In this document: piece by piece, positions 1-64,000 of the stretch
How the letters are laid out: the number at the start of each line of letters is the position of its first letter
Numbering within the stretch: position 1 is the first letter of the stretch
Source: Candidatus Omnitrophota bacterium
GTDB lineage: Bacteria; Omnitrophota; Omnitrophia; Omnitrophales; Aquincolibacteriaceae
Assembly: GCA_016930235.1 (NCBI GenBank)
Contig: JAFGHI010000015.1
Span: 4,218 to 68,217 of the forward strand
Direction of reading: 5' to 3'
DNA length: 64,000 nucleotides
Notes under the pieces: generated by a model
Database searches by the model: none
What the model saw: the letters and a program-made list of their open reading frames with translations, nothing else
What the model was told of the DNA's origin: nothing
Translations under genes and position numbers: made by a program

Positions 1-765
1 CCCTTTCATCCTCTCCATAAGTCCGTAATCAATGGAGATGTTCTCGAGTTTCGCGTAAAACTGGTGCATGCCCTTTTTGACATTGCCCGCGGTAATCTTT
101 TGAATGAGTCTCGCTATTCCTAAAAGATAACGGTCAGCCGCCATTAAGAGCTCATCCGCCCGCCAAAAAAACATCCCGCTATTCCACAAATATCTTTTAG
201 ACCTCAAAAACAATTTTGCTTTCTTCAAGGAGGGTTTTTCATGAAAACGTTTCAATCGATAATAAGCACATCCCCCGTATTGGCCGGCTAAACGATCCAT
301 CTCCAAATATCCGTAACCCGTGTGGGGAAATGTTGGGCGAATACCCAAAGTCACGGGCAAATGGGTTTTTTGCGCAATTCCATAAGCGGCTTTGACCGCC
401 CTTTCAAAAACACCCTCCTTGCTAATACAGTGATCTGATGGAAGAATCGCTAAAACAGCTTCCGGATCTTTCTTCAAGATCACAGAGGCAGCCAAAGCAC
501 TGCAAGGCGCCGTATTCCTGCCGATGGGTTCACCTATCACATGGGCTGATGGCAATCTCAAAAGTTTCTTCACGCAAGAAACCTGATCTTCTTGAGTCAC
601 AACAAGAATTCGAGAATTCGGGATGATTCCTTTGAGCCGACGGACAGTCTGTTCAAGTAGAGTTTTTTTACCGAAGATTTGAAGAAATTGTTTTGGCTTT
701 TTTTCTCGGCTCTCAGGCCAGAAACGGGTTCCTGACCCCCCTGCCATAATAACCGCCCAAAGCAT
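1..765 (-). CDS. Mannose-1-phosphate guanylyltransferase (GDP-mannose pyrophosphorylase), N-terminal ~255 aa. The 3' end lies beyond the left window edge.
   Basis: Own minus-strand translation from the ATG at 765 gives MLWAVIMAGGSGTRFWPESREKKPKQFLQIF..., the classic nucleotidyl-transferase G-rich loop of ManC/CpsB. The frame stays open to position 1. It is not in the ORF track because it is edge-truncated. Its ATG overlaps the TAA stop of the upstream phosphohexomutase (TAATG). Confidence 0.7.
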   Translation of the reverse strand, partial: MLWAVIMAGGSGTRFWPESREKKPKQFLQIFGKKTLLEQTVRRLKGIIPNSRILVVTQEDQVSCVKKLLRLPSAHVIGEPIGRNTAPCSALAASVILKKDPEAVLAILPSDHCISKEGVFERAVKAAYGIAQKTHLPVTLGIRPTFPHTGYGYLEMDRLAGQYGGCAYYRLKRFHEKPSLKKAKLFLRSKRYLWNSGMFFWRADELLMAADRYLLGIARLIQKITAGNVKKGMHQFYAKLENISIDYGLMERMKG

Positions 766-2135
766 TAGAGTGTGCGCCTCAGAGTTTGGATTTGTTCTTC
801 CACGATGTCGCGAATCTCATCCAGCCGTTTCTGACTTGTTGCCTCAAACCGCATCACCAAAGCAGGTTGCGTATTGGAAGCCCGGACAAGTCCCCATCCA
901 TCCTCAAATTCAACCCTTGCCCCGTCAATATCGACGACTTTATATTTTTCCTTGAATGCCCTAATCGCCTCTTCGATTAATTTGAATTTGATCTCATCAG
1001 GACAATCGACGCGAATTTCAGGGGTTGAAACCGTAGGGGGCAAATCCGAAAGGAGCCCGGATAAAGGCTCTTTGTGGTCATCGACGATTTCAAGCATCCG
1101 GCATGCTGCATAAATGGCGTCATCAAAACCCAGCCACCGGTCAACGAAAAACATATGCCCGCTCATTTCTCCTGCCAATTCAGCTTTCGTTTCTTTGATT
1201 TTAGCCTTAATCAGGGAATGCCCTGTTTTCCACATAATAGGATGCCCGTTTCTCTTAGCGATATCATCATAAAGAACCTTGGAACATTTCACATCGCCAA
1301 TAATCGTTGCTCCGGGTTTTCGTTTCAAAATGGCCCGAGCATACAACAGAAGAACGCGATCCCCCATGATAATTCCACCTTTTTCATCAATCACGCCTAT
1401 ACGGTCAGCATCTCCGTCAAAAGCAACTCCAATGTCCGCTTTCTCAGCTTTGACTCTTGCCTGGATATCTTTGAGATTTTCCATAACAGTCGGATCGGGA
1501 TGATGATCCGGGAAACGGGAATCCAGGTTCGAATAAAGCTCAATCACTTCATGCCCCATTCGACGGATCAAATCCGGCGCCACAATTCCGCCCATTCCAT
1601 GACCGGAATCAACCACCACTTTGAGTTTCTTCTTAAATTTAAATTTTTCGATAACAAACCGCTTGTAATCTTCAATGATTTCTCTTTTCTCAACTCTGCC
1701 TTTGCCGGACACAAAGTTTTCACTGTCGATAATTTCTTTGAGTCGCTGGATCTCTTCACCAAAAAAAGGCCTGTCCGAGAGATGGAATTTTATCCCGTTA
1801 TATTCAGGTGGGTTATGAGATCCTGTTATCGAGATACCTCCATCGAGTTTGAAAAAAGACACTGAGAAATAAAGCAAGGGGGTCGGAATAAGTCCTAAAT
1901 CAATAACATGAAGACCGCCTTCTTGAAGGCCTTTTACGAGGCCTTTTAATATCCTCTCCGAACTCGACCTCATATCATGGCCGACAGAAACCTTTTTTTT
2001 GCCTTCTTTGACAAGAACAGTCGCGAAAGCTCGAGCGATCCGGTAGACAACATCGTCATTTAATTCAATCGCTGATTGGTCAGGAAGATCCGCTAAGCCG
2101 CGGATATCGTATTCTCGAAAAATATTATCTGGTAT
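765..2135 (-). CDS. Phosphomannomutase/phosphoglucomutase (alpha-D-phosphohexomutase family)
   Basis: ORF 765..2267. Active-site serine loop TGSHNPPEYNGIK and N-terminal IFREYDIRG. The start was moved to MIPDNIF (2135) because the longer N-terminus overlaps tRNA-Leu. Confidence 0.85.
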   Translation of the reverse strand: MPDNIFREYDIRGLADLPDQSAIELNDDVVYRIARAFATVLVKEGKKKVSVGHDMRSSSERILKGLVKGLQEGGLHVIDLGLIPTPLLYFSVSFFKLDGGISITGSHNPPEYNGIKFHLSDRPFFGEEIQRLKEIIDSENFVSGKGRVEKREIIEDYKRFVIEKFKFKKKLKVVVDSGHGMGGIVAPDLIRRMGHEVIELYSNLDSRFPDHHPDPTVMENLKDIQARVKAEKADIGVAFDGDADRIGVIDEKGGIIMGDRVLLLYARAILKRKPGATIIGDVKCSKVLYDDIAKRNGHPIMWKTGHSLIKAKIKETKAELAGEMSGHMFFVDRWLGFDDAIYAACRMLEIVDDHKEPLSGLLSDLPPTVSTPEIRVDCPDEIKFKLIEEAIRAFKEKYKVVDIDGARVEFEDGWGLVRASNTQPALVMRFEATSQKRLDEIRDIVEEQIQTLRRTL

Positions 2136-2214
2136 CATAAAAATAGTAGCGCACAGCAAAGAGATACCGTCGCCTAGCTGATCGCTACTCCCTTGTTTTG
2201 AATGTTCAGTTCTA

Positions 2215-2299
2215 TGGTGCGAGCGAGAGGACTCGAACCTCCATGGCTTGCGCCGCCAGCCCCTCAAGCTGGTGTGTCTGCCAATTCCACCACGCTCGC
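2215..2299 (-). tRNA. tRNA-Leu (anticodon GAG), class II with long variable arm, CCA encoded
   Basis: Reverse complement reads GCGAGCGTGGTGGAATTGGCAGACACACCAGCTTGAGGGGCTGGCGGCGCAAGCCATGGAGGTTCGAGTCCTCTCGCTCGCACCA. 7-bp acceptor GCGAGCG/CGCTCGC, anticodon loop TTGAGGG, T-loop GGTTCGAGTCC. Confidence 0.85.
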
Positions 2300-2312
2300 A
2301 AAAAGGTTAACG

Positions 2313-2660
2313 TTACTGAAGATTCGCCTTCTTCTTGCGTTCCTTTTTAAGAGAAGTTTCGACACGCCGAAGTTTATCCGCATGCCTTTTTGTCTCACCA
2401 ACCAGACGCTTGATCTTAGCATCTTTCAGCGAAACGTCACTGCTCTTCTCAGAAGCCTTATCGTAGACATAATGGCCGATTTCCGCAAACTTTTGGCTCA
2501 GTTTATGTTCTAACGTCGCTTTTTCGATAAATAGGCGCGTCACTTGTGCAGCTTCACCCGCCTTTTCCGAAAAAACTTTCGCGGATTGCTTAGCAATTTC
2601 AAAAGCCTGATTAATGGCCTTTTCTGTCTTCTCATAAAGCAATTTTCGGTCCACGGTCAT
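2313..2660 (-). CDS. Hypothetical small alpha-helical/coiled-coil protein (phasin-like composition)
   Basis: 115-aa ORF rich in K/E/A, no recognisable catalytic motif. Intact ORF between two tRNAs. Confidence 0.45.
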   Translation of the reverse strand: MTVDRKLLYEKTEKAINQAFEIAKQSAKVFSEKAGEAAQVTRLFIEKATLEHKLSQKFAEIGHYVYDKASEKSSDVSLKDAKIKRLVGETKRHADKLRRVETSLKKERKKKANLQ

Positions 2661-2805
2661 TCCCTCCGTTGTTGATTAAACTATGATTATACCTCTTAAT
2701 CCCTATTAACGAACAGCCTTGCCCTTCACTACTAAAATACTTGGACATCCGCCTTTCGACTCCGCTCAGTCTTGTCCCCAGTGCTAAGCGTCTTTTGTCG
2801 AAGCG

Positions 2806-2876
2806 CTGGGGGACCTGGATTCGAACCAAGACTAAGTGGTCCAGAGCCACTTGTGCTACCATTACACTATCCCCCA
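2806..2876 (-). tRNA. tRNA-Gln (anticodon CUG), CCA not encoded
   Basis: Reverse complement TGGGGGATAGTGTAATGGTAGCACAAGTGGCTCTGGACCACTTAGTCTTGGTTCGAATCCAGGTCCCCCAG. U1:A72 pair and G73 discriminator as in bacterial tRNA-Gln. Anticodon stem AGTGG/CCACT with loop CTCTGGA. T-loop GGTTCGAATCC. Confidence 0.75.
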
Positions 2877-3119
2877 ATATAATTAGGCAACATACCGTTT
2901 TTAAAACTAACCTTTCGAATGGAATTACCCATCCTAGCGCTTTATCGCAAATGCCCTTTTGAATAGGTAACAACGCCATTACAAAAAGTTATTTAGCTCG
3001 CAAACGACTGGATCCTATGATGCCTGCGGGGGTTGCATTATAGCTGGTCTGGAAGGGGTTCTTCAAGATTTATCATTATAAGCGAGAAACGCAGATCTTA
3101 TAGGCCGGTGGTGCAGTTC

Positions 3120-3731
3120 TTATCTCTCATCCTGGGCAATGACGCCACCAATCCCTAACAGACTTCTTACCTTGTCAATAAGGATATCACTAAGAAAAGG
3201 TTTGCCCATACAATCTGAGACACCTGCCGCTAAAATATCCTCGCGTTTTCCTTTATTGGCAAGTGATGTTATAGCGAGAACAGGGATATCCCTTGTCTGT
3301 GGATTTTCCCTGATTTTTCTGCACACCTCAAACCCGTTCATCCCCGGAATCACAAAATCAAGCATAATGAGATCCGGATGCCACCCTTCCCCTAAGAGAG
3401 TTGCATGATAACCGTTTTCTTCCGTCCGGACTTCAACTCCGAGCTCACCTTTTAATAAATCACGCATAATTTCAAGCAAATCCTTTTCATCTTCGACCAC
3501 CAGGACCCTAAAATGGCCTGGGATGAGATCCCATGAAACGGATCGATCCTCTAAGTGTTTTTTTAAAAAATTCTCTACCATCGGCCTCGAGAAACGCCGG
3601 TGACCGCCTAAGACCTCAAAAGAAGCTATCTTCCCCTCCTTTAACCACTGAAAAACATCTTCCTGCGTAACTTGGCACATCTGGGCAAGATCATAAGGTG
3701 AATAAATACTCTTTTTTAAAAAAGGTTCCAT
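3120..3731 (-). CDS. Response regulator with N-terminal excisionase/MerR-type HTH and C-terminal receiver (REC) domain
   Basis: N-terminus YDLAQMCQVTQEDVFQWLKEGKIASF...GGHRRF (HTH_17-like). The C-terminal half has REC signatures VLVVEDE...IMLDFVIPGMNGFEV...IPVLAITS. Confidence 0.8.
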   Translation of the reverse strand: MEPFLKKSIYSPYDLAQMCQVTQEDVFQWLKEGKIASFEVLGGHRRFSRPMVENFLKKHLEDRSVSWDLIPGHFRVLVVEDEKDLLEIMRDLLKGELGVEVRTEENGYHATLLGEGWHPDLIMLDFVIPGMNGFEVCRKIRENPQTRDIPVLAITSLANKGKREDILAAGVSDCMGKPFLSDILIDKVRSLLGIGGVIAQDER

Positions 3732-3738
3732 TGATTTC

Positions 3739-4080
3739 CTATCCTGGCGGCCAAAGCATCGGCCGTCCGCTTAGAAGATGACAGTGAATGTGAAAAACCG
3801 ATTGGCCCGCCTCCTCGCCATTATTCAAAACAAGCCGGTAGTGTTTCCAACCTTTCTTCTGAGCGATGTTCTTTGCTCCTATCAAAACTTGACCGATAAG
3901 GTCCCTGTCCGTTTCTTTCAAATCAGAAACCGAGGCCACATGTTTTTTAGGTATGACTAATAGGTGCGCGGGAGCTTGCGGATGAATATCGCGAATGGCG
4001 ATCAAATCATCATCTTCATGCTCAATTTTACAAGGCATCTTCTTTTCAATCATCTTACAGAAGATACAATCAGACACCAT
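3739..4080 (-). CDS. HIT-family (histidine triad) nucleotide hydrolase
   Basis: 113 aa with C-terminal histidine triad HIHCHLL and N-terminal CIFCKMI zinc-binding motif. Confidence 0.85.
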   Translation of the reverse strand: MVSDCIFCKMIEKKMPCKIEHEDDDLIAIRDIHPQAPAHLLVIPKKHVASVSDLKETDRDLIGQVLIGAKNIAQKKGWKHYRLVLNNGEEAGQSVFHIHCHLLSGRPMLWPPG

Positions 4081-4146
4081 GCCCCCTTTGGGTTTTCTCT
4101 TATCCGAAACCTCGAACCCTAACAGCTATATTCTTATCTCTATGAC

Positions 4147-5451
4147 TTAAGTATCGGACATTTTGAGGAATTTTTTCACTCGTTCGAGACAAATTTCTTT
4201 CCCCAAAAGACTCATCAGTTGAAAAAGACCTGGGCTCCCCGTCCTTCCTGTCATCATGAATCGCAAAGGATGGATAATCTCTTTTGCTTCGAATCCGCAC
4301 TGGTCAGCCCATTGGCGCGTTAAACGTTCAATCTCCTTATCATTTTCGAAATCAGCCCCTCGCGAAACATTCTCTGCCCAACCCTGCAGACATTGGATCA
4401 ATGGCTGATTGCTTAAGATCTCGGCCTTCAATCCTGCCTCATATTCTCCAACGTCACGAAAGCAATAATTCGCTTGTTCTATAAACTCACCCAGGAATCT
4501 TATCCTAGGCCGATAAAGCATGACGAGTTTCTCCCATCGTCCTTTGGGATACTTTTTGGATTCTTCCGGATAAAACGAAGTCATCAGGCTTACATAATCT
4601 TGGTCCGAAAGGTGTTTCATATGCTGGGCATTCACCCAGTCTAGCTTCTCTTCATCAAAGCGGGCGTTACTTTTATGTATTCTCTTGATGGAAAACTTCC
4701 CGACCAGCTCTTTTAATGTAAAAATTTCATGATCCCCGGGAGTACTCCAACCAAGCAAGACCAGATAATTCAATAACCCTTCGGCAAGATATCCTCTCGA
4801 GCGAAATTCCGATAAGGCCGTTGCACCATGCCGCTTCGACAGTGGCGTACCATCAGTCCCCAGGATCAAAGGTAAATGAACATACTTAGGGGGCTTCCAC
4901 TCCATAGCCGCATAGAGCAGAAGTTGCTTGGGCGTATTGGTTAAATGGTCTTCCCCCCGAATCACATGGGAAATTTCCATCTCATGATCATCGACAATGC
5001 AAGCCCAATGATAGGTTGGATTCCCATCAGACTTGATCAGGACAATATCATCAAAGAGTTTTGTATCCACACGAATTTCACCGTGAACAAGATCATGAAA
5101 CACTGATTCCTGAACCGGGATCTTGAATTTAATGGCTTCTTGACCATCTCGGGATTCCCGATAAGCAAGGCCGCGATTCACAAGTGACTCGGCCAGTTCA
5201 CGATAATGAGCCACTCTCTGACTTTGCCTGACAAGATCCCCGTCCCATTCAAGCCCAAGCCATTTCATGGATGCGAGGATATCCTCTTCAAATCTTTTTT
5301 CGGAACGTTCGCGGTCCGTATCTTCAATCCTCATTAAAAAATGCCCCTTTTGATTGCGTGCGTACAGATAATTAAAAAGTGCCGTCCGGACACCCCCGAT
5401 ATGGAGATAACCCGTCGGAGAAGGGGCAAATCGGACACGAATACTATTCAT
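4147..5451 (-). CDS. gltX: Glutamate--tRNA ligase
   Basis: Class I signature PSPTGYLHIGGVRTALFN (HIGH) and KMSKS-like LSKRHG. 434 aa. Confidence 0.9.
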   Translation of the reverse strand: MNSIRVRFAPSPTGYLHIGGVRTALFNYLYARNQKGHFLMRIEDTDRERSEKRFEEDILASMKWLGLEWDGDLVRQSQRVAHYRELAESLVNRGLAYRESRDGQEAIKFKIPVQESVFHDLVHGEIRVDTKLFDDIVLIKSDGNPTYHWACIVDDHEMEISHVIRGEDHLTNTPKQLLLYAAMEWKPPKYVHLPLILGTDGTPLSKRHGATALSEFRSRGYLAEGLLNYLVLLGWSTPGDHEIFTLKELVGKFSIKRIHKSNARFDEEKLDWVNAQHMKHLSDQDYVSLMTSFYPEESKKYPKGRWEKLVMLYRPRIRFLGEFIEQANYCFRDVGEYEAGLKAEILSNQPLIQCLQGWAENVSRGADFENDKEIERLTRQWADQCGFEAKEIIHPLRFMMTGRTGSPGLFQLMSLLGKEICLERVKKFLKMSDT

Positions 5452-5507
5452 GGGACCTAATGTGATGGGATAACCCTGATCGATCAGTCCCCCTATAAGA
5501 AAAAGGA

Positions 5508-5876
5508 CTATTCAGGTGATTTTTTTGATTCAATTGACCGCACAAGACTTTTGACACGTTCCAACTCGAGAGGCTTTCTCAAACAAGCAATGGCTCCTAA
5601 CCCAAGGACTTCGCGTTCTTTGTTGGGCGGCATATATCCAGACATAATCGCTACAGGTGTGTTTCGAATGGCCTTGATTCTTTCAAAAACCTCCCGGCCT
5701 TCCATCTTGGGCATCAAAACATCCAAAAAAATGAGGTCATAGGCCTTCTCTTTGATTTTTTCAAGAGCTTCTTCGCCTCCAAGCGCAATATCAACCTCAT
5801 GATTTTCCTCGATCAAAATATCGCGGAACTCTTCGCAGATAAGCTTTTCATCATCGACAATCAATATCGTGGCCAT
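5508..5876 (-). CDS. Single-domain response regulator (CheY-like receiver)
   Basis: ILIVDDE...DLIFLDVLMPKMEG...PVAIMSGY. Start chosen at MATILIV. Confidence 0.8.
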   Translation of the reverse strand: MATILIVDDEKLICEEFRDILIEENHEVDIALGGEEALEKIKEKAYDLIFLDVLMPKMEGREVFERIKAIRNTPVAIMSGYMPPNKEREVLGLGAIACLRKPLELERVKSLVRSIESKKSPE

Positions 5877-5911
5877 TCTTGGGGTCTCCTTACACAAGCT
5901 TTCTTGAGAAA

Positions 5912-6745
5912 TTACGATGGAAATTTAAAATTTTCCCTGAGCGTCGCAAAATAGCTCCGTTTCGAACTTTTAACCAATCTCAACGGAGTACTTGAACGCG
6001 TAATTTCGATACTATAGCTATCGTCGATTTCAAGATTTTCTTGACCATCCGCCGTCAAAAGCCCCCTTGCGGTATCCTGTCCTCCCTGAATCCGAATCGA
6101 TATCCTTTCGCTTCCTCCGACCACGATGGTCCTTAAAGCTGATGCATGAGGGCAAATGGGTGTAATGATAATGGCATCCAGCTTCGGATGAACAATCGCG
6201 CCACCCGCAGAAAGCGAATAAGCAGTCGAACCCGTTGGGGTCGCCACAATGACCCCATCACCAGAATAAGTGGTTAAATTCTCCCTCCCGACACGAACCT
6301 CCACTTTCAACATTCTTGAAAGACCTTCCCGACTTACGACCATATCATTTAAGGCAACTAACCGCCTTTCCTGACGAGTCTTCTCATTACGTGCCGAACA
6401 AGCCAGCATCAAACGTTCCTCAACTTCAAATTTGCCTAGAAAACAAGCATTGAGCTCCTCAAAGATTTCACTTTCTTTAACTTCTGTCAAAAAACCTAAA
6501 GCGCCCAAATTCACCCCTAGCACCGGAATAGGTTTCTGTTTGAGATGGCGCGCGACTGAAAGAAGAGTCCCATCACCCCCAAGACAAATCACCAAAGAAG
6601 CCTCTTGGAGAATTTCATCCATCGGATGCGTGGAGGAATCTTGTACAACAACGTCCCTCTTGGAAAGCCACTCCTGGAGTTTCGGCAATAATCTTTCAGC
6701 CTGGGGTTTACGCGCATTAACACAAATAGCCACTTTCTTGATCAT
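5912..6745 (-). CDS. nadK: NAD kinase
   Basis: GGDGTLL motif, 277 aa, typical NadK/PpnK layout. Confidence 0.9.
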   Translation of the reverse strand: MIKKVAICVNARKPQAERLLPKLQEWLSKRDVVVQDSSTHPMDEILQEASLVICLGGDGTLLSVARHLKQKPIPVLGVNLGALGFLTEVKESEIFEELNACFLGKFEVEERLMLACSARNEKTRQERRLVALNDMVVSREGLSRMLKVEVRVGRENLTTYSGDGVIVATPTGSTAYSLSAGGAIVHPKLDAIIITPICPHASALRTIVVGGSERISIRIQGGQDTARGLLTADGQENLEIDDSYSIEITRSSTPLRLVKSSKRSYFATLRENFKFPS

Positions 6746-6748
6746 TCT

Positions 6749-8668
6749 CTAAGACCTTTCGGGTAAAGAATACGAGTCTTTGATTTTTGTCATTTCCAAT
6801 ACACAATCAGCCACCTTCTGAGCCGATAGCCCAAAAGTATCAAAAATTTGCTCCCTTGAACCATGCTCGATAAATTGATCGGGCAAGGCAAAACGATGCA
6901 GGTTCACTCCTGTGAGATGATGACGCTCCAATAACTCCAGAACCCGCGCTCCAAATCCTCCGGCATAGACATGTTCTTCAATCGTAAAAAGCCACTTGCT
7001 TCTTTCAAGCGAACTAAATACCAAAGACGCATCCAAGGGCTTTGCAAACCGCATATTGACCACACGGGCATCCACCCCTTCCCTCTCTAATATTTCAGCG
7101 GCTTCAAGCGCAATAACCACCGTACTCCCCAAAACCAGGAGCGATACGTCACGACCCTCCCTGAGGACCTCCCCTTGCCCGATATCAAAGGGTGTCGATT
7201 TAGGCAACTTATCATAAATCTTGGGAATATTCGCACGGGGAAACCGAATAGCAAAAATATGGGGATAATGAACGGCTAATTTCATCATCTGGTTCATTTC
7301 CGTTTCGTCTTTGGGCGCCCCAATCACCGTATTCGGAATATGGGAAAGAAAACTAATATCAAAAACCCCATTATGGGTCGCTCCATCAGCTCCGACAATG
7401 CCCGCCCGATCAATCCCCAAAATAAGAGGTTTACGTTGTAAAGCCACATCATGGATCAAGGAATCATGGGACCGTTGAAGGAAGGAAGAATAAATCGCGC
7501 AAACGGGTTTCAAACCTCCCGCTGCTAAAGCGCCGGCAAATGTTACCGCATGTTGTTCAGCAATTCCGACATCAAAAAAGCGGTCAGGAAATTCCTTTTG
7601 GAAGGTATTGAGTCCTGTCCCTGACGGCATAGCCGCTGTAATCGCAACGATATCTTTTTTCTCTCTGGCAACCTTAACCAGGCTTTGGACAAAGGCTTCC
7701 GTATAGGAGATCCCTTCTTGTTTATATTTTTTGAGCTCTTTCGTCCCTTGGACTTTTTCACCCGTCTTCACATTAAAAGGACTTACCCCATGCAACCGTT
7801 CGGCATCTTTTTCAGCAAAGGCATACCCCTTCCCTTTTTGGGTAATCACGTGAAGGAGACAACACTCGTGAAGCGAGAGAATTTTCTTCAGCGTCTTAAT
7901 CATTCCGACGACATCATGCCCGTCAATCGGGCCAAAATAACGAAACCCAAGCTCTTCGAAGATGACCCCCGGAACAAAGATATGCTTCATCCCTTCCAAA
8001 CTTGTATTGGCAAACCGGCGCAAACGGGGAAACCGATCAAGCTGTTTTTCCACCTCTTGACGAACTTGGTTATAAATTGGATTTGTGATAACTTTATTAA
8101 GATACTTGCTGATGGCCCCGACATTTTTCGAAATCGACATTTCATTATCATTCAGGATCAGCAACATATCCTTTTTCATATGCCCCGCGTTATTCAGCGC
8201 TTCATAAGAAAGTCCCGCCGTTAACGCACCGTCTCCGGCAACCGCAACCACATGATTCTTTTTCTTCTTGATATCCCGCGTCACAGCCAATCCCAGGGCT
8301 TGAGAAATCGCGGTCCCTGCATGACCGACGATAAAAGGGTCATGTTCGCTTTCAAACGGAGAAGGAAAACCGCTAAGTCCCCCGGGCTGTCTTAACGTTA
8401 ACATTCGATCACGACGCCCCGTAATCATTTTATGCACATACGCCTGATGCCCTACATCCCAGCAAATCTTATCTTCGGGGGAATTTAAAACATAATGGAG
8501 AGCAATACAAAGCTCGACCGTCCCCAAACTTGCACCTAAATGTCCTCCGGTTTTGGAGACTGCTTTAATGAGGAAATGACGGTATTCCCTGGCAACTTCG
8601 GACAGTTTTGCCAAAGGAACTGCCTTCAAATCTTTCGGTGAATTGATTTTGTTAATCCACTTTAGCAT
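6749..8668 (-). CDS. dxs: 1-deoxy-D-xylulose-5-phosphate synthase
   Basis: 639 aa. N-terminal LKWINKINSPKDLK...GGHLGASLG and TPP-binding GDG...NDN motif. Transketolase-like C-terminal half. Confidence 0.95.
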   Translation of the reverse strand: MLKWINKINSPKDLKAVPLAKLSEVAREYRHFLIKAVSKTGGHLGASLGTVELCIALHYVLNSPEDKICWDVGHQAYVHKMITGRRDRMLTLRQPGGLSGFPSPFESEHDPFIVGHAGTAISQALGLAVTRDIKKKKNHVVAVAGDGALTAGLSYEALNNAGHMKKDMLLILNDNEMSISKNVGAISKYLNKVITNPIYNQVRQEVEKQLDRFPRLRRFANTSLEGMKHIFVPGVIFEELGFRYFGPIDGHDVVGMIKTLKKILSLHECCLLHVITQKGKGYAFAEKDAERLHGVSPFNVKTGEKVQGTKELKKYKQEGISYTEAFVQSLVKVAREKKDIVAITAAMPSGTGLNTFQKEFPDRFFDVGIAEQHAVTFAGALAAGGLKPVCAIYSSFLQRSHDSLIHDVALQRKPLILGIDRAGIVGADGATHNGVFDISFLSHIPNTVIGAPKDETEMNQMMKLAVHYPHIFAIRFPRANIPKIYDKLPKSTPFDIGQGEVLREGRDVSLLVLGSTVVIALEAAEILEREGVDARVVNMRFAKPLDASLVFSSLERSKWLFTIEEHVYAGGFGARVLELLERHHLTGVNLHRFALPDQFIEHGSREQIFDTFGLSAQKVADCVLEMTKIKDSYSLPERS

Positions 8669-9494
8669 GAACTTTCTTGGGCATCCTTTCCAACAAATAA
8701 TTGGCTAATGCAATCAGTTTGGCGCTTCGCTTACCAAGAACGCGAACTTCGCGCTTTGCTTGAGCGATAAGATCGCGGACTTTTTGGCGCACTTCCCGTA
8801 TTTTCATGAGTTGGAGATATCCATCACCGTCCAACATATCATCGATCGATTGAAAAGCGAGCCCCAAAAGTTCTCCATACTTAGCAATGTGTTGAAAACC
8901 CTTGGGTGAAGCACCGCCCATCACAGCACCCGCCACAGCGCTGACCTTGATCAATTTACCTGTCTTGTGAATATTGATGTAGTCCAACATAGGTAAACTG
9001 AGAGTTCGATCGGAAGATTCGATATCGGCAACCTGGCCTCCGATCATACCATAAGAGCCCGCAGCCGTCGATATCTCCCCGATCAACCGAACGGCTTTTT
9101 CAGCGGATGAAATTTGGGATAAAACATTAAACGCGAGGGTCAACAAACCATCCCCCGTTAAAACCGCGATGGATTCTCCGAACTTCTTATGTACAGTAGG
9201 GTTACCGCGTCTTACCGCATCATTATCAAGCGCCGGCAAATCATCATGCACCAGGGAATAAGCATGAATAAGTTCAATCCCGGCAGCGGCTAAACGGGCG
9301 TCTTCCGTCTTACCTCCAGCGGCCTCAGCTGCGGCCAATGTCAAAACCGGCCGAAATCTTTTGCCTCCATGCAGCACAGCATACCTCATCGCTTCATGAA
9401 TCACATTCGGGTATTGATTCCCCTGGGGGAGAATCTCATTGAGCGTTTTTTCGATCAGCTGGATGTAATTTTTAAAATAATTTTCATACTTCAA
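8652..9494 (-). CDS. ispA: Polyprenyl diphosphate synthase (farnesyl/geranyl diphosphate synthase)
   Basis: First and second aspartate-rich motifs LVHDDLPALDND and FQSIDDMLD. Sits between xseB and dxs as in many bacteria. Confidence 0.9.
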   Translation of the reverse strand: MKYENYFKNYIQLIEKTLNEILPQGNQYPNVIHEAMRYAVLHGGKRFRPVLTLAAAEAAGGKTEDARLAAAGIELIHAYSLVHDDLPALDNDAVRRGNPTVHKKFGESIAVLTGDGLLTLAFNVLSQISSAEKAVRLIGEISTAAGSYGMIGGQVADIESSDRTLSLPMLDYINIHKTGKLIKVSAVAGAVMGGASPKGFQHIAKYGELLGLAFQSIDDMLDGDGYLQLMKIREVRQKVRDLIAQAKREVRVLGKRSAKLIALANYLLERMPKKVHAKVD

Positions 9495-9823
9495 AGCAAC
9501 AAATCCTCGTCATCATTCAGGTTTGTTTTGGACGTTAAACTTGCCTTTTTTGATTTCTTCTTAGGAGCCGACGACGGGCCTGCTCTCTCCCCGTCCTCAT
9601 CATACTCAAAAGACTCTTTCGTTAAACTCCCATCCAAAGCGCGGTTCAATATCTCTATTTTCTTCTCAGCCTGACCTAATTTCTTCTGGCAAATCCCCGA
9701 CAACTGGACGCCTTCCTCATACTTTTTGAGGGCTTCCTCCAAAGATATTTCTCCCGCCTCGAGATCTTCCACAATTTTTTCTAATCTCTCCATCGCCTTC
9801 TCAAACTTGATTTCTTCAGCCAT
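9491..9823 (-). CDS. xseB: Exodeoxyribonuclease VII small subunit
   Basis: FEKAMERLEKIVEDLEAGEISLEEALKKYEEGVQL matches the XseB core. Start set at MAEEIKFE. Overlaps the xseA stop by 8 nt. Confidence 0.8.
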   Translation of the reverse strand: MAEEIKFEKAMERLEKIVEDLEAGEISLEEALKKYEEGVQLSGICQKKLGQAEKKIEILNRALDGSLTKESFEYDEDGERAGPSSAPKKKSKKASLTSKTNLNDDEDLLL

Positions 9824-11066
9824 CGCGTTTTTCCTCCCGATCCTCAACCTTAGTCACTTTTGAATGTAATAGACCCCGGTGTAAACGTGTTTTTATTTCG
9901 TCGCCAATTTTAACTTGCCCCGCTTCTTTTAAGACCTTCCCCCGAGAATCAAAATTCAAGGAATAGCCTCTCTCTAATACCCCAAGGGGACTTAAAGCAT
10001 GCAGTTTTCCTACCAAAGATTGAAACGCTTGTCCTTTTTGTGAAACATAAGAGCGCCAATAATTTTGAAGCTGCCGCAACAACTCATCGATACGTTGCGA
10101 AAATTGCTGAATGAGTATCGCCGGCTGCCGGAATGCATAACTTTCTAAAATCCTTTCAAGGCTACCTTTCCACCCTTCGGTCAAATTCACCATAGCATTC
10201 CTTAACCGAACCTGGCTATTCTCAACTCTTTTCTGAAGTTCCTCGCGGTTCTGAACAACCAATTCCGCAGCCGCTGAAGGTGTCGGAGCCCGCAAATCAG
10301 CAACAAGATCACAAATCGTCCAGTCAATTTCATGGCCGACGGCCGAAATAATGGGTATCTTGGAAGCAAAAACCTCTCGAGCAACCACTTCCTCGTTAAA
10401 GGCCCAAAGATCCTCAAGACTCCCTCCCCCTCGCCCGACGATCATGACATCCACTTGCCCCATTCGATTCATTTCCCGAATCGCTTGGGCTATCTCTTCG
10501 GCGGCTCCTTCTCCTTGGACCTTGACAGGGTAAAGTAAAATGTTGGTTCCACCAAAGCGACGATTGACAACATTCAAAATATCCCGGATGGCAGCACCTG
10601 TCGGAGATGTCACAACCCCGACAGTCGACGGAAATTTTGGGATTATCTTTTTATGGTCTCTGGAAAAAAGTCCTTCCTTCTCTAATTTCTCTTTTAATTG
10701 CAAAAAAGCCAGCTGTAAGGCTCCAACACCTTTGGGTTCCAAACGCTCGATATACAACTGATACTGCCCCCTTGATTCATAAAGAGAAATCTTCCCGCAA
10801 GCAAGGACTTTCAGCCCGTCTTTGATTTCAAATTTGACAACCTGATTATAGCGCGAGAAAAAAACAGCGCTGATTTGGGCCTTGTCATCTTTTAAACTCA
10901 GATACATATGCCCGGAAGAATGATGCTTAAAATTAGAGATCTCCCCTTCAACCCAAATGTTTTGAAAATGCCCTTCCAGCAACATTCGGGCGCGGCGGTT
11001 AAGCTCATAGACCGAATAAACCTTTGTTTCCTTCTGGATACCTTCTTGTAGATGCGCTTCAGACAT
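9816..11066 (-). CDS. xseA: Exodeoxyribonuclease VII large subunit
   Basis: 416 aa. N-terminal OB-fold VWVEGEISNFKHHSSGHMYLSLKD and conserved central catalytic region. Confidence 0.9.
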   Translation of the reverse strand: MSEAHLQEGIQKETKVYSVYELNRRARMLLEGHFQNIWVEGEISNFKHHSSGHMYLSLKDDKAQISAVFFSRYNQVVKFEIKDGLKVLACGKISLYESRGQYQLYIERLEPKGVGALQLAFLQLKEKLEKEGLFSRDHKKIIPKFPSTVGVVTSPTGAAIRDILNVVNRRFGGTNILLYPVKVQGEGAAEEIAQAIREMNRMGQVDVMIVGRGGGSLEDLWAFNEEVVAREVFASKIPIISAVGHEIDWTICDLVADLRAPTPSAAAELVVQNREELQKRVENSQVRLRNAMVNLTEGWKGSLERILESYAFRQPAILIQQFSQRIDELLRQLQNYWRSYVSQKGQAFQSLVGKLHALSPLGVLERGYSLNFDSRGKVLKEAGQVKIGDEIKTRLHRGLLHSKVTKVEDREEKRDG

Positions 11067-11072
11067 TTACAG

Positions 11073-11864
11073 TTACTCCACCCTGCGGTGAATACGCTTT
11101 ACGGATACCGCGCGCTTCTCATCCAAGTCCATTTCAAAAATAACCCCCGAAAACCGGACATCATCCTTTGCCATCTCGAACCTTGCCGGCATTTGAGTGA
11201 TAAACATATGTAGAACGCTTTCAATGTCTCTCCCAATAATGGACTTGTAAGGGCCGCACATCCCGACATCGGTAATATAAGCCGTCCCCTGGGGAAGAAT
11301 CGTCTCATCCGCTGTTTGAACATGCGTATGAGTGCCAAAAATACCGCTTACTTTGCCGTCTAAATACCACCCCATCGCAATCTTTTCGGATGTCGCCTCG
11401 GCATGGAAATCAACGACAATAATATCAACCTTGTTTCTTAGCTCCTCAACTAATTTTCTTGCCGTTTCAAAAGGACATTCAACGGTCTTAAGAAAAACTC
11501 TTCCAATAAGATTAATGACACCTATCTTAATCCCTGTTCGGGTCTGATAGATCCCTTTGCCTTCGCCCGGAACCATCGAAGGGAAATTGGCCGGCCTTAG
11601 GATCCGGTGATCCTCTTGAATAAGTTGTTCAGCCTCTTTCTTTTTAAAAACATGGTCGCCGGTCGTCAAACAATCGATTCCACAGCCGAAAAGTTCTTCG
11701 GTGGTAGCCTCCGTAATTCCCGATCCGCCCGCCGCATTTTCAGCGTTTATTATCACAAAATCGATTTTTTCCTCCCTCTTGATCTGTGGGATCACTTCAG
11801 CGCAGGCCTTCCGCCCAGGCTTCCCCACGACATCTCCACCTATAAGAATCTTGATCCTATTCAA
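11073..11864 (-). CDS. YmdB-like metallophosphoesterase (TIGR00282 family)
   Basis: MNRIKILIGGDVVGKPGRKA...FVIINAENAAGGSGIT and a downstream GDH motif. Confidence 0.85.
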   Translation of the reverse strand: MNRIKILIGGDVVGKPGRKACAEVIPQIKREEKIDFVIINAENAAGGSGITEATTEELFGCGIDCLTTGDHVFKKKEAEQLIQEDHRILRPANFPSMVPGEGKGIYQTRTGIKIGVINLIGRVFLKTVECPFETARKLVEELRNKVDIIVVDFHAEATSEKIAMGWYLDGKVSGIFGTHTHVQTADETILPQGTAYITDVGMCGPYKSIIGRDIESVLHMFITQMPARFEMAKDDVRFSGVIFEMDLDEKRAVSVKRIHRRVE

Positions 11865-11876
11865 GGGACTCCCTTT

Positions 11877-12467
11877 CTAAGAAATAATCTTTGTTTCTTT
11901 ATCCGTAATGTACCCGTCCAAAAGCTTGTCATGCACATCTTTGGGTAATCGTTCTTGTGTTTGTTCAGAAAATGAAATTCCGATCGCCTTCGTTGATATC
12001 CTTCTCCCTGCTAAAAAACGGTCAAAATAGCCTCCTCCTCGTCCCAAACGAACACCTCGAGGGTCAAAAGCGACTCCGGGGACGAATAAAACACCGAAAT
12101 CGTTTATGTTTGCTCTCTTCCCTCTCCTCGATATCGGTTCAAGAATTCCGAAAGGTCCTTTCCTCAAATCCCTCTTCACATTTTGAATCCTGACCGCACT
12201 TAACACTCTCGCTTTTCCCAAACGCGGCAAATAGACTTCGATCCCACTGCGGATGAACCGCCTTATAAGATTCAGGGTATCCACTTCCCAGTCTTTTGAG
12301 ACAAAGATAAAAAGACGCTTGTATTTGTTTTGCCTGACGAAACTCCATAAACGTCTTTGGATAGACCTTATTTTTCTCCTTCGGACCGCTGGAGGTATAC
12401 TCCTGACTTCCTTCCTTATCTTGTTTCTGTACAATGATTTATAAACTTCTATTTGTGAGGCATTCAT
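11877..12467 (-). CDS. 5-formyltetrahydrofolate cyclo-ligase
   Basis: C-terminal GVAFDPRGVRLGRGGGYFDRFL motif. The ORF track starts at 12515, inside the upstream terminator stem. An internal MNASQ start (12467) or MIPTK (12485) is more plausible. Neither has a Shine-Dalgarno, so the start is uncertain. Confidence 0.7.
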   Translation of the reverse strand: MNASQIEVYKSLYRNKIRKEVRSIPPAVRRRKIRSIQRRLWSFVRQNKYKRLFIFVSKDWEVDTLNLIRRFIRSGIEVYLPRLGKARVLSAVRIQNVKRDLRKGPFGILEPISRRGKRANINDFGVLFVPGVAFDPRGVRLGRGGGYFDRFLAGRRISTKAIGISFSEQTQERLPKDVHDKLLDGYITDKETKIIS

Positions 12468-12503
12468 GCTTTTGGTGGGGATCATTTTAGCGAAATTAGG
12501 GGT

Positions 12504-12539
12504 TTTTAGCCACAAATAAAAAACCCTGGGGCCTTTTCA
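12504..12539 (-). terminator. Rho-independent terminator downstream of the outer-membrane barrel gene
   Basis: Minus-strand RNA CCCUGGGGC-UUGAAAAG-GCCCCAGGG (9-bp GC-rich stem) followed by UUUUUUAUUU. Confidence 0.75.
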
Positions 12540-12573
12540 AGCCCCAGGGTTTCGATTCTAAATTTTCTACGTG

Positions 12574-14085
12574 TTAGAACGCTAAGCTGACTGTCCCAAC
12601 AACCTCTTTGGCAGTCTCTGTTGCCTGGTTCATCGATGACCCAAACGTATTTACGGTCGTACGATCCGTGTCAAAATAATCACCGGGCCAGAAGAACGCA
12701 CCGATCAAGCCAAACGTTAAATCTTCCGTATAGGCGTAATCAAGTGTCATATCCAATTCGTTCCCGATAAATTTGCCACGACCGGCAATAGGCACTTCAT
12801 CTAACCAGAAAAGCAACCAACGAGTGAAGAAGGTCAAATCCTGGTTGTTAAACGGATGGAAAGAAGCATCAAACATGACTTGATGCTGATTGGTGTAGCC
12901 AGGTGTAACACCCACATCGGTAAAGTAAAACTGCCCTTGAAACTCCCGAATCGCGCTATAGTACTTACCCCGGAAGAGAGGACGATAATTGGTTGAGGTG
13001 TTATCACTTTCATTACGATCTTCACCCGAATAGAAAACCCATCCTAAACCGAGTTTGGTCGGCCACGGGGCTTCCAGCCAATCCCATTCAGCTCTCAAAT
13101 CATACGCAAGGGCCATAATGTTTTGACGTTCACGCCCGTTAAGCGTAAAAGCACGCAATGTGGAGCTGGCGTCATTAACTCCTTGAGGAAGCACACCGTT
13201 CGCTCCACCTTCTTCACCAAATTCCCACACAACTTCGCCGGCCAACTTCAAACGATCCCACGGCCGAACGCTTCCGCGAAGCCCGATAGCATAGACAACT
13301 TCGGGTTCTGTATAAACATCACCCCAGTTGTTTGCTTGATCTCGATCGCGGCTTAAGAGTGTGTAAATTTCACCTTCTGCAGAATAAGCATCAAAAACAC
13401 GCCCCACATTGATACCTACCAGATCATGATCATCACCCGCATCGATCTGATCTTCACGAACTTTCGCAGCCACCAAATCAAAATGCCATGGAGCATTATC
13501 AATTCTCGCTGTAATGGCATCGAAGCTGTTGAACATCGAAAATTCGTCTGCGGAAATGGTGTTGGAAGGATCGGGATTCCCAAGTTGACTCGAGCCAATG
13601 GCAAACCCTTCACCCCACTGAATATTCTGGCGGCCAATCTTAACCGACAATTCGGGGTAATAAAGTTCTTTGATGGTGATATTGGCAAGATTCAGAATCA
13701 CATCAAACTGGTCATTCGCTGCGCTTCCACCCGCGCCTTGAAAAACAGTACCATTGGTTGCCAATGGCGAACCCTGTGCACCCCCGGAAGGCGCATCAAT
13801 GTCCCGCTGGTTCATGAGTTCAACTTCAGCGGAAATATTTTCGGTTAAATCAGCATCCACTCTCAAGCGGACGGTGCTCATGAAAAACTTCTGGTCATCA
13901 TCACCCGCAAAAACACCACCGTTGTAAGTCGACGTTTCTAAATTACCAAGCGTATAACCGTCACGATACAAACCACGAATCGTTATGTCACCGCTCAGTT
14001 TCACATTCTCGACTGCTGCAAACGCTGGTACTGCTAAAGCCACACACAAAACCAACGTAAGCCAGAACGCTTGTTTGCGAAACAT
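12574..14085 (-). CDS. Outer-membrane beta-barrel protein of unknown function (porin-like)
   Basis: Signal peptide MFRKQAFWLTLVLCVALAVPAFA preceded by GGGAGG RBS. Alternating amphipathic strands. C-terminal ...VSLAF aromatic terminus typical of BAM substrates. Confidence 0.6.
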   Translation of the reverse strand: MFRKQAFWLTLVLCVALAVPAFAAVENVKLSGDITIRGLYRDGYTLGNLETSTYNGGVFAGDDDQKFFMSTVRLRVDADLTENISAEVELMNQRDIDAPSGGAQGSPLATNGTVFQGAGGSAANDQFDVILNLANITIKELYYPELSVKIGRQNIQWGEGFAIGSSQLGNPDPSNTISADEFSMFNSFDAITARIDNAPWHFDLVAAKVREDQIDAGDDHDLVGINVGRVFDAYSAEGEIYTLLSRDRDQANNWGDVYTEPEVVYAIGLRGSVRPWDRLKLAGEVVWEFGEEGGANGVLPQGVNDASSTLRAFTLNGRERQNIMALAYDLRAEWDWLEAPWPTKLGLGWVFYSGEDRNESDNTSTNYRPLFRGKYYSAIREFQGQFYFTDVGVTPGYTNQHQVMFDASFHPFNNQDLTFFTRWLLFWLDEVPIAGRGKFIGNELDMTLDYAYTEDLTFGLIGAFFWPGDYFDTDRTTVNTFGSSMNQATETAKEVVGTVSLAF

Positions 14086-14193
14086 ATGCTTGCCTCCCCT
14101 GTTTTGCACTTGTTAATTTAATTGCGTTTTGGTTCTTAGCCTCATAACATCCGGCTAAATAACAAATTCCACCCTATCCCTAAATATGTCGGC

Positions 14194-14222
14194 ATGTTAG
14201 AAAAAAAGCTTAACATTGTCAA
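14194..14222 (-). promoter_or_regulatory. Candidate sigma-70 promoter for the outer-membrane barrel gene
   Basis: Minus strand TTGACA-17 nt-TAACAT about 75 nt upstream of the ATG. Confidence 0.3.
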
Positions 14223-14303
14223 TTCTTTTTTTTCTGAAGGCCAGTGATCGCCAAAGTTATATGTTCCCTTTGAAAAGCTGATCGAAATATATTATCGGAC
14301 GCT

Positions 14304-17300
14304 TCATCTTTGAAGCTGAGACCCTAAGTCGGATTGCCGTGTTTCCTGAGAACTAATAGGGCCGCCCCATCGTCCTTGTTGAGGTGGAATCGACAAGTTT
14401 TCAGAATCAATTGCAAACTGTTTTCCCTCAAGGAAATAAGCCTGTTTCTTCAATCGATTCTCCCATTCCAGGAACCGGGCTTCTTGCTTCCTTTGATCCT
14501 CAAACATCGTTTTCCGCATCCGGTCGAGATCTCCTTCAGCTTTTCTCAAAGCTGTCCATTCCTGCTGAACCTGCTGCTGCATTTGCCGCAATTCTTTCTC
14601 CCGCTCAGCAATCGCGGTAAATTTCCGCTGCAATTCTTCTTCACTATGCTGAACCGCATTGGTTCTATTTTTTTCTTCTTCCTGCCAGCGCATTTTATCG
14701 TGTTCGAGCCTATTCTTAGCAGAAAGAAGTTCTTGTTTTTCTTTTTCGATTTCACTCCTTTTAGCCAGCAGTTCGTCTCTTAGATTTTTTTGAGAATCGC
14801 TAAAACCCGCCACTTCCCGTTCGAACCGGTCTCTTTCTTCTTGGAGGGCAATCATTTTTTGTTTCAAATCACTTTGATCAAGGCTAAATTGTCTTTTCTC
14901 CTTTTCCAGGGTAATCCTTTCTTGACGTGCTTGCTCAGATTCTTGGAGCATTTGTTCTTTACGCCCGTCAAGCTCTTTGGCCCCCTGCTTCAAGATGGCC
15001 TGTCCTTGCTCCATGGATTGTTCTTTCTCGCGAATCCGATTCTCCCATTCCAGCTTTTTCTGCTCCCAATCCATTAATTTCCTTTCAAAGGCCTGGAAAC
15101 GTTCTTCCATCTCCTGCTCATGCAACCGCATATCCTCTTCACGAGCAGCTAGCTGTTGTTTCTTCTGGTTCATCTCCTGTTCAAGGATATCCAATTCCTG
15201 CCTCTGCCGAAGGGCGTCTTCCTTCCATTCGACTTGGGTATTGTGTAACTTATCCCTCTGAACCCTGAGCTGCTCTTCACGTTCTTGGAGATTCTGTCCC
15301 ATCCTTACGAGACCTTGCTTCTCTTCAAGAAAGGCATTGTAATTTTTTTCAAAATCCGTTTTCGCAACATCAAAAGCTTCTTTTCTTTCATTAAACTGTG
15401 AAATCTCTTGAGCAATCGAATTTTGCTTTTCCTGAAGCAATTGGTTCTTTCGGGCCCATTCTTCCTGAATCTGAGCCAAAGCGGACTTATCTTCATCAAA
15501 CTGTTTGCGTTCCTGTTCGAGATCAACCCGCTTTTTCTCCATATCCCTCTCAGATTCCTTAAACGCCGCCAACCGCCTGATAAATGCCTCCCGTTCAATC
15601 CTGAAAGCCTCGCCATCTTCCTCTAATTTCTGTTCTCGTGTGGCAAGGATTCTCTTTTCACGTTCAATGTCAGCCTTAGATGCATCCAGTTCTTTAACGA
15701 ACTTCTGTTTTTCCGTTTCAAATATCTGCTTTTCTTCATTCAAATAAGAAGACGCGCGGATAAAGGCCTGCTCTTTTTCAGAAACAGACCGGATTCTTTC
15801 ATCAAGATTAGCCTTTTCTTTAAGGATACTACTCTCCAGGGCCTCGAATTCCCTCTTCCTTTGATTGGTCTTCTCTTCCTCTTGGTTAAGCTCCATCCGT
15901 TTTCTGGTGACGAGTTCCTGCATCTGATTGAGCTTGGTCTCTTCTGCTTGGACAATCTGTTCCCTTTCGGCTAAGGACTCCGCCTTTTGGCGTAAAGCAA
16001 GCTCTTCTCCGTTCAATTCCTCACGATAGCGGTCTAATCCTTTCTTTTGCGATTCGATGTCCGAACGCAAATCCTGAAGCTGTTTGGCTTCATCCCGAAT
16101 CCGGCCTGCACGTTCATCCAAGCTCTGTCTCGTTGCATCGAGCGCATTGCGAATCCTATTCTTTTCATCGTTAAAGGCTCCCAGATCTTCAGCTAACTTA
16201 AGTTTCTCATCCTTTAACGCCTCTTCACGGGTCACAGTTTCTGTTTCAAACTGAACGCGCTTATTCTCCCAGTCTTCACGCTGTTGCCGGAAATCCTTCA
16301 ACTCCTTAAAAAACATGGCCCGAGCTTCTTCAAGCGCACCCCGCTCCTGATTAAGATCTTCCAACTGAACCTGTCTGTCCTTTTCCCACTGTTCTTTCTC
16401 GCGAGAAAATTCAGCCCACTGATTGTCCAGTTCTTCCGAGCTCAAAAGAATCTGTTCTTCAGCTCCCCAGCGCGCACGTTGTTCCTCATAATTTTCAATC
16501 TCAGCCATCAATTGCTGCTTGCGATCCATAAGATTTGATATCGTTTGTGCAAGCTCTTCTTTCTCATCCCCAAACGATCTTTTCATTTCCTCCAATTGTC
16601 TTTCCCTTTGCGCCAATTCTTCCTCTTTTTCATCCAAGGCCGATTGACGGGATTGAATATCGGTCTGAGCATCATAAATCCGCTGCCGTTCCTCATCCAA
16701 AGCCTTTTGCTGTTTTTCGAAAATCTTAAACCGCTCTTCAAGCTCGGCACCCTGTCCATCGATGCTGCCTTCTTGATGAGTCAACTTCGCAAGCTGTTTC
16801 TTTAAGTATTCCTCTTTCTCAACGATGGCTTGGACTTTTCCGACAAGATCGCTTTCGATTTTTGCCTTTTTCTTTTCCCATGAAGCTTTCTCTTCCCGAA
16901 ATGTCTTCTCTTGTTCTCCAAGTTCAGAAGCCTTATTTTCGAGAACCTCCATCCTGGCTTCGACAGTAAGCTGGCGGTCTGCGATTTCTTTTTCTTGTTC
17001 GCTTGAAAGCTGTGTTTCGCGTGTCGATAGTTCTCTTAATCGAGAAACAAGTTCCTCCTCTTTGCCCTTTAAGGTTTCCCAATTGCTTTGTCTTTCTTCA
17101 AGCGCTTCTCTCGCCCGCGTATACGCTTCGCGCTCTTCAGTGAGCTGAATCTCCTGCTCCGACAAAGCTTCCTTAAGTTCAGCCACCATTTCTTTGTCTT
17201 TGTCCAGAACATCGAGCCGGGCATTGAGTTCTGCTCTTTCTTTCTCTAGCTTCTGGAAGCTTTCCTTTAATCTTTGTTCGATACCGTCTTTTTGAACTTC

Positions 17301-18239
17301 CCAATCAAACCGGCGCTGAGCCAATTCCTGCCTTTCCTTTTCAATCTCATCATTACGGACATTTAAAAATTCGATTTTCTGTTCCCATTCTTTTTTAAGA
17401 GTCTCCGCCGCATTAAGCTTTTGTTTTAATTCCTCGGACCGCCGCCTCAGCATCTGCTCCTGCTCCTGCAAATCCTCCTTTTTACCCGAACGGCTCAGGA
17501 GCTCAGTGCGCCTTCCGGCCAATTCCATCTTTTCCTGCTCGAGACTTCTGCGTTCACGGGTTAAACGGTCCTCAATGGCCCTTAACTCCCTTTCTTTTTG
17601 TTCGAGTTGACTCTGGCCGCTTGCCATGCCGCGATCCTGCTCATAACTGACTTCGGACATTTGCTTTCTTAAATCAGCAAGCGTCTGTTTCAGATTTTCA
17701 ATCATTAAGTTTCGATCGTGTAATTCATTCGTCAGCCGATCGATTTGAGTCTGCTGATCCTTTTGAGCACCCTGGCCTTGACGTTTTTCGATCACCGCCC
17801 TTAAATCATTCTCGAGCTTTTTCTTAAGTCCTTCGAGTTTCATCTTCTCTTCTTCGATGGCAAGCCGCTGATTCTGCTCAAGATCCTGCATTCTCTCCTC
17901 AAATTCCTTTTCCCGCTGCGCTAGAGCATCTGACTGAGCCTTCTTTTCCCCTACCCATGCTTCACGCTCCTGCTGAAACTTTTCTATTTTATCTAAGAGC
18001 GTTCGTTTGATTTCTTCAAGGCGGGCTTCCTTCTTATCCAAGAGCTGAATCTGGTTATTCCGGTCTTCCGTCCAGCGTCGTTGAGCGGCTTCAAATTGAG
18101 CGATTTCCTGCGCAAAACCGTAGTCGGCGTTTGACCCTTCTTGAGCCATCGAATTAAGAGTGTAAGCAAAGCACAGAAGAAAAGCGATGTGTCCAATAAC
18201 AATCGTTCGGGTGAGAGACTTTTCTACTATACGGTTCAT
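14304..18239 (-). CDS. Giant (1311 aa) membrane-anchored coiled-coil protein with degenerate W-E-x-K/R repeats
   Basis: N-terminal hydrophobic anchor IVIGHIAFLLCFAYTL. The rest is almost entirely E/K/R/Q/L heptad-like sequence. Recurring modules: KEWEQKIEF, FDWEVQKDG, SNWETLKGK, ASWEKKKAK, EQWEKDRQV, EDWENKRVQ, MDWEQKKLEWENRIRE, LEWENRLKK. No nucleotide-binding motif. Confidence 0.7.
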   Translation of the reverse strand: MNRIVEKSLTRTIVIGHIAFLLCFAYTLNSMAQEGSNADYGFAQEIAQFEAAQRRWTEDRNNQIQLLDKKEARLEEIKRTLLDKIEKFQQEREAWVGEKKAQSDALAQREKEFEERMQDLEQNQRLAIEEEKMKLEGLKKKLENDLRAVIEKRQGQGAQKDQQTQIDRLTNELHDRNLMIENLKQTLADLRKQMSEVSYEQDRGMASGQSQLEQKERELRAIEDRLTRERRSLEQEKMELAGRRTELLSRSGKKEDLQEQEQMLRRRSEELKQKLNAAETLKKEWEQKIEFLNVRNDEIEKERQELAQRRFDWEVQKDGIEQRLKESFQKLEKERAELNARLDVLDKDKEMVAELKEALSEQEIQLTEEREAYTRAREALEERQSNWETLKGKEEELVSRLRELSTRETQLSSEQEKEIADRQLTVEARMEVLENKASELGEQEKTFREEKASWEKKKAKIESDLVGKVQAIVEKEEYLKKQLAKLTHQEGSIDGQGAELEERFKIFEKQQKALDEERQRIYDAQTDIQSRQSALDEKEEELAQRERQLEEMKRSFGDEKEELAQTISNLMDRKQQLMAEIENYEEQRARWGAEEQILLSSEELDNQWAEFSREKEQWEKDRQVQLEDLNQERGALEEARAMFFKELKDFRQQREDWENKRVQFETETVTREEALKDEKLKLAEDLGAFNDEKNRIRNALDATRQSLDERAGRIRDEAKQLQDLRSDIESQKKGLDRYREELNGEELALRQKAESLAEREQIVQAEETKLNQMQELVTRKRMELNQEEEKTNQRKREFEALESSILKEKANLDERIRSVSEKEQAFIRASSYLNEEKQIFETEKQKFVKELDASKADIEREKRILATREQKLEEDGEAFRIEREAFIRRLAAFKESERDMEKKRVDLEQERKQFDEDKSALAQIQEEWARKNQLLQEKQNSIAQEISQFNERKEAFDVAKTDFEKNYNAFLEEKQGLVRMGQNLQEREEQLRVQRDKLHNTQVEWKEDALRQRQELDILEQEMNQKKQQLAAREEDMRLHEQEMEERFQAFERKLMDWEQKKLEWENRIREKEQSMEQGQAILKQGAKELDGRKEQMLQESEQARQERITLEKEKRQFSLDQSDLKQKMIALQEERDRFEREVAGFSDSQKNLRDELLAKRSEIEKEKQELLSAKNRLEHDKMRWQEEEKNRTNAVQHSEEELQRKFTAIAEREKELRQMQQQVQQEWTALRKAEGDLDRMRKTMFEDQRKQEARFLEWENRLKKQAYFLEGKQFAIDSENLSIPPQQGRWGGPISSQETRQSDLGSQLQR

Positions 18240-18302
18240 AAAAGGATGAGAATTTTTATTCCTATGATTTATTTCCTTACAAAAATCACATTTTGAGGAT
18301 AG

Positions 18303-18329
18303 AAAAAAAGCCCCATCGCGCGATGGAGC
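18303..18329 (-). terminator. Rho-independent terminator between the two giant coiled-coil genes
   Basis: Minus RNA GCUCCAUC-GCGC-GAUGGGGC (8-bp stem including one GU pair) followed by UUUUUUU. Lies 230 nt after the stop of the upstream gene and 64 nt before the start of the downstream gene. Confidence 0.6.
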
Positions 18330-18559
18330 TTGTTTACCTCTTCGTCATGAAAATCATTTCTGCGCCCGTGGAAAGACCTCCGGTCAATTTTGTAATAAAG
18401 TAGCACGAGCAATGACTTATGTCAAGACGAGGATTAGAGTTATAGCAAATTTGTTTCGGAAAAATGAGAGCGCCCAAATTTCCATTTTAGAACACGCTAT
18501 GAATATCTCAGAGAAGAAGAGTTGTTTTGAACTAACTCTTTCTGGATAGGGGGCTTAGA

Positions 18560-21181
18560 CTATTTCCCGGATCTTATGTTTTGTATCTTTGCAAGTAACG
18601 CTACGCGAACCTGTTCAACAAGTTGTTCCTTGCTTTCAAGTTCTTGGATTTTGGCTTGCGCCACTTTCTGCCAAGCTTCTTTTTGCGTTTCAAACTGGGT
18701 TTCTTTATTCTTTAAGGTATTCCAATGGTTTTCAAATTCTTTGATACGACGGTTGAGATCCTCTTCACGGTTTTGGAAATTCTTTTCGGTTTCCTTATTA
18801 TCTTGCTCCAATTTCTGCCGTTTCTCTTCAATCTCAACTAAGAGCGACTCGATCCTTTTCCGATCTACGCCGATAATTGCTTTCTCCCTCTGAAGTTGCA
18901 GAATTTTTTCACCGGCTTCCGACTTCAATTTTTCGTCACTAATCATCCGTTTGATTTCCTGCCAATCGTCTCTCTGTTTGGCAAAGAAGGCCTTCTCCCG
19001 TCTTAATTGGGCACTCGCCTTATCAAAACGAGCTGTCTTTTCTCTGATCCGTGTCTCCTGATTTTCTACTCTATTTTCGCGCTGTTTGAGTTGTTCTTTT
19101 TCGCGATCCAAGGCGCGGCGCTCAGTTTCAAGACCCACTTTTTCCTTTTCAACAGCAGCGACACGCGCTTTCAATTCTTCATAATTTTGCAATTGATTCT
19201 TAAGTGAGGATTCTTTGTCGGCAAGTGCCTTTTCTCGCACCCGAAGAGCCTCTTCTTCCTGTTTCTTTTCAGCTTGCAAAGACACACGCTCGGCTTTCAA
19301 AAGTTTTAATTGATCCGCCAGAGCTTGTTTTTCCTGCGCCATTTTCTTTCTAGCGTCATCAAAACTTGCATTCCGGGATTCCCATTCTTTCTTCTTCTCC
19401 TCCCAAGAATTGATTTCCGTACGATAATCATTCCATTTTTCATCCAGCACAGCTTTCTCGTTTTGTACGGTCTTGGCCCGCAAAACAAGACTTTCTTCCT
19501 CTTTTCTTTTCTCCGCCGCCCATAGACCTTGCTGCTCTTCAAAAGCTTGTTTCTGCTGATAAAGTTCGTTACGTGCACGGACAACGTCCTGTGCTTTTTG
19601 ATCAAGAGCTACCCTCTTGGCCTCAACCATCTCACGAAGCTTCTCAAGATCCTGCCTTTCCTTTTCCAATCCTTGGCGCATCACCCGAAGAGATTCCCGA
19701 TCTCTCTCCAATTCCTGGATCTGCCCCTCCAATGATTGAACTTTGAGTTCAAGCAACTTCTTTTCCTTCGAAACCCTGCCCTGCTCCAACATTCTTTCTT
19801 CTTCGATCGATCTTCGCTTAGCTTCAATCGCCGTCATGGCGCGCCGCATTTCTTCCCGTTCCAACGACATCGCTTTTCTTTCTTCCTCAAAAGCCATGAT
19901 CTTCTGCTGCCATTTCCCCCTTTCCTCATTCCATTGAGCGGCTTTCCCTTGAAACTCGCGAACACGGGATTCTAACAGCGTTTTTTGCTCCTGAAGTTTT
20001 TCAGCTCTCACCGAAATCTGGTTCAAGGCGTCATCTTTCTTCGAACCCCAAGCGCTTTGCATTTCCTGAAATTCTTGTTTTTCAGCTTGGATGCCTTTGC
20101 GGACGAGCGCCAATTCCTGAAGCTTCTCGTTTAACTCGCGCTCGCGCGCACTCAATGCTTCTTTTTCCTGATCCACCCCGGACATTCTCGCTTCAAATTC
20201 TCGCTCTCTATCTTTCAAGATCTGCCATTGTTTCTCCAATTGCTGACCCTTTACCTGCAACTCGCTAAAAGCAGCTTTCTTTTTTTCTCCCAAAATCTGC
20301 TGGGCCTCGTTTATTTTTCTCTGTTGCTCGTGAAGTTTTTCCCGCACCAAAACAAGATTCGAAACCTTCTCGCGAAGAGCCTCCTCCTTAAGTTGAATCT
20401 GCTTACGAGCTTCGCCCAGGTCCTTCACTTTCTGTCCCACATCTTGTTCTTTTACACTCAGGGCTTTTTCACGCTCCCCCAATTGGGTCATTGCACGCTC
20501 AATCGTTTTCGATTTTTCCTCGATTTCTCGCTCTTTTTGGGTGAGCCATTTTTCCTTCCGTTCAAGAGACTGCCTTTCTTTGTCAACGGAAGATTCGTAT
20601 TCCTTAAACTCATTGATCTTTTCCTGCATTAAAGGCCACTCGCGACGTACTTCCTGCGGGATCGACTTAACGGCCCTTTCTTCTTTGATCACGGAAGGCG
20701 CTTCGGGCCGGATAATGGTTTCATCAAGAATGGGTTTTGCCAAATCGCTCATCATGGAATCAAATTCGTTTTCCCACTGATCATCCAAAACACCTTCTGA
20801 AAAATCCGTCTCCCAAGGCTCAGGATCTCCGCTTTGCGGCATCACAACCCCTTGGAAGGCGCCTTTCATCTCATCCATTCGGGGGTCACTTTGCTTGGGG
20901 GCAGACTCTTTCCACCAAAAACTCTCGTTCTTCTGAGATTTGAAGGCCTCCATTTCTTCGGTAATCTGCTGAAGGGTTTTCGAGGGATCTGCGCTGTTGC
21001 CTTCGGCCATTTCCTGATTCTCTCTGGAAGGAACCTTGGGCCCGTCAAAACCAGAGGCAATTTGTTTGGCTATCTGCCGGCCGGCAATGACAGCTTGAAC
21101 AGGAACTTCGAAAACAAAACAAATGAAAACAAAACAGATAAGGGTACAAGTGAAAAGAAGAACCGGTGATCTCTTTTTCAT
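18560..21181 (-). CDS. Giant (~873 aa) membrane-anchored coiled-coil protein, paralogous to 14304..18239
   Basis: Start set at MKKRSPVLLFTCTLICFVFICFVF (signal anchor) with GAGG 9 nt upstream. The ORF track extends to 21310. Remainder E/K/R/Q-rich with the same aromatic-W modules: EKWLTQKERE, KQWQILKDRE, AQWNEERGKWQQK, INSWEEKKKEWESR, DDWQEIKR. Confidence 0.7.
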   Translation of the reverse strand: MKKRSPVLLFTCTLICFVFICFVFEVPVQAVIAGRQIAKQIASGFDGPKVPSRENQEMAEGNSADPSKTLQQITEEMEAFKSQKNESFWWKESAPKQSDPRMDEMKGAFQGVVMPQSGDPEPWETDFSEGVLDDQWENEFDSMMSDLAKPILDETIIRPEAPSVIKEERAVKSIPQEVRREWPLMQEKINEFKEYESSVDKERQSLERKEKWLTQKEREIEEKSKTIERAMTQLGEREKALSVKEQDVGQKVKDLGEARKQIQLKEEALREKVSNLVLVREKLHEQQRKINEAQQILGEKKKAAFSELQVKGQQLEKQWQILKDREREFEARMSGVDQEKEALSARERELNEKLQELALVRKGIQAEKQEFQEMQSAWGSKKDDALNQISVRAEKLQEQKTLLESRVREFQGKAAQWNEERGKWQQKIMAFEEERKAMSLEREEMRRAMTAIEAKRRSIEEERMLEQGRVSKEKKLLELKVQSLEGQIQELERDRESLRVMRQGLEKERQDLEKLREMVEAKRVALDQKAQDVVRARNELYQQKQAFEEQQGLWAAEKRKEEESLVLRAKTVQNEKAVLDEKWNDYRTEINSWEEKKKEWESRNASFDDARKKMAQEKQALADQLKLLKAERVSLQAEKKQEEEALRVREKALADKESSLKNQLQNYEELKARVAAVEKEKVGLETERRALDREKEQLKQRENRVENQETRIREKTARFDKASAQLRREKAFFAKQRDDWQEIKRMISDEKLKSEAGEKILQLQREKAIIGVDRKRIESLLVEIEEKRQKLEQDNKETEKNFQNREEDLNRRIKEFENHWNTLKNKETQFETQKEAWQKVAQAKIQELESKEQLVEQVRVALLAKIQNIRSGK

Positions 21182-21371
21182 AATCGACCTCGTCGATGGA
21201 AGGATAAAAACATTTTCTCGCTTTATGGGTTCGGTGTCGAGCCCTTTTTTGAATTTTGTTTGTTGGGTTCGTAATTCAATCTCATTAATACAATCGGCCA
21301 TTCCAATCACGAACCTTACTATGTTCTTTAAACGTTACCCTAGTCCTCAAAATACTTTCCGACTTGAAAGG

Positions 21372-21400
21372 TTGGCACCTCCCGGAAACATTGCTATAAT
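21372..21400 (+). promoter_or_regulatory. Sigma-70-type promoter of tRNA-Arg
   Basis: TTGGCA-17 nt-TATAAT, with the -10 ending 18 nt before the mature tRNA 5' end. Confidence 0.6.
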
Positions 21401-21418
21401 ACGCTTCCCATATTTTGA

Positions 21419-21492
21419 GCCCCTATAGCTCAAATGGATAGAGCATCTCCGTCCTAAGGAGAGGGTTGCATGTTCGAGTCATGCTGGGGGCA
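21419..21492 (+). tRNA. tRNA-Arg (anticodon CCU)
   Basis: GCCCCTATAGCTCAAATGGATAGAGCATCTCCGTCCTAAGGAGAGGGTTGCATGTTCGAGTCATGCTGGGGGCA. Acceptor GCCCCTA/TGGGGGC, anticodon stem TCTCC/GGAGA with loop GTCCTAA, T-loop TTCGAGT. Confidence 0.85.
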
Positions 21493-21589
21493 CTTACCCC
21501 TTCTTGCCAAAAGAAAGAACACCGGAACGGATACCCAACTGGGAGAAGAATGACTTGATGATCTTCGTGAAGTTTTAAAGCTTAAGCCG

Positions 21590-22120
21590 CTAAAACTGAA
21601 TCAGTGAAAAAATATCATATTTTGATAGTTTTTCGCGGCCTTTGAGGAAAAGAAGCTCAACAAGGAAGACAATGCGGGCAACCTGCCCTCCCAACTTTTC
21701 AACCAACTCAGCTGCAGCTAACGCCGTTCCTCCCGTCGCCAAGAGGTCATCCACAACAATAACCCTGGCCCCTGATTCGATCGCGTCCTTATGGATCTCA
21801 AGCGTCGCCTCTCCGTATTCCAGTTGGTAGGAGATCTCCTCTGTCTGATAAGGAAGTTTCCCTTTTTTTCGGACAGGAATAAAACCCGCGCCCAAGCGAT
21901 AAGCTAAAACGGGGCTAAAAATAAACCCCCGCGACTCAATCCCCACCACATAACGAATATTGAGATCCTTTAAAGCATTCACCATCTCATCCAAGATGTG
22001 GCGGAAAACAACCGGATGTTTTAAAAGCGGCGTGATATCCTTAAAAACAATGCCTTTTTTAGGAAAATCGGGGATATCCCGCACAAAATTCTTGACCTCT
22101 TTATCATTGAGTTTGTTCAT
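21590..22120 (-). CDS. apt: Adenine phosphoribosyltransferase
   Basis: PRPP-binding motif VIVVDDLLATGGTA and IESRGFIF. 176 aa. Confidence 0.9.
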   Translation of the reverse strand: MNKLNDKEVKNFVRDIPDFPKKGIVFKDITPLLKHPVVFRHILDEMVNALKDLNIRYVVGIESRGFIFSPVLAYRLGAGFIPVRKKGKLPYQTEEISYQLEYGEATLEIHKDAIESGARVIVVDDLLATGGTALAAAELVEKLGGQVARIVFLVELLFLKGREKLSKYDIFSLIQF

Positions 22121-23343
22121 GAGGTTAAATAATTCTCCAGCCGGTCGTTTTCTTCGGATAGACGCAACCGAATCTTTTTAAGCGCCGACGCTTCAATCTG
22201 CCGCACGCGTTCCCGGGTAATCCCAAACTGCTGAGCGACTTCTTCCAAGGTATGCTCTTCTTCTTTGCCCAAACCAAACCGCAAAACCAAAATTTTACGC
22301 TCCCTTTCATCCAAAGTATCCAACAACCTCTGAATCCGTTCGTCCTTAAAAATCTCGGCCATATAAGCGTCCGGCATATGGGATGAATCATCTTCGATAA
22401 GATCAATCAGTTCAGCGGTCCCATCCAAGCTGACAGGAGCATTCAGTGAACTCGGCTTGCCTGCGATATTTTCAATCTCTTTGACTTTATGAATTGAAAT
22501 CTGCATCACGTTGGCAATCTCTTTACGGGTCGGCGGACGGTTTAATTTCTGCGTCAACCCATCCCGGACTTTCCGCCACTTGGCAATGACATCGTACATG
22601 TAAACAGGAATCCGTATGGTTTTCCCTTGGTTCGAGAGTGACCTCATAATGGCCTGTTTGATCCACCAAGAAGCATACGTTGAGAAACGGTACCCCCGGT
22701 CAGGGTTGAATTTCGTCACTGCACGCATTAATCCGATATTCCCTTCTTCAACAAGATCCGAAAAAGACAACCCCATATTGGCGTATCGTTTCGCAATGGA
22801 GATCACCAAACGAAGATTCGACCGAATCATTTGGGAACGAGCTTGAATGGCACCGCGGCTCTTATCGCGTACCCTTTCGGAAAGAACGACCTCTTCTTCA
22901 GGAGTCAGCAAGGGAATATTCTCGATCTGATCGAGATAGATTTTCATGGGAGTCCGGTCAAGCGTTTGATCTTGGGAAGTACCGCCCTGAGTTTGGCTTT
23001 CGTCATCGGGTTCGCGACGGCGTCGGCGCCGCTCATCGGGAGCTTCTAGGACGGCTTCATTTCGAAGAATGTCCCGCGCTTCCTGCCTTAACGACTGTTC
23101 TGCCGTTTTCAGCGCCTCTTTTTCCTTTGAGGTTGCGCGGGTTTTACGGACACGCTGCCTTGCAGCTTCTCTTTCAACGCGCTTCTTTTCCTGCCGGGAC
23201 CGAATCAGGGATAAAACCTCAGCCAGCGTTTTTTTCTGAGGTTTCTTTTTTGAGCGCGGCGCCCGTCCCCGTCTTTTTCCAGACGCGGTTTGACGCCGAC
23301 TCTTAGTAGATTTCTTGTTTTTCCTGCGTTTTGACTGTCCCAT
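22117..23343 (-). CDS. Sigma-70 family RNA polymerase sigma factor (RpoD-like regions 1.2-4) with a K/R-rich N-terminal extension
   Basis: Regions 2 (DLVEEGNIGLMRAVTKFNPDRGYRFSTYASWWIKQAI), 3 and 4 (LEEVAQQFGITRERVRQIE) are present. The first ~130 aa are lysine/arginine-rich instead of the acidic region 1.1. Confidence 0.85.
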   Translation of the reverse strand: MGQSKRRKNKKSTKSRRQTASGKRRGRAPRSKKKPQKKTLAEVLSLIRSRQEKKRVEREAARQRVRKTRATSKEKEALKTAEQSLRQEARDILRNEAVLEAPDERRRRRREPDDESQTQGGTSQDQTLDRTPMKIYLDQIENIPLLTPEEEVVLSERVRDKSRGAIQARSQMIRSNLRLVISIAKRYANMGLSFSDLVEEGNIGLMRAVTKFNPDRGYRFSTYASWWIKQAIMRSLSNQGKTIRIPVYMYDVIAKWRKVRDGLTQKLNRPPTRKEIANVMQISIHKVKEIENIAGKPSSLNAPVSLDGTAELIDLIEDDSSHMPDAYMAEIFKDERIQRLLDTLDERERKILVLRFGLGKEEEHTLEEVAQQFGITRERVRQIEASALKKIRLRLSEENDRLENYLTS

Positions 23344-23359
23344 TCTCTCTCGTCAAAAA

Positions 23360-26014
23360 CTATTTTTTTTCGCGAATCACCGCTTGAGCCGCCGCTAACC
23401 TGGCAATCGGAACTCGATAAGGCGAACAGCTGACATAATTCATCCCCACGTGATGACAAAACTCAACCGATTCCGGATCACCGCCGTGCTCACCGCAAAT
23501 CCCAATTTTTAAATCTGGTCTAACTTTTCGACCTTTTTGAACGCCAAGTTGAACTAAAATCCCGACCCCCTCTTGGTCAAGGCTCTGGAAAGGATCTTTC
23601 TCATAAATCCCCTGAGCCACATATTCCCCGAGAAAAGACCCGGCATCATCACGCGAAAAACCTAAAGCCATTTGAGTCAAGTCATTGGTTCCAAACGAGA
23701 AAAATTCCGCGCTCTCGGCAATACGATCAGCCGTCAAAGCGGCCCGAGGAACTTCAATCATCGTCCCGATCATATAGTCGACCTTGGTCTTCTTCTCTTC
23801 AAAAACCTGAGCAATCACCTTTTCCACTTTCTCTTTAATAATATCGAATTCCTTCTTATGGCCCACGAGTGGGATCATGATCTCAGGAAGGACTTTAATC
23901 CCCTGCTTCTTGACATTGCATGCCGCTTCCACAATCGCCCGAACCTGCATTTCATAAATTTCAGGATAGGTGATGGCAAGACGGCATCCACGGTGCCCCA
24001 GCATCGGATTAAATTCGTGGAGGCTGTTGACTTTCTGCTTAACCGTTTCGGGAGACACCTTTAAGACTTCCGCCATTTCACGTTGATTTTCATCTTCGTG
24101 CGGCAAGAACTCATGGAGCGGCGGGTCCAGCAAACGAACCGTCACAGGAAGTCCCTTCATGGCCTTGAAGATCCCTTCAAAATCCGCACGCTGGATCGGA
24201 AGCAGCTTCTGCAGGGCTTTCTCCCGGCCTTCTTTATTTTCCGCAAGAATCATCTCCCGGACAGCGATAATCCGGTCCCCTTCAAAAAACATATGCTCGG
24301 TTCGGCAAAGCCCGATCCCTTCGGCTCCGAAATTCCTGGCAACCTCCGAATCTTTGGGCGTATCCGCATTCGTCCTAACCTTCAATTTGCGGAATTTGTC
24401 GGCCCATTTCATTAACTTGCCGAAATCCCCGGACAACTGGACCTCAACAGTATTAATTTTACCCGCATAAACCTCCCCCAATGTCCCATCGAGAGAAATA
24501 AATTCTCCCTCTTTAATCACCCGGTTTCCTATGCGGAATTCTTTCGCATCGTAATTGATCTTCATATCACCGGCGCCGGCAACACAACATTTTCCCATTC
24601 CGCGTGCCACAACGGCTGCATGGGAAGTCATTCCTCCGCGTGCCGTCAAAATACCTTTAGCAGCATCCATCCCGCCGATATCTTCAGGAGAAGTTTCAAT
24701 CCGAACCAGGATGACCTTTTCTCCTTTGGCGGTCCAGGCTTCAGCATCATCCGCATTAAAGACCACTTTCCCTGACGCCGCTCCCGGAGAAGCCGGAAGC
24801 CCTTTGACCAAAAAATCCCGTTTGGCTTTGGGATCAAAGGTCGGATGAAGTAACTGATCTAACTGTTTGGGGTCCACCCGCAAAATAGCTTCTTTCTCCG
24901 TCAGGACCCCTTCCTTCACAAATTCGACCGCAGTACGCACAGCCGCGTGGGCCGTTCTTTTTCCATTGCGCGTCTGCAGGAGAAACAGTTTCCCCTCTTG
25001 AATTGTAAATTCGATATCTTGCATATCGCGGTAATGTTTCTCCAGCCTTGCGCGAATCGCACACAGTTCTTTATAAATTACCGGCCAATGTTTTGCCATA
25101 TCGGAAAGAGGTTCGGGCGTCCGGATCCCTGCAACAACGTCCTCCCCTTGAGCATTGACTAAGAATTCACCGTAAAATTTGTTTTCCCCCGTTGATGGGT
25201 TGCGCGTAAAACAAACCCCCGTCCCGGAAGTATCACCCATATTTCCAAAAACCATGGCTTGGACGTTTACCGCCGTCCCCAACAATCCGCGGATTTCATT
25301 CAGTTGACGATACCGAATCGCGCGGGGATTATGCCACGAACTAAAAACAGCATTAATTGCCTTCGAAAGCTGCTCATAGGGGTCTGATGGAAATTCTTCG
25401 CCCGTTTCTTCCTGATAAACCTTCTTATATTGACGGACAATTTCCTTCAGATCATTGCCCGTGAGTTCCACATCCAACTTATACCCGCATTGTTCTTTTT
25501 TCTTCTCCAGAATGTGTTCAAATTTTTCGTGTTTCACATTCATCACGACGTTCCCGAACATCTGAATGAACCGGCGGTAAGCGTCCCAGGCAAAACGGTC
25601 GTTTTCTGTTTTGATGATGAGTCCCTGAACAACATCCGAATTAAGCCCAAGATTAAGAACTGTATCCATCATCCCCGGCATCGAGACAGCGGCCCCGCTT
25701 CGAACCGAAACTAGAAGTGGATTATCACGATCGCCAAAACCGGCACCCATCGAATGCTCAAGTTTTTTCATATTGTCTTTGATTTGTTCTTCTAAACCGG
25801 CAGGCCACTTTTTCCCCGATTGATAAAAAAGATCGCAGGTCTCTGTTGTAATGGTAAACCCGGAAGGCACAGGAATGTCAAGATTGGTCATCTCCGCCAA
25901 GTTGGCCCCTTTTCCACCCAGGAGCCCCTTCATCTTGGCGCTTCCTTCAGCTTTTCCACTCCCGAAAAAATAAACGTATTTAGACTTTTTTGTTTTGGAT
26001 GTCTTAGATGTCAT
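23360..26014 (-). CDS. ppdK: Pyruvate, phosphate dikinase
   Basis: Phospho-histidine motif GGMTSHAAVVARGMGKCCVAG, N-terminal YVYFFGSGKAEG, C-terminal PEP-utilising TIM-barrel motifs. Start approximated at MTSKTSK. The ORF track runs to 26059. Confidence 0.9.
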   Translation of the reverse strand: MTSKTSKTKKSKYVYFFGSGKAEGSAKMKGLLGGKGANLAEMTNLDIPVPSGFTITTETCDLFYQSGKKWPAGLEEQIKDNMKKLEHSMGAGFGDRDNPLLVSVRSGAAVSMPGMMDTVLNLGLNSDVVQGLIIKTENDRFAWDAYRRFIQMFGNVVMNVKHEKFEHILEKKKEQCGYKLDVELTGNDLKEIVRQYKKVYQEETGEEFPSDPYEQLSKAINAVFSSWHNPRAIRYRQLNEIRGLLGTAVNVQAMVFGNMGDTSGTGVCFTRNPSTGENKFYGEFLVNAQGEDVVAGIRTPEPLSDMAKHWPVIYKELCAIRARLEKHYRDMQDIEFTIQEGKLFLLQTRNGKRTAHAAVRTAVEFVKEGVLTEKEAILRVDPKQLDQLLHPTFDPKAKRDFLVKGLPASPGAASGKVVFNADDAEAWTAKGEKVILVRIETSPEDIGGMDAAKGILTARGGMTSHAAVVARGMGKCCVAGAGDMKINYDAKEFRIGNRVIKEGEFISLDGTLGEVYAGKINTVEVQLSGDFGKLMKWADKFRKLKVRTNADTPKDSEVARNFGAEGIGLCRTEHMFFEGDRIIAVREMILAENKEGREKALQKLLPIQRADFEGIFKAMKGLPVTVRLLDPPLHEFLPHEDENQREMAEVLKVSPETVKQKVNSLHEFNPMLGHRGCRLAITYPEIYEMQVRAIVEAACNVKKQGIKVLPEIMIPLVGHKKEFDIIKEKVEKVIAQVFEEKKTKVDYMIGTMIEVPRAALTADRIAESAEFFSFGTNDLTQMALGFSRDDAGSFLGEYVAQGIYEKDPFQSLDQEGVGILVQLGVQKGRKVRPDLKIGICGEHGGDPESVEFCHHVGMNYVSCSPYRVPIARLAAAQAVIREKK

Positions 26015-26192
26015 CTTGCCCTTCCTTGTTAGTGTTTTCATAATAGATTCCCCTTTCAAATGATGGCACCGGATAATTACGATGCTAAAATGAACTCAGG
26101 CTGGTCTTCTTGTGGAAGATTACCGCGTTCCCCAACGTTAATGATGATAATCACTTACAGCTATTATCACCGCGAACAAACGAGGTATTATA

Positions 26193-28307
26193 TCACTTCC
26201 CCTCTAATTTTGTAAGCAAAGAAAGATCGGCTGTTTTTTCAGCATAAAGACGGTTAATCTTTTTCATTAAGGCATGCCTGTTCAATCGTATTCCCGGGTC
26301 CTCCACATTGACGAGAACCGTCTCAAAAAAATCGTGAACCGTTTGATAGAAAACCTCTCCGAAAACAAGGGTCCCTTTCCGATAATCCTTCCTTTGAAGT
26401 ATCTCTCTGATCTCATCGGACTTGCTTTCGAATAAAGCAAAAAGTTTATGCTCAAGATCATGCTGAAATAATCCGGAATCAACTTTTTCGGGAACGCTTT
26501 CCTTAACCCCTTTTAAGATATTGGCGGTCCTTTCGACAACCTTAGCCGCTTTCAAAAAAGCCTCGGGATTTTTTTGATTCAATTCCAATAAAACATGATA
26601 ACGTTCAAAAACATCCGCAAGATCATCCGAAGAGGCCTCCCAAACAGCTTGGAAGATCTCCATCGACCGGTCCTGAAAATTTGTCTGCAGCTCAAACGCA
26701 ACTCTTTCCTTAAAAAAACCTGTTAACCGGCTTTTCAATTCCGGAAAATCCAGGCTGATGACCTTTCCGTACAACGAAGCCGATTCCTCGACCGCTTTCG
26801 ACAAAGAAAAATGAAATCGGAAAGCCCGAATAAGTTTAACCAAGATCCCGCCGGCGCGCCGAAGCGCAAAAGGGTCCTGACTGCCCGTCGGTTCGAGACC
26901 TGTCCCAAAAGCACCGACCACAAGATCCAAGCGGTCCAGGACCCCAAAAAGCCCGCCTAAGCGAGTCATGCTCGATGCTACTTCTTGAAAATCTTCGCTC
27001 AAATTCTTCGGTAAATATTGAGCCCCGATGGCTTTCGCAACACTTTCTTTCTCCCCGGCTTCCAGCGCATATTCCCGGCCGACAATCCCTTGAAGATCCG
27101 GGAATTCATAGACAAGTTGGGTCACCAAATCAATCTTAGAAAGTTTGGCGGCCCTTTTAAGGTCTTCCTGGAACTCCCCCAACCCGGTCATTTCACACAA
27201 ACGTTGCGCTAACTTCTCTAACCGGGCTGTCTTATCCCGCATCGTACCGAGTTTCCCCAAGTAGACAATCTGCTCCAGTAACGGCTCTTTCTTCCCAAGC
27301 GTTTCTTTGGTATCCGCATCATAGAAATACCTCGCGTCCTTCAGCCGGGATTCCAACACGTTTTCATAATCTGCCTTAATCTGGGAAAGCGCCCCGCGTT
27401 TACCATTCATCACGGCCACAAATTTACCGGTTGGGCGCTTCTTCAAGTCATAACACGCAAAGATCTTTTGATTCTTCTTCATGCAGCTGGCGAGAACCTC
27501 GGACGGAAGATCCAAATAGGACTTTGAAAACTTGCCCTCTAAAATAAAGGGTTCCTCCACAAGCTGGGCGGTCGTATGGACCAATTCCTCATCGATAAAT
27601 TTCTGTTGATATTTTCTGGCAAGGGCCTGTTCAATCACAGCTTTCCTTTTCTCCAAACTCAGGACGACATGATGTCTTTTAAGCAAGGATTCATAAGTTT
27701 TCCAGTCCGCTTTTTTCAGCGGAAAGGATTTGGGAGATAAGAATCTGTGGCCATAACTTTTGGCTTCGGCTTCCAAGCCGGCCAATTCGAAATTGACTTT
27801 CTTCTGATCCAATAAAGCAACGACCCAGCGGACCGGCCGGGGGAAGCGAAAACCGCTCGGTTCCCACCGCATGAGTTTGGGGAACGGCAACGTTGTAAAA
27901 ACTTCCGTCAAAAGAGAAGGAAGCAGTGAAACCATGAATTTCCCTTTTTCCTTCTTTTGAATAGCAACGAATTTCCCTTTCGGTGTTTCCCGGCTCTTGA
28001 CATCCTTTTCAGCCGCATTCTTGGCTTTCAAAAAACCTTGAAGGGCAGTTGTGGCTTTCCCCTCCGTATTGAAAGCCTTCTCCCACGATGGCCCCGTTAT
28101 CTCAAGTATTTGATCTTCCTGTTTGACGGGCAGGCCCGTTATCCATAAGGCGATACGTCGGGGAGTTGCCTCGACTTTGATTTCCTTTGGAGCAATTCTG
28201 TTTTCCCGAAAAACACTTCTAACCTTTTGCTCCAATTGCGAATAGATCACATCTAAGCTGGCCAGAGGCAATTCCTCGGTTCCGATTTCGACAAGAAGGT
28301 TGGGCAT
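26193..28307 (-). CDS. glyS: Glycine--tRNA ligase beta subunit
   Basis: MPNLLVEIGTEELP N-terminus typical of GlyS. The ORF-track N-terminal extension would overlap glyQ, so the start is set 11 nt downstream of the glyQ stop. Confidence 0.9.
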   Translation of the reverse strand: MPNLLVEIGTEELPLASLDVIYSQLEQKVRSVFRENRIAPKEIKVEATPRRIALWITGLPVKQEDQILEITGPSWEKAFNTEGKATTALQGFLKAKNAAEKDVKSRETPKGKFVAIQKKEKGKFMVSLLPSLLTEVFTTLPFPKLMRWEPSGFRFPRPVRWVVALLDQKKVNFELAGLEAEAKSYGHRFLSPKSFPLKKADWKTYESLLKRHHVVLSLEKRKAVIEQALARKYQQKFIDEELVHTTAQLVEEPFILEGKFSKSYLDLPSEVLASCMKKNQKIFACYDLKKRPTGKFVAVMNGKRGALSQIKADYENVLESRLKDARYFYDADTKETLGKKEPLLEQIVYLGKLGTMRDKTARLEKLAQRLCEMTGLGEFQEDLKRAAKLSKIDLVTQLVYEFPDLQGIVGREYALEAGEKESVAKAIGAQYLPKNLSEDFQEVASSMTRLGGLFGVLDRLDLVVGAFGTGLEPTGSQDPFALRRAGGILVKLIRAFRFHFSLSKAVEESASLYGKVISLDFPELKSRLTGFFKERVAFELQTNFQDRSMEIFQAVWEASSDDLADVFERYHVLLELNQKNPEAFLKAAKVVERTANILKGVKESVPEKVDSGLFQHDLEHKLFALFESKSDEIREILQRKDYRKGTLVFGEVFYQTVHDFFETVLVNVEDPGIRLNRHALMKKINRLYAEKTADLSLLTKLEGK

Positions 28308-28317
28308 GAAAGATCCT

Positions 28318-29232
28318 TTACCTTTTGGCCTTTCTTTTCTTGAGAGGGTACCCTTGTTTTTCGCGGCTTTCCAAGTAACTCTTGGCACATTCCCGGGCGA
28401 GGGCACGGACACGGCCGATATAACGCGGTCTTTCATTAACGCTAACAGCCCCGCGGGCGTCCAGCAAATTAAAAAGATGAGATGTTTTCAGGCAACAATC
28501 ATAAGCCGGCAGAACAAGACCCTCTTCCAACAGTTTTCGAACTTGCTTTTCGTAATCTTCAAAATGGCGTTTGATCATTTCCGGATTCGAGCCTTCAAAA
28601 TTGAAGCGAGAAAACTCTTTTTCACCCTGCAAATGAACATCTCCGTAAGTCACCCCTCGGGACCATTCAATATCAAAAATGGATTCCTTCTTTTGGAGGA
28701 ACATTGCAATCCGTTCCAAGCCGTAAGTGATTTCACAAGACACGACGTCTAGATCAATCCCGCCGCATTGCTGAAAGTAAGTGAATTGCGTGATTTCCAT
28801 GCTGTCCAGCCACACTTCCCAGCCCAACCCCCACGCCCCCAATGTCGGCGATTCCCAATCGTCTTCCACAAAACGGACATCGTGCGAGAGAAGGTCAATC
28901 CCCAGATATTTCAAACTGTCAAGGTACAGCTGTTGAGAATTTTCGGGTGAGGGTTTTAAAATAACTTGATATTGATAGTAATGCTGCGTTCGGTGGGGAT
29001 TTTCTCCGTACCGGCCATCGGTCGGCCTGCGGGAAGGTTCCACATAAGCTGCATTCCAAGGTTCGGGCCCCAAGGCACGCAAAAAAGTATGAGGTGAAAA
29101 AGTCCCGGCCCCCACTTCGAGGTCATAAGGCTGCATAATCAGGCAACCCCGCTCGCTCCAATAAGTATTTAACTTCTGGATTAACTCCTGAAAACTAAGT
29201 GACTTAGGCATAAAGTGGAAGGATTGTAACAA
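28318..29232 (-). CDS. glyQ: Glycine--tRNA ligase alpha subunit
   Basis: 304 aa. [17 protein letters not shown]...[19 protein letters not shown], the highly conserved GlyQ core. Confidence 0.9.
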
Positions 29233-29274
29233 ATTGGTGCCATGGATTCAAGATAACTGCAACTCTTGTCCAAC

Positions 29275-29304
29275 GAAAAAACCCCCGCCTTGCTTAAGGC
29301 GGGG
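29275..29304 (-). terminator. Rho-independent terminator downstream of comEA
   Basis: Minus RNA CCCCCGCCUU-AAGC-AAGGCGGGGG (10-bp stem) followed by UUUUUU. Confidence 0.8.
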
Positions 29305-29350
29305 GTTTCATGCTACTGCTCGGACCTCGGTTTTAGCCAAAATCCCGGTT

Positions 29351-29683
29351 TTAGACGGAAATCTGGCTTTTAATCTTCTGGAGCTTAGCTCCTCCAATAC
29401 CGCGAACATTCGCCAAATCTTCAAGCGTCTCGAAAGGACCATTGTCCTTACGGAACTGGACAATCCGCTCAGCAAGAGCGGGCCCAATCCCTCGAATGGC
29501 TTGAAGCTCTTCAAGACCGGCTTTATTGATGTTCACAGGACCGGAAACAGCCGCCTGCCCCTGTGCTACGGGGCGTTGGGCTGCCTCTAGGGGATTCAAT
29601 CCCATCATAGAAAAGCTCCCGAAAATCAGAGTGACAAGCAGGGTTAACTGCAAAACTCTCATCTTCGAACGCATAACTGCCAT
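29351..29683 (-). CDS. comEA: ComEA-like competence protein (helix-hairpin-helix DNA binding, secreted)
   Basis: Signal peptide then INKAGLEELQAIRGIGPALAERIV...LANVRGIGGAKLQKIK (tandem HhH). Start placed at MAVMRSKMRVL. Confidence 0.8.
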   Translation of the reverse strand: MAVMRSKMRVLQLTLLVTLIFGSFSMMGLNPLEAAQRPVAQGQAAVSGPVNINKAGLEELQAIRGIGPALAERIVQFRKDNGPFETLEDLANVRGIGGAKLQKIKSQISV

Positions 29684-29815
29684 GACTTTCACCTCCTCTA
29701 ACGAAACATTCAAAAGCAGGTGGAGTATAGGGCAAATATGATTATTCGTCAAGTATTATTTATATTATATTAATATACTGAATTCCCTTACTTTTTGTCT
29801 AATCTCATATTTTTA

Positions 29816-29843
29816 TTGACAATTCTTACTTAAGGGGTAATAT
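29816..29843 (+). promoter_or_regulatory. Candidate sigma-70 promoter for the XRE/cupin regulator in an AT-rich divergent region
   Basis: TTGACA-16 nt-TAATAT, about 28 nt upstream of the ATG at 29871. Confidence 0.4.
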
Positions 29844-29870
29844 CCACTTATCCGCTAGGAGCAAGCCAAA

Positions 29871-30428
29871 ATGCTAAAAAACCTCGGACAACGCATCCGA
29901 AGCTTACGCAAAGAAAAAGGATTAACTCTCGTCGAAGTAGCAGAGAAAACGGGAGTCGCACAAGCCACCCTTTCGCGAATCGAAACCGGAACCATGATGG
30001 GGACGGTCGAAAGCCATGAAAAAATATCCGAGGTTCTGGGAATTGGCTTAGCCGAACTTTACACCGGTGTTGACCGGAGGCACGAACAGATCACCCATCT
30101 GACCCAGGAAGCGGATAAGAAAGTCACCTTCCATAACAAGAACGTCCAAATCGAACTTCTCACAACGGGAAGTTCCAAAAAGAAAATTACCCCCCTTCTG
30201 ATGACCCTGCAAGCCGGGAGTGAAACTCCAACCGATCATCTTGAACGCGGGGTCGAAAAGTTTATCTACGTACTGGAAGGCGAAATTCATGTCAAACTCG
30301 AAAAAGAAATTTATCCGCTCAAGACAGGCGAAACACTCTACTTTGATGCTTCCCTCGCCCATCAATGCATCAACGACAAGCAAAAGACAGCGCGAGCTTT
30401 GATCACTGTTTCTCCTTCTAAAATTTAG
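29871..30428 (+). CDS. XRE-family transcriptional regulator with C-terminal cupin domain
   Basis: N-terminal HTH LRKEKGLTLVEVAEKTGVAQATLSRIE. C-terminal cupin barrel (ETLYFDASLAHQCIN). Confidence 0.85.
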   Translation: MLKNLGQRIRSLRKEKGLTLVEVAEKTGVAQATLSRIETGTMMGTVESHEKISEVLGIGLAELYTGVDRRHEQITHLTQEADKKVTFHNKNVQIELLTTGSSKKKITPLLMTLQAGSETPTDHLERGVEKFIYVLEGEIHVKLEKEIYPLKTGETLYFDASLAHQCINDKQKTARALITVSPSKI

Positions 30429-32803
30429 ATAAGATCCTGGGCCAATAATCCCTTCAAGAAAGATTCGATCCGTAACGGAACCCTTTTGTCAGCTCTGACA
30501 TTTTTATCCAGGGTCAGTGTCACTGCCCCGTAAGTCTTCGTATCGAAGAAGAAGCTCCCGCTCCCTACAGCAATCCTTGAAAGAGATTCATCGCTTTCAG
30601 GTGTTAAGATGACTTTGGGCTGAAAAACATCTATCATCTCTTCAAAGACTTTTTGATCCGACCCCCTGAGAGGCGGCATCACCAAAACGTCGATCCGGTC
30701 CAAAGTTGTGAAATCTCTTTCTCCAAACCGGGGCGCTTCATCCAGGTTTGGAATTACAAGGAACCGCCACCCCTTCACCTCAAGAAGATAAAACATCTGA
30801 TTCCCTTGGAAATGAACAGCCCGAATCTTCTCGTCTTTTTCGAACCGAATAACTTCGCCCGGTCGAATTGTCGCTCGATTGACTTCTCTTTGCATTTCAT
30901 AGGGAAGAACATTCCTAAAAATTGAATCTAGCCCCTCGGGATAGATCAAGTACTGAATGGAAAAATTCCTGAGAATAGTTGCCAGACCCCCCGTATGTTT
31001 CTTCATAAGATCAGTCAGCACGACTCCGGTCAGTGTTTTGATCCCTTTTTCCCGCAGGTAGGGCGCAAGAATCCACTGGCCCTGATCGGAAGGAAACCCC
31101 CGGCCCGCATTCACTAACCAGTGGTTGGAATCTTCAAATTGAAGATGGAGAATCTGATTTTTGCCCGCCGAAAACAAAGTCCCCGAAAAGAGAGGAGCAG
31201 GCCTTGGATAAAAAAAACCAACCAATACACAAAGCCAAAAGCTCCATAAAAATGACAACCCCCACCGGTTTGTTATCATTTTTAGCGGCTTCCGAAAACC
31301 CGGCAAAAAATCTCCTTCTTTCTTTGCTTTGAACCGAAAACCATAACCGGCCACCAACAACCCAAGCCCGAAGTAATAAAGTCCGATCTGAAATGAAGAG
31401 GGGGACGGAAGATAAGCATATCCCCATTCGAGCCCCGCGCATTGGTGAATCCAGAAAAGAACAAATTGGATGCAAGTCGACGAAAATCCGGTTAGAAAAC
31501 TGCCGATCCAAGGAAGAAAACCCAATCCTAAGGACAGAAAAGCACCGAGTAAGGCCAAATGGAAAACGGGGATCGCGATAAAATTGGCGGCCAGGCTGAT
31601 CGGCGAGAAAATATGAAAATAGCAAATAACGACGGGAAAAGTTCCCGCCAGGACAGCCAAGGTGTTCATCACCGCCTCCGACCATCTCCATGTTTCAAAT
31701 TCCCTTCTTAAAAAAAGAATCAGCGAAAAAACCGATAGAAAAGATAAATGAAAGGACCAATGAAAGAGATTTTTGGGGTCGATAAAGACAAGGAAAAAGA
31801 ACGCCATAAAAAAAGTGTTGAGAGAATTGCGTTCGCGTTCAAGCAAAAGGGCAAGGAAACTAAGCCCCCCCATCCATCCCGCTCTCTGGACGGGAATCCC
31901 CCAGCCTGCAATCGCGGCATAAAAAAGAATCACGCCGAGGGACAGGAACGCGGAAAGTTTCTGATCACACCCCAAAGCCATGAGCGCAAGATAAAAACTC
32001 CCCGAAAGCAGGATGATATGCAAACCGCTGATCGCCAAAAGATGTGCCGTTCCTGTCTTAATGAAATCATCCCGTATCTGGGGATCCAATTGCTTTCGAT
32101 CCCCCAGGATTAAGGCCCGAAAAACCGAAGCGTGCTCAGGCGAAAATAATCCGTTGAGTCTTACAGCAATTTTTCGACGTGCCGAATGGAGCAAACGAAG
32201 TGCATTCCATGGATTAGCGCTTGCGATCCTGCGGCTGGAGGAACGGCCGTATGCCTTCAAAACCACCTGGATCCCCCTTTGTTTTAAATAATGTCCGTAA
32301 TCAAAACCGCCGGGATTCGTTACGGGATAGGGATAATCGAGGTGCCCGTAAATCCTTAAACGGTCGGCAAAATCAGGAATTTCTTCGGGTTGAAAAAGAA
32401 ATACCTGAACCCGGCCCGTTACCTTAAAGAATTCTTTTCTCCCGGAGATCTTCCGGACAATATTTTTCGAATCCAGGACAAATGAAACCGTTTTCTTTTT
32501 GCCCTGACTCTTGACTTCCGGGGGAGAAACCACGATCCCTTCCAAGGAAACCCGAGTCAAACCCGCAAAGGATTCAACCGGAGGATCACTGGCCCAAGAA
32601 AACATTTTCCCCCGAACAAACCCAAGCAAACATAAAGAGATCATAAAAATGGGCAGGAAAAATCGCTTCCCGCGGAGAACCCATAAAAAAGGGATAAAAG
32701 ACAAACTCATCAAAAAGAGCCACCACATCGAAACATGGACGAACTCGCACAAAAAGACCCCCGTCACAAAACCAAGCGAGATCCAAAAAAAAGGAACCCT
32801 CAT
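30425..32803 (-). CDS. comEC: DNA internalisation competence protein ComEC/Rec2 with C-terminal metallo-beta-lactamase domain
   Basis: Competence-domain signature TGTAHLLAISGLHIILLSG, many transmembrane segments, C-terminal beta-lactamase-like region. Its stop overlaps the start of the XRE gene. Confidence 0.85.
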   Translation of the reverse strand: MRVPFFWISLGFVTGVFLCEFVHVSMWWLFLMSLSFIPFLWVLRGKRFFLPIFMISLCLLGFVRGKMFSWASDPPVESFAGLTRVSLEGIVVSPPEVKSQGKKKTVSFVLDSKNIVRKISGRKEFFKVTGRVQVFLFQPEEIPDFADRLRIYGHLDYPYPVTNPGGFDYGHYLKQRGIQVVLKAYGRSSSRRIASANPWNALRLLHSARRKIAVRLNGLFSPEHASVFRALILGDRKQLDPQIRDDFIKTGTAHLLAISGLHIILLSGSFYLALMALGCDQKLSAFLSLGVILFYAAIAGWGIPVQRAGWMGGLSFLALLLERERNSLNTFFMAFFFLVFIDPKNLFHWSFHLSFLSVFSLILFLRREFETWRWSEAVMNTLAVLAGTFPVVICYFHIFSPISLAANFIAIPVFHLALLGAFLSLGLGFLPWIGSFLTGFSSTCIQFVLFWIHQCAGLEWGYAYLPSPSSFQIGLYYFGLGLLVAGYGFRFKAKKEGDFLPGFRKPLKMITNRWGLSFLWSFWLCVLVGFFYPRPAPLFSGTLFSAGKNQILHLQFEDSNHWLVNAGRGFPSDQGQWILAPYLREKGIKTLTGVVLTDLMKKHTGGLATILRNFSIQYLIYPEGLDSIFRNVLPYEMQREVNRATIRPGEVIRFEKDEKIRAVHFQGNQMFYLLEVKGWRFLVIPNLDEAPRFGERDFTTLDRIDVLVMPPLRGSDQKVFEEMIDVFQPKVILTPESDESLSRIAVGSGSFFFDTKTYGAVTLTLDKNVRADKRVPLRIESFLKGLLAQDLI

Positions 32804-32995
32804 CCCTTACACCGAGCCCTTTCGGAGGCTCTCTTCTTGACGCTCCTGGACTTGGACATGAACATCGTGCCACTTGACGTCTTGGGCAAGCAGGCCCAGG
32901 AAATACCGCATCAGGCTGTAAATAACGAGAGTGACTAGAGCAAAAAAAAGAAGAGTGTGTTGATACTGTTTAAGTCTGGACATAGTTGACTATGG

Positions 32996-33032
32996 TTGAT
33001 ATATATGCATATTATTATTGCATATATATCAA
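32996..33032. repeat. Perfect AT-rich inverted repeat TTGATATATATGCA-N9-TGCATATATATCAA upstream of comEC
   Basis: Read directly: 14-nt arms that are exact reverse complements, separated by TATTATTAT. Flanked by a second small palindrome CATAGTTGACTATG and a TGATTATCA motif. Confidence 0.7.
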
Positions 33033-33096
33033 TGATTATCAACCTTCCGTATGCCCATCGGCCGCGCAGGCCAAATTCCGACCAGCCGGCCGGAAT

Positions 33097-33312
33097 TCAA
33101 CGTTGAGCGTAACTGCTTAAACAGGAAGGACATAGGCAATCGGAATATTGCTCTGCCAGGCGAGTTAAGACCTCTTTCGATAAGGAGGATTGAGAACACC
33201 AACAGGGCATTGGGCTCTCATCTTGGCAAGAAAATTCACCAAGACACCTGGGACACTTCTTTTTTTTACCCATTCCGGTTTCCCCAGGCCGATCTTTTAT
33301 AATCTCTTCCAC
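33097..33312 (-). CDS. Small cysteine-rich protein (CWC-type, 8 Cys)
   Basis: 71 aa with CPRC...C..ESPMPCWC...C.CPSC spacing. Overlaps the end of the ABC ATPase gene by 16 nt, as the last gene of the uptake operon. Confidence 0.45.
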   Translation of the reverse strand: MEEIIKDRPGETGMGKKKKCPRCLGEFSCQDESPMPCWCSQSSLSKEVLTRLAEQYSDCLCPSCLSSYAQR

Positions 33313-34073
33313 GGGATCACGTAAAATTCCTGATCAAAGTGTCCGTAGCGGGCATTGATGCCGTAGCCTTCTTTCAAGTTGTCCGGAGACAAAACATCGG
33401 CAGCGGACCCGGAAGCCAGGATTTTGCCTTCCCGCAAAAGATAAAGCCGGTCGCAAAAACGGGCGGCCAGGGTCAAATCATGCAGCACCACCATCACCCC
33501 GGACCCTCGAAACGCAACGTCCTTCAACAATTGCATGACTTGGATCTGATGATTGGGGTCCAATCCCGCGACGGGTTCATCGGCCAAGATCATTTCTGAA
33601 TTCCCCGCCAAAACACGGGCAAACATTACGAGGGCTTTTTCGCCCCCTGCCAAATGATCCATCGGGCGGTCCGCCAAATGCAACACATCCGATTTTTTCA
33701 TCGCATTGTAAATGGCCTCGTAATCAATTTTCCGAAGGTCCTGCCAGGGCAAAAGATGCGGAATTCTTCCCAGGGCCACGACCCTTTGGGCCGTTAACGA
33801 CCAGGAAACAGACGCCCCTTGCGGGAGATAGGAAAAATATTGGGCAAGCCGGCGTCTATGGATTTCCGACAAAGACTGTCCTTTAACTTCAATCCTCCCT
33901 TTCTGAAAAGGAAGAAACCGAAGAAGCGTCCGCATCAAGGTCGATTTCCCCGCTCCGTTGGGGCCGATCAGGCCGATCAACTCTCCCCGGGGAAGATCCA
34001 TATTCACCTTGCTTAGGACAAGTTTCTTGTCGAGCGAAACATCCAAATCCCGAATCTGAACAAAATCTTTCAT
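33297..34073 (-). CDS. ABC transporter ATP-binding protein (BtuD/FecE-like, iron-complex/cobalamin uptake type)
   Basis: Walker A GPNGAGKST, signature LAGGEKALVMFARVL, Walker B ILADEP. 258 aa. Confidence 0.85.
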   Translation of the reverse strand: MKDFVQIRDLDVSLDKKLVLSKVNMDLPRGELIGLIGPNGAGKSTLMRTLLRFLPFQKGRIEVKGQSLSEIHRRRLAQYFSYLPQGASVSWSLTAQRVVALGRIPHLLPWQDLRKIDYEAIYNAMKKSDVLHLADRPMDHLAGGEKALVMFARVLAGNSEMILADEPVAGLDPNHQIQVMQLLKDVAFRGSGVMVVLHDLTLAARFCDRLYLLREGKILASGSAADVLSPDNLKEGYGINARYGHFDQEFYVIPWKRL

Positions 34074-35089
34074 CAGGATACGTTCCTCCGCATTTTAAAG
34101 ATAAGGGCCAGGAAAAATGGGGCCCCGATTAAGGACGTCAGGACCCCGAGCTTTAATTCCGTGCCGACCGAAAAATATCTGACGAACAAATCCGCCCAAA
34201 GAACAAGGACCGCGCCGCCCACTGCACTTATTCCCAGCAGTTTCCCGGGCTCATGTTTGACAAGGGGCCTGAACAAATGAGGAACCATCAACCCGACAAA
34301 CACCACACTCCCGCAAACAGCCGTCACGCCTCCGACAGCCAGGGCCGTCCCTAAAATAATCCGGAACCGGACCCGCTGAATGGGAATCCCTAAACTCATG
34401 GCCGCTTCTTCCCCGAGACTCAAGGCATTCAGTGCACGGCCGTCCCACAAAAGAAGTAAACATCCCAACAAAACAAAGGGAGCAACTAAAGTTAGATGAT
34501 CAAAACTGCGGTCGGTCAAAGACCCCATCTGCCAGAAAACAATTTCAAGCGCCGCATAAGGATCTTTGGAAAGATTGAGCACCAGAGACGTTCCGGCAAA
34601 GGCCAGGGTATTGATTGCGATACCCGCCAGGATAAGTGTCTGGACACTGGCCATGTACCCGGCAAAAAGATAAAGAATCAAAACCGTAAGAAAAGCACCC
34701 GCCATTCCCCCCAGCGGCAACGCCAGCGAAAAGGAAGAAGCCAACCCCGAGTAAATTACGAGGACGGCCCCCAAAACAGCCCCTCCATTCACCCCCAAAA
34801 CACCGGGCTCGGCCAGAGGATTACGTAATAATCCCTGCATCGACGCCCCTGCAAGCCCTAACGACGCCCCCAGGAAAACGGCCAATAAACTCCGGGGCAT
34901 CCGAATATCCCAAAGAATGACCACCGCCTCGGAACTTTTTCCGTGAACAATGTCGAGTGCCGTGTCCCAGAGAGAAATCTCCGAAGCCCCGGCATTGAGG
35001 GAAATCAAAAAACTCAGAAGCAAGAGAATACTCATTGAGAAAAAGAGAAAAAAGCCGGAGAATTTTGATCCAACCGCAGGTTGCTTCAT
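34073..35089 (-). CDS. FecCD-family ABC permease (BtuC-like)
   Basis: 338 aa, about 9-10 TM helices, glycine-rich. Layout typical of BtuC/FepD permeases. Stop/start overlap with the ATPase gene. Confidence 0.8.
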   Translation of the reverse strand: MKQPAVGSKFSGFFLFFSMSILLLLSFLISLNAGASEISLWDTALDIVHGKSSEAVVILWDIRMPRSLLAVFLGASLGLAGASMQGLLRNPLAEPGVLGVNGGAVLGAVLVIYSGLASSFSLALPLGGMAGAFLTVLILYLFAGYMASVQTLILAGIAINTLAFAGTSLVLNLSKDPYAALEIVFWQMGSLTDRSFDHLTLVAPFVLLGCLLLLWDGRALNALSLGEEAAMSLGIPIQRVRFRIILGTALAVGGVTAVCGSVVFVGLMVPHLFRPLVKHEPGKLLGISAVGGAVLVLWADLFVRYFSVGTELKLGVLTSLIGAPFFLALIFKMRRNVS

Positions 35090-35106
35090 GTCTTATCCCT
35101 CAACCG

Positions 35107-35976
35107 TTACCTTGAAATTCCCGATAATGCCCCTGAAATCTTTTCGACCGCCTCGACCGACCTTGGAGATCCGCAATTGAGCAAGCAGGCCGGAAGCTCA
35201 ATCACTTTAACTCCCGGCAAAGCTTTACGGATCGCCGGATGATTGAGGATATCACGTCTCTCGGTCCGCGTGTGGCGCCAAACATCCGACAAAATAATGA
35301 GGTCTGGTTGTTGGACAATCAAGGTTTCCACAGACATCAATTGATGCCCCTTGGCCCCCGTCCGGACGGCAATATTCTCCGCACCCGCCTCCGTCAAAAT
35401 CGAATGCTCAAAGGTATCTTTTCCCGGAACGCTCCCGCGGATCCCCCAGAAAACAGCCGACCGGCCGCTCTGTGGCCGAGCAATATGTCCCAGCCGTTCA
35501 TTGATTTCACGGATGATTTCCTCGCCCCGTTCTTTTTCCTGAAGGACCTCGGCCATTTGCCGGATCATGTCCCGAATCTCATCGAAATTCTTGGGGATAG
35601 GGACCGACACGACCCGAACGCCTAATTTCTCCAGAAACTGAATGGTCTGCCGCCGCGTGAAAGGCCCGGCAAAAACCAAATCGGGTTTCAAAACCATGAT
35701 CTCCTCGGCATCACCGCGAATCATCGGGATCCCTTTGACCTCGTCCGTGATGGGAGAAAAGACCTGGTCCTTTGAATAACGTGTAATCGCCACGATCCGT
35801 TCCCGATCGGCAAGCCGGATGAGGAGTTCATCGGAACAAAAATTCGCAGAAATAATCCGGGACGGTTTCAGTACCGTTTCTTCTTGGGAGGCAATCTCAA
35901 GAGACTGCGCCGAGACAATGTCCCTTCCCGAGAGAGCAAACAAAACCAGGAAGAAAAAAAACCAAACCCTTAGCAT
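35107..35976 (-). CDS. Periplasmic substrate-binding protein of the uptake system (BtuF-like)
   Basis: Signal peptide MLRVWFFFFLVLFALSGRDIVSA, then a class III SBP-like layout. Start set at MLRV. The ORF-track extension overlaps the receptor gene. Confidence 0.65.
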   Translation of the reverse strand: MLRVWFFFFLVLFALSGRDIVSAQSLEIASQEETVLKPSRIISANFCSDELLIRLADRERIVAITRYSKDQVFSPITDEVKGIPMIRGDAEEIMVLKPDLVFAGPFTRRQTIQFLEKLGVRVVSVPIPKNFDEIRDMIRQMAEVLQEKERGEEIIREINERLGHIARPQSGRSAVFWGIRGSVPGKDTFEHSILTEAGAENIAVRTGAKGHQLMSVETLIVQQPDLIILSDVWRHTRTERRDILNHPAIRKALPGVKVIELPACLLNCGSPRSVEAVEKISGALSGISR

Positions 35977-36002
35977 ACCAACCGCCTCCGGCTTTGAAAC
36001 AG

Positions 36003-38273
36003 TTAAAATTCCCAGCGTACCCCACATTGGTATTCCCGCGGAGCTCCGGGCACAACAAAGGTATACGTTCCATCGGGAAGGACCGTCGCACCGCCCCAAG
36101 CCGCTGGGAAGACTGTCGCATCCACAGCACGGGAATAATACTTGTTATTAAAAACGTTGTTCACCTTAAAATAAACCTCGAAATTTCTCCAGGAATAGGA
36201 AACGAGAAAATCCCAAACCGAATAGGCCTTGATTTGATGGCCCGCCCCGCCGGTCGCATCCAAGGTTGCCTGAGCGGTCGACTCATAAGCCAGCACGTGT
36301 TGGTCCCCGGTATAAATCCCATTGAGGGACAATTTTAAACCGTCATAAGGTTCTCCCAAACGGACCAAGGGATAAAGCGTCGTTCCCCAGGTAAAACGGT
36401 GTTCCGGGATTTGCCCCAAGTCCCGGCCGTCGATGAGACTCCCTCCCTGGTCGGTTTCCCGCACGTAAGCATCCGTGAGCGTATAAGACCCGTAAAGTGA
36501 AATCTCGTCGACTGGCTTGACGTCCAATCGCGTCTCAATCCCCGAACGCCTGCTTTTTCCGATATTAATATTCTGTCCGAAAGGCGCATTGACCGTCACC
36601 GAAGTAGAGTCCCAAACAATCTCATCCTTTAAATCAATCAGAAAGAAACTGCATTTGAAAAGCCCCATCTCTTTCGGTAAACGAATCCGGGTACCGACTT
36701 CGTAACTATCCGAGACCTCGGGACGAAGACTTGTCGAAATAGTCCCGGAGAAAGGAGACAATTCACTGATCGTCGGCACACGAAACCCCTGGCTGTAATT
36801 GCCGTAAAGATCCGTCCAAGAAAGGGGTTTGATAATCAGACCGGTTGACCAACTCGCTTCATCCCACCGGCGGCTGATATTCTGGGTCGGCATCATGGCA
36901 TCCGAGGCATTCAAGCGATATTGGTCGAGCCTCATCCCAACATGCGCGGTCACCCGTTGGGCGATCTCTCCGGTCTGGCGCCAGTAGAGTGCCCAGTTTC
37001 TCGGGTCCGAGCTCCTGTCGGTTTCGCGCGGACTGTTTTCAACGACATTTCCTCCGAAGGCATCCTGTTCCAATCCGTAATTGGAGGCGTTACGAAACTC
37101 CATCCCCAGGGTTGTTTGGTTGTGATACCAGCCCCACTCGTCCTCATAAGCAAGCTGCCAGACAAGATCGGTCGCCCTTGATTTTGTCGTCACCAGATCC
37201 GTATCGGGATTAAAAGCACCGTCGGCGAACGTAAGCGATGTCGTGTAAAAGTGAGCGAGATTGACCCGCCAGGAAGCCAAGATCGAGGCCAAAACACGGT
37301 GGTCCCAAAAATATTTATTGGCCTCCATTTGAAGGATTGTCATCCGGTAATCCCGGCCATCCAAGGGCTTTAAGGTCATTTCTTCATTGATCTGATACAA
37401 ATCGTAAGGCAGCGCCCCCGGATTGGAAACCGCATCATCCACGTGCTTCAACCCGAACCGAAAGTTCCCCTGGTCGTCGGGAAGTTCATAAGCGGTCTTG
37501 ATATTAAAGGAAGTAATCCGGTATTCCCCATTACTGCGGAAACCGTCCCCTAATTTACGGCTGCTGTTGAAATAGTAGGTCCACTTTCCCGCCAAGGGCG
37601 TTATTTTATCCTGAAGCGTCCCGCTAAATCCGTTATAGAATTGAATGCCCCGGTTGCTTGAGAATTCAAAACCTCCGAAAAGGCTCAGACGCTTTTCACT
37701 CGGCCGGCGCGTCGTCAAATGGACCACTCCGGCAAAGGCACCGCTCCCAAAAATAGGCGAAGCCGAACCGCGGTCAATTTGGATCGATTCAAGATCGCTC
37801 ATATCGATCAAGGGATAAATCACATCATCCCCGTCCACTTCATTGATACGGACCCCGTCCAAAAGATGGACGACCGCGCTCCCTTCCGAAAAACCCCGGA
37901 GACTGAACGTGCGGTCGACCCCGTTTCCGACCTGGTCATAAAAAAGGGCGCCCTCCACATCCTCGATGGACCCTTGATAATCACGCGGATGATAGGCATG
38001 AACTTCTTCGCCTTCGCGGCGCGTGACATTGGCGGGAATGTAACTTATATTGGCAGGAACATCGGCAAATGGGACTTTGAAACAAGGAAGCCGTGAAGCC
38101 ACCACCGTCACCTGATCATAGGTTAACACCCGTGATTCATCGGTCTTCAACTCGTCTGTAACTTCTGGAGTTTCTGTTGGGTTCGGTGAAGGAACCTCAG
38201 CAAAAACCGGGTACGACACACTCAAAAAAACCAAAAGCAAAAACTTACTGACTTGAAGCAACATCCTTTCCAT
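36003..38273 (-). CDS. TonB-dependent outer-membrane receptor (BtuB-like)
   Basis: Signal peptide MERMLLQVSKFLLLVFLSVSYPVFA with AAAGGAGG RBS. Plug domain, 22-strand barrel. C-terminal ...GVRWEF aromatic terminus. Preceded by cobalamin-riboswitch-like leader. Confidence 0.85.
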   Translation of the reverse strand: MERMLLQVSKFLLLVFLSVSYPVFAEVPSPNPTETPEVTDELKTDESRVLTYDQVTVVASRLPCFKVPFADVPANISYIPANVTRREGEEVHAYHPRDYQGSIEDVEGALFYDQVGNGVDRTFSLRGFSEGSAVVHLLDGVRINEVDGDDVIYPLIDMSDLESIQIDRGSASPIFGSGAFAGVVHLTTRRPSEKRLSLFGGFEFSSNRGIQFYNGFSGTLQDKITPLAGKWTYYFNSSRKLGDGFRSNGEYRITSFNIKTAYELPDDQGNFRFGLKHVDDAVSNPGALPYDLYQINEEMTLKPLDGRDYRMTILQMEANKYFWDHRVLASILASWRVNLAHFYTTSLTFADGAFNPDTDLVTTKSRATDLVWQLAYEDEWGWYHNQTTLGMEFRNASNYGLEQDAFGGNVVENSPRETDRSSDPRNWALYWRQTGEIAQRVTAHVGMRLDQYRLNASDAMMPTQNISRRWDEASWSTGLIIKPLSWTDLYGNYSQGFRVPTISELSPFSGTISTSLRPEVSDSYEVGTRIRLPKEMGLFKCSFFLIDLKDEIVWDSTSVTVNAPFGQNINIGKSRRSGIETRLDVKPVDEISLYGSYTLTDAYVRETDQGGSLIDGRDLGQIPEHRFTWGTTLYPLVRLGEPYDGLKLSLNGIYTGDQHVLAYESTAQATLDATGGAGHQIKAYSVWDFLVSYSWRNFEVYFKVNNVFNNKYYSRAVDATVFPAAWGGATVLPDGTYTFVVPGAPREYQCGVRWEF

Positions 38274-38494
38274 CTCTCCTCCTTTACCCGCGTAAAGAGA
38301 CCCTAGGGGTTCTAGGATCTGTTTCCTTGAAAAGAGCGAGATCTTCTGGCTTGTGGCAACAGTCGCAATCACCTACTTGCAGCACCTTCCCAACAAAATA
38401 AGTTAAAAGTAAAAAGTCAAAAATTAAAACTATCGAAAATCATTTTCTTAACCCGTAACTCGCTTTTGACTTTTGATTTATTACTTCTAACTTT

Positions 38495-38575
38495 TAAGTC
38501 AGTGGTCTTCGGCTGCTTTCGTTCCACGTACAGCTGCGGGGCAGCGGCGGCTCATCCGCCTTCCCTCCACTCTCA
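38495..38575 (-). promoter_or_regulatory. Second, compact cobalamin-riboswitch-like aptamer (copy 2) in the receptor leader
   Basis: Minus RNA GAGUGGAGGGAAGGCGGAUGAGCCGCCGCUGCCCCGCAGCUGUACGUGGAACGAAAGCAGCCGAAGACCACUGAC. Contains AGGGAAG, GCUGCCCCGCAGCUGUA (core GCC-CCCGC-ACUGU), a B12-box-like AGCCGAAGACC and CCACUG. Shares the CCGCCGCUG...ACGAAAGC...ACCACUG backbone with copy 1. Confidence 0.45.
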
Positions 38576-38595
38576 AGTTTTGATTGTGAACGAAC

Positions 38596-38646
38596 AAAAA
38601 AAATCCCTTTGAGCAAGTTCCGAGGAGAATACGCTGCTCAAAGGGA
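38596..38646 (-). terminator. Intrinsic terminator (probable riboswitch expression platform)
   Basis: Minus RNA UCCCUUUGAGCA-19 nt loop-UGCUCAAAGGGA (12-bp stem) followed by UUUUUUUU. About 55 nt downstream of the B12 box of copy 1. Confidence 0.7.
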
Positions 38647-38699
38647 AAACACTTCCTAAGCTTTTTTCAATCCTCTGCTCGGAGGCTCAATCTTTCATG

Positions 38700-38900
38700 T
38701 TGATGAGGGTAGGTCTTCTGACTGACGAGCGTTCGTATCCTACTTACGAACCTTCCCACCCGCCAAAACTGAGGCAGGCAGTGGTTAATTTCGCTTTCGT
38801 TCTCGTCGACAGCGGCGGCACCGTGGAGTCAATTGCACACAGCAATTGCTCGCTTCCCTATGAAGTTCGAAATCCCTTTCGAACACCCACACCGTTTAAG
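38700..38900 (-). promoter_or_regulatory. Cobalamin (B12) riboswitch-like aptamer (copy 1)
   Basis: Minus RNA contains, in canonical order: AUAGGGAAGCGAGC, GGUGCCGCCGCUGUCGA, ACCACUGCC, GGUGGGAAGG, and the B12 box AGUCAGAAGACCUACC (consensus AGYCMGGAGACCKGCC, 2 mismatches). No ORF on either strand. Confidence 0.6.
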
Positions 38901-38923
38901 AAAGAACATTCAATAGTGGAGTC

Positions 38924-38951
38924 ATTATAGAAAAAAGAGGGGGCTTGTAAA
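38924..38951 (-). promoter_or_regulatory. Candidate sigma-70 promoter of the riboswitch-regulated uptake operon
   Basis: Minus strand TTTACA-16 nt-TATAAT immediately upstream of the riboswitch region. Confidence 0.45.
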
Positions 38952-38983
38952 GATGATTTTTGAAGAAAAGGAAAACAAGACAA

Positions 38984-39559
38984 TTACATGCTGAGGATAA
39001 TTTCTTCGCCGGACTGCTCAAGGATGACCGAACGTCCCTGAATATCTTTGACTACCGTATCTTGGTTCACCTCATCCCCGATCATGTAAATACGGTTATT
39101 GATGAGCGCCAGTTGCCTGCCCGCGGAAGTCGTAATCCCGCTCAAAACATATTTGCTCGTCCGCGGCCTAACAACGACGGGCTCAAATGATTCTCTTAGG
39201 ACGGGCTGTTTGGGAGCGGTCACGGCCGGCTTGGGGGCCCGCTGGAAGTTTTCCATCATGACCGTCGTTGCAATCACCATCGCCCCGAGCACCATCACAC
39301 TGACCAGCACAATGCAACAAACAACAACGGCCTTCATGAGATTTTTTTTCGTCCGGGAATCCAGAACCGGAGCACGATAAGGGCGATGCGTTTCTCTAAT
39401 CTCCTTGTGGAAATCAAACGGCGGCTTGGGTTCAGGTTTCGGCACAACCCGCTTCGGTAGTTCTTTCTGTTTCGGCGGCGGCTCCATCACGGAAGTGGCC
39501 GCACTCAAATCCTGAGGCAACCGTCCCGTCTTTTCAAGCGCCTGCTGGATGAGACTCAT
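38984..39559 (-). CDS. GspB/ExeB-like protein (partner of ExeA-type ATPase). Proline-rich linker, single TM, C-terminal T2SSB-like domain.
   Basis: 191 aa. PKPEPKPP linker, TM VVVCCIVLVSVMVLGAMVIA, C-terminus LSGITTSAGRQLALINNRIYMIGDEVNQDTVVKDIQGRSVILEQSGEEIIL. Its start overlaps the ExeA-like stop by 4 nt. Confidence 0.5.
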   Translation of the reverse strand: MSLIQQALEKTGRLPQDLSAATSVMEPPPKQKELPKRVVPKPEPKPPFDFHKEIRETHRPYRAPVLDSRTKKNLMKAVVVCCIVLVSVMVLGAMVIATTVMMENFQRAPKPAVTAPKQPVLRESFEPVVVRPRTSKYVLSGITTSAGRQLALINNRIYMIGDEVNQDTVVKDIQGRSVILEQSGEEIILSM

Positions 39560-40365
39560 ACATGAACTCCTTCAAGATCGGCTTGGGCACATTCCACCAT
39601 CTGCTGCGTCACCACCGTTGAATTTTGAGTGAATGCCGCCATCAGGGCACGATCGGCCAAGACATTGATCACACGCGGGATTCCGGAGGACAAATGATAA
39701 ATAAGCTCACCCGCTTCTTCGGAAAAAAAGTTTCGTTCCGCACCCGCAACCGTAAGCCGGTGAGCAATATAATTTCTGACATCCTCCCGTGAAAGCTCAG
39801 GCAAATGATAGCGGATCGTGATCCTCTGGCGAAGCTGTTTTAAACAAGGACGGTTTAAAAGATCTTTGAGTTCGGGCTGGCCCACTAAAATAATTTGAAG
39901 CAATTTATGAATCGGCGTCTCGAGATTGGATAAAAGACGGACCTGCTCCAGGGCCTTCGGGCTCAAAAGCTGGCATTCGTCAATAATCGCCACCGCATTA
40001 AACCCCTTCTGCGACTCTTCAATCAGAAAATTGTTGAGGGCATCAAAATAATGCTTTCGTTTCTTCCCCGGAGGCGTGATGCCAAAATCCTCGACAATGG
40101 CCTGCAAGACCTCAAACTCCGAAAGCCTGGGATTGAAAAGCAAGGAGGTATGCGCCTTGCCTTCCAACTTATTGAGGAGTGTCCGGCAAATCGTTGTCTT
40201 CCCGGCCCCGATCTCCCCTGTAATCTGAATAAATCCCCTGCGGCTCTCGACCCCGTAAAGAAGATTGGACAGGGCCTCCAAGTGATGCCGGCTAAAATAG
40301 ACAAACCGTGGGTCCGGCGTCATGTTGAAGGGAGATTCTCTCAATCCAAAGAAATTCTCGTACAT
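39556..40365 (-). CDS. ExeA/GspA/MshM-like AAA ATPase (short form, no peptidoglycan-binding domain)
   Basis: Walker A GEIGAGKTT, Walker B AIIDECQ. N-terminal FGLRESPFNMTPDPRFVYFSRHHLEAL is characteristic of ExeA-family ATPases. Confidence 0.75.
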   Translation of the reverse strand: MYENFFGLRESPFNMTPDPRFVYFSRHHLEALSNLLYGVESRRGFIQITGEIGAGKTTICRTLLNKLEGKAHTSLLFNPRLSEFEVLQAIVEDFGITPPGKKRKHYFDALNNFLIEESQKGFNAVAIIDECQLLSPKALEQVRLLSNLETPIHKLLQIILVGQPELKDLLNRPCLKQLRQRITIRYHLPELSREDVRNYIAHRLTVAGAERNFFSEEAGELIYHLSSGIPRVINVLADRALMAAFTQNSTVVTQQMVECAQADLEGVHV

Positions 40366-40453
40366 AATCTCAACCTTTTTCTTATTTCGAAATGGTGCTG
40401 ATAGGCTTACTCAAAGTAACGGCAAATCCGGGAAACTCTGAAGCGCTCCGGCG

Positions 40454-42493
40454 TCAAGCCCGAGCGAACTGGAAGACCTTGCCGTCTTTTCGGGGAATCT
40501 CAAAGACAAACGGTTTTCCCTTTTCCCACAAAATCTTCTCGGCCTTCCCCGCGAGGATATCTTCAATCTTAACGTTGGATACCGATTGCTCCAGTCCCGG
40601 CAAATAAACACTCGCGCTCTTATCTTCGTCCCCGTTATTCACCGCCACCAGATAGGAAAACTTGCCCCGTTCGAACCAAGCCGTCTTGATATCACGAGTA
40701 ACACTCCGGGAAGGCCGCAAAACACCCAGAAAACTCAGAACCTCCTCAATCAAAGAAGGCGTTGGGTCCACACCTAAATGAAGGAGATATCCCTTCCCGA
40801 TTTTCTTCTTATAGCCGATTGTCTTTCGTCCGTAGCTTCCCAAATCCGCTTGAACGGGATTTCCTGAAACGTTACGGAAACAATAAACCGAACTGATGAT
40901 CTCCACACCGCTTCTTTTTTTGCTCAGGCACACCTTGAATTTTCTTTTGAATTCGAAAAGAACACTCTGCGGCTCTTCGAATCCGACGATCGAACGCGGG
41001 ATAAAGCACTCATCCTTGCGGGGGTAATCGCGGAAAGCCACCAGGACACCGCCTCTTTCAACGTAACGGCGAAGGTTTTCCTGAGCCTTCGGTGCGAGCC
41101 ATTGATTGCCCGAATAAAAAAGGCATTTTTTGTCCGGAAGACCTTTCCTGGGGTCCAAAAGTTCATAATCGACGTCCGCATCATAAAGGGCCGTCAAAAC
41201 CGGACTGTCGTGCGAAAGGGTCCTTGCCGCGTATTGAAGCGGATTCAACGTCACGCCGATATCGCAAACTTTCTTGAGCTCCGGTAAATACATTTTCTCG
41301 GCCACCTTCACCATTTGCCCGAAAGCCTCGTAAAGTTCCGGCCGCACCCTTCCCCATTCATTGATCGGAGACATGTACCAGTTGTCCCGGTTCACCAGCA
41401 TATACCAATTCCAGCCCGCCACGCCGCCCAGGATCGCACTCAAACCCAGCAGGCGGTAATGATTCGGCGTCAAAACCCCGCTTTCGTAATGCCGCGAATG
41501 CCAGATACCGGATTCGAATTCCGCAATAAAAGGGAGCCGGGAAGTATTTTTCAGGAATCGCACCTTGTCGATAAATTTCCTCTGCTCAAACTTATCTTCG
41601 CCGAATTCATTGGAGGGATAAAGGTCCACACCGACAAGGTCCGAGACTTCCTGCATATCCGACCAATCGTGCGCATAAAAGAAGGGATAAACGTTCAGAT
41701 AGATCGGAATATCCACGCCCAGCTTCCGGTAAGCCTGGACATTCCACTCGGCACATTGGCGCGAATAACTATATTTGAACCTAAAATAATCCAGATGCCG
41801 CTGCAGCTCGTGATCGCCCTTGAGCTGAAAACCTTCGGACCGGTTGAGCATCGTCGCAAGAAATGCGCCCGCCTCTTCAAATCTTTTGTAATGAGTCCCC
41901 CACCGTTCGTTGAGATCCTTAATCCGACCGGCATAAAGTTTCTTTAAAAATCCCTGAAATAGCCCCGGCTTGCCGGCCAACCCGTATTGAGCACCGAAGA
42001 CATCCGGCCACGGATCGATTTCGTTATCCGCTTGAAGGAGCAGGATATGGCCGCGGCTCCTCGTGGCAAAATAAGGGCTCAAAACCTTGACGACTTTTTT
42101 TAAATAATTGCCGGCAAACTTCAGAAACTGAGGATGCAAACGGTGATAACGATACGCATAAGCGGGAACCCCTTCGCGCGGCCATTCACTGTAGATATAA
42201 GGCCCGGGCCGGATCACGACCCAAAATCCCATCCGCCGGGTCAAATCAAGAAATGCGACAAGATTTCTTTTAGGATCCGTTTGGCCCGTGAAATCAAATT
42301 GTCCCCGGCGGGGCTCATGATAATCCCAGGGGATGTAAGTCGAAACGATCTTGAGTCCGAGTCCTTTAACTTGCGTGAGGATTTCTTCCCAGGCATCCGG
42401 ATGAAGCCTCCAGTAATGCACCTCTCCGGAAAGAAGCGGGATCTTTTTTGGGCCTACGACGATTTGATTGTTCCTGATTTCAACTTTGGGCAT
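40454..42493 (-). CDS. Glycoside hydrolase family 35-like beta-galactosidase
   Basis: N-terminal LLSGEVHYWRLHPDAWEEILTQVKGLGLKIVSTYIPWDYHEPRRGQFDF resembles the GH35 TIM-barrel start. Start set at MPKVEI, which abuts the leuS stop. Confidence 0.65.
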   Translation of the reverse strand: MPKVEIRNNQIVVGPKKIPLLSGEVHYWRLHPDAWEEILTQVKGLGLKIVSTYIPWDYHEPRRGQFDFTGQTDPKRNLVAFLDLTRRMGFWVVIRPGPYIYSEWPREGVPAYAYRYHRLHPQFLKFAGNYLKKVVKVLSPYFATRSRGHILLLQADNEIDPWPDVFGAQYGLAGKPGLFQGFLKKLYAGRIKDLNERWGTHYKRFEEAGAFLATMLNRSEGFQLKGDHELQRHLDYFRFKYSYSRQCAEWNVQAYRKLGVDIPIYLNVYPFFYAHDWSDMQEVSDLVGVDLYPSNEFGEDKFEQRKFIDKVRFLKNTSRLPFIAEFESGIWHSRHYESGVLTPNHYRLLGLSAILGGVAGWNWYMLVNRDNWYMSPINEWGRVRPELYEAFGQMVKVAEKMYLPELKKVCDIGVTLNPLQYAARTLSHDSPVLTALYDADVDYELLDPRKGLPDKKCLFYSGNQWLAPKAQENLRRYVERGGVLVAFRDYPRKDECFIPRSIVGFEEPQSVLFEFKRKFKVCLSKKRSGVEIISSVYCFRNVSGNPVQADLGSYGRKTIGYKKKIGKGYLLHLGVDPTPSLIEEVLSFLGVLRPSRSVTRDIKTAWFERGKFSYLVAVNNGDEDKSASVYLPGLEQSVSNVKIEDILAGKAEKILWEKGKPFVFEIPRKDGKVFQFARA

Positions 42494-44979
42494 TATTGGG
42501 CCACAATATTGACAATCCGTCCGGGGACGACGATGACTTGTTTGATCTCCTTGCCTTCCAGCCACTGTTTGACTTGTTCATCTTGGAAAACCTTTTCCCG
42601 GATGTTGTCTTCCTTTTCCTCTTTCGAAACGGAGATCTTGGCGCGTACCTTGCCGCCGATGAGGACCGCCATTTCGACGGTTTCCTCAACCAAATAAGAA
42701 GGATCGTATTCCGGCCAAGCTTCATAAGCAAGTGTCCCGGAATGTCCTAAACGCTTCCATAACTCTTCGGTCAGGTGAGGCGCAAAGGGCGCCAGGAGCA
42801 AAACAAATTTTTCCATCACTTCACGGGAACATGTTTCTTCTTTGAGCATCACGTTGACAAAAATCATCAGGGCCGAGATCGCCGTGTTCAATCGAATGCC
42901 TTCGATATCTTCGGTCACCTTTTTGACCGTCTGGTGAATCAACTTTTGTTCGGCCGCGTTCGGCTTCCTATTCTGAACCTTGGAATGAAGAGTCCCTTCC
43001 GAGATAAAGAGCCGCCACGTCCGGCCGAGGAACCGGTAAACGCCTTCGACCCCCTGCATCGACCACGGCTTGGTCATTTCAAGCGGTCCCATAAACATCT
43101 CATACAAGCGGATACTGTCGGCCCCGTAGCGTTCGATGAGTTCGTCGGGATTGAGAATGTTCCCGCGCGACTTGGACATCTTTTGATTGTCCTCCCCGAG
43201 GATCATCCCCTGATTGACTAATCGTTTAAAAGGCTCGACTTCCGAAACCACCCCGCAATCGTAAAGAACTTTATGCCAGAATCTCGCGTAAAGAAGATGC
43301 AGCACCGCGTGTTCGGCCCCTCCGACATATAAATCCACCGGCATCCAGTATTTCTCTTTCTTTTCTGCAACCGCTGCCTTCGGATTCTTAGGATCGATAA
43401 ACCGCAGGTAATACCAGCAAGACCCCGCCCATTGAGGCATCGTATTCGTTTCCCGTTTCGCAGGCCTTCCGGTCTTCGGGTCTTGGGTGTTCACCCATTC
43501 CTTCATCAAAGCAAGCGGACTTTCACCCGTCCCCGTCGGTTTGTAGCTTCTCGACTCCGGCAGCCGGATCGGGAGTTCCTTTTCATCCACCAGGCAAGGT
43601 TTCTCATCCACGTGAATAACAGGGATCGGTTCCCCCCAGTATCTTTGACGGCTGAAGAGCCAGTCCCTCAATTTATATTGGATTGACTTCTTTCCGATCC
43701 CTTTTTTCTTCAGCCAATCCGTAATTTTTGGGATTGCCTGGTCGCTCGGCATCTCATCGATTGAAAAAGATTTGTCCGGCGTCGTTGAATTCTTGCAAAG
43801 ACCGACACCGACGAAAGCGCGTTCCTTATTGTCTTCCGGAACACCAGGTTCCTGGATCACCCAAACAATCGGAAGTTTAAACTTCGTCGCAAATTCAAAA
43901 TCGCGCTCGTCGTGCGCCGGGACAGCCATAATGGCCCCGGTCCCGTAACTGATCAGCACATAATCGGCAATCCAGATCGGGATCTCTTTTTGCGTGAGTG
44001 GATTCGTCGCATACGCGCCCGTAAAAACACCCGTTTTTTCCTTGGCAAGATCCGTCCGGTCTAAATCAGATTTTAAAGAGGCTTGCCGGACATAAGCCTC
44101 CACTTCTTTTTTCTTATCAGGAGTCACAATCTTTTTAACGAGAGGATGTTCCGGGGCAAGCACCATATAAGTCGCTCCGAACAAAGTGTCGGGACGGGTC
44201 GTGAATACCCGGATGACATCGTCGGACACCGCAACCGGGAAATCAACTTCCGCGCCGACGGATTTCCCGATCCAGTTTCTCTGCATCTCCTTGATCGGTT
44301 CCGGCCAATCAAGAAGATTCAGATCTTCCAGCAGCCTTTCGGCATAGGCAGTAATCTTAAGAACCCATTGACGCATAGGCTTACGAACTACCGGATGTCC
44401 TCCCCGTTCACTTTTCCCGTTAATCACTTCTTCATTCGCCAAAACGGTCCCAAGTGCCGGACACCAGTTAACAGGGACCTCCGCCTCGTAAGCCAGCCCT
44501 TTCTCAAAAAGCTTCATAAAAATCCACTGGGTCCACCGGTAATAGCCGGGGTCCGTCGTGTTGATTTCCCTCTGCCAGTCGTAACTGAATCCGATACGTT
44601 TAATCTGCCTTTTGAAATTCTGGATATTTTTCTCGGTCGTCTCGCGCGGGTGGGTCCCGGTATCCAGGGCGTGTTGTTCGGCCGGCAACCCGAAGGCGTC
44701 CCAGCCCATCGGATGCAGGACATTGAACCCACGCATCCTTTTGTAACGGGAAATAATATCGGTGGCGGTATACCCTTCCAGATGGCCTACGTGCAGTCCG
44801 GACCCCGAAGGGTACGGGAACATATCCAGGATATAATACTTGGGTTTCTCGCTCCCCTTTTCGCCCGGATCGGGTGAACGGAAAGTGCCGTGCTTTTCCC
44901 AATATTCCTGCCAGGAAAGTTCTATCTCATCAAAGGGATATTGTTTGATTCCGCTTGCCATAGGCGGGTATTTTAACAC
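42493..44979 (-). CDS. leuS: Leucine--tRNA ligase
   Basis: 828 aa. [12 protein letters not shown] (HIGH region), KMSKS, CP1 editing domain. Canonical bacterial LeuRS. Confidence 0.95.
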
Positions 44980-45013
44980 AAGCGCAAAAAATCACGAAAC
45001 TTCTTCAGGAAAA

Positions 45014-45097
45014 ACTGCGGAGGGAGAGAGTCGAACTCTCACGGCCTTGCGGCCACTGGATTTTGAGTCCAGCGCGTCTGCCAGTTCCGCCACCCCC
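45014..45097 (-). tRNA. tRNA-Leu (anticodon CAA), class II
   Basis: Reverse complement GCGGGGGTGGCGGAACTGGCAGACGCGCTGGACTCAAAATCCAGTGGCCGCAAGGCCGTGAGAGTTCGACTCTCTCCCTCCGCA. Anticodon stem CTGGA/TCCAG with loop CTCAAAA, long variable arm, T-loop GTTCGACTC. Confidence 0.85.
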
Positions 45098-45124
45098 GCA
45101 AATCACAGGTAAGAATAAAAAAAC

Positions 45125-45197
45125 TTGGACCGGAGGGGAGTTGAACCCCTGACCTCCACAATGCCATTGTGGCGTTCTCCCAACTGAACTACCGGCC
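45125..45197 (-). tRNA. tRNA-Ala (anticodon GGC)
   Basis: Reverse complement GGGCCGGTAGTTCAGTTGGGAGAACGCCACAATGGCATTGTGGAGGTCAGGGGTTCAACTCCCCTCCGGTCCA. G3:U70 identity pair present. Anticodon stem CCACA/TGTGG with loop ATGGCAT. Confidence 0.85.
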
Positions 45198-45395
45198 CAC
45201 GTAAGAAATTATACCAAAGCAAACTTTATACAGGCAGTGTCTACCGTCAAAACCACTTACCAAAACATCGCAGTCCTGCAAAGTTCCTGAGGAACGAAGC
45301 AGGACCGGCCCATGAATGAATTGCAGGGTATCTTAATCAAAAGCGGGTATCGAGACAAGGATTAAGTAATGAAAAACCCTGAAGAATATTCCCAT

Positions 45396-45433
45396 AAGAA
45401 AAAGGGCCAGATCTTTTTGATCTGGCCCTTTTT
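45396..45433. terminator. Bidirectional intrinsic terminator (A-tract, 10-bp stem, T-tract)
   Basis: AAGAAAAAG-GGCCAGATC-TTTTT-GATCTGGCCC-TTTTT. On the minus strand it follows the small secreted-protein gene. It also isolates the tRNA-Ala/Leu unit. Confidence 0.8.
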
Positions 45434-45455
45434 AAAGAAATTCGCCTCGCTTAAT

Positions 45456-45782
45456 TTAGAACAAGGTTTCAGGATCCACTGGCATTCCCTGCTGATGATC
45501 AGGAATAAATGCAGCAATGAAATCCCACATACCACTGCCCGTGCGAACAACTGTTTGGAAGAGTCCGTCAAGGGCACCCGAAATATGGCGGATGACCGGA
45601 CGTCCTGCCCCTTGGTGGTATTCCTGAATCGTGATAGGGACTTCCATCCATCCGCCAATCACATTCTTGAAACCACGCACAAAATCCTTCTGCATGTTAT
45701 CCTGATACTCGCCCGCGAAAGCCGGTGTGACCGAAGCAGCTAAGATCAGGACTAACAATACCGCAAGAATTTTCTTCATATT
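45456..45782 (-). CDS. Small secreted protein of unknown function
   Basis: Start at MKKILAVLLVLILAASVTPAFA (signal peptide) with GGGAGGG RBS. About 108 aa. No catalytic motif. Candidate TTGACA-16-TAGGAT promoter at 45836..45863. Confidence 0.5.
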   Translation of the reverse strand, partial: NMKKILAVLLVLILAASVTPAFAGEYQDNMQKDFVRGFKNVIGGWMEVPITIQEYHQGAGRPVIRHISGALDGLFQTVVRTGSGMWDFIAAFIPDHQQGMPVDPETLF

Positions 45783-46090
45783 GATTCCCTCCCTTGGATT
45801 ATCAATGGTCGAAATAAGAAATACTGACCTCACTATCCTAAGGTTTATCGACCTCTTGTCAAGTTAGTTCAATATTCACGTAATTGGGTGTTTCGGCAAA
45901 ACGCTTAAAAAGTGTAGCCTAAATATTCAATTGTTTCCGGCATCCCCCTCAAAAAAGACTCGCCCTCCGGTCACAATTCCCGGCACGTTCTTCAGAAATT
46001 CCTCTCGGAAAGCTGCGGGGATCCCCTTAAACCGAGTAAAGTTTTGGGTGCCAAGGCCGATGTTCCATATACGGCGAGATTGACCAAATA

Positions 46091-46294
46091 GTGGGGGAAA
46101 AATTGAAACCGTTATACACCTGTTCGAGCTGTCAGTGGTCGGGGGATGAAACCCATTTTATCACCAAAATCCTCTCGATCATGTACCGCCCCAAGCACGA
46201 AAATATCCAGGCCTTCAAACAAATCAAGTGTCCCAAGTGTCACAATCTCGTCACGATCATTTTCGAGACCCTTGACGGTCAAGTCGCGAAGTAA
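46091..46294 (+). CDS. Small zinc-ribbon protein (two CxxC pairs). GTG start.
   Basis: 67 aa. CSSCQWSG...CPKCHNLV. GGGGG stretch upstream. Overlaps the surE 3' end by 16 nt, convergent. Could be spurious. Confidence 0.35.
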   Translation: MGEKLKPLYTCSSCQWSGDETHFITKILSIMYRPKHENIQAFKQIKCPKCHNLVTIIFETLDGQVAK

Positions 46295-47064
46295 GACTTC
46301 TCCCCTTCCTTAAATTGTTTCAGCCAGTTCTCGACCGGTTTCATCGCATCATAATCCGTTAAATCGAGTTTCAAAGGCGTAATCGAAATATATTTTTCGA
46401 TAATGGCTTCTTCATCACTCGAGCCGTCCGCATCATCGACTTCAATCTGACCGGCCAGGGTATAAATCTTATCTCCCTCATGAAGACCGTGAGAAATAAA
46501 CTCCTCGATGAACCGGCTGGAGGCCTGTTTGGTCACCCGGATCCCTTTGATTTCATTTCCGGGAACCGGAGGAATATTAATGTTTAACATAATGCCGCGG
46601 GGCAAACTTCCCTGCTCATACCCGGTTGCGATCTTTTTCGCGAGATCAACCCCGACCGAAAAATCGCTGAAAGTCGGGCTGCATAACGACATCGCCACCG
46701 CCGGAATGCGATTGATCAAACTTTCCCGAGCCGCCGAGATAGTTCCCGAATAATAAACGCTGACCCCCGTATTCGTTCCGTGATTGATCCCTGAAATCAC
46801 GAGGTCGGGACGAAAATCAGGGATCTCGGAAAGCGCAAACTTGACACAATCAGCAGGCGTCCCTTCCACTGAAAAATGCCTGAGCCCCGAAATTTCGAAT
46901 TCCTTAATGCGCAATTTCTGGCGTAACGAGATGGAATGGCTTGAAGCCGATTTCTCGTTTTTGGGAGCCACCAAAAGGACCTCCGCGCTCCCTTTTAACC
47001 CTTGGGCCAAGGCCTCAATCCCCGGCGCTTGAATCCCGTCATCATTGGTCAATAATATTTTCAT
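46279..47064 (-). CDS. surE: 5'/3'-nucleotidase SurE
   Basis: MKILLTNDDGIQAPGIEALA...GINHGTN, the SurE metal-binding N-terminus. Confidence 0.9.
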   Translation of the reverse strand: MKILLTNDDGIQAPGIEALAQGLKGSAEVLLVAPKNEKSASSHSISLRQKLRIKEFEISGLRHFSVEGTPADCVKFALSEIPDFRPDLVISGINHGTNTGVSVYYSGTISAARESLINRIPAVAMSLCSPTFSDFSVGVDLAKKIATGYEQGSLPRGIMLNINIPPVPGNEIKGIRVTKQASSRFIEEFISHGLHEGDKIYTLAGQIEVDDADGSSDEEAIIEKYISITPLKLDLTDYDAMKPVENWLKQFKEGEKSYFAT

Positions 47065-47174
47065 TCTTCGTTGACTCCCTTTGTATCACTCCGCGGCTCA
47101 ACCTGCGCGAACGGGCATCCTAGTTTGTTGCAATGTCATTGCGGATAAATTCACGAAAAGCCAATCTTCAATGG

Positions 47175-47558
47175 TCACTGCGGGATCATCATAAAAACAG
47201 TCGCAATAGCGTAATCTCTTTCGTGCGACATCGAAAGCTCGATCTGGCAGCGTTTGGGAACGCCGAAACGTTTTCTCGATTCCTCCGAAAGATAAATGAA
47301 AGGTTTGCCCGTCGGCCGTCTTCTGACCTCAATCTCCCGGAACCGGTAGCGGTGCTCGCGCTTCACTTCAAAGGCCTTCATCGCGGCCTCTTTGGCGGCA
47401 AACCGTGAAGCATAATGTTCGGCCTTCATCCGTTTGGATTCGCAGTAATCCCGCTCGGCCTGGGTAAAAACCCGATGAAGAAACCGGCTTCCGCGGCGCT
47501 TCATGACCCGCTCAACCCTGCGGACGTTGGTAATATCGATCCCTTGGCGGATTTCCAT
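47175..47558 (-). CDS. acpS: Holo-[acyl-carrier-protein] synthase (4'-phosphopantetheinyl transferase)
   Basis: 127 aa. GIDITNVRRVE...FAAKEAAMKA, the AcpS core. Confidence 0.85.
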   Translation of the reverse strand: MEIRQGIDITNVRRVERVMKRRGSRFLHRVFTQAERDYCESKRMKAEHYASRFAAKEAAMKAFEVKREHRYRFREIEVRRRPTGKPFIYLSEESRKRFGVPKRCQIELSMSHERDYAIATVFMMIPQ

Positions 47559-47572
47559 ACGGTCGGATCTTG

Positions 47573-47863
47573 CTAGGTTCGGAACATAAAATAAGCGATG
47601 GCAATGACAATCAGGATGGAAATAATGTAGAAATTATTAAATCGCCAAAAATCACTCACCTTGGCCAAAAGGTTAATGCTGCTCTTCTTACGGTAGGAAA
47701 GAATATCACTTCGAAGATTAAGAGCGTCTTCCTTGCGGAAGCGGATATACGTTCCCCCGATTTTATATGCCCGCAATCTCCTTTGTTTCAAATAATGTTC
47801 GAGCTGCTCCTGATCAATCTCGAGGAATCTTTTGACTTCATCAACCGTTAGCATGTTATTCAT
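47573..47863 (-). CDS. Small membrane protein with N-terminal excisionase-type HTH and C-terminal TM helix
   Basis: LTVDEVKRFLEIDQEQLEHYLKQRRLRAYKIGGTYIRFRKEDA (HTH_17-like), then FYIISILIVIAIAYFMF. Confidence 0.5.
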   Translation of the reverse strand: MNNMLTVDEVKRFLEIDQEQLEHYLKQRRLRAYKIGGTYIRFRKEDALNLRSDILSYRKKSSINLLAKVSDFWRFNNFYIISILIVIAIAYFMFRT

Positions 47864-47981
47864 AATGCGTCTCTCGCTCTCCGCTAAAACCTATCCCGAA
47901 CAGGAAAGAAACCTTCCGCTCCGGAAGTTTCTGCCTGCCCTTGGTAAATAAGACAACAATCTCAAACTGGAAATGGATCGC

Positions 47982-48518
47982 TTAGGCCTTGACGTTCTCT
48001 TCCTGAATCCAGCGGTCCACAGACGCCTTCGAAAAAACCCAGCTGTTATTTTGATACTGGGCCGGGATCTTGCTCTGCTGAGCCCAATCCTCAACGACCT
48101 TGGCTTCCACTTCCAAATACTGAGCGACATCTTTAAGGGTCAGATAAACATCCGGGCTGTCATCCCCAGGGCGCAAATTCATCATCGAAATCTGCCCTTC
48201 AAGGACAGCACCTTCCGTCACACTCAGTTGAGGCGTCGAAATGTTCCCCCGAATAAGGGCGGGCGCGATCACGGACAAACTCTTCGTGGCTGCAATATCC
48301 CCCGTGATTTTCCCGGCGACAATAATCCGGTCCCCTTCAATGTTGGCTTTGACCTTGGCATTCTCACCAATGGTCAAGTTCCCCCGGGTTTCCAATTTTC
48401 CCTCAAAACTGCCGTTAATGCGTAGATTGACGGGATCCTTAAAGGTAATGGTCCCCTGCATACTCGCATCAACGTCGAGTATCTTTTCTTCCAGATCTCC
48501 ACTCTTTTTCTTCGCCAT
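47982..48518 (-). CDS. Bactofilin-family cytoskeletal protein fused to a C-terminal excisionase-type HTH
   Basis: Beta-helical bactofilin repeats (GNLTIGENAKVKANIEGDRIIVAGKITGDIAA...LEGQISMM), then LTLKDVAQYLEVEAKVVEDWAQQSKIPAQYQNNSWVFSKASVDRWIQ. Confidence 0.7.
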   Translation of the reverse strand: MAKKKSGDLEEKILDVDASMQGTITFKDPVNLRINGSFEGKLETRGNLTIGENAKVKANIEGDRIIVAGKITGDIAATKSLSVIAPALIRGNISTPQLSVTEGAVLEGQISMMNLRPGDDSPDVYLTLKDVAQYLEVEAKVVEDWAQQSKIPAQYQNNSWVFSKASVDRWIQEENVKA

Positions 48519-48693
48519 GGAAGAATCCTCCTTTATTCCTCGTTTGCCCGACTTAAAATGGTAATTTTTTGATTGTTAAAAAAGGGCGCTTCATTATCCC
48601 ATAATTGATCGAAGAGTAAAGTAAAAAAGGCGGTTTGGACGGGATAACGGAAACGTTGAAGATTTGCTCAGGCTCCGGTAAAATCTTATAGCT

Positions 48694-50166
48694 ATGCTGA
48701 TCCGTTCAACACTCTTAATCGGTGTGACCAGCTTTTGGTTAACGATGATGAGTATGCTCATCGGCCGTGAGTTTTTCGAGCTCACGCCCATTCAAACCGC
48801 CTACGAAGTCCTTCCGCTCACGACAGGACAGTTAAGGCGGGAAGACCAAGGGATCTATCTTGGAAACCGGCGCATCGGTCTTTCTTTCTCCCGGCTTGAG
48901 GCCGATCCGGAAAAGGAAACCGCCTTCGAGCTTCACGTGCATACTTATATGTCTTTTTTCCTGCTTGGCGAACGCGTCGAAATGCTGGTGAAGGGAAAGG
49001 CAAAATTGGATGAGTCATTTTATCTCAAGCGTTTTGCGATCAAAATCACCTCCCAAGATTATTGGACGGAACTCCAGGGCGAAGTCCTGGACCATACGAT
49101 CAACCTTGTCGTTGAAGAGAAAGACACGGCGGCCGATAGACGCTTAATCCCGATTAAAGGTCCTATCCTCTTCTCAGAATCGCTGGATTATCTTTGGACC
49201 CCCGAAAACCTCAAAACCGGAAAACGGGGCCGGCTGCAAATCTTCAACCCCATGGTCGCCAACCCCGAGGACATCGAATTCCGGGTCGGAGAAAAAGAAA
49301 CCATGAACTACCGGGGTGAAACAAAAGAGGTCTATCGGGTCTACCTGAAAAAGGGCGAAATCGAAACGACTTCCTGGGTGACCCCGGAAGGGATCACGCT
49401 TCAAAAGGAAAGCTATACGGGACTTCTCTTCGTAAAAGAACCCGCCTGGGAGCTTTACGAAGCTATGAGGAACGAGATGAGTTCCCCGCCTGACCTTCCC
49501 AATCTCTTTTCGATCCCGACAAACCAAATACTCGGGGACCTGGAAAACTTATCTTACCTGAAGGCCGTCTTAAAATCTCAAGACAAAGAAGAAATCGTGG
49601 AGATCACACGCCGGCCCTTAAGTGAAGTGAAAGATCTTCCTTGGCCCGTTAAAACCGAAGATCCGTCTTTTGATGTATATCTGAATCCTTCTGTCTTCAT
49701 TCAATCGGATGACGGCGAAATTAAAGCCAAAGCGCGCGAAATTGTCGGCGAAGAAACCACCGCGCTGGGGGCCAGCCTCAAAATCATGAAATGGGTCCAC
49801 AAAAATATGAATCCACTCCCAACGGTGGGAATCCCTTCAGCCAAACAGATTCTGACCACGCTGAAAGGAGACTGCAACGAATACACGGCCCTTTTCACCG
49901 CCCTTACCCGTTCGCTTGGGATCCCCACCAAGATGATTGCCGGACTCGTTTACCGGGACGGCCGTTTCTTTTATCACGCGTGGCCCGAGGTTTATACCGG
50001 CCAATGGGTCAGCCTGGATCCGACCTTCAATCAAGCCCCGAGTGATGTCGGGCATATCCCCCTTCTTGACGGAGATTTGAAGGAACAAATCAACCTTGTG
50101 AGCCGCTTAGGCCAAACCAAAGTTTTGATCCTTGAAACAAAAAAAGACAGCGAGAAAAAACTATGA
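48694..50166 (+). CDS. Transglutaminase-like cysteine protease superfamily protein with N-terminal membrane anchor
   Basis: Core GDCNEYTALFTALTRSLGIPTKMIAGLVYRDGRFFYHAWPEVY (Cys-His-Asp triad context). N-terminal TM LLIGVTSFWLTMMSMLIG. Confidence 0.8.
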   Translation: MLIRSTLLIGVTSFWLTMMSMLIGREFFELTPIQTAYEVLPLTTGQLRREDQGIYLGNRRIGLSFSRLEADPEKETAFELHVHTYMSFFLLGERVEMLVKGKAKLDESFYLKRFAIKITSQDYWTELQGEVLDHTINLVVEEKDTAADRRLIPIKGPILFSESLDYLWTPENLKTGKRGRLQIFNPMVANPEDIEFRVGEKETMNYRGETKEVYRVYLKKGEIETTSWVTPEGITLQKESYTGLLFVKEPAWELYEAMRNEMSSPPDLPNLFSIPTNQILGDLENLSYLKAVLKSQDKEEIVEITRRPLSEVKDLPWPVKTEDPSFDVYLNPSVFIQSDDGEIKAKAREIVGEETTALGASLKIMKWVHKNMNPLPTVGIPSAKQILTTLKGDCNEYTALFTALTRSLGIPTKMIAGLVYRDGRFFYHAWPEVYTGQWVSLDPTFNQAPSDVGHIPLLDGDLKEQINLVSRLGQTKVLILETKKDSEKKL

Positions 50167-50906
50167 ATCCAATTCTAAAAATCCAAGGACTGAAAAAAAA
50201 TTACGAAAAAAAAGAGGCCGTCAAAGGCATTGACCTTGAGATCCGGGAGGGCGAGCTCTTTTCCCTGCTCGGACCCAACGGGGCCGGCAAAACCACCACC
50301 CTCAAGATGCTGGTCGGCCTTTTGAAACCGACGTCGGGAGAGATCCGTATCGGCGGGTTTGACATAGTCCGGAACCCGATCGAGGCCAAAAAAATCATCA
50401 GTTTTGTCCCGGACGTCCCTTATATTTATGACAAATTGACCCCCTGGGAATTCCTTCGGTTTATCGGAAAACTTTACGCGATCGAACCCAAAACGTCAAA
50501 CGATCGCGCCGCGGAACTCCTCAAATTTTTCGAGATGTGGTCCTACCGGGACGTCTTGATCGAAGAATTCTCCCACGGAATGAAGCAAAAAATTATTCTC
50601 TCGGGAGCTCTTCTTCCCGAACCAAAAGTTTTTATCCTGGACGAACCGATGGTCGGCCTGGACCCGGTCAGTATCCATAGTTTCAAGGAAATGATGAAGC
50701 GCAAAGCCAAGGAAGGGATGACCATTATTTTTTCGACCCACACCCTGGCTTGGGCCGAGGAACTGGCGGACCGGATCGGGATTATTCACCAGGGCCGTTT
50801 GATCTCCCTGGGCACTTTATCGCAACTCCAGCAGCAATTCCAGTCGAGGGAAAACCTGGAAGAAATGTTTATGAGCCTGGTGGCCAAGGAAAACGAATCC
50901 GTTTAA
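50163..50906 (+). CDS. ABC transporter ATP-binding protein
   Basis: Walker A GPNGAGKTT, signature LSGALLPE..., Walker B FILDEP, H-loop. Start overlaps the stop of the transglutaminase gene. Confidence 0.9.
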   Translation: MNPILKIQGLKKNYEKKEAVKGIDLEIREGELFSLLGPNGAGKTTTLKMLVGLLKPTSGEIRIGGFDIVRNPIEAKKIISFVPDVPYIYDKLTPWEFLRFIGKLYAIEPKTSNDRAAELLKFFEMWSYRDVLIEEFSHGMKQKIILSGALLPEPKVFILDEPMVGLDPVSIHSFKEMMKRKAKEGMTIIFSTHTLAWAEELADRIGIIHQGRLISLGTLSQLQQQFQSRENLEEMFMSLVAKENESV

Positions 50907-50912
50907 ATCGAT

Positions 50913-52568
50913 ATGAAAACATTTTATTCCCTTCTAGAACTTAAAGCGGCTATGATCCGCAATGCCTTCCGGAAACTCCTGACACGGTCAAAGTTTGAGT
51001 TGATCACGCTGATCTTCTTTTTTCTCGTGACCGGTATCGGGCTTTTTATTTTTTTTCATCAGGGATTCCGATTCTTTAAAGGCCAGGAACCTTTCGGCTC
51101 GATCCTGATCGACCAAACTTTTTATCTCTTTAATTTCGTCCTTTTTACGATGCTTTTTGTCTCTTCGGCGATTTCCTCGTACGCGTCACTTTTCCGTTCC
51201 AATGAAGTGGTCTTTCTATTGGCCAGGCCGATTCCCTGGAACCAGGTCTATTTCTTGAAAGTGACAGAGGCCGTATGGTTCAGTTCCTGGGCCTTCCTCT
51301 TTCTGGCAGTTCCTTTTATGAGCGCTTACGGATTAAGCAAGGAGGTCCCCTGGTTAGTGATCCTTCTTCTGACCTTTCTTTTTTATCTGCCCTTTGTTTT
51401 GCTGGCAGGCGTTTTAGGGACGATCGCTTCTGTCCTGACGGTTTGGCTGCTGCCCAACCGGCAAAGCCGGCATATTGCACTTCTGATTGCCGTAGCGATT
51501 GCTATTCTTTTCCTCTTTAAAACCGGCCCGGAAGCGATTCAAGAGCAGGGCTCGGTCGCAAGCATTCTGAGCGGTTATTTGCCGCAGGTCACGTTCTCAA
51601 AATACCCGCTCTTGCCTTCGGCCTGGACCACCCAAGGGATCCTGGCCCTCACTTCAGACCCGGGATCACTCTGGCGGTGGAGTGACGGGACCTTTTACCT
51701 GCTTGTCTTACTATCCAACTTATTCTTTTTCATGATCCCGTCTTATTCGATCGGCTGTCTCCTCTTCCCAAAAACTTATTTGCGCGCGCAGGATCACGGA
51801 GAGTCTGATCCCAAGAAAAGGGCCCGCATTCACCGGCACCTGGAAAGCTGGCTCGACCGGATCCCGTTTACCTCGCGCTCAGCGATGGCCTTTCTCGAAA
51901 AAGACATCAAGACATTTTCACGGGAGGCCTCGGAATGGTCCCAGCTCATCATTTTCTTCGGGCTGCTTTTAGTCTATTTTCTTAACTTGAAAAATCTGGA
52001 GTTTCATATCCTGAAGGATTTCTGGAAGAATCTGGTCTTTATCTTAAACACCGTCGGAACGTACGTCGTCCTCTCAAGTTTCAGTATGCGTTTTGTCTTT
52101 CCGATGCTGTCCCTGGAAGGTTCGCGCGCGTGGATTATCGGGGTCGCTCCGATCCGTTTGTCGTCTCCGGTCTTTGAGAAATTCTTCCTCGGGACCTTTG
52201 TCTCGGCCCTTTTGACACTGCCCCTCGTTTATCTTTCCGGCTGGCTGCTTGAAATCCCAATGGAACGGGTCTTCTTCACAACCGGCCTGGGATTTTTTGT
52301 CTGTATCGCTTTGACGGGACTTTCGGTGGGATTGGGTGCCATCTTCCCCAATTTCAAATCGACAAACCCTTCGGAAATTATCTCGGGATTCGGCGGCGCC
52401 ATGGTCTTAACCACTCACTTGGGCTATTTGACCGCTATCGGACTCGCCCTTTTTCTTTTTAAGGACCCCAGCGGGCCTGCCTTTCTCAGTCTTGCCCTCG
52501 CAAGCCTTGCGGTGGGAATATTTCCCCTTCAACTCGGCATCCGGGCCTTAAAGAAAATGGAATTCTGA
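50913..52568 (+). CDS. Polytopic ABC exporter permease (putative)
   Basis: 551 aa with about 12-14 hydrophobic helices. No other motif. Directly follows the ATPase. Confidence 0.65.
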   Translation: MKTFYSLLELKAAMIRNAFRKLLTRSKFELITLIFFFLVTGIGLFIFFHQGFRFFKGQEPFGSILIDQTFYLFNFVLFTMLFVSSAISSYASLFRSNEVVFLLARPIPWNQVYFLKVTEAVWFSSWAFLFLAVPFMSAYGLSKEVPWLVILLLTFLFYLPFVLLAGVLGTIASVLTVWLLPNRQSRHIALLIAVAIAILFLFKTGPEAIQEQGSVASILSGYLPQVTFSKYPLLPSAWTTQGILALTSDPGSLWRWSDGTFYLLVLLSNLFFFMIPSYSIGCLLFPKTYLRAQDHGESDPKKRARIHRHLESWLDRIPFTSRSAMAFLEKDIKTFSREASEWSQLIIFFGLLLVYFLNLKNLEFHILKDFWKNLVFILNTVGTYVVLSSFSMRFVFPMLSLEGSRAWIIGVAPIRLSSPVFEKFFLGTFVSALLTLPLVYLSGWLLEIPMERVFFTTGLGFFVCIALTGLSVGLGAIFPNFKSTNPSEIISGFGGAMVLTTHLGYLTAIGLALFLFKDPSGPAFLSLALASLAVGIFPLQLGIRALKKMEF

Positions 52569-52678
52569 TTTCGAGCCTTCTTAAAACCATTCAAACCGGT
52601 TCTCGTCCCCGCTCAGCACAATCTATCCACCGAAATCTTCCGTAATCGATAGGAAAACAGTTGTTTTGGGGTTGTCCC

Positions 52679-52707
52679 TTGACTTATCAAAAACGATAAG
52701 TTATTAT
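52679..52707 (+). promoter_or_regulatory. Promoter with embedded palindromic operator upstream of the toxin-antitoxin pair
   Basis: TTGACT-17 nt-TATTAT. The spacer contains the inverted repeat ACTTATC-AAAAAC-GATAAGT. The -10 ends about 9 nt before the toxin ATG (near-leaderless). Confidence 0.5.
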
Positions 52708-52715
52708 TATTGATA

Positions 52716-52988
52716 ATGTGGCGAATCCAAGAGCATAAAGATATTGCCAAGCTTTGTCGCAAGTTACCCGAACATATCGTCAAGAAATATGAAGTTTGGA
52801 AAAACATCGTATTCCGACACGGTCCCGGCAAATTGAAAGAATTCCCAGGACTTCACGATGAGGCGCTTAAGGGTGAACGAAAAGGCAAGCGTTCTTCACG
52901 TCTGAGTTTGCAGTATCATGTCGTCTATACGGTTCGACATGACATTGTGACGGTTTATGTATTAGAGATTACGCCCCATCGTTATTAG
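52716..52988 (+). CDS. RelE/ParE-superfamily toxin (HigB-like, toxin-first arrangement)
   Basis: C-terminal LKGERKGKRSSRLSLQYHVVYTVRHDIVTVYVLEITPHRY follows the RelE/HigB fold pattern. ATG at 52716 preferred over the TTG at 52710. Confidence 0.6.
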   Translation: MWRIQEHKDIAKLCRKLPEHIVKKYEVWKNIVFRHGPGKLKEFPGLHDEALKGERKGKRSSRLSLQYHVVYTVRHDIVTVYVLEITPHRY

Positions 52989-53000
52989 GAGGTTGTTCCA

Positions 53001-53279
53001 ATGCCAAAGAATAGAGAAAATGAATTTGTGCCCGCGAAGAAGCATGCCAGTCTGACAACCGGCGAAGTCATTCGCATGCTCCGTGAACTTAAGGGCTGGA
53101 CTCAGGAAGAATTGGCCAACCGCTCGGGAATTACAGCCACCAACATCAGTTCGCTTGAGAACGGCCGAGTCGAGATCGGCAAGAAACGCGCAGAGCAGCT
53201 TGCCGCAGCATTCAAGATCCACCCCGCAATTATTATGTTTCCGGAATATGAAGAGGGTACTGTTCTAAAAGCTGCTTGA
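53001..53279 (+). CDS. XRE-family HTH antitoxin (HigA-like)
   Basis: TTGEVIRMLRELKGWTQEELANRSGITATNISSLENGR. RBS AGGAGG 7 nt upstream. 12 nt after the toxin stop. Confidence 0.65.
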   Translation: MPKNRENEFVPAKKHASLTTGEVIRMLRELKGWTQEELANRSGITATNISSLENGRVEIGKKRAEQLAAAFKIHPAIIMFPEYEEGTVLKAA

Positions 53280-53304
53280 CACAACTTCACGGCAGGGGGT
53301 TTTC

Positions 53305-55128
53305 TTACTTTTCCAACTCGTCCAGTTTTTCCTGCAGGCTGCACCACTCGCTTTCGGCCTTTTCGATATAGATCTGGATATTCTTCAGGCGGACGTTGCG
53401 GTCTTTGGAAAAATAGAAGGGGTTCTTGCGGATCTCTTCCAGCAGTTTATTGCGTTCCTCCGTATGATGACTGATACGTTTCTCCACTTTGGTCATCTCT
53501 CTTTTGACCTTTGCGATCTCCGACTTCAATTTCTTCTTCTGAACGTATTCCTTGGTCACCGGCTCTTCCTTCCTGGAAGAATGTTCTTGGGCCTTTTGAT
53601 GCGTCCTTCCGGAGACGGGCGAGGGCGCTTCCACTTCCTCGCCCCGGGCAAGACTCTCCAGGGAATAAACGTAATCCTCATAAGTCCCGGGATAGCGAAT
53701 GATCTTACCTTTCTTGATCTCGAGAATATATTGAGCCACAAGATTCACGAAGGTGCGGTCGTGGCTGATGAAAAAGATCATTCCTTCGAATCTTTTGAGC
53801 GCACGCCCCAGGGCCTCCACGGTTTCAAAATCCAGATGGTTGGTCGGTTCATCCAAAAGCAGGACCTGACTTTTTGAGAGAAGCAATCCCGCCAGGACCA
53901 GCCGCGCGCGTTCCCCGCCGCTTAGGACCTTGATCTTCTTTTTGACGTCATCCCCCTTGAAAAGAAAACAGCCGGCCATCGTGAGGATTTCCTGATTCGT
54001 CACGCCCTCTGCGCTTTCGCGCATCAGATGGGCATAGATATTATCTTCCGGATCCAGAACGGAAAAAACATGCTGGGCATAATAGGCAACTTTCAGACCC
54101 GCGGCCCACCGGAAAGTCCCGCCTTTGGCGGCTAGGTCCCCGGCAATGGTCCGAAGAAAAGTGGTTTTGCCTTCGCCGTTGTCCCCCAGGATCGCGACAT
54201 GTTTTCCGCGGTCAATATCCAGGCAAATCCCGCTGGCCACATCCTTCTCGGAATAACCGATCCCGAGGTCCTCGCAGGAAAAACCGGGGCCGACTTTGGG
54301 TTCAACGGGCGGGATATAAATACGTACGCGGCCCGTCTCGTGTGCAATTTCAATCGTCTTAAGCTTTGCGATCTGTTTCATCTTGGACTGCGCCCGCGTT
54401 GCGGTTGAAGCCTTCGCACGAAATCGGTCCACGAAAGCCTGAAGCTGGCTGCGTTTTTTTTCGATCCCCCGGTTGTAGGCCTGAATCTGCGCAAGCTGCT
54501 CTTCCTTAAACTCGAAATACTCCTCGATGTCCCCGGGATAAAGCGTGAGTTCGCCGTTTTCCACTTCGAGGGTGTGGTCGCAGGTCCGTTTCAGGAATTC
54601 GCGGTCGTGGGAAACGATCAGGTACCCGCCCCTGAAATCGAGAAGGAAATTCTCAAGGAGGATCATCGTGCTCAAATCCAGGTAATTACTCGGCTCATCG
54701 AGAATCAAAAAATTCGGATCTCCCAAAAGCATGGCGGCAAGCTTGACCCGGGTTTGATAGCCGCCGGGAAGATTCCCGACCGGTTCATTTAACATTTCAT
54801 TTTTGAGTTGAAAACGCGCCGCTGTCTGGCCGCATTCCCAGTGCTCACTACCGGTCACACGCATCAGAAAATCCAGGACGGTTTCCCCGGGCTTGAAGGT
54901 ATCGTGCTGTTCGAGATAACTCAGTCGGAGTGACTTGTTGCGGGTTATGTCACCGCTGTCGGCCGTTTCGTGACCGGTGATGATGCGGCAAAGCGTCGAC
55001 TTCCCGGCCCCGTTTCGTCCGATCATGCCGATCTTTTGGTCGTTCGAAAAGGACGCGGTCGCGTCTTCCAAAATGCGGGACGCCCCGTAGGCTTTCGAGA
55101 TATCTTTGATCTGAAGAAGAACCGTCAT
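53305..55128 (-). CDS. ABC-F family ATPase (tandem ABC domains, no TMD) with C-terminal coiled-coil tail
   Basis: Two Walker A motifs (GRNGAGKST, GDNGEGKTT), two LSGG signatures, inter-domain linker. 607 aa. Confidence 0.9.
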   Translation of the reverse strand: MTVLLQIKDISKAYGASRILEDATASFSNDQKIGMIGRNGAGKSTLCRIITGHETADSGDITRNKSLRLSYLEQHDTFKPGETVLDFLMRVTGSEHWECGQTAARFQLKNEMLNEPVGNLPGGYQTRVKLAAMLLGDPNFLILDEPSNYLDLSTMILLENFLLDFRGGYLIVSHDREFLKRTCDHTLEVENGELTLYPGDIEEYFEFKEEQLAQIQAYNRGIEKKRSQLQAFVDRFRAKASTATRAQSKMKQIAKLKTIEIAHETGRVRIYIPPVEPKVGPGFSCEDLGIGYSEKDVASGICLDIDRGKHVAILGDNGEGKTTFLRTIAGDLAAKGGTFRWAAGLKVAYYAQHVFSVLDPEDNIYAHLMRESAEGVTNQEILTMAGCFLFKGDDVKKKIKVLSGGERARLVLAGLLLSKSQVLLLDEPTNHLDFETVEALGRALKRFEGMIFFISHDRTFVNLVAQYILEIKKGKIIRYPGTYEDYVYSLESLARGEEVEAPSPVSGRTHQKAQEHSSRKEEPVTKEYVQKKKLKSEIAKVKREMTKVEKRISHHTEERNKLLEEIRKNPFYFSKDRNVRLKNIQIYIEKAESEWCSLQEKLDELEK

Positions 55129-55203
55129 TTTTTAATTTTAACCAAAACCTCGAGAGAAACAAAGGATTGTTTGAAGAATTTTCAAGCCAAGACATCCGTT
55201 CTT

Positions 55204-55926
55204 ATGCTAGGCTACCTGCGGTCATATTGTTTTTCACCTCAAAGGAATCAAAAAGAGGCCGTTACTTCTACAACCGTGAAAATTCAATTATGGGTCTTTC
55301 CCGTTCTTCTTTTAATGGCCGTTGCGCGCGTGGGGCTTTCTGTCGCTCCCGAGGAAAACAGCTGGGATGAAGACAAACCCAAAAAGGACATTTCGGTTTA
55401 TCACCGCGCAGTGGAAGGCACCCATCGCAAAGACGTGAAAGCGGTCACGGCCCTGAAGGTCCCGAAAGAAAAGGTCATGGCAGCGCTCCGGGCCACCGAG
55501 CTTTCCTCCGAGTGGATGTATGCACTCGAAACCTCCGAGATTTTCGAAACGACCGAAGAGGGGCATACCGTTTACTATTTTTACTGGAATGTTCTGCCGC
55601 CCTTCCCCGACCACGACACTTATCTCATTCGCGAGGAAGAACCGGGTCCCTCCCCTGAAATAACGATTTTTCGGCACACTTATTATGACGGAGGATATCC
55701 CAAAAAAGACGGCCTGAGCCGCATGGATACCTTTGGATGCCTCTGGGAAATCGAAGCCCTGGGCCCTGAAGCAACAAAGATAGCTTTGACGCTCCAAGCC
55801 AACCCTAGCGGGACAATCCCCGCCTGGTTTGTCAATTATATGACGACCCTGAATGCCACCGAAAGTCTCGAAGGCCTCAAAAAATTTATCCTGGAAGAAC
55901 GGTACCAAAAGGCCCAGGCAGGCTAA
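55204..55926 (+). CDS. Secreted START/SRPBCC-like lipid-binding domain protein
   Basis: Hydrophobic leader IQLWVFPVLLLMAVARVGLSVA, then WDEDKPKKDISVYHRAVEGTHRKDVKAVTALKVPKEKVMAAL...YYFYWNVLPPFPDHDTYLIRE, typical of START domains. Start at MLGYL chosen to avoid overlap with the ABC-F gene. Exact start uncertain. Confidence 0.5.
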   Translation: MLGYLRSYCFSPQRNQKEAVTSTTVKIQLWVFPVLLLMAVARVGLSVAPEENSWDEDKPKKDISVYHRAVEGTHRKDVKAVTALKVPKEKVMAALRATELSSEWMYALETSEIFETTEEGHTVYYFYWNVLPPFPDHDTYLIREEEPGPSPEITIFRHTYYDGGYPKKDGLSRMDTFGCLWEIEALGPEATKIALTLQANPSGTIPAWFVNYMTTLNATESLEGLKKFILEERYQKAQAG

Positions 55927-55980
55927 AACTGAAAATCCGTTGGACATCTCTTTAAACTTTCCCTAGAATCTTTTTACACA

Positions 55981-58233
55981 ATGACGGCCAATTCTTCTTC
56001 TCAACGGTTTTCTGTTTTTCTTTTTTCCGTAACTCTCTTTGTAAGCGCCTTTCTTTTATTTTCCGTCCAGCCGATGTTTGCCAAGATGGTCCTGCCGCTC
56101 TTGGGCGGCGCTCCGAATGTTTGGAACACCTGTCTCGTCTTCTTTCAGATGACACTCCTTCTTGGGTATTGTTACGCACACGTTTTGGCATCATTTAAAA
56201 TCCGTCACCAATTATGGATTCACGGACTTTTTCTGACGCTGGCTTTCTTGGCACTTCCGGTTGCGATCCCCCAGGGCGCCGTTCCGCCCACGAATACGAA
56301 CCCGGTGCCGTGGCTGTTGCGCATCCTCCTGGTCGGGATCGGGCTGCCTTTCTTTGTCGTCTCAACGACATCACCCCTTATCCAAAAGTGGTTCTCCGGG
56401 ATCAAGCACGCGTCGTCCCATGATCCTTATTTTCTTTATGCCGCAAGCAATCTTGGAAGCCTCATCGCCCTTTTAAGTTATCCGGTATGGATTGAGGCCG
56501 CCTGGGCCCTTCAAACCCAGAGCCACTATTGGGGACTCGTCTACATCCTTTTCTTCCTCCTGACATTATCCTGCGCCTTTTTACTGGTCCATTCGCAACG
56601 AAGACAAATAGAGTCACCGCAGGAAACAGCTTCTCTTACGAACCGGCCGCTCACGGCAAAAAAACGGTTATTCTGGATCCTCCTCGCTTTCGTCCCTTCA
56701 AGCCTGATGTTGGGAGTCACCACTTTTATCACGACGGATGTCGCCGCTGTTCCGCTGCTTTGGATCATTCCGCTCTCACTTTATCTTCTCTCATTTATCT
56801 TTGTCTTTGCAAAAAGAACCTGGATTTCCCCGGCTCTGATGAATTGGTCCTTTGCCTTTTTTGTGGTCCCGATCTTCATCAGCTTTGCCGCAAAAGCACC
56901 CGCACCGGCCTGGCTGCACATTCTCTTCTTTTTCACGGCCGCCATGATTTGCCATAAAAGGCTCGCTGACGACAGGCCGGACCCCAGGCACTTGACGGAA
57001 TTTTATCTGTGGATCTCTGTCGGCGGAGCCCTCGGCGGTTTCTTTAACGCCCTGGCCGCGCCCGTTCTCTTTTCGGATATCCTGGAATATCCATTTGTCA
57101 TTATCCTGCTTTGCTTCTTAAGGCCGAATCTAAGGCAGGAAAAAAAAAGGCCTTTTTTTCTCGCTCAAGATTTCGTCGCGCCTGTTCTCATTTTTTTAGT
57201 GGTCATCGCCATCAAACTTGTTTTCTATCAACTCAAAATCACACCTTCTTTAACTCATATGCTGACTCCGGCCAATATTGTGACCGTCATCTTTTTCTAT
57301 GCGGTCCCCGCCCTCCTGTGCTTTGTCTTCCGGAACCGCTCCGCAAGATTTGGGCTCTGCATTCTGGCTTTTTTCTCGGCACATTTATTCCTTTCACAAG
57401 TCGGCTGGTTTTCCAAAGAAAAAACCCTCCACCAGGAAAGGAGTTTCTTCGGGGTGACAACGGTGATCGAAACCCCAATCTACCGGATCTTGCGTCACGG
57501 GACCACGGTTCATGGGATGCAATTTCTCGACCCGGCAAAACAGCGGGAACCTCTTACCTATTTTCACCGTAAAGGACCGATCGGCGACATTTTCAAAACC
57601 GCTTACGGAAAAGGTCCCTTGGAAAAAATCGCTGTGGTGGGTCTAGGGGCGGGGACCCTTGCAAGCTACGCCAAGGAAGGCCAGCATTGGGATTTCTACG
57701 AGATCGATCCTGTCATCCAAAGGATCGCTGCGGACCCCGCTTATTTCACCTATCTTTCCGGTAGTAAGGCCGAAAACGAAATTATCCTCGGTGACGGCCG
57801 TTTGGAAATCGCCGGGGCCGCGGAGCAGTCCTACGATCTCATCTTTTTAGACGTCTTCAGTTCGGATGCCATCCCGGTTCACATCCTGACCAAAGAAGCC
57901 ATCCTACTTTACCTTTCGAAATTGAAACCCGAAGGAATGCTCGCCTTGAATATTTCCAACCGCTACCTCAAGCTCGAGACTGTATTGAGCAGTCTGGCAA
58001 AAACGCTCGGGTTGGTTTGTCTGGTGAAGTATGACATCAAGTCAACACTAAAAATCGACGAAAGCGGCAAGATATCCTCAGCCTGGGCCGTCCTAACGCG
58101 AAGACCGGAATCGGTTCAAAACCTAATCCATAAGGAAGATTGGAAACAGCTAACGGTCTATTCCAAACCGGCCGAATGGACGGACAATTACTCGAATATC
58201 CTCAGTCTCTATGAATGGGGAATCTTGAAATAG
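55981..58233 (+). CDS. Fused membrane (MFS-like) / spermidine-synthase-like protein
   Basis: N-terminal about 480 aa polytopic membrane domain. C-terminal IAVVGLGAGTLASYAKEGQHWDFYEIDPVI...DLIFLDVFSSD matches the spermidine synthase-like Rossmann fold. Confidence 0.7.
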   Translation: MTANSSSQRFSVFLFSVTLFVSAFLLFSVQPMFAKMVLPLLGGAPNVWNTCLVFFQMTLLLGYCYAHVLASFKIRHQLWIHGLFLTLAFLALPVAIPQGAVPPTNTNPVPWLLRILLVGIGLPFFVVSTTSPLIQKWFSGIKHASSHDPYFLYAASNLGSLIALLSYPVWIEAAWALQTQSHYWGLVYILFFLLTLSCAFLLVHSQRRQIESPQETASLTNRPLTAKKRLFWILLAFVPSSLMLGVTTFITTDVAAVPLLWIIPLSLYLLSFIFVFAKRTWISPALMNWSFAFFVVPIFISFAAKAPAPAWLHILFFFTAAMICHKRLADDRPDPRHLTEFYLWISVGGALGGFFNALAAPVLFSDILEYPFVIILLCFLRPNLRQEKKRPFFLAQDFVAPVLIFLVVIAIKLVFYQLKITPSLTHMLTPANIVTVIFFYAVPALLCFVFRNRSARFGLCILAFFSAHLFLSQVGWFSKEKTLHQERSFFGVTTVIETPIYRILRHGTTVHGMQFLDPAKQREPLTYFHRKGPIGDIFKTAYGKGPLEKIAVVGLGAGTLASYAKEGQHWDFYEIDPVIQRIAADPAYFTYLSGSKAENEIILGDGRLEIAGAAEQSYDLIFLDVFSSDAIPVHILTKEAILLYLSKLKPEGMLALNISNRYLKLETVLSSLAKTLGLVCLVKYDIKSTLKIDESGKISSAWAVLTRRPESVQNLIHKEDWKQLTVYSKPAEWTDNYSNILSLYEWGILK

Positions 58234-58291
58234 CCTGCCTGTTGTCCATTTTCTAAACCTTAAACAACCGCCGGGATAAACCGTTATCAGC

Positions 58292-59692
58292 TTAAAAATC
58301 CACCTGCCCGCGAAGACCGGCAATAACGACATTGGAACTCGCAAACTCCGGATCGTTGCCCGCCGGATTCCAGATCACCTGAAGATCAGGGCCGATGATC
58401 AGGTGATCATTGAGGGCGTAATTATAATAAAGCTCAAGGTGATGTTCGGTATCAGCAAGTCTCGTCTCTTGACCGATTTTGGTTGTCGCCAGATGATAAT
58501 CCCCTCCGGGGAACACTTGTCCGAACGCAATACCGATTCGATCGTCTGTTCTGTTCCAAAGTTGCCCGTCCAATTGAATACCAAAACTCCACGCGATCTC
58601 GGCATTGGAAACCGTCTCATCCTGCCAGCCGAAGCGGCTGAATAACGTGACCGTATCCGTAATGCACTGGTCGGCGCTCACACCCCAGCCGTGATTTTCG
58701 TCCCAAACCCGGTCGGTTTCCATCAGGTTGGTATGGTTAGTGTCATTGTGCCAGAAATAAAACCGGTAATTGCCGGGCAGATCTTCTCCCCAAAAATCCG
58801 GCTTCAAATTAATCTGCGCGAAACTAAAGGCCGTATCAAAAAAGTCATTGCCGTCCAGGTCCCCGTCAATCATCCCGCTTGTCACCTCAATCCACGGGGC
58901 CCACTCGGGAGCATAAATCCCACGGAAACCCAAATGATTGCCGGGCAGCTCCGTCACCACGGAATTGCGGAACATCAGACTCAGGAACTGCGACGCCTCA
59001 TCGTGCGCAATCTCGTTCTGATCCATGATGATTGTAGAGTCAAGATAACCGCCGGTCAAAGTCAACTGATGGTCCAACAGATAATGCTCATAATAAACCT
59101 CCGTCAGGGTAATCAGATTACCCGAGTCATCCGCATCCCGGTTGATTGAAGCGAAGACATCGGCGAGATTGCGATCGACACCTGCGCCGTCCCCTGTTTC
59201 CAAATGAAGGAAGGCATATCCCCAATCGTCAAATTCTTTTTCCACCTCGAGATCAATCGAATAGCTGGCATCCGTTTCATCTTCGCCACGCTTGGCCCCG
59301 TGAATGTTATAGGCATGCTGTCCGACAAAGGTCGCGCCCGCCCCGAACTTCAAACCGCCCAGCCATTCGTAATTTTCGCGTTCTACGAGCGGGTGTTCAT
59401 AAACTTGCGCAGCCAGCTGTTTCATCTGATCATCGTCTATTTTGATATCGATTTTTCGTCCCCGGATTTCCTCGATATCCGCCTGGAGCTCCGCGAGACG
59501 GGCCTCCTGGTTCGCAATCATTTGATTCTGGTCTTCGATGACCGCCTTCTGGTCCAGCACCATTTTTTCCAGACGGTCAAAACGCTGAACGATCTGATCC
59601 AACGATTGCGCCGCAAGCTCGTTGGCCCATCCCGGCCCGGCGAAAATACTTATCCATAAAATTAGGCAAAAAAATCCGTAAAACAATTTCAT
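58292..59692 (-). CDS. Outer-membrane porin with N-terminal coiled-coil segment (OprB-like carbohydrate-porin architecture)
   Basis: Signal peptide, about 60-aa coiled coil (LDQIVQRFDRLEKMVLDQKAVIEDQNQMIANQEARLAELQADIEEIRG), beta-rich remainder ending ...GLRGQVDF. Confidence 0.5.
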   Translation of the reverse strand: MKLFYGFFCLILWISIFAGPGWANELAAQSLDQIVQRFDRLEKMVLDQKAVIEDQNQMIANQEARLAELQADIEEIRGRKIDIKIDDDQMKQLAAQVYEHPLVERENYEWLGGLKFGAGATFVGQHAYNIHGAKRGEDETDASYSIDLEVEKEFDDWGYAFLHLETGDGAGVDRNLADVFASINRDADDSGNLITLTEVYYEHYLLDHQLTLTGGYLDSTIIMDQNEIAHDEASQFLSLMFRNSVVTELPGNHLGFRGIYAPEWAPWIEVTSGMIDGDLDGNDFFDTAFSFAQINLKPDFWGEDLPGNYRFYFWHNDTNHTNLMETDRVWDENHGWGVSADQCITDTVTLFSRFGWQDETVSNAEIAWSFGIQLDGQLWNRTDDRIGIAFGQVFPGGDYHLATTKIGQETRLADTEHHLELYYNYALNDHLIIGPDLQVIWNPAGNDPEFASSNVVIAGLRGQVDF

Positions 59693-59755
59693 CTCATTCC
59701 CCCCAGTTAATGTGTTACTAATTATTTATTCGTGCCACCTTCGGCGAAAAAAATA

Positions 59756-60151
59756 TTAGCGGATCGGACAGGTAATAAGCTCGCCGCTTTTGATCCCTTT
59801 TAAGCCGATCATCTTTTTCGCGAGATCATTCAATTCCTTGGCGCGGCCTTTCAAGAGGATGGTTTCCAGGCAATTATCGTGGTCGAGGTGAACGTGCTGG
59901 CCGGAGAGGATCAAATGATGGAAATCATGCTGAAGACAAACCAGTTTATTGAGTAATTCGCGTTTGTGATGATCGTAGACAATCGCCAGGCAGCCGGTCA
60001 CGAGTTTGTTCCCCTGACAATCCTCCCGGATCAAAGTCTTACGGATCAAAAAACGGATTGCCTGCGAACGGTTGGGCAATTTATGTTTCTGGACTAACCG
60101 GTCCAGTTCGCGCAATAAGTCATCTTCTAAAGAAACACCGAATCGTTTCAT
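59756..60151 (-). CDS. nikR: Nickel-responsive regulator NikR (ribbon-helix-helix + metal-binding domain)
   Basis: MKRFGVSLEDDLLRELDRLV...NRSQAIRFLIR (RHH). C-terminal H-rich LQHDFHHLILSGQHVHLDHDNCLE. Confidence 0.8.
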   Translation of the reverse strand: MKRFGVSLEDDLLRELDRLVQKHKLPNRSQAIRFLIRKTLIREDCQGNKLVTGCLAIVYDHHKRELLNKLVCLQHDFHHLILSGQHVHLDHDNCLETILLKGRAKELNDLAKKMIGLKGIKSGELITCPIR

Positions 60152-60213
60152 CTTGAAATCTTCTCCGATCCACGCATTCTAGCCCAAGTTTTCAAATGAC
60201 CACTACAAATATT

Positions 60214-61131
60214 TTAAGCTGCCACTCTCTTCAAGGAAAAACAGGTCACGACGGCAGCCACCGCCCACCCCAAAAGAAAGGTGGCAAAGACACCGATCAT
60301 CCCGGCCAGTCCTGTGGACAAAGCCTCAACCGGGATCCCTGCGACGGCATAATCAGGCATCGGACTCGCAAAGGCCGGGGCCGCTTCGTGAAGAAACTGA
60401 TATTTTTCGGCGACCCACTCCAAGCCGTCCGGAAAACCGCTCGCAAAAGGGCTCAAGAGACCGGCAATCAATCCCGAAGCCAGAAGCGGAGCCCCAATGA
60501 TCCATTCCGGCACCTTTTCATAAGTCTCTTCCGCAAACAAATAATAAGCGGAAAGTGTGATGAGCGCCTCGCCGATCCCGATCAGCGCATGGGTCCCCAA
60601 CATGGAGACGGCCACTTTTGAAAAATCAATGGTCCCGGCAACGGCAAGTTCAAGGCTGCAAGCAAAAGCGGCCGCCACAACCGAAATCCAGGCAACCGAT
60701 CCAACCGACACAATCCGTTTCAAGGAAGTAAACGGGAAAGACCGAACCCTCTTGCTTCGCAAGATCCCCCCCAAACCCGCACCGATCACCGCCATATTGA
60801 GGACGTTCGCCCCCAAAACCGAAAAACCGCCGTCTGAAAAAAGAAGGCACTGGACTGAAACCACCAGGGCCATTGCCAGGATCCCGAAAGGTGTCCCCAA
60901 AAGCGCCGAGGCCAAGACACCGCCCAATAAATGTCCCGATGTCCCGTTTTGAATCGGAAAATTCATCATCTGACCTGAGAAAATGAGCGCGGCCACCGCC
61001 CCGAAACGCGCAGCCTTCGGTCTTTCTTTGGATTTCACCGCCGCGACCGCGGCTCCAACGATTCCCACGGCGCTTACAGCCGCCGTGACAGGGCAAATCG
61101 TACCGTTTAACATTTCATTAGGAATATGCAT
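60214..61131 (-). CDS. CbiM/NikM-family ECF-transporter substrate-capture component (Ni/Co), possibly fused with an N-like segment
   Basis: Start at MHIPNEMLNG, the MHIPDG-type CbiM/NikM N-terminus. 7+ TM helices. Directly upstream of nikR. Confidence 0.75.
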   Translation of the reverse strand: MHIPNEMLNGTICPVTAAVSAVGIVGAAVAAVKSKERPKAARFGAVAALIFSGQMMNFPIQNGTSGHLLGGVLASALLGTPFGILAMALVVSVQCLLFSDGGFSVLGANVLNMAVIGAGLGGILRSKRVRSFPFTSLKRIVSVGSVAWISVVAAAFACSLELAVAGTIDFSKVAVSMLGTHALIGIGEALITLSAYYLFAEETYEKVPEWIIGAPLLASGLIAGLLSPFASGFPDGLEWVAEKYQFLHEAAPAFASPMPDYAVAGIPVEALSTGLAGMIGVFATFLLGWAVAAVVTCFSLKRVAA

Positions 61132-61336
61132 AAAAACCCTCCTTAAATTTTTGATAATGGAGTAATCGTCCAACGCAACCTTGTCATTAAGGCTACCGGA
61201 TGGGTGTTACTTTTTGAAAAAAGATGATACCACTCAAAAAGGGATTGTCAAACGGTTTCTGGGCAAGCAATGGATTAGAAATAAAAATGGGTTTTTCCGG
61301 AGGACAGATTTGATTCGAAGACCGCGTTCCCGCTGC

Positions 61337-61861
61337 TCAACTTTTATCCTCCCCTTTTCGGAATAAGGAGAGATATTCGCCGTAGCCTTCGGACTCGAGA
61401 TTCTCGAGCGGAACAAATCGTAGGGCCGCGGAATTGATACAGTAGCGGCGTCCCGTCGGCTGAGGGCCGTCTTCAAACACGTGCCCAAGATGCGAGTCGG
61501 CCTCTTTGCTGCGGACTTCTGTCCTTTCCATCAACATCCGCTTGTCTTTCTGGGTCATCACATTCTCAGATTGAATCGGGCGCGTAAAACTCGGCCAACC
61601 GGTACCCGAATCGTATTTATCAAGGGAACTGAAAAGCGGCTCGCCGGAGACCACATCCACATAAATCCCGGGGCGTTTATGGTCCCAGAATTCATTATTG
61701 AAAGGGGCCTCGGTCCCGTCTTCCTGCGTCACATGATATTGAATGGATGTCAGCTTCTCCTTCATCTCTTTGGGGTCCATGGTCTTCGCCTCCTCGGCAT
61801 AAACACTTATGCCTAGAATGAAAAATATCAGGATACCTGCTCCCAATCCGCCTAGTCTCAT
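61337..61861 (-). CDS. msrB: Peptide-methionine (R)-S-oxide reductase MsrB (secreted)
   Basis: Signal peptide. GTGWPSF and CINSAAL catalytic Cys motifs. [10 protein letters not shown]. Confidence 0.85.
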
Positions 61862-61950
61862 TTTAGGGCGCCTCGCAAGGTATAACGCTACCGAAGTTTA
61901 GGAAGTTCCGAAGCAAGAAGTTTGAAGCCTGCCGCTTGCCGCTGCGACTA

Positions 61951-62832
61951 TTAGGAGCTGTAAACCAACGCCGCCAATCCCTTGTCCAACAATGTCTGAT
62001 TGATGTAGGTCTTCCCCGCCCAAATATCTGCCAGATACCGATCATATTTATCGGATTTTGAAGTGGTTATCAGGATTTCTTTGCCGGGTTTGAGCTTGCC
62101 CTGAAGAAAACTTTTGGCCTTACGTCCCGCCGGTTCTGTAAGTTCGGGCGTATCGATCCCGCGAAGCCTGAGTTTCTGGTGCGTAAAATAATTCGCGTTT
62201 AAGGAAACTTTCGCCCACACCGTATCTCCGTCAATCACCCGCTCAATCTCGGCCTTATAGGTATAAGAAGACATCCGGACTTCATATTTCCTGCCTGGCG
62301 GTAAATTGTGGTAGACCTCAAATCCCAAATCAGCAATCCACCTTGTCCCCGATCGGAAGATCCCGTACTCCCCTATCTTCCCTTTCTTCGGAAGGAGACA
62401 CGCTAAAATGTTTTCCTCGTCTTTGCCCGCTTTCAACTGGCGGATTTTTGCGCGAAGAACGCGCTTACTCCAGCCCTTCGCTGCCGCCTGTTTTGTCAAA
62501 CGCTCTCTTAATGCCGGATCATTCACGGTAAGCAACGCTTCATAGTGTCCCCATTTCATTTTTCCGTCCGGACGGAAAAATGGATATGCGCGGGCGAATT
62601 CAAGGCAATAGTAGAGATATGTTTTCTTGAAATTTAAGTCACGGGCCAATCGCACCAGCAAAAAGGAACCCTTCGGCGCACGTTTTTGATACTTCAGGAT
62701 ATACCGGTCAATCGCCCGGCCCATGTCCCAATTCACCTGCAGCCTTGTCTTCTCGATACGCGATTTACCTGCGGTAGATAAACGTTTGAGCCGGCTGATA
62801 AGCTTTGGGTAGGCGGATAAGGTAGATGTCAT
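61951..62832 (-). CDS. Fusion protein: YhcG/DUF1016 N-terminal-like helical domain + C-terminal staphylococcal-nuclease (SNase/thermonuclease) domain
   Basis: N-terminus KTRLQVNWDMGRAIDRYILKYQ...YYCLEFARAYPFF. C-terminus IDGDTVWAKV...LRLRGIDTPE...DKYDRYLADIW...NQTLLDKGLA (SNase catalytic and Ca-binding pattern). Confidence 0.6.
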   Translation of the reverse strand: MTSTLSAYPKLISRLKRLSTAGKSRIEKTRLQVNWDMGRAIDRYILKYQKRAPKGSFLLVRLARDLNFKKTYLYYCLEFARAYPFFRPDGKMKWGHYEALLTVNDPALRERLTKQAAAKGWSKRVLRAKIRQLKAGKDEENILACLLPKKGKIGEYGIFRSGTRWIADLGFEVYHNLPPGRKYEVRMSSYTYKAEIERVIDGDTVWAKVSLNANYFTHQKLRLRGIDTPELTEPAGRKAKSFLQGKLKPGKEILITTSKSDKYDRYLADIWAGKTYINQTLLDKGLAALVYSS

Positions 62833-62968
62833 AGAGATAGTTTAAAGTTTCTAGTTTCTTGTTTCAAGGGGTCTATCATGTTCCGACTAGAAACCGGCAA
62901 CGGATAACACACCGTCAGGACCTGCCCTTGCAGTTACCTTACGCTCCCGTGATTTGCTATAATGCGGC

Positions 62969-64000
62969 ATGCCGGATACGAATCGAGATATTTTCCTTCC
63001 CACAACGCACTCTGAAATGGAAGGCCGCGGCTGGGACGAACTGGACGTCATCCTGATTACCGGAGACGCTTATGTCGACCATCCTTCCTACGGAGCGGCG
63101 GTTATCGGACGCGTGCTCGAAGACGCGGGGTTCCGTACCGGGATCATCGCCCAGCCGGACTGGAAGAAGACCGCGGATTTCAAAAAACTCGGGAGGCCGA
63201 AACTCTTTTTCGGAATCACGGCCGGCAATCTTGATTCGGCGCTCAGCAATTACACGCCGGCCAGAAAAATCCGGCACAAGGATTATTATTCCCCCGGCGG
63301 ACGGTCCGGACTCCGGCCCAATCTCGCAACCGTTGTGTACGCCAATAAAGTCCGCGAAGCGTGGCCGGGCGCACCGGTCGTGATCGGCGGCATCGAGGCA
63401 AGCCTCCGGCGGCTCGCTCATTACAGCTATTGGGATGACAGTGTCCGCCGTTCGATCCTGCTGGATGCCAAGGCCGACATCCTCGTCTACGGAATGGGAG
63501 AAAGACAGACCGTTGAAATTGCAAAGCGGATCCGCGACGGCGAAGACATCAAACACTTGGACGGAATCCCGGGAACGGTTGTCGCAAGATCCGCTCACCT
63601 CCAAATTCCAAAGTCCGTCACCCTCCCGTCTTATGAAGAGGTACGCAAGGATCCGGTAAAATTCAACGAGGCCTTCAAACTTTCTTATTATGAATGTGAT
63701 GCCGTACGGGGCCGGCCCGTCGTCCAGCCGCACGCAGATCGTTCCATTATCCAGTATCCGCCGCCGCTGCCTTTAAAAACGGCCGAGATCGATCACCTTT
63801 ATGATCTTCCTTTTACACGCCGCTGGCATCCCTGTTACGACGTCGAGGGCGGCGTGCCGGGATTTGAAGTCGTACGCTTTTCGATCACCTCCCACCGCGG
63901 CTGTTCGGCCGAATGCAATTTCTGTTCGCTTTACGCGCATCAGGGCCGCATCATCCAGAGCCGCAGCCACGATTCGATCCTGCGCGAAGTCAAGCGGATC
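62969..64000 (+). CDS. ygiQ: YgiQ-family radical SAM protein (UPF0313), N-terminal 344 aa. Continues beyond the right edge.
   Basis: Own translation from the ATG at 62969: MPDTNRDIFLPTTHSEMEGRGWDELDVILITGDAYVDHPSYGAAVIGRVLEDAGFRTGIIAQPDW... open to position 64000. Radical-SAM cluster motif CSAECNFC near 63900. Missing from the ORF track because it is edge-truncated. Confidence 0.85.
   Translation, partial: MPDTNRDIFLPTTHSEMEGRGWDELDVILITGDAYVDHPSYGAAVIGRVLEDAGFRTGIIAQPDWKKTADFKKLGRPKLFFGITAGNLDSALSNYTPARKIRHKDYYSPGGRSGLRPNLATVVYANKVREAWPGAPVVIGGIEASLRRLAHYSYWDDSVRRSILLDAKADILVYGMGERQTVEIAKRIRDGEDIKHLDGIPGTVVARSAHLQIPKSVTLPSYEEVRKDPVKFNEAFKLSYYECDAVRGRPVVQPHADRSIIQYPPPLPLKTAEIDHLYDLPFTRRWHPCYDVEGGVPGFEVVRFSITSHRGCSAECNFCSLYAHQGRIIQSRSHDSILREVKRI

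Follow-up and report, generated by a model that had tools for sequence, protein, structure and literature searches.

A bactofilin fused to a winged helix-turn-helix domain and its tail-anchored neighbour: a conserved gene pair and putative cytoskeletal module of Omnitrophota

Introduction

Bactofilins are widespread, but clients have been identified for them in just a few species. An N-terminal membrane-targeting peptide (MTS) is typical of these proteins, if not strictly defining; its consensus is MFSKKKK, in which F2 and K4/K7 are critical, and bactofilin assembly normally requires membrane binding (PMC12448750). The links described so far between bactofilins and DNA are either indirect (PadC-ParB, Myxococcus) or regulatory (BacR, Bacillus, 2026). 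In Myxococcus xanthus a bactofilin polymer positions chromosomal DNA-protein complexes through the BacNOP-PadC-ParB/ParA system (PMC5703909). In Bacillus subtilis BacR (YhbD, DUF4004) is encoded beside two bactofilins (BacE/BacF), binds DNA and is recruited by them to the membrane; it moves to the nucleoid on bactofilin depletion or vancomycin stress, and its DNA binding competes with bactofilin binding (PMC13649987).

Winged helix-turn-helix (wHTH) proteins also attach chromosomes to the envelope. RacA has a monomeric wHTH, oligomerisation raises its affinity for DNA, and the substitution R19A abolishes DNA binding (PMC4914108). The substitution R18A does likewise in RicO, and the amphipathic helix of RocS can be replaced by unrelated transmembrane (TM) domains (bioRxiv 10.64898/2026.03.06.710092).

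Here we analyse a locus in which a bactofilin carries an HTH domain of its own, within a window (the whole stretch of DNA analysed) of 64,000 nucleotides from an Omnitrophota genome. Omnitrophota are mostly ultra-small and uncultured, and we know of no cytoskeletal or chromosome-organisation data for them. A search of the literature on bactofilins with excisionase, Omnitrophota and domain architecture found no published description of the bactofilin-HTH architecture.

Results

A bactofilin with a C-terminal winged HTH

The fusion gene and its parts are as follows.

47982..48518, minus strand: gene for the bactofilin-wHTH fusion (178 aa), at the head of the module (open reading frame list; Pfam Bactofilin and HTH_17)
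48483..48518, minus strand: N-terminal tail, residues 1-12, MAKKKSGDLEEK, predicted to be disordered, basic at its start
48189..48482, minus strand: bactofilin β-helix core, residues 13-110 (Pfam, Foldseek)
48147..48188, minus strand: flexible linker, residues 111-124 (about 14 aa), of low pLDDT and poor conservation
47988..48146, minus strand: C-terminal MerR/excisionase-type winged HTH, residues 125-177, topology β-α1-α2-β-β-α3

Both domains named in a preliminary description of this DNA score above their Pfam cutoffs, Bactofilin (PF04519) at residues 13-110 with 83.6 bits against 27.9, covering positions 2-97 of the 98 in the profile, and HTH_17 (PF12728) at residues 125-173 with 39.8 bits against 27. 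The AF2 model of the protein has a pLDDT of 84 overall and of 85-96 across residues 21-110, falling below 50 in the N-terminal tail (residues 1-11) and in the linker (residues 115-121). Compared by Foldseek, the core in this model resembles BacA (2n3d, TM 0.83) and TtBac (6rib, TM 0.78) and is predicted to adopt the right-handed β-helix fold; the C-terminal domain has the winged-helix fold. The residue of the polymerisation interface (F130 in BacA, F105 in TtBac) aligns to L106 of the fusion, a position held by I/L/V/M in all 120 close relatives and by Phe in 16 of 22 divergent members, and judged from this alignment the interface is intact.

The fusion has 2,241 homologs, of which the best 120 are all two-domain proteins of about 177 aa with 70-80% identity, and the architecture is retained in members down to 26% identity. 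The linker, of 13-15 aa among close relatives, ranges from 5 to 22 aa in the divergent ones. The preliminary description had allowed for an artefact of assembly or frameshift, which is ruled out by these more than 2,000 full-length homologs.

A tail-anchored winged HTH protein

Downstream lies a second, smaller HTH gene.

47573..47863, minus strand: tail-anchored wHTH membrane protein, 96 aa (open reading frame list; HTH_17; TM segment)
47711..47854, minus strand: its wHTH domain, residues 4-51, from per-position composition in 120 homologs
47582..47644, minus strand: juxtamembrane aromatic motif DFWRFNNFYI and C-terminal TM helix (residues about 74-94), with a basic linker before it

HTH_17 is matched at residues 4-46 with 28.6 bits, barely above the cutoff of 27. 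The hydrophobic segment at the C-terminus (Kyte-Doolittle mean of 2.0 over 19 residues from residue 76) is kept in all 120 homologs compared, and the earlier reading of this protein as an HTH followed by a single TM helix therefore stands. The family counts 407 homologs of about 97 aa. Its wing is invariant and basic (Y33-K-I-G-G-T-Y-x-R41-F-R43-K44 across 120 homologs, with K34, R41, R43 and K44 invariant), and K23, at the position equivalent to RacA Arg19, is Lys in 87 of the 120. Some 20 residues, basic and with a mean charge of +3, join the HTH to the TM segment, and the aromatic motif survives in divergent partners, for example as KDFFYFNSFYII and DFWKYSDIYII. The partner keeps a canonical basic wing of the DNA-binding type, and putatively binds DNA.

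Gene order and distribution

The HTH-TM gene lies directly downstream of the bactofilin-HTH gene, on the same strand, in 83 of 83 close loci and in four of six divergent lineages (L085, L086, L088 and L090), and the pair persists while the flanking genes vary. Hundreds of species have retained it, with identities of 60-80%. This conserved adjacency supports the proposal, made before, that the HTH-TM protein is a genuine functional partner of the bactofilin-HTH protein. In a fifth divergent lineage, L089, the partner is absent; L089 is also the sole divergent lineage with a basic bactofilin HTH (+4).

Two further genes follow the pair in the window.

47175..47558, minus strand: acpS (holo-ACP synthase; Pfam ACPS), beginning 14 nt past the partner gene
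46279..47064, minus strand: surE (Pfam SurE), downstream in roughly every second close locus

Although acpS is co-oriented with the pair in all 83 close loci, unrelated genes take its place in L085, L086, L088 and L090, and the linkage is limited to the close clade; that of surE is loose.

The survey of bactofilin-HTH fusions suggested earlier also gave 511 matching stretches among species-representative genomes; those with a name all come from Omnitrophota, a phylum of about 700 species in GTDB R232. This search used alignment A1, the diverse alignment A2 having no sufficiently conserved stretch. In more than 80 species the pair keeps a stable synteny on the chromosome, and the 64-kb window holds housekeeping genes with no integrase or recombinase, which shows that the context is chromosomal and not that of a mobile element. 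These observations are best explained if the pair forms a cytoskeletal module of two genes that has been kept throughout the phylum.

Two database identities were considered and rejected. The NCBIfam models for MADS1 (NF047737; 42.6 and 23.2 bits against a cutoff of 80) and excisionase (TIGR01764; 20-23 bits against 28.8) both score below cutoff, and neither a MADS1 defence nor an excisionase identity fits the absence of a mobile-element context. For this last reason the term 'excisionase-type', used in the preliminary description, is apt for the fold and not for function.

The third HTH of the window

The same HTH had also been assigned to a third architecture.

3120..3731, minus strand: HTH-REC response regulator, 203 aa, 44 kb from the module and outside it

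All three open reading frames were confirmed at their coordinates. PF12728 is assigned to the bactofilin and to the TM protein; in the HTH-REC protein, whose REC domain (residues 76-188) scores 74.9 bits, the N-terminal HTH_17 reaches only 21.0 bits (E=4e-4) against the cutoff of 27. Precomputed PF12728 and PF00072 are carried by several homologs of this protein, and a small family of this architecture exists. By BLASTP the bactofilin HTH gives no alignment with that of the TM protein and 24% identity (E=1e-3) with that of the HTH-REC protein, and an HMM of each HTH family barely detects the other two (10-16 bits). The three are thus not one HTH; by sequence comparison they are related at the superfamily level only, and the HTH-REC gene is unlinked to the bactofilin module. 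Pairwise similarity ranging from none to 24% rules out recent duplication. A window-wide enrichment of this HTH domain is also ruled out, the domain being absent from every other open reading frame of the window.

The N-terminus of the fusion

The fusion begins MAKKK, and the canonical MTS with Phe2 is absent. Residue 2 is Ala or Gly in 111 of 120 close relatives, and a hydrophobic residue occurs at positions 2-4 in one of the 120. We considered that an MTS-like N-terminus and an HTH-TM partner might be mutually exclusive, and rejected this as a clean pattern: L087 and L089 fit it, but L088 has both an MTS-like N-terminus (MFKRKPK) and the partner, and in L085 and L090 a Phe3 in the bactofilin occurs together with the partner gene.

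A model for the pair, and its rivals

We propose that the β-helical core would polymerise into non-polar filaments, on which the winged HTHs, carried by flexible linkers of about 14 residues, would be displayed pairwise at tail-to-tail junctions roughly every 6 nm. The membrane-targeting peptide usual in bactofilins, with its Phe, is missing here, and we therefore propose further that membrane attachment would be supplied by the partner, a tail-anchored protein of the inner membrane with its wHTH in the cytoplasm, through a presumed physical interaction. The membrane-bound filament would then be a multivalent tether between the envelope and chromosomal DNA, gripped at a specific site or over the nucleoid surface, a role comparable to those of RacA-DivIVA, RocS/RicO and BacNOP-PadC-ParB elsewhere. 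The reading that we prefer, tentatively and at somewhat less than even odds, is of a filament scaffold under constitutive expression that its tail-anchored partner holds at the membrane and that tethers DNA. It divides into a link from scaffold to membrane, which is probable, and one from scaffold to chromosome, of which we say only perhaps; DNA binding by either HTH and the cellular role of the module are what we infer from the data below. In favour of a tether, the fusion gene of the most divergent lineage lies two genes from one for a ParA/MinD-like ATPase, with an actin-like Volactin gene also nearby. Nothing here supports the label 'ParA-independent' in the preliminary description. Against a tether, a partner linker of some 20 residues means that bound DNA must lie against the membrane.

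A profile of the fusion-family HTH gives significant matches in the PDB only to RacA (E=6.7e-4) and BldC (E=2e-3), although a search with the single sequence finds RacA with E=0.45 only. By structure the best match is BldC, and the domain with which pSK1 Par binds its centromere is also among the neighbours; the pattern A-K-x-V-x-x-W-x-x-x-x-x-x-P-A is shared with RacA. Basic residues are kept at K/R129, K/R140, K148-150, R154 and K/R164, and the equivalent of RacA Lys15 is K/R in 119 of 120 relatives. However, position 144, which corresponds to Arg19 of RacA and to an Arg of BldC, is Glu or Asp in 116 of 120 close relatives and in 13 of 22 divergent members, the preceding Glu143 is invariant in the 120 close relatives, and the domain is net acidic, with a mean charge of -1.8 in close relatives and values down to -10 in divergent ones. 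Because of this acidic pair and net charge, DNA binding by the bactofilin HTH is doubtful. Set against the RacA/RocS/RicO family, the domain has the sequence similarity and lacks the Lys15/Arg19 pair, and the coiled-coil self-association domain that follows the wHTH as a hallmark of that family is absent in both fusion and partner. The filament-to-DNA tether of the preliminary description thus retains its structural analogues, RacA and pSK1 Par, and loses ground on the acidic residue and the charge; nor did a motif search of upstream regions find a candidate DNA target site, which likewise counts against it.

The main alternative, to which we give somewhat less credence, is that the acidic bactofilin wHTH is a protein adaptor, docking on the basic wing or juxtamembrane linker of the partner, or on some other protein, and not on DNA. 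The pair would then be a filament with a dedicated membrane anchor, and its clients might be, for example, envelope or lipid-synthesis enzymes. The loss of the essential Arg to an acidic residue beside an invariant E143 in a negatively charged domain fits such docking, and the invariant basic wing and +3 linker of the partner offer the complementary charge; the strict adjacency of the two genes, the absence of the partner from L089, where alone among divergent lineages the HTH is basic, and co-transcription with acpS in the main clade, which hints at an envelope or lipid-synthesis link, agree with it. The same fold is used by CbpM and RppC to bind protein, BacR binds bactofilins through a surface predicted near its HTH in competition with DNA (PMC13649987), and a bactofilin without a canonical MTS would be short of the membrane contact that assembly normally needs (PMC12448750). 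Several of the basic surface positions conserved in the bactofilin HTH are nevertheless typical of phosphate contacts, the proteins closest to it in sequence are true DNA binders, and the partner retains all the hallmarks of a wHTH that binds DNA, superfluous if its task were anchoring alone. Cytosine, moreover, can be read by a Glu of the recognition helix, as in bHLH proteins.

The signals around the fusion gene bear on a further alternative.

48593..48620, minus strand: σ70-type promoter-like site, TTTACT-16-TGnGATAAT, upstream of the fusion gene
48526..48534, minus strand: ribosome-binding site (RBS) AAAGGAGGA, strong, 7 nt before the ATG of the fusion gene
47913..47927, minus strand: terminator-like hairpin with a T-rich tract after it, within the spacer of 118 nt that separates fusion and partner genes

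A comparable -35/-10 pair recurs upstream in related loci (TTGACA/CTTTACA near -73, GATAAT near -50), far above shuffles, and AGGAGG/AAGGAG is enriched at -10 to -16. Across 79 upstream regions only promoter and RBS are enriched, with no conserved palindrome or direct-repeat operator. A promoter so near consensus, together with a strong RBS, suggests that the gene is expressed constitutively and at a high level; with the lack of a shared operator, both fit the abundant structural protein of the tether model. The hairpin of the spacer may act as an attenuator here; the spacer is typically 60-90 nt in other loci, hairpins are not consistently conserved there, and we reject the idea that a terminator or attenuator is conserved between fusion and partner genes. 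No structured RNA was found within the locus. A stem-loop in the 5'-UTR of the fusion gene occurs in one subclade only.

These signals count against a regulatory switch, in which the pair would be a fused or membrane-tethered version of BacR, with one or both HTHs serving as transcription factors, their access to DNA gated by polymerisation or membrane sequestration, and the expression of genes (among them the operon of the pair, and acpS) coupled to scaffold assembly state or envelope stress. The precedent is BacR itself in B. subtilis (PMC13649987), BldC is a transcription factor, and the partner resembles a membrane-tethered one. But the conserved promoter lacks an operator beside it and points to constitutive expression, and the recognition-helix positions, conserved in the close clade, vary widely among divergent members. 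Nor is there a match to DUF4004 (PF13171) by Pfam in any of the three proteins, and the BacR HTH motif, with only its 22 residues as query, matches DUF4004 and is not scored as HTH_17 or MerR. We regard a switch as unlikely.

An incidental origin, with the HTH_17 domains as excisionase remnants and the adjacency without functional meaning, draws on the frequency of HTH_17 in excisionases and prophage regulators and on top NCBIfam matches to MADS1 and excisionase models, all below cutoff, and is effectively refuted by the synteny and conservation of the pair in a housekeeping region free of integrase and recombinase, so that we give it hardly any weight.

Discussion

If the tether model is correct, the fusion would be the first case of a DNA-binding domain built into a cytoskeletal polymer, which would serve as a scaffold that resembles a kinetochore or organises the nucleoid. 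It would also be 'Rosetta-stone' evidence that the bactofilin-HTH partnerships of BacR type in Firmicutes are ancient and general. If the HTH serves only as a protein adaptor, the module would still be a new mode of bactofilin membrane anchoring. As a simple two-protein system that can be expressed heterologously, it lends itself to the study of DNA tethering by a bactofilin, or of how a bactofilin reaches the membrane without an MTS, and it is a natural experiment in the use of a DNA-binding fold with an acidic recognition helix. It also gives a first cell-biological handle on the cytoskeleton and chromosome organisation of Omnitrophota. The wider proposition, that the phylum uses a chromosome-envelope tether made of a bactofilin filament with a RacA-like DNA-binding array and fastened to the membrane by a tail-anchored wHTH protein, is one we put forward as a speculation with the odds against it.

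Comparison with known systems

A close likeness is to RacA-DivIVA of B. subtilis sporulation, in which a MerR-type winged HTH, a disordered linker and a self-associating domain are combined as in the fusion, and which attaches to the membrane via a scaffold, as proposed here. The oligomeriser of RacA is however a coiled coil and not a bactofilin β-helix, its HTH is N-terminal where that of the fusion is C-terminal, and its essential Arg19 is Glu or Asp in the fusion family; RacA is also a sporulation protein of Firmicutes, whereas the fusion appears to be a constitutively promoted gene found phylum-wide in Omnitrophota. The partner is likened by its architecture, a MerR-type wHTH with a C-terminal membrane anchor, to the origin-membrane tethers RocS (S. 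pneumoniae) and RicO (S. aureus), from which it differs in having a true TM helix, no coiled coil, a linker of only about 20 residues and a bactofilin-HTH gene always beside it. The single-protein plasmid partition factor pSK1 Par resembles the module in joining a wHTH centromere-binding domain, a self-association region and a membrane-binding helix.

Among single-domain proteins, BldC of Streptomyces and the Xis-type wHTH proteins lack the second domain of the fusion; BldC has Arg where the fusion family has Glu, and no recombinase context is present at the fusion locus. In M. xanthus the bactofilin reaches DNA indirectly, via the adaptor PadC and ParB-parS, whereas here a domain of DNA-binding type is covalently fused to the bactofilin. 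BacR, finally, is a separate, soluble DUF4004 protein of 200 aa, while of the two HTHs in Omnitrophota one is part of the bactofilin itself and the second is anchored by a TM helix.

The fusion gene and its family

The arrangement claimed in the preliminary description, a bactofilin fused to an HTH beside an HTH-TM protein, is confirmed by the ORFs and their Pfam matches.

47982..48518, minus strand, bactofilin-HTH fusion, 178 aa
47573..47863, minus strand, HTH-TM protein, 96 aa
3120..3731, minus strand, HTH-REC protein, 203 aa, 44 kb from the other two ORFs

The 178-aa protein matches Bactofilin at residues 13-110 (83.6 bits, nearly the whole profile) and HTH_17 at residues 125-173 (39.8 bits against a cutoff of 27), and HTH_17 in the 96-aa protein (residues 4-46, 28.6 bits) is barely over the cutoff. 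The further claim that the same HTH recurs in three architectures is not supported, as the three are related at the superfamily level only. The 203-aa protein, with REC at 76-188, has an HTH_17 match of 21 bits, under the cutoff. NCBIfam gives no above-threshold match, the models reached below threshold being MADS1, excisionase and BldC. The HTH-REC protein, which has no linkage to the gene pair, is one of a small family sharing its architecture. At 1.8 kb from it, a REC-domain protein stands alone (5508..5897, minus strand); the interval holds gltX (of the glutamyl/glutaminyl-tRNA synthetase family) and a gene of the HIT family, and no histidine kinase was seen near either REC gene.

The fusion is genuine and not an artefact. 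A search of 5.8 billion proteins gives 2,241 homologs, the best 120 of which all contain both domains (about 177 aa, 70-80% identity), their named records being Candidatus Omnitrophica/Omnitrophota. About 25 representatives in a 50%-identity clustered library match over both domains (26-60% identity) and retain the architecture with a variable linker, and the remaining matches are to the bactofilin core alone. Three proteins of 134-154 aa (P0245, P0249, P0261), 65-69% identical to the core with the match limited to residues ~4-119, could represent paralogues without the HTH or gene calls that were cut short. When GTDB species-representative genomes were scanned with two peptide patterns, 511 stretches were found to encode a relative, all named records being Omnitrophota; as about 700 species are assigned to this phylum in the GTDB release used (bioRxiv 10.64898/2026.06.07.730766), the gene is close to universal in it. 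Named divergent members bear the label 'PVC group bacterium'.

An AlphaFold2 model built from a 41-sequence alignment (mean pLDDT 84) has four segments.

residues 1-11, disordered N-terminal tail
residues 13-110, β-helix
residues about 112-124, disordered linker
residues 125-177, β-α-α-β-β-α winged HTH (wHTH)

By Foldseek the β-helix matches BacA (2n3d, TM 0.83) and Thermus bactofilin (6rib), and the C-terminal domain matches BldC, RacA-DNA, RdfS, pSK1 Par, CbpM and Rpp; RacA (E=6.7e-4) and BldC (E=2e-3) are the only significant PDB relatives of the family HTH in a profile search. Mutating F130 of BacA or F105 of TtBac blocks polymerisation, and the aligned position, L106 here, is always hydrophobic and is Phe in most divergent members, so that polymerisation of bactofilin-HTH is likely.

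The gene pair and its proposed membrane attachment

The HTH-TM gene lies directly 3' on the same strand, followed by acpS, in all 83 close loci having downstream sequence, with surE next in about half of them; upstream genes are variable. In divergent lineages at 33-42% identity (L085, L086, L088, L090) the partner is retained with its TM helix and aromatic motif, and unrelated genes replace acpS, and hence the conserved unit is the gene pair itself. Two divergent lineages lack the partner: L089, whose HTH is unusually basic, and the most divergent, L087/L091 (26% identity, N-terminus MKFFSQKK), where the genes upstream of it encode a ParA/MinD-like ATPase with an AMPK1_CBM domain, two proteins of about 216 aa lacking annotation and an actin-like Volactin.

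L087 1..4567, bactofilin-HTH cluster
L091 112..3567, bactofilin-HTH cluster

These genes may form a cluster for cytoskeleton and positioning. The suggestion of a ParA-independent device is not supported.

The C-terminal hydrophobic helix of the 96-aa protein follows a basic linker and is kept in 120 of 120 homologs, among which the juxtamembrane motif DFWRFNNFYI is also conserved; these features mark it as a tail-anchored membrane protein with a cytoplasmic HTH. In most bactofilins, membrane binding depends on an N-terminal peptide of the MFSKKKK type, with Phe2 and Lys4/7 as its critical residues, and this binding and polymerisation are mutually reinforcing (PMC12448750). Bactofilin-HTH begins M-A-(K/N)-(K/N)-K, with a hydrophobic residue at positions 2-4 in only one of 120 close relatives, and the dedicated TM partner would be an evident replacement anchor, a role strongly supported by synteny. 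A rule of 'membrane-targeting sequence or partner' fails when N-termini and partner presence are compared among divergent members.

The fusion gene is preceded by a σ70 promoter close to consensus and by a strong RBS, in the window and over 79 related loci, across which no shared operator-like repeat is found. This is more in keeping with an abundant structural protein than with a repressor that regulates itself, and it weighs against a BacR-like regulatory switch, a third option that we consider unlikely. A GC-rich 5'-UTR stem-loop, CACCGAACCGTCCGTCCGGACGGCAACGAAGGAG, lies between promoter and RBS (about -60 to -20 from the bactofilin-HTH start) in a subclade (L026, L027, L029, L036), absent from the window and most other loci, and no structured RNA was found in the bactofilin-HTH locus. 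Between the paired genes, a hairpin resembling a terminator, CTTCCGGAGCGGAAG, precedes a T-rich tract (hairpin at 47913..47927, minus strand) and could keep expression of the partner below that of the filament protein; the hairpin lacks conservation across loci.

Other features of the window

No integrase, parAB, ftsZ or mreB occurs within the 64-kb window, which is ordinary chromosomal housekeeping DNA; with the pair conserved in synteny, this effectively excludes that the pair arose incidentally or from a mobile element. An operon (33297..38372) encoding a TonB-dependent receptor, a periplasmic binding protein, FecCD and an ABC ATPase is preceded by two cobalamin riboswitch aptamers in tandem (38319..38602 and 38691..38905, minus strand; 52 and 62 bits); as the GTG start given for the receptor ORF is overlapped by the proximal aptamer, the true start of this ORF is probably further downstream. 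A DUF1016_N-SNase fusion gene (61951..62832, minus strand) has counterparts, SNase or DUF1016_N genes, near bactofilin-HTH in L085 (5143..5694) and L089 (17..1030), a proximity that is probably coincidental. Upstream of the module on a related Omnitrophota contig (L001 1..2548) is a gene of 11,889 residues, consistent with giant ORFs reported for the phylum. For three large ORFs of the window, Pfam gives no match at E<=1e-5.

14304..18239, minus strand, 1311 aa
18560..21310, minus strand, 916 aa
55981..58233, plus strand, 750 aa

Proposed roles: DNA tether or protein adaptor

RacA requires K15, R19 and R30 for DNA and loses binding in R19A (PMC4914108), and the equivalent R18A inactivates RicO (bioRxiv 10.64898/2026.03.06.710092). 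VQ-R19-W of RacA and VT-R-W of BldC align to V-E143-D144-W of the bactofilin HTH, in which the close family has E143 throughout, Glu or Asp occupies position 144 in 116 of 120 close relatives and 13 of 22 divergent members, and the mean net charge is -1.8. Such acidity makes canonical nonspecific DNA binding questionable, although sequence-specific binding is possible, as glutamate can read cytosine. The domain keeps basic K/R129, K/R140, K148-150, R154 and K/R164, which could contact phosphates. The partner HTH has an invariant canonical wing, Y-K-I-G-G-T-Y-x-R-F-R-K, usually with Lys at the Arg19 position.

The best-supported model, which we hold tentatively, is that the two proteins together make up a bactofilin scaffold attached to the membrane, which would present arrays of wHTH domains and tie DNA to the envelope. 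The filament-DNA tether of the preliminary description is plausible but unproven, and weakened by the acidic recognition helix. In the main rival, which we judge rather unlikely, the acidic HTH would serve as a protein adaptor docking on the basic wing or linker of the partner, giving a filament with its anchor; the complementary charges of this HTH and of the wing and linker, and the use of the wHTH fold for protein binding in CbpM and RppC speak for it, but the candidate phosphate-contact residues persist.

Comparison with known systems

The automatic database annotation of these proteins reads 'polymer-forming cytoskeletal protein' or 'helix-turn-helix domain-containing protein'. Full-text searches find no paper joining bactofilin with excisionase or with Omnitrophota, architecture surveys do not mention the fusion, and bactofilins are absent from the text of the two large genome papers on Omnitrophota. 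Both domains are of well-known kinds; what is new is their covalent fusion, the obligate TM-HTH partner and the phylum-wide conservation. The tethering logic of our model would be analogous to that of RacA-DivIVA, RocS/RicO, pSK1 Par and BacNOP-PadC-ParB, from which the pair differs in having a DNA-binding-type domain fused directly to the polymer.
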